Of a DNA stretch of 32,000 bases, positions 1 through 32,000 are shown piece after piece (positions within the stretch are counted from its first letter, which is position 1; each line of letters begins with the position of its first letter). Under the pieces are notes generated by a model, which was not told the DNA's origin, did not search any database, and saw nothing but the letters and a program-made list of their open reading frames with translations. The position numbers and the translations under genes are program-made. Origin of the DNA: Thermoproteaceae archaeon (GTDB taxonomy: Archaea; Thermoproteota; Thermoprotei; Thermoproteales; Thermoproteaceae); assembly GCA_015521775.1 (NCBI GenBank), contig WANN01000012.1:78980-110979 (forward strand). Reading direction: 5' to 3'.

Positions 1-280
1 TCACGACCATGGCCTCCGATATCCAGGGCGTTCCCTGCTCCGCCGACAGCGTTATCAGGGGCTTGGTGAAGTCGGGCTGCGCCACGATCTCCCTGCCGTA
101 CACCTCGTCCACCACCTTGTAGGATATGCCGTGCCTGCCTGGCTCCGGCGAGCCGTCCCTGCCTACCGGCCACACGTACACGTCGTAGCCGCAGCCCACG
201 TTACAGAACTGGCACATTGTGGCGCGGTACTCCGCGTCGGGGGGCGGAAGCGGCACTCTGCCGGAATATCGGAACGACAT
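1..280 (-). CDS. aioA: Arsenite-oxidase-type molybdopterin oxidoreductase large subunit, N-terminal fragment (continues beyond position 1)
   Basis: Hand translation of the minus strand from ATG at 280-278 gives MSFRYSGRVPLPPPDAEYRATMCQFCNVGCGYDVYVWPVGRDG... The CxxCxxxCGY motif followed by VYxWP is typical of the AioA 3Fe-4S site. The ATG lies 3 nt after the stop of the Rieske gene, matching aioB-aioA order. It is absent from the ORF track because it is truncated. Confidence 0.75.
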   Translation of the reverse strand, partial: MSFRYSGRVPLPPPDAEYRATMCQFCNVGCGYDVYVWPVGRDGSPEPGRHGISYKVVDEVYGREIVAQPDFTKPLITLSAEQGTPWISEAMVV

Positions 281-283
281 GGC

Positions 284-877
284 CTACGCCAAGTTGTCTA
301 TTTTCCCATACACGAGCTGGTTAAATCCAACAGCATAAATGTCGCCGCTCTTCTCATCGTACTCCAACATGACCTGCGGCAGGAACTCTGTGGCGTGGCC
401 CACGACGGCCATGCCGCTCTTAGCAGCATCGAACTGCGTGTAATGTATCGGGCAAACAAAACACCTCGTAGAGGACACAAAGTTTAGTCTCCCACCCATG
501 TGGGTGCAGTAAAGACTAAATGCAACCACATCCCTATCCGGACCAATGCCTCCCACAGCGGGAATCCCAAGCTTTACCACAGCCACATCATGATCCATGT
601 ACTTTCGGAAAAGAGGCTTGTTTGGTGCAAGCTCAGAGATGTTGGCCAGCTTTTCCCGTGCATATTTCCTCTCGACGGGCCTCTCCACAGTGACCGTCCT
701 CTCGACCGTGACGGTCTCGGTGACAGTCTGCGTAGTAGTCTCGGTAACCACTCTTTCCTCTACACGTGGCTGTATCAACGCACTGGTTGCCGCGGCTCCT
801 ACCGCGAACCCGGCTATTGCAGCGCCCACAGCCGTTACCAATACTCGTCTCCTCTGGGGATTCTCCGGGCTCGACAT
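284..877 (-). CDS. aioB: Arsenite oxidase small (Rieske 2Fe-2S) subunit with Tat signal
   Basis: ORF 284..943. I prefer ATG at 877 (MSSPENPQRRRVLVTAVGAAIAGFAVG, a twin-arginine signal). Codons 878-943 are extremely AT-rich and carry a TATA-like box about 26 nt upstream of 877. Rieske ligand motifs are CTHMGG and CPIH. The C-terminus HYTQFDAAKSGMAVVGHATEFLPQVMLEYD resembles AioB. Confidence 0.85.
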   Translation of the reverse strand: MSSPENPQRRRVLVTAVGAAIAGFAVGAAATSALIQPRVEERVVTETTTQTVTETVTVERTVTVERPVERKYAREKLANISELAPNKPLFRKYMDHDVAVVKLGIPAVGGIGPDRDVVAFSLYCTHMGGRLNFVSSTRCFVCPIHYTQFDAAKSGMAVVGHATEFLPQVMLEYDEKSGDIYAVGFNQLVYGKIDNLA

Positions 878-944
878 TACATCCCAATACATAATCAGAT
901 TTATCCTTTTCCAAAAATAATAGTATGTTAAATGTTTTATCATG

Positions 945-972
945 AAAATATTTTAAAATAATTTAAATTATT
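945..972. promoter_or_regulatory. AT-rich palindromes upstream of aioBA (aaaatatttt at 945-954; aataatttaaattatt at 957-972)
   Basis: Both are perfect reverse-complement palindromes read directly from the sequence. They sit in a roughly 160-nt very AT-rich island between the aioB start and the upstream gene stop. Confidence 0.3.
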
Positions 973-1042
973 CTTCATGTAGATACATATTAGATAACGT
1001 TAAATAAGTTATTATGCCCTGGACTTTTACGTAATGTTATAT

Positions 1043-1237
1043 CTACCTAATGTCCCCGCCGCGGGCATTTATTTCCACGACTATTTTTCGGGCCTCCCTG
1101 CCGTTCCTCGCCCTGGCAATGACCTTTGCCTTGTCCGTCCGCATGGTTGACCCGCAGTATGGGCATGAATGGGTCTTTGCCCCCTCCCTGGCTGCACTGG
1201 CCCTGGAGCATTGGGGACATAGGATGATGAGGTACAT
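1043..1237 (-). CDS. Small zinc-ribbon protein (64 aa)
   Basis: This is the C-terminal part of track ORF 1043..1978. ATG at 1237 gives MYLIILCPQCSRASAAREGAKTHSCPYCGSTMRTDKAKVIARARNGREARKIVVEINARGGDIR, with CPxC-x14-CPxC. A T-rich box (cttattttttgtaaaa on the minus strand) lies just upstream. The rest of the 311-aa ORF is antisense shadow of the radical SAM gene. Confidence 0.6.
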   Translation of the reverse strand: MYLIILCPQCSRASAAREGAKTHSCPYCGSTMRTDKAKVIARARNGREARKIVVEINARGGDIR

Positions 1238-1269
1238 TGGGCTACTGATTTTACAAAAAATAAGGTTTG

Positions 1270-2976
1270 TTAGGCGAACCCTGTAAGCGACTTGCCGGTT
1301 ATCTTGGTCCAGACGCTTGGATCTATCTTGTACGCCTGCTCGATCTTCTCGCGGTGGAAGTTGTTGTGTGTGCAGAACGGCATAATCCTCCCGTCGGGCG
1401 ACGCGTAGTGTATGTCGCACCTCTGTATGCGCTCTATGTCGAAGTTGTACACGTCCATGAAGTGCATTATTCCTATGCCCACCACGTTGAACATGAAGCG
1501 GGCCAGCGAGTCGTAGTCCTTCTTTACCACTAGGTCGTATAGGAGGCCCTTCAGCCTCTTGTCCTTGACGGTCTTGAGGAGCTTGAGGGCCTTGGTCTTG
1601 GCGATCTGCCTCCACACGCCGCCCCTGATGGCCGTGTAGTACACGTCCCAGGCCGTCCTCTCGAAGGCGTCCACGTCGACCAGCTTTGTGACTGGGACTA
1701 TGTCCCTGGAGTCCTCGTCGTAGTACACGAAGGTCGCTGCGCCGCATACGGGGTTGTTCGAGAACAGCGGCTTCGCCTTCCCAGTCAGCGCCTCGGCCAT
1801 CTTGGCGATGGCCACCGGCCAGTCGACCGGGCGCCAGTCCCACCTCGATATCTTGCCGCCCGTCTGTCTCTCGATCTCCAGTATGGTGTCCGGTATGGTT
1901 ATCCTGAACTTCCTCATCTCCTCCTTGGTGTAGGTCCTGGCCCTCCCCGAGAAGCTGACCGGCTGTATGTTGACCCACCTCACTACGTCCCTGTTCTCTA
2001 TGGCGAAGTCTATGATGCGGCCCAGGTCCTTGTCGTTGTAGTTACGCGCTAGTGTCACCACAAGCACTATAGACCTGTGGCCCAGCTTCCGCGCATTGTC
2101 TATTACCTTGCGCCTGGTGAGCGCATACGCCTTAGAGTTGTATAGCCTGTGCTTCCACACCCCCTCGTTGGACTCGTCAATAGTGTCGAACTGTAGGTAC
2201 AGCGTGGATATCCCAGCGTCCAGGAGCGACTTGTAGTACTCTATGTCGTTGCCCAGCCTGATCCCGTTAGTGTTCACCTCTATGTGGCTGAACCCGAGCT
2301 TCTTCGCTATCCTCACTATCTCGGGGAGGTCGTTCCTCAGTGTGGGTTCGCCGCCGCTTATCTGTATGGCGTTAGGCGGCCAGGGCCTCTGAGCCCTCAG
2401 GGTGCGCAACATGAACTCTATCTGCTCTATCGTGGGCTCATAGACGTAGCCGGCGGCCCCCGCGTTGGCGAAGCAGACGGGGCACGCCATGTTGCACCTG
2501 TTGGTCACGTCGACTATGGCCAGCACCGTGTTGGACTTGTGGACTGGGCAGAGGCCGCAGCCCATGGGGCATCCCCCCATCTCCCTGTAGTACTCTATGG
2601 TGGTGTTCGGGTTGGCTATGCCCTTGCCGATGTACTCGGGGGCGTCCCACTGGAGGAAGTAGTAGTACAGCTCGGCGCTGCCCCAGTAGAGGTCCTCGAA
2701 CGTGCCGTGCTCGGGACACGTCTTCTTGAGCCACACAGCGTTGTTCTCCTCGTACACGGCCATGGGTATACGCTTGTGGCATACCGGGCACACGGAGTTG
2801 GATATCTTCACGATCCGTGTATGTTCAGGCAAGCCGAACCGCCTCTTCCAAGCCCTTTGGAGGGTCTCGTTGAGGAGCGTGTTCTTGTACCTTTGCGGCA
2901 AGTTGAACCTAGATATGTCCACGAGGGGGCTGTAGCTCTGCACCAGCGCCGCCTGCTGTACCGCTGGCGGTACCAT
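1270..2976 (-). CDS. tes: Radical SAM protein of the MJ0619/GDGT-MAS (Tes) family; probable tetraether lipid synthase
   Basis: ORF 1270..3021. Radical SAM motif is CNMACPVC (CxxxCxxC). An additional cluster motif CPMGCGLCP lies just upstream. The N-terminus has CPVC-x20-CPEH. The C-terminal MHFMDVYNFDIERIQRCDIHYASPDGRIMPFCTHN matches my memory of this family. I prefer ATG at 2976 (MVPPAVQQ...) because ATG 3021 lies 4 nt from the divergent gene start and inside the shared TATA region. Confidence 0.8.
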   Translation of the reverse strand: MVPPAVQQAALVQSYSPLVDISRFNLPQRYKNTLLNETLQRAWKRRFGLPEHTRIVKISNSVCPVCHKRIPMAVYEENNAVWLKKTCPEHGTFEDLYWGSAELYYYFLQWDAPEYIGKGIANPNTTIEYYREMGGCPMGCGLCPVHKSNTVLAIVDVTNRCNMACPVCFANAGAAGYVYEPTIEQIEFMLRTLRAQRPWPPNAIQISGGEPTLRNDLPEIVRIAKKLGFSHIEVNTNGIRLGNDIEYYKSLLDAGISTLYLQFDTIDESNEGVWKHRLYNSKAYALTRRKVIDNARKLGHRSIVLVVTLARNYNDKDLGRIIDFAIENRDVVRWVNIQPVSFSGRARTYTKEEMRKFRITIPDTILEIERQTGGKISRWDWRPVDWPVAIAKMAEALTGKAKPLFSNNPVCGAATFVYYDEDSRDIVPVTKLVDVDAFERTAWDVYYTAIRGGVWRQIAKTKALKLLKTVKDKRLKGLLYDLVVKKDYDSLARFMFNVVGIGIMHFMDVYNFDIERIQRCDIHYASPDGRIMPFCTHNNFHREKIEQAYKIDPSVWTKITGKSLTGFA

Positions 2977-2994
2977 GGGGAAGTCCGCGTATAC

Positions 2995-3004
2995 TTTATT
3001 TATT
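2995..3004. promoter_or_regulatory. Shared A/T box (tttatttatt) between divergent leaderless starts
   Basis: Its centre near 3000 is 24 nt from ATG 2976 (minus) and 25 nt from GTG 3025 (plus). A purine-rich BRE-like cggaaaag flanks it in the minus orientation. Confidence 0.45.
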
Positions 3005-3024
3005 CTTTTCCGACAATTCATAAT

Positions 3025-3774
3025 GTGAGTAGTATTAACAAGCTGAGGGACACACTTGGAAGGCTCGGCCTCGGCGCATACGAGGTGAGGACTTATCTGG
3101 CGCTCGTGGAGAGGGGGCCCATGACCGCACGCGAGGCGGCCGAGGCGGCCGGCATACCCTATTCGCGGATATACAGCGTCCTCAAGAGGCTCGAGTCCTT
3201 CGGCGCGGTGAGTAGGGGCGGGGGCAGGCCGGAAAAGTTCTTCGCCATGCCCCCAATACAGGTTTACGGCAAACTCGTAGATGGCGTGGAAAAGGTGCTT
3301 GGGGAGCTTAGGGGCATCATGGACGGCCTACAGACGATCTACGAGTCCAGGTACCTGGAACGGCACCAGCGGTCCGAGAGCACGTTCCTCAACATAATCA
3401 GGGGAAGGGAACAAATAGCGTCGTTTGCAATAGGCGTGTTGGAGAGCGCTGCCGAGAAGGCGTACGTGGCCCTGCCATATATGGAGCTGTTGGATTACAG
3501 GCTCGTGGACACAATTTTGGCCGTGTCGAGACAGGCCGACGTGTACCTGATGGTCACGGCGCCTCTGCGCGAGGCCCTCGGCGACGTGCCCCCCCGGATA
3601 AGCGTGAAGGTCCGCGACGAAATGTTCGGGGGCGGATTCATAACCGACGTTGTGCTGCTCGTAGTGAAACATGCCGGGGAGCTGCTTGGCGTGTACACCA
3701 ACGACAGGTACCTCGTCGACATAGCCAAGACGTATTACGCCCATCTTTGGGGGCACCCAGACGTTTCGGGGTAG
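3025..3774 (+). CDS. TrmB-family HTH transcriptional regulator
   Basis: This is the C-terminal 249 codons of track ORF 2284..3774. GTG at 3025 gives VSSINKLRDTLGRLGLGAYEVRTYLALVERGPMTAREAAEAAGIPYSRIYSVLKRLESFGAV, a TrmB-type winged helix. Upstream codons are antisense to the radical SAM gene. Confidence 0.8.
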   Translation: MSSINKLRDTLGRLGLGAYEVRTYLALVERGPMTAREAAEAAGIPYSRIYSVLKRLESFGAVSRGGGRPEKFFAMPPIQVYGKLVDGVEKVLGELRGIMDGLQTIYESRYLERHQRSESTFLNIIRGREQIASFAIGVLESAAEKAYVALPYMELLDYRLVDTILAVSRQADVYLMVTAPLREALGDVPPRISVKVRDEMFGGGFITDVVLLVVKHAGELLGVYTNDRYLVDIAKTYYAHLWGHPDVSG

Positions 3775-3925
3775 GACTGGCCGTCACGGCCGAGCCCAAT
3801 CGCCTGAGCCCTACGTCAGACGTGTCGTTCCGGCGATGCGCGCCAGCTCCAGACCCTCATCACCATGTACAAAACCTTAGCGCTATTTAATGCGTGTCGA
3901 CGCCACAGACGGCGCCGCGCCCACG

Positions 3926-4597
3926 TCACGCAGTAGCCACCTCGTACCACTTAAGCCCGTCGACGCGCGCAATTATGCTCGACGCCAAAGCGTAGAACGT
4001 CTCGAGCCTGAGGGGCTTCTTCAGCTTTATGGTGAGCCTCCTCCTGCCGTGACGGGCCACCACGAACACCCTGTATCTGTCCTCCACGGTCCTCAAGCCT
4101 ATGACCACTACGCGTTCGGACCCGCCTATCCTGCTTATGATTCTGCGCCCCACCTCGTAGTCCCTTATGTACCTCCTCTTTATGCCGACCCTGTGCATGA
4201 GTATGTGGCCCCGGGGCAGCGGCACGTGGGGCCTGCGTCCCCTATAGCCTATGATAGTTATCCTCGTGGGCCTGGACATGTGCGACACGGCCGACATTAT
4301 GGAGGCGTAGTCCACTAGCCCCAGGATTTCAGAGATGGAGCCGACCGTCCTCTGCGCGTCCTCTATATGCACTATAATCCTACTACAGAGGGACAGCTCT
4401 TCCGCTACCAGGTCCTTGAACCTGCCCAGGAGGTCCTCCATGGAGGTGACGGGTATCTGGAGGAGCTGACCCCTGTCGTTCTCCACCTCTATGCCGGGCC
4501 CCCCAACCCTTATGTTCCTGTGCTGTACCCCGGAGGGGCTGTACCTCACTATGTCGATTTCCAGGTACTCAAGGGACATAAATACGCTGCATTCCAT
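3926..4597 (-). CDS. Hypothetical basic protein (223 aa), last gene of the Arcade operon
   Basis: The start of ORF 3926..4615 is TTG. ATG at 4597 (MECSVFMSLEYLEIDIV...) sits about 27 nt downstream of a ccttaaataatg box that overlaps the stop of the upstream gene. Codon usage looks coding. The C-terminal half is Arg-rich (GYRGRRPHVPLPRGH..GIKRRYIRD..ARHGRRRLTIKLKK). I recognise no family. Confidence 0.7.
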   Translation of the reverse strand: MECSVFMSLEYLEIDIVRYSPSGVQHRNIRVGGPGIEVENDRGQLLQIPVTSMEDLLGRFKDLVAEELSLCSRIIVHIEDAQRTVGSISEILGLVDYASIMSAVSHMSRPTRITIIGYRGRRPHVPLPRGHILMHRVGIKRRYIRDYEVGRRIISRIGGSERVVVIGLRTVEDRYRVFVVARHGRRRLTIKLKKPLRLETFYALASSIIARVDGLKWYEVATA

Positions 4598-4623
4598 TAC
4601 ACCGAACGTGCTCAATGCATTAT

Positions 4624-7080
4624 TTAAGGATAACCCAACTTAGGCGGTTCTAAGCCTTCCCGTATTATCTGCACCACCCTCGAGGGCGCGGAACGTGCCG
4701 CTTGGTCCACCAACTCGCGCGACTGGGTAGCCAGCACGACCTGCGCCACTATGTCACTCTCCAAGAGCCTCCGCAGGACCTCGACGAAGGTGCGCCTAAC
4801 CTTTTCGTCTACGTACGGTATCGGCTCGTCCATAAATAGGAACGCCACGTTGTGGCGGGCCGACTTGTATATGGCCAGGACAAGGGCTAGGGCTAGGGTC
4901 AGCCTCTGGCCGTCGCTCAACTTGGATATGGGGAGGCGCGCGGCGCCGCTGGAGAACGCGTACAGCTGGTAGTACACGGTGTCGTTGCGGGGCTCGGCCT
5001 CAAGGTATGCGCCCCTCAAATCGCCATAGGGGTAAAGCTGCGCGAACATGGAGTCCACGTGGTCCCTCAACACATCCACCACCCTGCGCCTCGCGTTGCC
5101 CTGCGCGGCCCTGAGGGCCCTTTGTATCCTCAAAAGCGCTGCGTGTAGGGCCTCGAGGCGCGCGGCCCTGTTCACTACGGCCCCTAGGTCCTCGTCGCCT
5201 ATATGTACAAGCACCGACATTATGGCCTCCCTCTCGGCCATTAGGGCCCTGAGGGCGTTTGTCTGCGCCTCCAACTTGCCGTCGATGCGGGACAGGTCCT
5301 CTTCTATCCTTGCCAGAACGCCCGGCGATGCCCCCACGTTTTCCAGCCTTTCCTCGTGCTCCCTCAGCTCCTCCTCAAGCTCCGAGATCCTCTGCCTGAC
5401 CCTGTAGGCCTCATAGGCCGCCTCGAGCTCCCCGAGCTCCCTTTCCGCCTGTTCCACCCATGTCCTTAACCTCCTAAGCTTACGCTCCAACTCCATGGCC
5501 GACCTCTCCGCCGTAGACAGCCTCCTCTTCAGCTCCGCGAGGGACCTCAGCTTCTCCTCTAGGACCTCGCGGTACCCTAGATACTCGCTTACGGCCGGCA
5601 TGACGCGCTCCAGCTCCCCCAATTCGTTCCTGGCCTCCTCCAGCATGCCCCTCTTCGACCTCAGCTCGTCGTCCAGCCGCATGTACGTGTCCACCAGCTC
5701 GTCGAAGCGTCTCCTCACGGACTCAGGGTCTACGCTGTTGCCGCATATGGGGCAGGCCTCGCCATGCGTCTCCACAAGGTGCCTAGCCACGACGTACAGA
5801 GACCTGGAAAGGAGCGTGCGGGACTCCAGCTCCGCCACTTCGCTGGACAGCCTCTCCACGGCGTCCTTAAGCCTAGATACGTCGCCCCACTTGCCCAGTA
5901 TCCTTCTGTAGGCCTCGTAGATGTGGGACATAGAGGAAACCTTGCTCTCGAGGGCGGCGACCTCCCTGCCGAGCGCCTCCAACTCGCCCGCCATCTCCAC
6001 ACGCCTCTCCCTTATGTCCTCAAGCTGCGCCTCCAATCTAGGCAGCACCGCTCCCTTTATGTCCCTTACAATCTTGTAAACTATGTCCAGGGTACTATCC
6101 ATGTGCTCGGGTTGGGCCAGCCGCAGCTCGTCCAGGGCTTTGCTGTCCAGGAACAGCCTCACCTCCTCAGCCACCTCGAGGACCTTGGCTCTAAGGGACT
6201 CTAGGCGAAGCGCCAGGTGTTCCAGCGTAGGAGCGGGGTGCCCCCCAAGCCTGTCCAGCCTGTCCCTGAGCTCGTCGTACTCCAACCTGGCACGGACGTA
6301 CTTTTCGTATGTTTCGGGGCTAGCCCTAATGGAGGCGACGGCCCTGGCCTTCTCCTCTAGGAGGCGCCTCCTCTCCGCCTCAAACGACTCGATGGACCTA
6401 CGTATACGTGACATCTCCCCCTCTATCTCTGCCAGGCGCCTCCTCATCCCGTCTATTCCGCCATACCGTTCAATCACGTCCCTACGGGCCTCTATGGCGG
6501 CAAGCCTATCCCTTTCACGCTGCAGCTTCTCAGTTATCGCGTCTATGGGCAAGCTCTTGAGGAGGCCCTCCACCGCGTCAATGCCGAACAGTCTGTCTAT
6601 CGCCAACGTGCGCCTTTGCCGGGGGCCGTGGAGGAGGGCCTCGAGGGAGCGGTGGGACACGTATATGGCCCTCTCGTAAAGGTCGTCGTCGATGCCCAGC
6701 AGCTCCTCGACGGCGGCTCTGAGCTCCCTCTCAGACCTTATGGCCCTCCCGTCCAAAGCCCCTTCTACCCTCTCGGCGCCGTTGCTTCTCAGTATCCGCC
6801 TAATGAGGAGCGTGGACCCATCCCCATTCGCCAGTTCCACCTCCACCACCGCGAGGTCCCTCCCCTCGGATATGAGGTCGGCGAGCCTCGCGACCCTTTC
6901 CTTGGTCTCCATGACCGAGCCGAAGAGCGCGTATTCTATGGCGTAGAAAATGCTCGTCTTGCCCGCGCCTATGCGCCCGTGCAGCAGCGTCATGCCTTGG
7001 CCAAACTCAAGCTCGTGTCTGCCCCTGTACGCCCTGAAGTTCTCCATGGCTACCCGCCTTATGGTCCACCTGGCCTTCAT
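4624..7080 (-). CDS. rkd-4: SMC/Rad50-like coiled-coil ATPase (arcadin-4-like)
   Basis: Walker A is GRIGAGKTS at residues 35-43. About 600 aa of Glu/Arg/Leu-rich coiled coil follow, with CPICG at residues 443-447. The signature motif is LSDGQR and Walker B is FLFMDEP near the C-terminus. The gene is co-oriented with and close to crenactin, and no Mre11/HerA/NurA lies nearby. Confidence 0.85.
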   Translation of the reverse strand: MKARWTIRRVAMENFRAYRGRHELEFGQGMTLLHGRIGAGKTSIFYAIEYALFGSVMETKERVARLADLISEGRDLAVVEVELANGDGSTLLIRRILRSNGAERVEGALDGRAIRSERELRAAVEELLGIDDDLYERAIYVSHRSLEALLHGPRQRRTLAIDRLFGIDAVEGLLKSLPIDAITEKLQRERDRLAAIEARRDVIERYGGIDGMRRRLAEIEGEMSRIRRSIESFEAERRRLLEEKARAVASIRASPETYEKYVRARLEYDELRDRLDRLGGHPAPTLEHLALRLESLRAKVLEVAEEVRLFLDSKALDELRLAQPEHMDSTLDIVYKIVRDIKGAVLPRLEAQLEDIRERRVEMAGELEALGREVAALESKVSSMSHIYEAYRRILGKWGDVSRLKDAVERLSSEVAELESRTLLSRSLYVVARHLVETHGEACPICGNSVDPESVRRRFDELVDTYMRLDDELRSKRGMLEEARNELGELERVMPAVSEYLGYREVLEEKLRSLAELKRRLSTAERSAMELERKLRRLRTWVEQAERELGELEAAYEAYRVRQRISELEEELREHEERLENVGASPGVLARIEEDLSRIDGKLEAQTNALRALMAEREAIMSVLVHIGDEDLGAVVNRAARLEALHAALLRIQRALRAAQGNARRRVVDVLRDHVDSMFAQLYPYGDLRGAYLEAEPRNDTVYYQLYAFSSGAARLPISKLSDGQRLTLALALVLAIYKSARHNVAFLFMDEPIPYVDEKVRRTFVEVLRRLLESDIVAQVVLATQSRELVDQAARSAPSRVVQIIREGLEPPKLGYP

Positions 7081-7220
7081 GCCTCGCGCAGCAGCTCCTC
7101 CACCACTTCCATTACGCCTCTCCTTCCCCTTTCCCTGTACGCCATATAAAGCCGCACCGCCAGCTCTGCGTCCTCCCCGTCCAGGGCCCTCCTTATCTCC
7201 TCCAGTATTATTTCGTCCAT
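7077..7220 (-). CDS. Unlisted 47-aa helical protein, translationally coupled on both sides
   Basis: Hand translation gives MDEIILEEIRRALDGEDAELAVRLYMAYRERGRRGVMEVVEELLREA. Its ATG (7220-7218) overlaps the TGA of the upstream gene (7222-7220). Its TGA (7079-7077) overlaps the ATG of the 818-aa gene (7080-7078), so both junctions read ATGA. Codon usage is typical of the genome (ATA, AGG). Confidence 0.55.
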   Translation of the reverse strand: MDEIILEEIRRALDGEDAELAVRLYMAYRERGRRGVMEVVEELLREA

Positions 7221-7828
7221 CATCTCTTCCTACTCCTCAACACCTTGACCCATTGATTCTCCTTTATAAATTGGGGAACCCCCTCCACAGACTCCGGCGT
7301 CTCGGCCTGGCCGGGGTTCGGGGCCTCACGCTGCTCCGAGGTTTCCCCGGGCCATCCCCTTAAGGTCTCGGAGACAAGCTCCGAGACAAGCCTCTTGACC
7401 TCCTCAAACATCCTCGCCCTTTCCCTCTCAAGAACGCTCAACACTTTGCGTTCCACGATCTCCTCAACGTTCGGCGCCTGCACGGCCACAGCTATGGGCG
7501 AGGCCTTGCCCGGGTACTTGAGCTCCACGTTGCCGTTACTGACCACGAGGAGGCCTAGGCCTGTCCTCTCCAGAAGGGACGGGTCTATAAACGGCAATGC
7601 GGATTCATGGACGGCCAAAATGACCCTGTTGTATCTTTCCCTTAGGGTAGAGGCCTCTGCCATGTACCTATTGACCTCCGCTTCCCCGTACATGTCGTCG
7701 ACAGCGATATAGACGGCCACCCTGTTCATGCCCTCGGCCATCTCCATTACATTGCCCGCGTGGGACAAGTACCTATACCCGTACTTGTCCTCGAGGGACC
7801 GCGCAATCAACGCTCTTATGTATTCCAC
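7220..7828 (-). CDS. rkd-2: Arcadin-2-like protein (about 200 aa)
   Basis: ORF 7220..8080 overlaps the crenactin 3' end, so the real start must be internal. GTG at 7828 lies 23 nt downstream of aaatattaatt, which begins at the crenactin stop. The alternative is ATG 7747. The architecture is a globular N-domain, a Pro/Glu/Gln linker, then a basic C-terminal peptide GVPQFIKENQWVKVLRSRKR. It sits immediately downstream of crenactin. Confidence 0.65.
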   Translation of the reverse strand: MEYIRALIARSLEDKYGYRYLSHAGNVMEMAEGMNRVAVYIAVDDMYGEAEVNRYMAEASTLRERYNRVILAVHESALPFIDPSLLERTGLGLLVVSNGNVELKYPGKASPIAVAVQAPNVEEIVERKVLSVLERERARMFEEVKRLVSELVSETLRGWPGETSEQREAPNPGQAETPESVEGVPQFIKENQWVKVLRSRKR

Positions 7829-7854
7829 AACTACATGTATTGCACAATTAATAT

Positions 7855-9485
<1,631 letters not shown>

Positions 9486-9525
9486 GCGGAAAACGCCGGG
9501 GGCGAACTACAAAAAACCGGGTTGT

Positions 9526-9807
9526 TTATGCCGATTCCAGTACTATTTCTATTGCGGCTACCGACCTGTCCCTGCCGCCCTGGCCAGTAACCCTATCACT
9601 GGTCAGCCTGACCTCCTTGACATTCACCTTGCCAGGCAGGAACCTGTCCCTAACCATTACCGCGGTTGTCACGGCCCTGGCGACTGCGGCTCCCCTTGCC
9701 TTCAGTATCACCCGCTTGCTGCCCTGGTTGAACTGCATTACCGTGGCTATTATGTAGTTTGTAGTCGGTTTCTTGCCGACCAGTATTGTTGCTTCTTGCG
9801 CTGCCAT
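9526..9807 (-). CDS. albA: Alba (Sac10b) DNA/RNA-binding chromatin protein
   Basis: MAAQEATILVGKKPTTNYIIATVMQFNQGSKRVILKARGAAVARAVTTAVMVRDRFLPGKV... is the canonical Alba pattern. The TATA box aatacttaaaaaggg lies about 26 nt upstream. Confidence 0.93.
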   Translation of the reverse strand: MAAQEATILVGKKPTTNYIIATVMQFNQGSKRVILKARGAAVARAVTTAVMVRDRFLPGKVNVKEVRLTSDRVTGQGGRDRSVAAIEIVLESA

Positions 9808-9989
9808 ACAGTGCGATATTTGTGCCCTTTTTAAGTATTACACAAGGGTAATATTAGGATTGCTCCACGTACATAATTCTTGGACCACCCTAATTATTAA
9901 ACCATAATTGACCGTAATGGAGTAACTATACACCATGCAAGTGACGTCCAGGTTCAGAAAGATATTTGTACTCTTCGCACCTAGATGCC

Positions 9990-10316
9990 ATGAGGGGGAT
10001 AGTCATCAGCAAGCAGATAGTGTATGACCCTCTGGGAACCCGGTACATCAAGGTAGAGATAGTCGAGGAGAGGGACGTGCCGAGCCCCATAATAATGTCG
10101 GACTCGCCGGAAGTGGCCAGCATAGCCCGCGAGGTGATGCCCCTAGTCACGCAGATAGTGAGGTCCATGCCGTTTACGGGACCCAACAGGATCACTGTGC
10201 CTCGCGTGACCCTGTGGCTCACGGACGAGGAAATGGAAAGTTTTGGGGACCTAGACGTGGGGGACTACGTGGAAATGGAGCTGGGAGGGGGAAGGCTCAC
10301 CCTAAAGAAGGCCTAG
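9990..10316 (+). CDS. Hypothetical protein (108 aa)
   Basis: The track start 9966 is TTG. ATG at 9990 lies 26 nt downstream of aaagatatttgta. Codon usage looks coding. The product [30 protein letters not shown]... matches no family I recognise. Confidence 0.6.
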
Positions 10317-10634
10317 TTCTTTGCTTATCTCTATGAGCTCGTCTAGTGGTCTCCTCACAAGGCGCCCATTGGGGAGCTCCCGCTCCACGTAAATTCTGAG
10401 TTTTCCCTCCTCTATTTCCTTCAGGGCTATGGTTATGGGGTCCGCGTTAGGCAGCGACTCGACGTCCACCAGGGGAGGGGCACCGCTAACTATTTGGAGG
10501 GCCCTCGCAGACACGATCCTCGCCAACTCGTACTTGGTTATTTTGGGGGGGTAGTAGTCCCTAGAATTAACAGCCCTGTCTAGAAGCTCCACGAGCCTAT
10601 TTATCCTAGTCGTGAGATCATGTTCAAGGGACAC
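10302..10634 (-). CDS. rpoK: DNA-directed RNA polymerase subunit K (Rpo6)
   Basis: [27 protein letters not shown]...[17 protein letters not shown] is the Rpb6/omega core. The GTG start at 10634 lies 25 nt downstream of the ttttttaaata box. Confidence 0.85.
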
Positions 10635-10653
10635 GCGGGAAAGGTGTCCGACC

Positions 10654-10664
10654 TATTTAAAAAA
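10654..10664 (-). promoter_or_regulatory. TATA box for rpoK (ttttttaaata on the minus strand)
   Basis: Read directly from the sequence. Its centre is 25 nt upstream of the GTG at 10634. Confidence 0.5.
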
Positions 10665-10686
10665 GTTGGGTGTTGGAGGGCCCAAA

Positions 10687-12357
10687 TTAGTCGAACTTGG
10701 GAGTGGACTCCTTGCCCTCTTCTCCCTCCTCACCGCCCTTCTTGCCCTTCTCCTCCTTCTTAGGTGCCCCCGCCGCAATTATGTCGTCAATCCTCAGTAT
10801 CATTATGGCCGCCTCTGTGGCGCTCTTGACGACCTGTTTCTTCACTATGAGGGGATCAGCCACGTTTATGCCGTACATGTTGACTATCTTGCCGCTTACA
10901 GCGTCTATACCTGCATCCACCTCGCCCGCGTCGTGTCTCTTGCGGAGCTCAGCTATGGCGTCGACCGGGTCCAGGCCGGCTGTGAGGGCAAGTATTGTAG
11001 GTATGTGCTCCAGCGCCTCAGCGAACTTCAGCACAGCGAGCTGCTCCTTGCCTGGCAGCTTCCTGCTGAAGTCCCTCAGCCTCCTAGCTATCTCTATCTC
11101 AAGGGCGCCGCCGCCGGGCACCACCCTGGGCTCCCTGAGTAGGTCCCTTACATTGTGAAGCGCGTCCTGGAGGCTCCTCTCAGCCTCGTCCAACACCCTG
11201 TCGCTTCCTCCCCTCACCAGCATGGTAACGGCCCTCGGATTGGGGCACTCCTCTATGAACACCATCTTCTCCTCCCCTACCTTCCTCTCCTCCACAAGCC
11301 CAGCAAAGCCCAGGTCCTCGGCCCTCGCGTCCTTGACGCTGGTTATTATCTTGGCCCCGGTGGCCCTGGCGAGCTTCTCTATGTCGCTCCTCTTGACCCT
11401 CCTCACGGCCATTATCCCCCTCTTCGCGAGGAAGTGCTGCGCGACTTCGTCTATGCCCTTCTGGGTTATCACCACGTTGGCCCCTATAGCGGCCAAGTGA
11501 TCCACATAGGCCTTAAGTATCTGGGCCTCCTCCTCTAGGAAGGCCTTTATCTGGTCTGGCGACGTCACCGAGATCTTGGTGGTCCACTCGGGCTTCTCTA
11601 TCTCCAGTGGAGCGTCCAGTATGGCTATCTTAGCATTGGTGAGCCTCTTGGGCATGCCCGGGTGCACCACCTCCTTGTCCAGGACAATGCCCCTCACCAT
11701 CTGGGTCTCGTAGAGGCTCTTACCCTTCTTCTTCTCTATCTTGATCCAGTCCAGGTCAAGCACCTTCCTACCGTCCCTATCCTCAGCGGCCGCCAGTGCA
11801 GCGTCTACTACGAGGCCGGCCAAGTAGTCCCGGGCCTCGGCGACCACCTTGCTGCTGAGGGAGTTGGACACTATCCTTATAAGCTCCTCCTTACTGTTAA
11901 CGTCTATCGGCCTCGAGATCTCGTCGGCTATTTTTAGAGCCTCGTCCATGGCCTTCTTGTAGCCCTCTATTACCAGGGTCGGGTGTATGCCCTCCTCGAG
12001 CAGTTCCTCGGCCAGCTCCAACAGCTTGCCCGCCAGAATAACCACTGTAGTGGTCCCGTCTCCCACTTCTGCGTCCTGCGCCTTGGCTACTTCTATGAGG
12101 AGCTTCGCAGCTGGGTGCTGCACCTCCATTTCCTTCAATATAGTGGCCCCGTCCCCGGTTATAGTGACGTCGCCGAACGCGTCGATGAGCATCTTGTCCA
12201 TGCCCCTGGGCCCAAGGCTTGTGGAGAGGATCTCCGCTATCACCTTGGCGGCCATTATGTTGGACCTCCTTGCATCAACGCCAGTAGTCCTCTGAGAGCC
12301 CTCCTTCAATATCATTACCGGCACCCCTGTCCTTGGTGCCTGCTGCTGCTGGCTCAT
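10687..12357 (-). CDS. ths: Thermosome subunit (group II chaperonin)
   Basis: [22 protein letters not shown] and the C-terminal Lys/Glu-rich tail are present. ATG start, 556 aa. Confidence 0.96.
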
Positions 12358-12463
12358 GTGTTGGGTGTTAAATCGCTTGTATTTAAGTTTTTCGCTAGCT
12401 TTTTATATAAGCTAATCTTTGTAAACAGAGGAAAGCGATTAAAGGGGGTCACAAAACTATTTC

Positions 12464-13018
12464 GTGAGAAAGTTCACGCGGGAATTGGCGGGCACCGTGG
12501 CCATAGTGGTCGTCGTATTTGCCGTATCGTCCCTAGCCGCCGGCGTGTGGCCCCCTTGGGCAGTAGTTTCGAGCTTCTCAATGGAGCCCACCCTGAAGCT
12601 AGGCGACATAGTTATATTATTTAGGCATGGACTTTCCTGTAATGACCTAACTGGCGACGTCATAGTGTACAGGTCCGTGAAGTTGGGCGGCGACGTGGTG
12701 CATAGGGTTGTTGGGAGCGGGGCGATGGGCCGGTGCATGCTCATAACTAAGGGCGATAATAACCCTATACCGGACCAGTACTACGTTGAGCCCCCCGTAG
12801 AAATGGGGAGGGTACTCGGCAAGGTTGTCCTCTCGGTCAACTACGTGGGCGTGTTGGCCCTCATGGTGAGGCCCCAATCGATCAATTGGCCCGGCATGGT
12901 TATGTGGGTCGTAAGGCTCGTCGTTATGATGTCGATGGTTGTTGCGCTGTATGTGGCCTTTAGGATATGCGACTCTGGGTCGAGGGCCCCGTATAGGCCC
13001 CCCACAAGGAGGAAGTAA
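12464..13018 (+). CDS. Signal peptidase I (archaeal Sec11-type)
   Basis: An N-terminal TM helix is followed by SMEPTLKLGD (catalytic Ser), VHRVV and ITKGDNN. The start is GTG and there is no upstream ATG in frame. Confidence 0.85.
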   Translation: MRKFTRELAGTVAIVVVVFAVSSLAAGVWPPWAVVSSFSMEPTLKLGDIVILFRHGLSCNDLTGDVIVYRSVKLGGDVVHRVVGSGAMGRCMLITKGDNNPIPDQYYVEPPVEMGRVLGKVVLSVNYVGVLALMVRPQSINWPGMVMWVVRLVVMMSMVVALYVAFRICDSGSRAPYRPPTRRK

Positions 13019-13047
13019 TTTTTTATACCGGCCATCAAAGGCACAAC

Positions 13048-15267
13048 ATGTCATACGTGAGGATAGTTGAGAAGAGCATCGACGAGATACTGGCCATAGC
13101 CAAGAACCCCGCGCAGGTGCGTAACGCCGGCACGTTGGCGCACGTGGACCACGGCAAGACCACCAGCACAGACTCCCTCCTGATGGGCGCTGGCCTACTG
13201 TCGCCCAAGATGGCGGGTAAGGCCCTTGCCCTGGACTACGTGCCCATAGAGCAGCTGAGACAAATGACGGTTAAAGCGGCCAATATTTCGCTGTTCTTCG
13301 AGTGGGGCGGTAAGCCCTATCTCATAAACTTCGTGGACACGCCTGGGCACGTCGACTTCACGGGACACGTAACTAGGTCCCTAAGGGTCATGGACGGCGG
13401 ACTCATAGTCGTAGACGCAGTCGAGGGCATAATGACCCAGACCGAGACCGTGGTGAGGCAGGCCATGGAGGAGCTTGTCAGGCCAGTCCTCTTCATAAAC
13501 AAGATAGATAGGCTGATCAAGGAGCTAAGGCTGTCGCCGCAGGAAATACAGCAGCGCATAGTCCAGATAGTCAAGGACTTCAACGAGCTCATCGACATGT
13601 ATGCGCCGCCAGAATTCAGGGACAAGTGGAAGCTGGACCCGTCCAAAGGCCAGGTGGCCCTGGGCTCTGCCCTCCACAAGTGGGGCGTAACAATACCCAT
13701 AGCGCAGAAGGCCGGGCTCAAGTTCTCCAATATCATAGACGCATATGAGAAGGGGCAGGTGGAAGAGCTTTCCAAGGACTTCCCATTATATAGGGCTATA
13801 CTCAGCATGATAATAGAACACGTGCCTCCCCCCAACGTGGCCCAAAAGTACCGCATACCCAAGTTGTGGAGGGGCGACCTGGATGGGCCCGTCGGAAAGG
13901 CCCTCTTGGAGGCGAGCGCCGAGGGGCCCCTTGTCATAGCGGTGAGCAAGATGACCAAGGACCCCCATGCAGGCCTAATCGCCACCGGCCGCGTCTTCAG
14001 CGGCACAGTTCACGAGGGCAAGGAGGTCTACATAATAGGCGCAAAGGCCAAGAAGAGAGTGCTCCAGACCTATATCTATATGGGCCCCAACAGGGCCATA
14101 GTGCCCTACATGCCTGCCGGGAACATAGTTGCGTTGGCCGGCGTGGAGGAGGCCAGGGCCGGAGACACCATAGTCGACACCGCTATAGCCGATATACCGC
14201 CCTTCGAGAGGCTTAAGTACATAAGCGAGCCCGTGGTCACAGTCGCTGTGGAGCCCAAGAACCCTGCAGACCTGGCGAAGCTCGTTGAGTCCCTTAAGGA
14301 GCTGGTTGTCGAGGACCCTACCCTAGACGTCAAGATAGACCAGGAAACGGGCCAGATACTTCTGTCGGGCGTCGGCACGCTGCACCTGGAAATAGCTACG
14401 TGGCTTCTCAAGGAGAGGACAAAGCTGGAGTTCAACGTGTCGCCGCCCCTCATAAGGTTCAGGGAAACCGTGAGGTCGAGGTCCCCAGTGTACGAGGGCA
14501 AGTCGCCCAATAAGCACAACAAACTCTACATAAGCGTGGAGCCGCTCGACGAGGAAGCTATAAACCTAATCATAAGCGGCGAGGTCAACGACGACCAGGA
14601 TCCAAGGGAGAGGGCCAAGGTGCTCAGGGAAAGGGCCGGCTGGGACGCCGACGAGGCCAGGGGCATATGGGCCGTCGACGAGACATACATAAACTTGTTC
14701 GTGGATAGGACCACGGGCATACAGTACCTGCGCGAGATAAGGGACTACGTTGTTCAGGGCTTTAGATGGGCCATGCAGGCCGGTCCCCTTGCCCTGGAGC
14801 CGGTGAGGGGAGTCAAAGTGGTCCTCCACGACGCGGTGGTCCACGAGGACCCAGCACATAGGGGCCCAGCACAGATAATGCCGGCTGCGAAAAACGCCAT
14901 ATATGCCGGCATACTGTCCGCCAGGCCCACGCTACTTGAACCCATACTTAGGCTCGATATAAAGACCACCAGCGAGTACATGGGCTCCATAATATCCGTG
15001 CTCAACAAGCACCGCGGCAGGGTCATAGACGTGGCCCAGGCCGAGTACATGGTCTTGATCAGGGCCGAGCTGCCTGTACTGGAGAGCTTCAACATAAGCG
15101 ATGAGCTTCGCGCTGCTGCGGCCGGGAAAGTCTTCTGGTCCATGCAGTTCTCCAAGTGGTCGCCGCTCCCTGAGTCCATGTTGGCCGACTTCACGGGCCA
15201 GCTACGCAAGCGCAAGGGGCTCTCCCCCGAAATACCGAAGCCAGAAGACTTCGTTCCCCCATACTAG
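13048..15267 (+). CDS. fusA: Elongation factor 2 (aEF-2)
   Basis: AHVDHGKTT (G1), DTPGHVDF (G3), NKIDR (G4) and the diphthamide-region HRG are present. 739 aa. A TATA box ttttttatacc lies about 25 nt upstream. Confidence 0.97.
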   Translation: MSYVRIVEKSIDEILAIAKNPAQVRNAGTLAHVDHGKTTSTDSLLMGAGLLSPKMAGKALALDYVPIEQLRQMTVKAANISLFFEWGGKPYLINFVDTPGHVDFTGHVTRSLRVMDGGLIVVDAVEGIMTQTETVVRQAMEELVRPVLFINKIDRLIKELRLSPQEIQQRIVQIVKDFNELIDMYAPPEFRDKWKLDPSKGQVALGSALHKWGVTIPIAQKAGLKFSNIIDAYEKGQVEELSKDFPLYRAILSMIIEHVPPPNVAQKYRIPKLWRGDLDGPVGKALLEASAEGPLVIAVSKMTKDPHAGLIATGRVFSGTVHEGKEVYIIGAKAKKRVLQTYIYMGPNRAIVPYMPAGNIVALAGVEEARAGDTIVDTAIADIPPFERLKYISEPVVTVAVEPKNPADLAKLVESLKELVVEDPTLDVKIDQETGQILLSGVGTLHLEIATWLLKERTKLEFNVSPPLIRFRETVRSRSPVYEGKSPNKHNKLYISVEPLDEEAINLIISGEVNDDQDPRERAKVLRERAGWDADEARGIWAVDETYINLFVDRTTGIQYLREIRDYVVQGFRWAMQAGPLALEPVRGVKVVLHDAVVHEDPAHRGPAQIMPAAKNAIYAGILSARPTLLEPILRLDIKTTSEYMGSIISVLNKHRGRVIDVAQAEYMVLIRAELPVLESFNISDELRAAAAGKVFWSMQFSKWSPLPESMLADFTGQLRKRKGLSPEIPKPEDFVPPY

Positions 15268-15316
15268 GGGCACATAAACGTAGAGTACACGTATACTTTT
15301 ATAGTGGCATAAACAG

Positions 15317-15832
15317 ATGGCCATGAGGATACTCATGATAACCGGCGACCAGGCAGAGGACATAGAAGTGCTGTACCCCTACTATAGGCTCAGGGAAGAG
15401 GGATTCTCGGTCGATGTGGCGTCGATTGAAAGGAGACCCATCAGGGGAAAGGTGGGCTACCAGATAAACGTGGACCTGTCGGTCAAGGAGACCGACCCCA
15501 GCAGGTATATTGGGCTGGTGCTGCCAGGCGGTAGGGCCCCCGAGAGACTTCGCCTAGACAAGGACGTACTCGACATAGTTAGGTTCTTCTTCAGCAACGA
15601 CATGCCTGTAGCCGCGATATGCCATGGGCCTCAGATACTCATAAGTGCTGGGGTTATAAGGGGAAGGAGGCTCACTGGGTACCCCGGAATAAGGGACGAC
15701 ATAGCTAATGCCGGGGCCGTGTACGTCGACGAGCCCGTGGTTGTCGACGGCAACCTCGTCACGTCGCGCGTGCCCAGCGACATGCCCCCGTGGATGAGGG
15801 AGTACGTGGGGCTACTTAAGAAGAGCCTTTAG
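15317..15832 (+). CDS. pfpI: DJ-1/PfpI family protease/deglycase
   Basis: VLPGGRAPE and the nucleophile elbow AAICHGPQIL are present, and the length is typical for the family (171 aa). Confidence 0.9.
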   Translation: MAMRILMITGDQAEDIEVLYPYYRLREEGFSVDVASIERRPIRGKVGYQINVDLSVKETDPSRYIGLVLPGGRAPERLRLDKDVLDIVRFFFSNDMPVAAICHGPQILISAGVIRGRRLTGYPGIRDDIANAGAVYVDEPVVVDGNLVTSRVPSDMPPWMREYVGLLKKSL

Positions 15833-16548
15833 GACCGCGACAATAGTTCCTGCCTGCTTATACGTAGGCCACACCTGTCGCATATGTACACGTACTGACG
15901 TGCGGCTCCGTACAGTTTCTGCGAGAAGTAATCGTCGAATTGGTAGCGCTGTAAGTCGCCTGCATCGCAGCGTGGGCACCTTTCCCTGACTGTGGCGGGC
16001 CTGGATATAAGTTCTGCGAAATACGTGTGGAGCCTTTCCACGGCCTCCTCGACGCCCCTTTCGGCGTCCGCCTCGGACACACCAATCATCTTTACGTTGT
16101 TGGAAACGCCGTACCACCTCTCAGCGGCGTCCATAAGCCTCTTCAAGTAATCCATGATCGTGTAGGGCCTATAGGAGATTATCACAAGGGCCTGAACCCT
16201 GTCCAGCTCTAGGCCTCTGACCAACTTCTCGTAGTCGTGGTACTTCACGTAGTCCTTTGTGGGCGCCCATACATCTACATACAGGGAGCCCTTGGAGAGC
16301 ATATAGGCCTCGCCAACCTTGAGGACCTTCACAATGCTGAACTTCCTTCTTCTGAAATACTCGAGGGCATCCCCAAGCCTGTTGAGCGCCTTAGGCACGT
16401 CCATGTCTCTGCACCTCGAGCATGGCCACGACATATGCGCGTACCTGTATGTAATGTCTTGGCCGTACGTCCTGAAACATGTACCGTGGCGGCTCCCATA
16501 AAATATAAAGGTTACAGGGACGCCAAACCGGCCCTGCGGGAGACCCAC
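15829..16548 (-). CDS. Hypothetical zinc-ribbon protein (start uncertain)
   Basis: Track ORF 15829..16605 starts with GTG only 2 nt from the divergent ATG at 16608 and includes the TTATATA box, so that start is unlikely. Alternatives are GTG 16548, ATG 16434 (MSWPCSRC...) and ATG 16404. The C-terminus has CPRC-x21-CDRC and the N-terminus has CSRC. The stop overlaps the pfpI stop by 4 nt in convergent orientation. Confidence 0.6.
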   Translation of the reverse strand: MGLPQGRFGVPVTFIFYGSRHGTCFRTYGQDITYRYAHMSWPCSRCRDMDVPKALNRLGDALEYFRRRKFSIVKVLKVGEAYMLSKGSLYVDVWAPTKDYVKYHDYEKLVRGLELDRVQALVIISYRPYTIMDYLKRLMDAAERWYGVSNNVKMIGVSEADAERGVEEAVERLHTYFAELISRPATVRERCPRCDAGDLQRYQFDDYFSQKLYGAARQYVYICDRCGLRISRQELLSRS

Positions 16549-16580
16549 ATTGTCAAATTGGGCGGGCGGAAACGTGTGCC

Positions 16581-16587
16581 TTATATA
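16581..16587. promoter_or_regulatory. TTATATA box between divergent genes
   Basis: It lies 24 nt upstream of ATG 16608 (plus). It also reads tatataa on the minus strand, about 36 nt upstream of GTG 16548. Confidence 0.45.
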
Positions 16588-16607
16588 GACGCCGATACCT
16601 CGCACAC

Positions 16608-16772
16608 ATGAAGTGCAGGTTCTTTGTATATACCGTGGACGGCGAAAGATGCGCCTTCATGTCCGTGGACGAGTGGCGGGCCACGCGTAGGAGGATCATG
16701 GAGGCATGCATGTCCGGCGGCAAGGCGTGCCCCGTGCTCGCTAGGTACTACGCGATGGCCAGCAACGCGTAG
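16608..16772 (+). CDS. Unlisted 54-aa four-cysteine protein
   Basis: Hand translation gives MKCRFFVYTVDGERCAFMSVDEWRATRRRIMEACMSGGKACPVLARYYAMASNA. Third-position GC is strongly elevated, as in the real genes here. The ATG is placed for a leaderless start after TTATATA. It falls below the ORF-track length cutoff. Confidence 0.45.
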   Translation: MKCRFFVYTVDGERCAFMSVDEWRATRRRIMEACMSGGKACPVLARYYAMASNA

Positions 16773-17062
16773 TATCGCCATTACCGTTGAGCAGTCCGAG
16801 GTCGAGCGGCTGTCAATAGCAGCGCTCCGGGCCTACCCCTCAAAACGTAGGCCGAGTTAGGTCCCCGTGGTAACTTTCGGCGGACTGTCGTCAGGGGCCG
16901 CGCCGTTCGGATACTGGGTCATCGCCTTTTGGTCGGGTCAGACCTGTTCCAGGGACCGGGATCGGCAAGGCGTGCCCAAACGGGTCCCTAACGATCCCCA
17001 TTCCCGCCATATAGGAACGCTGTAGTAACGCTTAATACCTTAAGTACAATGATCAACGTCTG
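16773..17062. other. ORF-free GC-rich spacer; candidate structured RNA of unknown class
   Basis: No ORF of 60 aa or more on either strand. Several 7-bp complementary pairs are present, including two crossing arrangements (see findings). I found no RNase P, SRP or tRNA signature motifs. Confidence 0.3.
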
Positions 17063-18112
17063 ATGCAAGGCCTTAGAAGGGTATTGGTGCTTTACGTTGA
17101 TAGGGACAACGATATAGGTGAAAGATTAAGAGTGGACACCCCTATAATAGGTAGGGACAACGTGCTGAGGGCCGGCATCCAATTCATGTTAAGGTGCCCA
17201 GACGACTCTGATGGAAACGCAATATTCGCATCGGTAAAAACCTACGATGAGATGCTGGAAACTTTGGGTCCCGGCAACGTGGAGGTGGCCATAGTAGCCG
17301 GTTCCTCGAGGGGCGGCGCCGAGGCGAATCTGAAGGTGCTTGGTGAATTGAACGACGTTCTGTCGCGGTTCGACGCCGACGGCATAGTTGTAGTTTCCGA
17401 CGGACCTTCAGACGAGGAAGTGGTTCCATTGATAAGGGAAAGGAGGCCCATTCTGTACGTGGAAAGGGTGATAGTAAAACAGGAAAAGTCGGTTGAAGCC
17501 ACGGCAAGCCTAATAAAATATTACTTCACAAAGCTTGTAAGGGAGCCAGAGTACAAGAGGTACTTTGTAGGTATCCCATCGGTGTTGATGCTGCTGTGGT
17601 CCACGTTCGCCGCTATAGGGCAGCTAGTGGACCCACGCATAATAGGGGCCATATGGAACGGCACGTTATTCGCCATAGGCCTCCTCCTCCTGTTGTATTC
17701 GGTGGACCTCCACGTGCCGTTCTTCAGCATGTTGAAGAGGTACGAATTCACGTTTTTCAGCGTCTTCGTATCTACGATACTCATAGTAAGCACAATAAAC
17801 ATAGCCATTTCGGAGACCGGCGAAAACCCGATACCGCTAATAACCACATATGTAGCGCTCCCCTTCATGGTTAATTTCATAGAGGGGGCAGTAAGGAACA
17901 GAACGCTAAGGCTCTACATGTTTTCCATAGCGCTGCTCTTCGTGTTGTTGGGCAACTACCTCGGGGACTACCTCTATAGGCAGTCCCTCACGGCCGAGTT
18001 CCTGGCAAGGCTAGTAATATTCGCCACCGTTTCAATAATAACGCTATTATTATCGATATTCGCAAACAAATACATATATGATTTTATCAATAAAGTACGA
18101 CAAGAGATATAG
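17063..18112 (+). CDS. DUF373-family archaeal membrane protein
   Basis: The N-terminal soluble domain has VLVLYVDRDNDIG...CPDDSDGNAIFASVKTYDEM. It is followed by about 5-6 hydrophobic segments. ATG start with cttaatacctta about 25 nt upstream. Confidence 0.8.
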   Translation: MQGLRRVLVLYVDRDNDIGERLRVDTPIIGRDNVLRAGIQFMLRCPDDSDGNAIFASVKTYDEMLETLGPGNVEVAIVAGSSRGGAEANLKVLGELNDVLSRFDADGIVVVSDGPSDEEVVPLIRERRPILYVERVIVKQEKSVEATASLIKYYFTKLVREPEYKRYFVGIPSVLMLLWSTFAAIGQLVDPRIIGAIWNGTLFAIGLLLLLYSVDLHVPFFSMLKRYEFTFFSVFVSTILIVSTINIAISETGENPIPLITTYVALPFMVNFIEGAVRNRTLRLYMFSIALLFVLLGNYLGDYLYRQSLTAEFLARLVIFATVSIITLLLSIFANKYIYDFINKVRQEI

Positions 18113-18806
18113 GTGCCTTGCCGTGGAAGAGGTCAAGGCGCTGTTAGAGCTGTATGGGTGTACATATAGATTTGTAGAAATTGGGGACGAGATCAGGGTG
18201 GACACCGACTGCGACGAATCCCCTCTATGTAGGGCCGGCGCCGTAAAGGAGGTGAAGGGTAGGACCACGCTCAAAATAGACAGGTCAGCATTTGCCGGTC
18301 ACCTGACTAGGAGGGCTAGGGTCGCCATGGACCCGCTTATATCCAGGATAATGGTCAACCTGGCCAGGGTGAGGGAGGGCATGTTCGTGTTGGACCCCTT
18401 TTCAGGCACGGGGAGCATCTTGGTGGAGGCAGCTATGGTGGGAGCACGCGTATTGGCCATGGACCTGGGCATAGACGCCTTACTGACTTCACGCACCAAT
18501 CTGGGCAGTTACGGGGATTACGGTCGGGCCGACGCGGCTTATCTGCCCATACGACCGCGTTCTGCGGATGCCATAGTCACAGACGTGCCATATGGGAGGA
18601 TGTCCACCAGCCACATGGGTGTACGCTACATTGTGCGGAAGGTTCTCGACGACGTGGGTTCGGCGCTTAAGGATGGCGGCCACATGGTTTACGCGGCGCC
18701 CAACTATTCCGTGTTCCACGGCCATCCATATAAATATGTAACGATATGTTCGGTATATGTTCATGGAGGGCTTTATAGAGACATAGTTGTGCTAAGGAAG
18801 GATTAG
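18078..18806 (+). CDS. Trm11/UPF0020-like SAM-dependent RNA (guanine-N2) methyltransferase
   Basis: Motif I is VLDPFSGTGS and motif IV is VTDVPYG. MDPLISRIMVNLARV precedes the methyltransferase core. ATG at 18078 overlaps the upstream gene by 35 nt. Confidence 0.8.
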   Translation: MILSIKYDKRYRCLAVEEVKALLELYGCTYRFVEIGDEIRVDTDCDESPLCRAGAVKEVKGRTTLKIDRSAFAGHLTRRARVAMDPLISRIMVNLARVREGMFVLDPFSGTGSILVEAAMVGARVLAMDLGIDALLTSRTNLGSYGDYGRADAAYLPIRPRSADAIVTDVPYGRMSTSHMGVRYIVRKVLDDVGSALKDGGHMVYAAPNYSVFHGHPYKYVTICSVYVHGGLYRDIVVLRKD

Positions 18807-18895
18807 GGCGAAGGTCGCCATGGGTGCCTGCACGGCTTTACGGTATTCCGACCGCTCCGCCGGCTGGGCGCTGCAGGGACTGGCCAGTGCGGCCA

Positions 18896-19324
18896 TTAGA
18901 GGGACACATCGTACATGACCTTCCCCTTGTAGGTCCTTGGGGCCAGCCAATCGATCAGCCTCCGCATATCCCTGTACCTGACCGTGACTACTATGGGCCC
19001 AAGCGGGCTCTCGCTTGGATCGGAAACAAACGAGACCACGCCGACATACGCTGCCTGCTTGTTCAACATGAATGTGAGGACGTCGTCGCTCATAACGCCC
19101 CTGCTCAGCATGCTCCTCGCGGCGTCCTGTATGCCCTGGCTCCATATGAGTTGCCTTAGCTTGAGGAGGGGCCTGTGGCTGACGGCGCGGCCAACCACGT
19201 ACCTACGTCCCTCGATTTCTTCCAGTTTTAGCTCCTCCATGTCGATTACATTGCTCACGGACCTCATGACCTTCCTGGGGTCCTCGCTTGGCCTTACCTC
19301 GGCCATTACGGTCACCTCGGCCAT
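18896..19324 (-). CDS. UPF0201-family putative RNA-binding protein
   Basis: The 142-aa product MAEVTVMAEVRPSEDPRKV...GPIVVTVRYRDMRRLIDWLAPRTYKGK matches my memory of the COG1931/UPF0201 family. That family usually sits next to the UPF0200 kinase-like gene. A TATA-like box cacatttttagg lies about 27 nt upstream. Confidence 0.7.
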   Translation of the reverse strand: MAEVTVMAEVRPSEDPRKVMRSVSNVIDMEELKLEEIEGRRYVVGRAVSHRPLLKLRQLIWSQGIQDAARSMLSRGVMSDDVLTFMLNKQAAYVGVVSFVSDPSESPLGPIVVTVRYRDMRRLIDWLAPRTYKGKVMYDVSL

Positions 19325-19399
19325 GGCACGAGGGGGCCAACAACCTAAAAATGTGTCTGTGGCCCAACAACTGAAACGGCGGCCTCAACGGCGCCCCAG

Positions 19400-19945
19400 T
19401 CACGCATCGAAACGGTGCTGGTCGCCGTCCTGTACAGCCCTCACTATGGCCTCCAGCTCCCGCCTCAGCTCGTCTGTCCCCTTTCCATGGTTCACCAGTA
19501 TGTAGTCCGCCCTAGATATGAGGTCGGCCACCCCGAACCTGAGCTCTCTGTATTCCCTCATAAGGAACTCCGAAATAGTGTTTGGGTCGTCGCTTCTCCC
19601 TCTCAGAGCGAGCCTCTCGTAGCGGACGCTGCGCGGGGCGACCACATATATCAATACAACCCTGTCCGTTTCCTCTAACTGTTCCACCTCCTCGATGCTC
19701 CTAACACCGTCCACGACCACCATGCCTCCCCTGGGCAGCCTCAGAGCTGTGGCCCTACCGAGAAACCTCATGCCCATTTCCAGGCGCACCTTCACGGCGG
19801 CCACATCCGGCCTAATGGAATGTTTTTGCGCTATGTCGCGCACAACGTCACCCATAGATATCAACGGGTACCCCATCTCGCTGATAATCCTCGAAACAAA
19901 AGTCTTTCCGCTTCCAGGTAGGCCGCCTACAGCAAGTATCACCAT
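19400..19945 (-). CDS. P-loop nucleotide kinase-like protein (UPF0200 / adenylate-kinase-like)
   Basis: MVILAVGGLPGSGKTF carries the Walker A motif, and the length is 181 aa. The ATG overlaps the trm1 stop within ATGGTGA. Confidence 0.85.
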   Translation of the reverse strand: MVILAVGGLPGSGKTFVSRIISEMGYPLISMGDVVRDIAQKHSIRPDVAAVKVRLEMGMRFLGRATALRLPRGGMVVVDGVRSIEEVEQLEETDRVVLIYVVAPRSVRYERLALRGRSDDPNTISEFLMREYRELRFGVADLISRADYILVNHGKGTDELRRELEAIVRAVQDGDQHRFDA

Positions 19946-21045
19946 GCGGCTGAGGACATGAGGGCCCTTAAATAGCTTAGGCGTGCCCCCACCTTGAAGC
20001 CCCTAGAAGAGAAGTGCGTGGCCCACGCGTCGACGCCGGTTCCCCTTACCGTTTCCAGCACAAGGCCTAAGGGGGGTTCCCGCCCCCTAACAGCAACTTC
20101 ATGGGTCAAATAATATAGGGGGGGCGCCATATACTCGTTGTAGAGGGACTCCAGCAAGCGGCGCTGTCCCTGATAGGGACCTACAGCCTCCTCAGAAACC
20201 ATGCCGGCAAACTCCACGTCGCCCAGTTTCCCCACCCATATTGGCCCCATGTCTCCCCCAGGGGCCTTGGGGTACCCCGCAACTAGGCCCCTCTCACCTT
20301 CGCGGTAATACGCGTATCCCATATTGTCCACGGTGTCTTTGGCGCTGGTCACGTCCTTGTACACGAGTACGCACAGCCTATAGTAATGGCCGTCCCAAAA
20401 GGACACCATGGGCTCTATTCCCGCGTCAAGCGCAGCGGCCTGCCTACCCACAGCCGCAAGGAGCACCCTTAGGCCCAGCTCCCTGGAAAAGGGGACCCTG
20501 GCCACACGTGCCCCGTAGCGGCTCAGACACTTCCTAGGGTAGTTGCCCATGAGTACGGCTAGGTCTGTCGCGGTTACGCACAGCATTCCGCCATGCCTAA
20601 CCGCCATTATCGCGGCGGAAAGGAACGGCATGGGTGTGCCGAAGGGATCCACGTCGACCACGTCGCACACGTTCCAGAGTTCGGCCATAAGCGATGCGCC
20701 GTCCCTACGATGAACCTCGACCACGTCGTTGACCCCGTTGAGCTCCACGTTGGCCTTTATGAGGCGGTACGCCTGCCAGCTCACGTCGTTTGCTATGACC
20801 CTAGAAGCGTGCGGCACCTCAAGCGCGTATCTTATGCTCCTTACGCCGGTCCCAGACAGGGGCTCGCATATGGTCATGCCCCTACCCAACAGGCCTCCAT
20901 ACGATCTCACTACTAGCACCGAGACGGTCCTGTTGCGCTCCATACGCGGATTGTAAAAAACGGGCGCCCTTGACGGGTCCCCCTCAATGGCCTCTTCTGG
21001 TACGAGTATCCTGGCGCGCCCCTCCCTAACCTCTCCTATCTTCAT
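19939..21045 (-). CDS. trm1: tRNA (guanine26-N2)-dimethyltransferase Trm1
   Basis: VFYNPRMERNRTVSVL and VDVDPFGTPMPFL are present. The track start 21075 is TTG. ATG 21045 (MKIGEVREG...) overlaps the upstream gene by 20 nt. Confidence 0.9.
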   Translation of the reverse strand: MKIGEVREGRARILVPEEAIEGDPSRAPVFYNPRMERNRTVSVLVVRSYGGLLGRGMTICEPLSGTGVRSIRYALEVPHASRVIANDVSWQAYRLIKANVELNGVNDVVEVHRRDGASLMAELWNVCDVVDVDPFGTPMPFLSAAIMAVRHGGMLCVTATDLAVLMGNYPRKCLSRYGARVARVPFSRELGLRVLLAAVGRQAAALDAGIEPMVSFWDGHYYRLCVLVYKDVTSAKDTVDNMGYAYYREGERGLVAGYPKAPGGDMGPIWVGKLGDVEFAGMVSEEAVGPYQGQRRLLESLYNEYMAPPLYYLTHEVAVRGREPPLGLVLETVRGTGVDAWATHFSSRGFKVGARLSYLRALMSSAAW

Positions 21046-21841
21046 TACCGGATATCTCCACAAGCTGGACGCCAATAGCGTCGGCGAACTCCCTCGTCTC
21101 CTCGTCGCGGCGTGTGGACAGGAACATGGGCTTGCCCCTCTGCAAGTATATGGCGTCCACGTGCCCCCTCTCTATCCACAGAACCCTATCCCCCTCCTCC
21201 ACTATGTCCCCAAACATTATTCTGCCCTTGCTGGCCCTCTCGGACAGCTCGCCGTCGTTTATGTGGGCCGAAAACACGTCATAGCGGTCCAACACCTCGT
21301 CGCCGAACAGATCGAGCAGTTTTCGCGCAACCTTTTCGCCAACGTCCATTTTGCCGTGTTCATAGGCGTACACGGCGTTCCTGGAGACTGACAGGGCGGT
21401 GGCCAGGTCCCCTAGGCTCATGCCCTTTTCCTCCCTCCTGCTTCTAAGCACATCGCTCCTTACGCTGGCTATGTACTTGCCCCTGACCAGCTTAAACCTC
21501 GGCATCTCGCCGTTGAGCGCGTCCCTGAACGTGGATAGAGAGACCACGTTTATGCCCCCCTTTTCATACACTATGCCCTGCCTAAGGGGATGATCGCTCA
21601 CGAACTGCGATATGGCGAGGGGGGAGGCCTCACAGTAGTGGGAGATCAGCTTTAAGTCGACCACGTTTTCCTGCGATATGTCGCCTACGCTTCTGGCCAC
21701 CTTGACGATTATCTTCCTGTCGTCGGGGGCCCTCACAACAAGCGTATACGAATAGTCGCGCTCCGTCAGGAACACCACTTCTCCCCCCTCCCTCTCAACT
21801 ATTCTGATCGTAAGGCTTGCCAAATGCCGCTGGGGCTCCAC
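21026..21841 (-). CDS. Archaeal HTH (XRE-type) putative transcriptional regulator, COG1395-like
   Basis: The central HTH is MSLGDLATALSVSRNAVYAYEHGK, flanked by N- and C-terminal domains. The GTG start at 21841 lies 25 nt downstream of tttttatataa. Confidence 0.85.
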   Translation of the reverse strand: MEPQRHLASLTIRIVEREGGEVVFLTERDYSYTLVVRAPDDRKIIVKVARSVGDISQENVVDLKLISHYCEASPLAISQFVSDHPLRQGIVYEKGGINVVSLSTFRDALNGEMPRFKLVRGKYIASVRSDVLRSRREEKGMSLGDLATALSVSRNAVYAYEHGKMDVGEKVARKLLDLFGDEVLDRYDVFSAHINDGELSERASKGRIMFGDIVEEGDRVLWIERGHVDAIYLQRGKPMFLSTRRDEETREFADAIGVQLVEISGNEDRRG

Positions 21842-21860
21842 GGCAATTATGCGTTGCCGA

Positions 21861-21871
21861 TTATATAAAAA
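21861..21871 (-). promoter_or_regulatory. TATA box (tttttatataa on the minus strand) for the HTH-trm1 operon
   Basis: Read directly from the sequence. It lies 25 nt upstream of GTG 21841. Confidence 0.5.
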
Positions 21872-21907
21872 CCTTACCCCATGGGGCTCAAAATAGGGCC
21901 AGCAACG

Positions 21908-22618
21908 TCAAGCCTTACGCCCCACAACCATGGCGTGGGCCACATCGTACGGCTCCAAGTGCACAATGTCCACTATTTCGAAGCCCCTCTCCCTGAGGTG
22001 GTCTATTTCGCGTCTGAAGGTCTCGCTGGGCTCCTGGGTCACATCTATGGACATTGCCTTGATCACGAGCATTACATGTCCGCCGCGTTTCAAGTAGAAA
22101 TCCGCGTTGTCGGCCAGCAGCTTGGCCTGAGCCGGCTGCGCCACGTCGATGTACACGACGTCCACCCCCTTAACGTACATGGCGTACTGCTGGGGGAACC
22201 TGGCGTCGCCAAGTATGGGGACAAGGTTCCTACGTCCCTGGTCCACGAGCTTCTCCATGAACTCCCTGAAGACCCGCGGGGAAAACTCCACCGAGTATAT
22301 TATGCCGCTAGGCCCAACTATGTCACTTATATGGCTCGGCGTTGTGCCGGAGGCCGCTCCGAGGTACAGCATATGCGTCCCCTCGCCAATAGGCATTTCC
22401 TTGAGGCCGTTAAGTATTGCTGCGGCAAGTTTAGACCTATAGGGGTTCCAGACCCTATACTCGGCGTCGTCCACCCTAACAAGCTGTTCGCCGTAAACCC
22501 TTCTCCCCGGAGTCAGGTTCCTGGTTGCCAGGCGCTCTGTGCCGTCCTCGAACCTCAGGTAGTACACGTGCCTAAAGGCCTCGTGGGGCCTCACCTCAAC
22601 CACCTGCAAATATGCCAT
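21908..22618 (-). CDS. flpA: Fibrillarin, C/D box sRNP 2'-O-methyltransferase
   Basis: [36 protein letters not shown] and DVAQPAQA are present. Confidence 0.96.
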
Positions 22619-22643
22619 GGGTTGCCCTTAGGGAAGCACGCTT

Positions 22644-23918
22644 TTATCTTTTCTCCCTTCTCTCGGGTCTACCGCCCGATCGTGGTGGGCGTGGGGAACG
22701 TGCGGGCCTCTCGGGCCTCCTCGGGGGCTGGGCAGGCGGCTGTTTGGGAGGCGGCTTCGCGTATAGGGTCTTCACCTCCTGTATCCTCTTCATGAGCTCC
22801 TCCTTCAGCCTAGGGGCAATGAAATTGCCTGTAAAGGCGTCGGCCTTGGCGGCTATGGCCAGCTTGGCGGCCAAGGCCCTGGCGATCTTCCCCCTTTGCC
22901 ACCTAGGCGCCCTGAAGATCTCGGGGAACTGGAATATTATGCCGTGTTTGGGGGGCTTACCCCCCGTCCTGAGCGCCCTGAAGAGGGCCTTCTCAGCCCC
23001 GAGCACCTGTATAGTCGATGCAGGCAGCATGGCCAGCTTCATGAGACCGCCCGCGAGCTTCACGAGTCTCGCCCCGAGCAGTGGCCCTACGAGCTCCCTG
23101 ACATTTGGCGCCACCTCCTTCATAGCCTCGTCTATGTACTCTGCCAACCTAGACCTATAGTCGAGTAGGTCCAGGAAGACCTTCGCGTACGATTTTATCT
23201 GGTCCAGGTCCCACTCTGCCATGTCAGCCCCAACGCTCTTCTCGGCGGCCCTAGCGACCTTAAGGGCCCTGTCCTCAGGCCACCCCAATGCCTGGGAAAC
23301 GGCATCCACAGTGAAATTCGATCTGTGGCCCAGCACGTAGACCAGGCGCACGTACTCCCTGTGGTCGCCGACCAGCTCCTCTAGCTCGGGGAAGTGTAGG
23401 CCGTACCACTCCCTGATCCTAGACGCCATTAAGTTGAGTATCTTGTCAACATCGTCCAACGTGCTTATGGCCTGGGCTATAAACAGGTCCCTCTTCTCGG
23501 CGGCCTTCCTAAGCTTTTTACGCGTTATTAGGTCGCTAACCTCGAAGAGCCTCTCATAGTAGGACTGTCGATCGAGGCCAAGGGCCTCCGACAGGTACTT
23601 GTCCCAGAAATTCAACCGGTACTGTGTGCCCCCCTTGCTGGGCACCTCAGCCCTAACCTCGACCTTGTCTGTGCCCAGCCTCGACACTATGTTGCGGGCC
23701 AGCTCGGCGTCCTCAACGACGACCGTTGTGAAGCCCCTTTCAGAGAGCTCGTTAATAAATTCCAGTATCTCCTTGACGGGCTCGAACCTTTCCAGGAGTA
23801 TAAGCCTCTCTGCCAACGCCTCTGACGGCCACTCGAAGAACCTTCTATGGACAACTCTGCCCCCCTCGTCGAGGGCCACCAACCCAAGCACATCGGCGAC
23901 AAGATACGCGGTTCCCAT
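22644..23918 (-). CDS. nop5: Nop5 (Nop56/58) C/D box sRNP protein
   Basis: The Nop domain has AEKALFRALRTGGKPPKHGIIFQ. The gene lies 25 nt upstream of fibrillarin. The C-terminal tail is Pro/Arg-rich. Confidence 0.95.
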   Translation of the reverse strand: MGTAYLVADVLGLVALDEGGRVVHRRFFEWPSEALAERLILLERFEPVKEILEFINELSERGFTTVVVEDAELARNIVSRLGTDKVEVRAEVPSKGGTQYRLNFWDKYLSEALGLDRQSYYERLFEVSDLITRKKLRKAAEKRDLFIAQAISTLDDVDKILNLMASRIREWYGLHFPELEELVGDHREYVRLVYVLGHRSNFTVDAVSQALGWPEDRALKVARAAEKSVGADMAEWDLDQIKSYAKVFLDLLDYRSRLAEYIDEAMKEVAPNVRELVGPLLGARLVKLAGGLMKLAMLPASTIQVLGAEKALFRALRTGGKPPKHGIIFQFPEIFRAPRWQRGKIARALAAKLAIAAKADAFTGNFIAPRLKEELMKRIQEVKTLYAKPPPKQPPAQPPRRPERPARSPRPPRSGGRPERREKR

Positions 23919-24072
23919 CAGGGAGAAGGGCAGTAATATTATTATGCTTTTCGTTTGGCAGGGACCCCGTAAGGGGGCACGCTACGCGGGCTGGCCCCGG
24001 TAAAGCGTTGGCCCCGCCCCAGAGCGCCCAAAATGCATCGGCGCACATGTACCGACACAATTCTGGACAGGG

Positions 24073-25917
24073 CTACCGGCCCTTCAACAGCTCTTCGAGG
24101 GCCCGTCTCACGTCTGAGGCATCTATCCTTCCCCTGTACCTCCTCATAACATAGCCCATGACCTTCCCCACGTCATTTCCCACGGCGTCCAGTGCGTCCT
24201 TCACTATGGACTTGGCCTCCTCATAGCTGAACCGCGTTAGCCCCATTTCCCGCGCAACGGCGTCAATAGGCTTGCCGGACTTGACTGCTGCCAACAGCAA
24301 TTCCTCGGCCGACTCCTTGACTATGAGTCCCCTGGACAAAGCGGATATGAGCGACTCGACCAGCTCCTCGGGCACCTCCCCAGCCTCTCTGGAAACGCGC
24401 TTCACAGTGGAAGTCAATATTGTTCCTATTACCGTTGGGGGGACATTGGGATACTTTGAGGCGAGCTCCTCGAAGGTGTCCAAGTACGGCGATTTGACTA
24501 GCTGGAATGCCAGTTCCTTGCTCAGCCCCATGCCCATGAGCCTGTTGAGTCTCGTCTCCAACGTCTCAGAGGCTATGCGTCTGGCCCTTTCTAGGAGGTC
24601 CCCCGTGACCCTAATGGGCAGTAGATCCGTTTCTGGATACATGCGCGCCGCGCCTGGCCTGGGCCTCATGAACCTCGTGGTGCCGTCGGCATTGGCCGCC
24701 CGCGTCTCCTCCGGCACGCCGACAACGGCCATCCTAAGCCGCTCCACGGCCACCTTAACGGCCTCCTTTACCACGTCCCGCTCTCCCAGGAACAGTATGA
24801 ACGAGTCGGAGCCCAGCCTGGCCCGGACCGCCGCGACCTCGTCCGACGATATGCCGTAGCCGGGAAGCTCGTCGCTGTGGAGTAGGCCCCCAAGGCCAGA
24901 CCACGCCCTCACCCTATCCGCCACCTCCGTGGCGAGCCTTCTTTTGGGCTGGACCTCGAATCCCAGAACGCCGCTGAACCTGTGCAGTTTAAGCGCATAG
25001 ACGGACGCCCCCCTTTTAACGGCGCCTCTAACAAGGTTCGACGAGGTGTTAGCGAATATGTCCGTGACGTCCGTGACGTCGTCAACTATGTCGTCAGGCT
25101 TCACGCCCCTCTTGCGCAGTTCGCCGGAAATCTTGAGCAGGTTCAGCTGGCGTTGGACCTCCAATTCTATGACCCTAGGTATCAATGGCAGGGCAGGGAC
25201 GCCCTTTATCTCGACCTTTGCGCCCCCCACAATAGACACGTTGAGGTCCTGCCTAACGGTCCCAATGCCCCTCTTGGCCCTTCCGGTGGACTTTATGCTA
25301 TACCCCACCAACGCGGCCACCTCGGCCACCTCATGGGGCTCGTATTCCAGAGGCGCCGTGGATACCTCCACTAGGGGTATACCCAGCCTGTCGAGCCTGT
25401 AGGTCACATTTTCGCCGTCCTCGCCCATCTTCCTACACGCGTCTTCCTCCAGCGCAATAGACTCAACGCCGATTTCGTACCCCAGTATCCTGGCCCTGCC
25501 GTCTACACCGACAAGCATAGTCCTTTGGAAGCCAGACGTGTTGGAGCCGTCGACAACCACCTTGCGCATCACGTAAACCTCGTCCGGTATTTTGGCATTG
25601 AACATGTGGGCTACCGCCAACGCGGTCTCGAGCGAATACTCGTCGGGCTCGTGTGGGGGCTCCTCGTCAAGTTCCACGAGACACGTGGAATCGTTGTAGC
25701 CCTCATAGATGTAGGCCCTCTGCTTCCTGAGCTCCCAAAGGGCTGCTGGGTCCACCTCCCCCAGCTCGCTGAGGCTGACCCGCAGCCTCCTCCTCACTTT
25801 GAAGTGGGGCTCGTCGTTCCTCAACTCAGGCCTGCAGTGGCAGAACAGCTTACGGGGACTACTCAGCTGGACATGTATTTCCAGGCCAACCTTGAGGCCC
25901 AGCTCCCTGAACTTCAT
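24073..25917 (-). CDS. gatE: Glutamyl-tRNA(Gln) amidotransferase subunit E
   Basis: The track start 25926 is TTG. ATG 25917 gives MKFRELGLKVGLEIHVQL, the canonical GatE N-terminus. Confidence 0.95.
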   Translation of the reverse strand: MKFRELGLKVGLEIHVQLSSPRKLFCHCRPELRNDEPHFKVRRRLRVSLSELGEVDPAALWELRKQRAYIYEGYNDSTCLVELDEEPPHEPDEYSLETALAVAHMFNAKIPDEVYVMRKVVVDGSNTSGFQRTMLVGVDGRARILGYEIGVESIALEEDACRKMGEDGENVTYRLDRLGIPLVEVSTAPLEYEPHEVAEVAALVGYSIKSTGRAKRGIGTVRQDLNVSIVGGAKVEIKGVPALPLIPRVIELEVQRQLNLLKISGELRKRGVKPDDIVDDVTDVTDIFANTSSNLVRGAVKRGASVYALKLHRFSGVLGFEVQPKRRLATEVADRVRAWSGLGGLLHSDELPGYGISSDEVAAVRARLGSDSFILFLGERDVVKEAVKVAVERLRMAVVGVPEETRAANADGTTRFMRPRPGAARMYPETDLLPIRVTGDLLERARRIASETLETRLNRLMGMGLSKELAFQLVKSPYLDTFEELASKYPNVPPTVIGTILTSTVKRVSREAGEVPEELVESLISALSRGLIVKESAEELLLAAVKSGKPIDAVAREMGLTRFSYEEAKSIVKDALDAVGNDVGKVMGYVMRRYRGRIDASDVRRALEELLKGR

Positions 25918-26047
25918 CCCATGCAACTGTTTTGATGCATGCTAAGGGCGAAGCCCCGTGCGGCGTCCAAAGGCGCGAGCGCACCTAAGCGCGCGCCGCA
26001 GCAAGGTCGCCGCGCGTCCCTCGAGGCGCGCAGTTTCCTAGGCGTGT

Positions 26048-27325
26048 TCACCTGCATTTGATGAATGTGTCCGGCCTTGACGTATGTGACATCTCGTAGG
26101 CGAGAGGCGTCACCATCACCTCGGGCACCCTATCGGCGGGGTAATTGGCGAGCGCCCAGGCCAGCTTCACATAGGCAACTTCAGGCACCATGTCCTCAAG
26201 GGGAATCACCCCAAGCCTAAGCAATTCCCTTCCCCTCGAATAGACGCGCAGATTCACGCGGCCGAAAAGCGTCTGGCTGGTCATGAACACGTGCACCCCC
26301 ATGTCTATAGCCCTTTTCAACGAGCCGAGCAGCTGTTCCCCCACATGGCCGAACCCCGTCCCCTCGAGGACTATACCCCTAATACCCGCCTCCACAAGCG
26401 CGTCCACGAGCTGCGGCGGCATACCTGGGTAATATTTGACCAGCGCAGCGCGGTCGCTGAATGCGGGCCTCGCAAGGACCTGGCCGTCCCGCCTCCTATA
26501 ATCCGATGCGACAAGCCTCAGGCCGCCCCCCTCGGCATACACATAGGCTAAAGGCACGCCGTTAACCGCCGTAAAGGTGTCCCTCCTAGAGGTATGCATC
26601 TTCCTAACCCTTGTACCCCTATGCACGGCTATTACGCCGTCCTCCATGCCGCTGTGCATGGCCACAACAGACTCCGCGAAAGGCGCCTCTTTCGCAGTTA
26701 TTATGGCCCCAAGCAGGTTTTCGTAGGCGTCGCTGGACGGCCTATCGCTGCTCCTCTGAGCGCCAACGAAGACCACCGGGCCGGGGCTGGCCCTTAGGGC
26801 GAAGGCCAATGCGGCGGCCGAGTAGTGCATCGTGTCCGTGCCGTGCATCACGACGGCGCCGACTGCCCCCTTACCGAGCTCCGACTCGACGGCGCTCGCC
26901 ATCTTTGCCCAGTCAGCTGGCGCCATGTCCTCGCTGAACTTGGAGAATAGGGGTACCACGGTGACCGAGGCCAAGCCCTCGAGCTCGGGGACCAGTTCAA
27001 AGAGGTAGTCCGGATCCAACGAGGGGTAGACCCCGCCGGTCTTATAATCAACCCGCGACAATATGGTGCCCCCCGTAACTATCACGGCGACCCTATCGCC
27101 GGAACCCGCAGTACGCCTCTCGAACGCCTCTTCCCAACGCCTTTGCTCCACCTCCCCAATGACCTCCCACTTGGCTATGTCCCTCTTGGAGATGCCGATA
27201 TTGTACCCGTTTCTCAGCTTCAGCACTACTACGTCGAACCCCGTAAAGAGATGAGGCTGTATTACTATGCCTTCAAGGACCCGCCCATCTGCTAGGCGTA
27301 TTCTGACCGCCTTGTTAGGCTCCAT
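26048..27325 (-). CDS. gatD: Glutamyl-tRNA(Gln) amidotransferase subunit D
   Basis: The asparaginase-like domain has IVTGGTI and VVMHGTDTM. 425 aa. It lies upstream of gatE. Confidence 0.95.
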   Translation of the reverse strand: MEPNKAVRIRLADGRVLEGIVIQPHLFTGFDVVVLKLRNGYNIGISKRDIAKWEVIGEVEQRRWEEAFERRTAGSGDRVAVIVTGGTILSRVDYKTGGVYPSLDPDYLFELVPELEGLASVTVVPLFSKFSEDMAPADWAKMASAVESELGKGAVGAVVMHGTDTMHYSAAALAFALRASPGPVVFVGAQRSSDRPSSDAYENLLGAIITAKEAPFAESVVAMHSGMEDGVIAVHRGTRVRKMHTSRRDTFTAVNGVPLAYVYAEGGGLRLVASDYRRRDGQVLARPAFSDRAALVKYYPGMPPQLVDALVEAGIRGIVLEGTGFGHVGEQLLGSLKRAIDMGVHVFMTSQTLFGRVNLRVYSRGRELLRLGVIPLEDMVPEVAYVKLAWALANYPADRVPEVMVTPLAYEMSHTSRPDTFIKCR

Positions 27326-27334
27326 TAATAGTGG

Positions 27335-27496
27335 CTATATTGGCTGAACGGCAGGTTGCACCGCGTAGAGCACCCTCCGCCTATAGTTACGCGAGTTCCT
27401 TCTGCGTGGCGGCAAGTCCTTCTTCGGCTTTGGAGGTATCTTTGGCGTCTGGTTCCTGACCTTGCCGGCCTTGGTTAGTGAGCCGTGGCTACCCAT
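27335..27496 (-). CDS. rps30e: 30S ribosomal protein S30e (eS30)
   Basis: The product begins [26 protein letters not shown]. The track ATG at 27517 lies inside the TATA box itself, and ATG 27496 is 26 nt downstream of it. Confidence 0.85.
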
Positions 27497-27515
27497 GTAA
27501 TGGGCTAGGAAAACC

Positions 27516-27529
27516 ATTTAAAAAAATTA
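27516..27529 (-). promoter_or_regulatory. TATA box (taatttttttaaat on the minus strand) for rps30e-gatD-gatE
   Basis: Read directly from the sequence. Its centre is 26 nt upstream of ATG 27496. Confidence 0.5.
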
Positions 27530-27589
27530 CGTGGGCCTTTGGGAAGCCCGTGAGCCGCCTGGCTGCGACGAAGCCAGTATTGGAATTGG

Positions 27590-27594
27590 AAAAA
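27590..27594 (-). terminator. Oligo-T tract (T5 on the minus strand) downstream of the rhodanese gene
   Basis: The minus strand reads cccccatttttcc, 64 nt after the stop at 27658. Archaeal terminators are typically short T-runs. This is weak evidence. Confidence 0.25.
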
Positions 27595-27657
27595 TGGGGG
27601 TTGTTTTTACAGTTGGCTTGGGCGTCCCTGTCGAGCCTCCTTGGGCGGCGCCTTGCG

Positions 27658-28515
27658 CTAAGGCTCTTCGCCTCTCTTGATCGGAGCACCTACCAGGTTG
27701 CCCCACTCTGCCCACGAGCCATCGTACACGCGTACGGCTGGGTACCGCAGCAAGTACCTCAGGACGAACCATGTATGGGCGGCCCTTTCACCGATGCGGC
27801 AATACGTGATCACCTCCTTGTCGGGGGTTATACCCTTAGTTTCGTAGAGCTTCTTTATTTCCTCGATCGGCTTGAACTTACCGGTTTCTGGGTCCACCAC
27901 GCTGGCCCACGGTATGTTGACTGCCCCCGGTATATGCCCACCTACCTGGGTCTGCTCGTTGGCGTATTCTGGGGGTGCGGTGATTTCGCCTTTATACTCG
28001 GCGGGACTCCTCACGTCTACGAGGACTACGCTGCGCCCTACCTCGCCGTGGAGCACCTTCTGCATGACCTCCCATAGGAAGGCCCTGTGGCTACCCCAGT
28101 CGACCTTCTTTACCTTGTAATTTGTGCGTGGGTATTTCGGCACGTCTGTGGACGTGGGTCTCCCCTCCTTGGCCCATGCAGTGCGTCCCCCGTCCATAAG
28201 CTTTACATCGTCGTGGCCGTACACCTTGAAGAGCCAGAAGGCATAGGCGGCGAACCAATTGTTGAAGTCTCCGTAGAGCACCACGGTGTGTTCATTGGAG
28301 ATGCCCCTCTCGGATAGAAGCTCCTCGAACTGGGGCGGCTCCACGAAGTCCCTCTTAATGGGGTGACGCAAGTCCTTCCAAGTTATCAGAACTGCACCGG
28401 GGACATGCCACACGTTGTATGCGGTCTGCGGATCGTAGTCAACCTCGACAATCCTTATTTTTGGGTCATTGAGGCGCTCCTGCACCCATTGCGTAGATAC
28501 CAACACCTCACTCAT
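27658..28515 (-). CDS. Thiosulfate/3-mercaptopyruvate sulfurtransferase (tandem rhodanese)
   Basis: There are two rhodanese domains. The active-site loop is YCRIGERAAH in the C-terminal domain. The TATA box aaaaattaaaaatgg lies about 27 nt upstream. Confidence 0.9.
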   Translation of the reverse strand: MSEVLVSTQWVQERLNDPKIRIVEVDYDPQTAYNVWHVPGAVLITWKDLRHPIKRDFVEPPQFEELLSERGISNEHTVVLYGDFNNWFAAYAFWLFKVYGHDDVKLMDGGRTAWAKEGRPTSTDVPKYPRTNYKVKKVDWGSHRAFLWEVMQKVLHGEVGRSVVLVDVRSPAEYKGEITAPPEYANEQTQVGGHIPGAVNIPWASVVDPETGKFKPIEEIKKLYETKGITPDKEVITYCRIGERAAHTWFVLRYLLRYPAVRVYDGSWAEWGNLVGAPIKRGEEP

Positions 28516-28602
28516 AGTCTATCAAAAACATTTCCATTTTTAATTTTTGGAACATTGCATCTATTTCATGTGCGCGCAATGGTGCTGGGTCAGTGGTTAC
28601 CG

Positions 28603-29886
28603 TCAATAACCCGCATCAACTGGGTCGTTGGGTTTCATGATTTCCCGTAGCAGTGTGGTCGCGTAGTTGCCCCTCCTGAGGAGAAACGTAAGCCTCACCG
28701 AGTCGCCGTACGTCCAGTACCTCACCGATTCCGGCACTGTGAACGTAGGCCTATACGAACCGCCGCTGCCCACTTCCGGCATAGCACTTACCCTGAAACT
28801 CTCCGGGCCCACGCCCTCCCTCAACAGGATGCGCCTCACTGCGTCACCTATGGGGCCGCCCGGCAACCTAATAGAGTGGCCGGGAACCGGCAGAACTGGG
28901 ACGAACCTACCCCTCTCAATTTCCCTGTTTATGGCCTCCTCGTGTCCCCTCGACACGGTTAACACGTGCCTCGTGGGAAAGCCGTGCTCGTCGAGAAGCG
29001 CCACTAGGTCCCCCTCAGAGGCACGCGTCAACGGTATGCCGAGCCTAATCCTCTCCGAGAGGAACCTATTGAACAGGTATGATTGGTATGCCTCGACGAA
29101 TATGCGTAGCAGCTGCCGTGGTAGGGCCCTGAGGGCATTGACGTAGTTTTTCGGGTCCCTGGCCAGCCTGCTGAGGAGAAGCCTCTCGGCGTATCTGCCT
29201 CTGGGCATCGACTCGAGCGCTTTGGCGTAATCCCCCTCGCACGCCCTCCGGCGCCCCTCCTTCACCTTCTCGGACTCCCTCGGATACGTGGTACATATTA
29301 TTTCCATCACGGCGTCCCTATATCTGCCCAATACCATGTAACGCCCCACAATGTGCGTATTGGGGCGCCTCGTGCCGAACCTCTGGTAGCCGTAATATGT
29401 AGGCAAGCCCCTCTCGCCTATCTGCCTTAGGGTAGCGCCGATCAGCTCCCCATCGCTGACCTCCCTGATGACCACAGAGAACCTGTTCCCGTAAACTAGA
29501 CTTGGACTCATTGGGACATCCTTATTTATAGCCCTGAGCACGCGGAGGCCGGGCACCCCGACGTCAATGGACCCGTAGGTTCCCCGTACCGACATGATCT
29601 GTATAGCTATGGCCTTCGCGTCCTTTATTCCCCCGACGCCCACATCGTCCGGCTTTATGCCGAGCCTACGGGCAAGCCGTATAATGGCCTTCACAGTGTC
29701 TATGCCGCGCTTCTCAACGATGAGCCAGGTCCATGGGCCGGGCCGCGGCTCTGTGCCCGCCAGTGGTACCTCGACCACGACGAAATCCTCAGGGCTAGCC
29801 CTAATCCTACCGCCAGTGCCGGCCGTATCGGACACGTAGAATTCCATGCCTAGTGCCGCATCGAGGCCGCTGGCGTGTAGAGGCAC
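28603..29886 (-). CDS. truD: tRNA pseudouridine synthase TruD/Pus7 family
   Basis: GTGGRIRASPEDFVVVEV and the catalytic motif GGIKDAKA are present. The start is GTG at 29886, with ATG 29847 as the alternative. Confidence 0.9.
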   Translation of the reverse strand: MPLHASGLDAALGMEFYVSDTAGTGGRIRASPEDFVVVEVPLAGTEPRPGPWTWLIVEKRGIDTVKAIIRLARRLGIKPDDVGVGGIKDAKAIAIQIMSVRGTYGSIDVGVPGLRVLRAINKDVPMSPSLVYGNRFSVVIREVSDGELIGATLRQIGERGLPTYYGYQRFGTRRPNTHIVGRYMVLGRYRDAVMEIICTTYPRESEKVKEGRRRACEGDYAKALESMPRGRYAERLLLSRLARDPKNYVNALRALPRQLLRIFVEAYQSYLFNRFLSERIRLGIPLTRASEGDLVALLDEHGFPTRHVLTVSRGHEEAINREIERGRFVPVLPVPGHSIRLPGGPIGDAVRRILLREGVGPESFRVSAMPEVGSGGSYRPTFTVPESVRYWTYGDSVRLTFLLRRGNYATTLLREIMKPNDPVDAGY

Positions 29887-29987
29887 ACAGCTAGGTTTTT
29901 ACGGTTTTAGTACTTTTGTCGTTGCTCCATGAACGGGGCGCGGCAATGTGAATGATAGTGTTAATATCGGGCCCACATGGGCGGAAC

Positions 29988-30902
29988 ATGGCTAGGCACA
30001 TGTTGTCGTTGCTGGAATATGGCCCAGACGAGATAATGGGCATCCTCCGCCTGTCCCGCACCCTGAAGGAGCTTCCAGGGAGGGGCGGCCCGGCGCCCAT
30101 TAAGGCTGGACGCACGTTGATGCTCATATTTGAAAAGCCCAGCACTAGGACCAGGGTCAGCCTAACGGTGGCGGCGTCGCACCTCGGCATGGAGACTATA
30201 TATGCGAGTCCACAGGAGCTTCAACTTGGCAGGGGGGAAACCGTCGCGGACACCGCGAGGACACTGTCGAGGTACGTGGATGCAATTGCGGCGCGGGTAC
30301 ACCGGCACGCCACAGTCGAAGAGCTTGCCCGCCACTCCTCGGTGCCGGTGATAAATGCCCTCAGCGACCTTTACCATCCCCTTCAGGCGCTGGCGGACGC
30401 GTTGACCATATGGGAAAAAACGGGCAAGTTGCGCGGCGCAACATTGGCCTTCGTTGGCGACGTGGGGAACAACGTGGCCCGCAGCCTAGCCGTCATAGGG
30501 GCAAAGTTGGGATGGGAGGTGAGGCTCATTGGGCCCCGGGAACTATGGCCAGAAAACTTGCGGGTTTCCCTCAACGCGGAGCTCGCCTCAAGTGGGGGGT
30601 CCCTAGTCCTAAGCGAGGACCCGATGGACGTGAGGGGCGTCGACGTCATATATACTGATGTGTGGGTCTCCATGGGACAGGAAGCCGAGAGGGAGCGCAG
30701 GGTGTCCCTCTTGAAGCGGTACCAGGTAAATGCGAGGCTCATGGAGGCGGCCGGCGACCCCCTTTTCATGCATTGCCTCCCAGCAAACCGCGGCATGGAG
30801 GTCACAGACGACGTCATAGATGGGCCGCGGAGCATAGTTTGGGACCAGGCCGAGAACAGGCTCCACACGGCCAAGGCCGTGCTCGTCACGTTGGTCGCCT
30901 AA
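29988..30902 (+). CDS. argF: Ornithine carbamoyltransferase
   Basis: FEKPSTRTR, DLYHPLQALAD and HCLPANRG are present. The track ATG 29952 precedes the box gtgttaatatcgg. ATG 29988 (MARHMLSLLEY...) lies about 24 nt downstream of that box. Confidence 0.9.
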   Translation: MARHMLSLLEYGPDEIMGILRLSRTLKELPGRGGPAPIKAGRTLMLIFEKPSTRTRVSLTVAASHLGMETIYASPQELQLGRGETVADTARTLSRYVDAIAARVHRHATVEELARHSSVPVINALSDLYHPLQALADALTIWEKTGKLRGATLAFVGDVGNNVARSLAVIGAKLGWEVRLIGPRELWPENLRVSLNAELASSGGSLVLSEDPMDVRGVDVIYTDVWVSMGQEAERERRVSLLKRYQVNARLMEAAGDPLFMHCLPANRGMEVTDDVIDGPRSIVWDQAENRLHTAKAVLVTLVA

Positions 30903-30976
30903 TATATAAAATACATATCTATGCGGAATACATATATAATTTCGCGTCTAGTTATATTCGGTAACACTTTTTACTG

Positions 30977-32000
30977 ATGGGTATTATCGTAAGTATGTAC
31001 GAGCTCTATAGGGAGGTCCTCGCCAAGGTCCCTCCTATGGGCGAGTGCGCGAAAAGCGGCAAGGTGGTGGCTGTCCGCATAGATGTCAATTCTCCGTTGG
31101 ACGATGGGCAGAGGATACTGGACGATTATAGGATACAGGCCCACGCAGCGACCCTACGAGCCCTCTCGGACGTGGGCGCCAAGGTAGTCGTGTTGGCACA
31201 CCAGGGGAGGCCCGGTGGGGACGACTTCACGTCGCTGGAGCAGCATGCTGGGCTTGCCGAGAAGTATGTAGGGAAGCCGGTGAGGTTCATAGATGACAAC
31301 CAGGGCCCAGCCGCTAGGGAGGCCATAAAGGGGTTGGGGCCCGGCGAAATACTTTTCCTGGAAAATGTGAGGTTCCTCGCCGATGAGGTCATCGAAAAGG
31401 TTCCTGAGGAGCAGGTAAACGCGGTTATAGTGCGTAAATTGGCGCCCCTTTTGGACTACTACGTGTTTGACGGGTTCGCGGTTTCCCATAGATCGCAGCC
31501 CAGCGTTGTGGGCTTCCCGCTGGTGGTGCCGTCATGTATGGGCGAGGTGTTCGAGAAGGAGTTGAGGGCACTGGTGAAGGTGCAGGAGGCGAGGGGGGAA
31601 GGCGTGGTCCTCGTGGCTGGAGGGGCAAAGGTGCCGGACACTGTTAGGGCTGTGGGCCACCTGCTCAAGGACGGGCTTGTGGAGACCGTCGCTACTGGGG
31701 GGCTCGTGGGCTTCGTCTTCGCCGTTGCGAAAAACGGCTTCACTACGCCCCACGTGAGGAGGTTCGTCGAGAAGAGCGGGTTGGCTACGGCCATTACCAG
31801 GGCCAGAGAGCTCGTAGACAAGTACCCGGCTAGGATCTCGGTGCCCACGGACTTTGCGGTAGAGGTCAACGGGTCGCGTATGGACATAGACGTGTTTTCC
31901 CTGAGCAGCGATCCGCTTGATATAGGTAAAGCGACATTGGGGACCTACATGGACATGGTGAGGGGGGCCAGGACCGTGATATTTAGCGGTCCTCTGGGCG
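30977..32000 (+). CDS. pgk: Phosphoglycerate kinase, N-terminal about 341 codons (continues beyond the window)
   Basis: Hand translation gives MGIIVSMYELYREVLAKVPPMGECAKSGKVVAVRIDVNSPL...LAHQGRPGG...LENVRFL...FDGFAVSHR...AGGAKV. It is absent from the track because there is no stop in the window. The box gttatattcgg lies about 22 nt upstream. ATG 30995 is an alternative start. Confidence 0.9.
   Translation, partial: MGIIVSMYELYREVLAKVPPMGECAKSGKVVAVRIDVNSPLDDGQRILDDYRIQAHAATLRALSDVGAKVVVLAHQGRPGGDDFTSLEQHAGLAEKYVGKPVRFIDDNQGPAAREAIKGLGPGEILFLENVRFLADEVIEKVPEEQVNAVIVRKLAPLLDYYVFDGFAVSHRSQPSVVGFPLVVPSCMGEVFEKELRALVKVQEARGEGVVLVAGGAKVPDTVRAVGHLLKDGLVETVATGGLVGFVFAVAKNGFTTPHVRRFVEKSGLATAITRARELVDKYPARISVPTDFAVEVNGSRMDIDVFSLSSDPLDIGKATLGTYMDMVRGARTVIFSGPLG

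Follow-up and report, generated by a model that had tools for sequence, protein, structure and literature searches.

A tail-less arcadin-3 gene ahead of a Rad50-derived ATPase gene in a Thermoproteales crenactin cluster, and the similarity of its product to the Rad50-binding tail of Mre11

The window analysed here, a stretch of 32,000 nucleotides of a Thermoproteaceae genome (contig WANN01000012.1, positions 78,980 to 110,979), contains a crenactin ("arcade") gene cluster with the order crenactin, arcadin-2, arcadin-3, arcadin-4, all on the minus strand. Crenactin, which defines the cluster, is a protein of 434 aa (7855..9159; NF053560, 671 bits against a cut-off of 630). It is followed by arcadin-2 (rkd-2; 7220..7831, start approximate; NF053561 Rkd2, E 4e-28), which is called at 197-203 aa in a sister MAG (L033/L034 gene calls). 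The last gene, arcadin-4 (rkd-4; 4624..7080; NF053563 Rkd4, E 2e-180; Pfam SMC_N and AAA_23), encodes an SMC-like ATPase of 818 aa that is derived from Rad50: its best solved relatives are the M. jannaschii Rad50 chains 5F3W, 3AUX and 3AV0, and arcadin-4 has been placed within Rad50 (PMC9389158).

The spacer between arcadin-2 and arcadin-4 (7081-7219, 139 nt) is exactly occupied by the arcadin-3 (rkd-3) ORF (7077..7223, minus strand), which is overlapped at both ends as the initial annotation had described. Its upstream limit is given by the sequence ATGATGG at 7223-7217 of the minus strand. The arcadin-2-like frame (7220..8080) ends in TGA at 7222-7220, and therefore the first ATG of arcadin-3 (7223-7221) overlaps that stop as ATGA (7220..7223), a junction identical in the sister MAG, and opens a frame of 48 aa (MMDEII...). 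An alternative ATG (7220-7218) would give a product of 47 aa and shares only one base with the arcadin-2 stop; the two ATGA overlaps proposed for a 47-aa ORF hold for the 48-aa form but not, at the upstream end, for the 47-aa form. At the downstream end, the arcadin-3 TGA (7079-7077) overlaps the arcadin-4 ATG (7080-7078) as ATGA (7077..7080). A hexamer GAGGAG (7233..7238), 9 nt ahead of the first ATG, may serve as a Shine-Dalgarno sequence, and an in-frame TAG stop lies two codons ahead of the same ATG. The ORF had been taken for unlisted, but the exact 48-aa sequence is present in NCBI, ENA and Logan gene calls, and it belongs to the known arcadin-3 family.

This ORF is a genuine protein-coding gene. 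A profile of arcadin-3 detects it in 59/62 genomes of the order, including 37/37 of high quality; it is conserved over 9 genera and outside the order, and its median pairwise dN/dS is 0.03-0.2 (six genera), which places it well beyond a chance frame. The frame is very short, and the sequencing runs that contain its sequence are DNA metagenomes only, with no RNA runs among them, both of which would suit an untranslated chance frame in the spacer; the conservation of the frame and its pattern of substitutions refute that reading, which is also at odds with the confident AlphaFold2 (AF2) model of the product (pLDDT 96.5) and the existence of a curated NCBI family model, and its probability is negligible. 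A profile search of the whole sequence library recovered about 30 small arcadin-3 clusters only, apart from long proteins that are artefacts of Sel1/PPR-type repeats.

The ORF is almost certainly the arcadin-3 gene of the arcade cluster. NCBIfam model NF053562 (Rkd3) matches it with E 2e-11 and 43.7 bits over profile positions 2-46 of 56; the score lies below the curated equivalog cut-off of 90 bits, which is a rule for naming and not a biological criterion. Two of its neighbours likewise score under their curated cut-offs (arcadin-2, 98 against 290 bits; arcadin-4, 601 against 860 bits), and the shortfall of arcadin-3 fits the absence of about 10 C-terminal positions together with the divergence of the lineage. 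The product can be aligned with 28 arcadin-3 orthologues, which represent seven genera of the order, at only 38-64% identity to those of other genera. Like known arcadin-3 it is small and is encoded between arcadin-2 and arcadin-4, beside crenactin; unlike them, it and the copy in the sister MAG (96% identical, same layout) end without the acidic tail and the G-[IV]-x-[VL] motif that are otherwise conserved at the C-terminus. Pfam returned no matches to the product, and a word-based protein homologue search, which has low sensitivity at 48 aa, recovered the sister copy alone. Weak single-sequence matches to GH38 alpha-mannosidases fell inside the C-terminal beta-sandwich of enzymes of about 1000 aa and were judged to be due to chance. 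The gene itself is ordinary, a divergent and tail-less arcadin-3 orthologue of an uncultured hydrothermal-vent Thermoproteales archaeon. The protein has been named as a member of the arcade cluster and called only "small" (PMC5173319); the naming of arcadin-3 in the Thermoproteales cluster goes back, according to the citing text, to Pyrobaculum calidifontis (Ettema et al. 2011 as cited in PMC5173319). The literature searched assigns arcadin-3 neither a function nor any relatives.

Comparison of gene order among genomes indicates that the fixed coupling of arcadin-3 is with arcadin-4 only. In 59/59 pairs the two genes share a strand with a spacing of -14 to +20 nt; in the 30/30 loci read, -28 to +5 nt separate the arcadin-3 stop from the start of arcadin-4, and the synteny extends to other orders of the class (four further families). 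The overlap with arcadin-2, in contrast, is lineage-specific: it is absent in other genera, several of which have gaps of 35-180 nt followed by a separate A/T box for arcadin-3, and therefore arcadin-3 and arcadin-4 form a separate unit there. Of the translational coupling to both neighbours that had been proposed from the two ATGA junctions, the arcadin-4 side is conserved and the arcadin-2 side is not; translation of arcadin-3 would be coupled to that of the downstream gene. Arcadin-3 is most likely the partner of the SMC/Rad50-like ATPase arcadin-4.

The earlier proposal of an adaptor or regulator of either the ATPase or crenactin stands in its first part, on the strength of gene adjacency and of the complex prediction described below. 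A role as adaptor or regulator of crenactin or arcadin-2, in which the coupling to arcadin-4 would be mere operon packing, might be argued from the position of the gene in a crenactin cluster, from its overlap with the arcadin-2 stop in the present lineage, and from immunostaining in P. calidifontis, reported in a secondary source, that places arcadin-3 among proteins auxiliary in division and cell shape (bioRxiv 10.1101/2022.04.06.487207). The variable arcadin-2 junction, set against the invariable arcadin-4 junction, makes it improbable, as does the failure of a profile comparison to find any similarity to Mre11 in arcadin-2, which had been considered as a possible Mre11 remnant; a prediction of crenactin with arcadin-3 (ipSAE 0.00) gave no support, which is not evidence against binding.

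The AF2 model of arcadin-3 is a three-helix bundle (helices 2-13, 16-32 and 34-47), not the two amphipathic helices first suggested from the peptide. The same number of helices, with the same lengths and register, is found in the AF2 model of the C-terminal tail of Mre11 (helices 30-40, 45-61 and 63-78), the Rad50-binding domain (RBD), a short helical domain of helix-loop-helix type, which binds the Rad50 coiled coil (PMC10418313). A Foldseek search of both models against the PDB returned nothing under E 1, and an ESM Atlas search returned nothing usable.

The sequence of arcadin-3 is similar to Mre11 tails, reciprocally. In 11 genomes from three families outside the class, the arcadin-3 profile matches Mre11 over its final ~45 residues at 16-25 bits (reversed-sequence control, ≤1.3 bits), and in every case the mre11 gene immediately precedes rad50; the matched proteins are Mre11 by their Metallophos domain and by NF041031 (150-230 bits), and they align to M. 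jannaschii Mre11 (3AV0) through its C-terminal "...DgDLvlsLYkAl", beside which the arcadin-3 of one genus has "DSDLVLSLYKAY". Conversely, a profile of nine Mre11 tails ranks arcadin-3 first among the 25,690 six-frame ORFs of the genome (E 1.3e-6; next E 3.5), and among the 62 genomes of the order, 22/22 matches of the Mre11-tail-only profile at E≤0.01 are arcadin-3. Alignment of the two profiles with hhalign gives Prob 96.2% and E 2e-9 over 43 columns, in which the consensus sequences are 49% identical and have DAELAV.(L/I)Y.AY in common, and the sole match of arcadin-3 to an alignment of full-length Mre11 is at columns 354-399 of 416. In 6/10 loci of other classes mre11 and rad50 meet in an (A/G)TGA overlap, as arcadin-3 and arcadin-4 do.

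The similarity might instead reflect convergence on a helical motif that binds coiled coils, or chance, arcadin-3 being a dedicated small subunit of arcadin-4 with an origin of its own. Short helical profiles inflate profile-profile scores: a control alignment of cysteinyl-tRNA synthetase (CysRS) C-termini with arcadin-3 reached Prob 92.8% and E 4e-7 in hhalign, because of which the hhalign figures alone are not decisive. The tails of the Thermoproteales' own Mre11 match arcadin-3 weakly (≤7 bits; hhalign 80.5%), and there is the Foldseek result without a structural match. On the other hand, the likeness to Mre11 is reciprocal and specific, whereas the CysRS control profile found arcadin-3 once, marginally, in 53 matches; the agreement of the consensus sequences, the equal number and lengths of helices, and the same location with a 4-nt overlap ahead of a Rad50-family gene also speak for a common origin, so that an independent one is unlikely. 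The CysRS C-termini matched by the arcadin-3 profile, a likeness in one direction, were treated as noise, and so were an enolase-family protein and a sulfite reductase that it also matched. Searches of PDB sequences, whether started from the profile of arcadin-3, from a single arcadin-3 sequence or from the profile of Mre11 tails, returned no Mre11 chain; 3AV0 was reached only by a full-length Mre11 query.

A complex of arcadin-3 with arcadin-4 was predicted with an ipSAE of 0.58 (0.56-0.59), compared to 0.00 in three controls, a value in the range (≤0.60) that the prediction tool terms "weak support" and one that may reflect memory of solved Mre11-Rad50 complexes. The predicted docking site is the base of the arcadin-4 coiled coil, which had been set down as the expected site ahead of the prediction, and comprises residues 165-182 of its N-terminal strand (6535..6588, minus strand) and residues 641-667 of its C-terminal strand (5080..5160, minus strand). 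Conservation of this predicted interface does not differ significantly from that of the remaining coil (0.49 versus 0.45, p 0.12).

The best overall explanation is probably that arcadin-3 is a free-standing descendant of the Mre11 RBD that binds the Rad50-derived arcadin-4; its common descent with the RBD, its physical binding to arcadin-4 and the site of binding are what we infer from the similarities and models above. Since arcadin-3 would come from the Mre11 RBD and arcadin-4 from Rad50, the pair would represent a duplicated and reduced mre11-rad50 operon. An ancestral operon may have been duplicated and the Mre11 copy may have lost its nuclease and capping domains, leaving the Rad50-binding tail as arcadin-3, after which the pair would have been recruited, in Thermoproteales and related orders, into the cytoskeleton cluster that contains crenactin. 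On the model of Mre11-Rad50, arcadin-3 would use its three helices to embrace the two antiparallel helices that form the coiled-coil base of arcadin-4, beside the ATPase head, in a 1:1 complex with contacts at arcadin-4 residues about 165-182 and 641-667. Arcadin-3 might thereby affect the ATPase cycle, or link arcadin-4 to other proteins of the arcade. It is likely, with slightly less assurance than the descent and binding of arcadin-3, that the two proteins constitute a nuclease-less Mre11-Rad50 module in the crenactin cluster of these orders.

The new point appears to be the likeness of arcadin-3 to the Mre11 RBD, not the gene. A literature search for a link between arcadins and Mre11 found none, and arcadin-4 is known only as Rad50-like in the literature searched (PMC9389158). 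If the explanation is true, arcadin-3 gains a candidate binding partner and a candidate binding site, and the invariable coupling of its gene to that of arcadin-4 is explained. The pair would then be a DNA-repair machine that has shed its nuclease and been put to new use next to an archaeal actin, and a Rad50-family ATPase reported to lack an Mre11 partner may retain the piece by which Mre11 is anchored.

Small accessory subunits of SMC-family ATPases include the kleisin ScpA and MukF, which bridge the head and the coiled-coil neck. Arcadin-3 resembles them in being a small helical element predicted to lie at a head-proximal coiled coil, a resemblance of function only: no sequence or profile similarity to them was found with Pfam, and with its 48 aa arcadin-3 falls far short of the length needed to span two heads. 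With the Mre11 RBD, in contrast, arcadin-3 has in common the motif D.(E/D)L(A/V)(V/L).LY.A(Y/L), a gene placed immediately before, and overlapping, that of a Rad50-family protein, and a predicted seat on the base of the coiled coil. At 48 aa, without phosphoesterase nuclease and capping domains, it is therefore not Mre11 and only a relative of the Mre11 tail, free-standing where that tail is joined by a linker to the rest of the protein. Whereas Mre11 is encoded in the herA-mre11-rad50-nurA repair operon, arcadin-3 and its putative partner arcadin-4 belong to a cytoskeleton cluster.

[quoted passage not shown] It has no Pfam match, and it matches the NCBIfam model NF053562 "Rkd3, arcadin-3" (E 2e-11, profile positions 2-46 of 56) with 43.7 bits, under the curated cut-off of 90 bits. 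Its neighbours are arcadin-2 upstream (in the open frame 7220..8080, minus; NCBIfam Rkd2, E 4e-28) and arcadin-4 downstream (4624..7080, minus; Rkd4, E 2e-180); crenactin, the archaeal actin of the cluster, scores 671 bits against NF053560, exceeding the cut-off of 630.

The reverse complement of 7217-7223 is ATGATGG, in which the first ATG (7223-7221, minus) forms an ATGA overlap with the TGA stop of arcadin-2 (7222-7220) and opens a 48-aa frame (MMDEII...REA), and the second (7220-7218, minus) gives the 47-aa peptide of the initial annotation; the TGA stop (7079-7077, minus) overlaps the ATG of the 818-aa arcadin-4 gene (7080-7078). The initial annotation was correct that an open reading frame fills the 139-nt gap (7081-7219), but the two ATGA overlaps that it described belong to the 48-aa form and not to the 47-aa form. 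The gene is neither unlisted, as had been claimed, nor new, because the exact 48-aa protein is already held in public gene calls (NCBI, ENA and Logan, from which the 47-aa form is absent) and a sister MAG (Thermoproteales archaeon isolate T2_metabat1_scaf2bin.089) has the gene in the same arrangement at 96% identity, with arcadin-1 (PF18653) and Alba near the locus. It is a new, divergent, tail-less member of the known arcadin-3 family.

Other features of the window surround the gene. Arcadin-1 (9966-10316, plus; PF18653 in the gene calls of the sister) lies on the opposite strand beside the Alba gene (9526-9807, minus), upstream of crenactin. Just downstream of arcadin-4, a protein of 223-229 aa (3926-4615, minus) has no Pfam or NCBIfam match, and tblastn against arcade loci from other orders gave none either. 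A TATA-like TTTATAAA (7263-7270, minus) within the 3' end of arcadin-2, ~40 nt ahead of the arcadin-3 ATG, could be an internal promoter of arcadin-3 and arcadin-4, or simply F-I-K codons.

Arcadin-3 is a real gene. Matches to the single sequence are found in 57 of the 62 genomes of the order Thermoproteales, and a profile of 29 sequences (A1) raises this to 59, including 37/37 of those of high quality; two of the three negative genomes also have no arcadin-4 and are 54-73% complete, and in the third the 5' end of arcadin-4 is cut by the end of the contig. Pairwise dN/dS is 0.03-0.2 (Nei-Gojobori, six genera). AlphaFold2 with A1 predicts a three-helix bundle (residues 2-13, 16-32 and 34-47; mean pLDDT 96.5). 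In this genus and the sister MAG, the protein ends directly after helix 3 (C-terminus at 7077-7100), whereas in all other genera of A1 it continues with a conserved G-[IV]-x-[VL] motif and an acidic tail. At one locus (L014, G022:C1:77149-80280), an extra G in a G-run merges arcadin-2 and arcadin-3 into one 291-aa frame, likely an assembly error because the genome is a 67%-complete MAG, a natural fusion being the possible alternative. A likeness to arcadin-3 in GH38 alpha-mannosidase of genus g3 (L031 and L032; a 36-residue stretch of the C-terminal beta-sandwich, 47% identical to arcadin-3 residues 3-38) was dismissed as chance.

The conserved unit is arcadin-3 with arcadin-4. In 59/59 genomes, the two are matched on one contig and one strand with a spacing of -14 to +20 nt, and base-by-base reading of 30 loci puts the distance from arcadin-3 stop to arcadin-4 start at -28 to +5 nt. 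Of the two junctions whose conservation the initial annotation proposed to check, the one with arcadin-4 is conserved. The arcadin-2 junction varies by genus: the genes overlap in three genera, this one included, and are separated by 35-180 nt in four more, several of which have an A/T box ~30 nt ahead of the arcadin-3 start. The order Alba, crenactin, arcadin-2, arcadin-3, arcadin-4 is kept in four further families of the class outside the order; Alba is beside crenactin in other orders too.

Arcadin-3 precedes arcadin-4 as mre11 precedes rad50, a parallel written down before the results. Among 401 genomes of the phylum, A1 matches small open reading frames within the class and parts of 320-505-aa frames in other classes. 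In one genome (G223), the match covers the C-terminal ~45 residues of a protein that carries DVHLG, GDLFD, GDHD and GHEH, motifs of Mre11, and is encoded between an upstream HerA-like gene and a downstream Rad50-like gene with a 4-nt overlap. All eight match-bearing frames scanned are Mre11 (NCBIfam NF041031, 150-230 bits; Pfam Metallophos); three more match-bearing frames, L084, L086 and L087 of family f27, are near-identical to one of these eight. The match is at the extreme C-terminus of every Mre11 frame, with 16-25 bits versus at most 1.3 bits for the same proteins reversed. Matches in the CysRS C-terminus, an enolase-family protein and sulfite reductase were set aside as noise (~E 1e-4 to 1e-3 per genome). 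By hhalign, A1 aligns to nine Mre11 tails over 43 columns (Prob 96.2%, E 2e-9, consensus identity 49%, common motif DAELAV.(L/I)Y.AY) and to 29 Thermoproteales Mre11 tails with Prob 80.5%, and within an alignment of 39 full-length Mre11 it matches columns 354-399 of 416 only; arcadin-2 has no likeness to Mre11. Hhalign was not relied on alone because the CysRS C-terminus, as control, also reached Prob 92.8% against arcadin-3. Helices 2-3 and the GIxV tail of arcadin-3 resemble the C-terminal anticodon-binding helix and "GIQVEDT" motif of CysRS in another class (L079-L082).

At the level of sequence, the reverse search is the decisive test of the putative link. With an HMM built from the nine Mre11 tails, arcadin-3 comes first among 25,690 six-frame open reading frames of this genome (E 1.3e-6; next E 3.5), and all 22 matches of this HMM at E<=0.01 in the 62 genomes, from six genera, are arcadin-3. 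The CysRS control profile has 53 matches: one, marginal, is on arcadin-3, and almost all of the other 52 fall in frames of CysRS length. Mre11 is present in 54/62 genomes of the order, unlike this genome and the sister, where Mre11 (NF041031) and a second Rad50-like match besides arcadin-4 are to be described as not found rather than absent, given completeness of 81% and 91%.

Complex prediction for arcadin-3 with the 818-aa arcadin-4 gave ipSAE of 0.58, 0.59 and 0.56 (three controls, 0.00), values that at <=0.60 are rated weak support and to which memory of solved complexes may contribute. With crenactin, the other partner suggested by the initial annotation, ipSAE was 0.00, neither support nor evidence against binding. 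The predicted interface joins all three arcadin-3 helices, including invariant L25, G33 and L45 and nearly invariant Y29, to arcadin-4 residues 165-182 and 641-667, where conservation does not exceed that of the remaining coil. The two arcadin-4 segments form the ends of the coiled coil nearest the head, where the C-terminal Rad50-binding domain of Mre11 binds Rad50 (PMC10418313; PMC6468247).

The best-supported reading is that arcadin-3 is a free-standing Mre11-type Rad50-binding domain on the coiled-coil base of arcadin-4. It would clamp the base of this Rad50-derived protein in a predicted 1:1 complex, a stoichiometry that translational coupling may help to secure. The complex might stabilise or gate the ATPase, or might tie arcadin-4 to other arcade proteins via the G-[IV]-x-[VL] motif and acidic tail, which are missing from arcadin-3 of this lineage. 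The link to Mre11 was not found in the literature searched, and earlier priority is possible.

Arcadin-4 has been placed within Rad50 (Yoshinaga et al., PMC9389158), and its best solved relatives are the M. jannaschii Rad50 chains 5F3W, 3AUX and 3AV0. The Mre11 proteins matched by A1 are close to the M. jannaschii Mre11 of the solved complex 3AV0 (E 1e-47), in an alignment that extends into its C-terminal "...LvdYanrqGiDgDLvlsLYkAl"; in arcadin-3 of one genus the sequence is "DSDLVLSLYKAY". AlphaFold2 models the Mre11 tail as a disordered linker followed by helices at 30-40, 45-61 and 63-78, which under the hhalign register are the same three helices as those predicted for arcadin-3.
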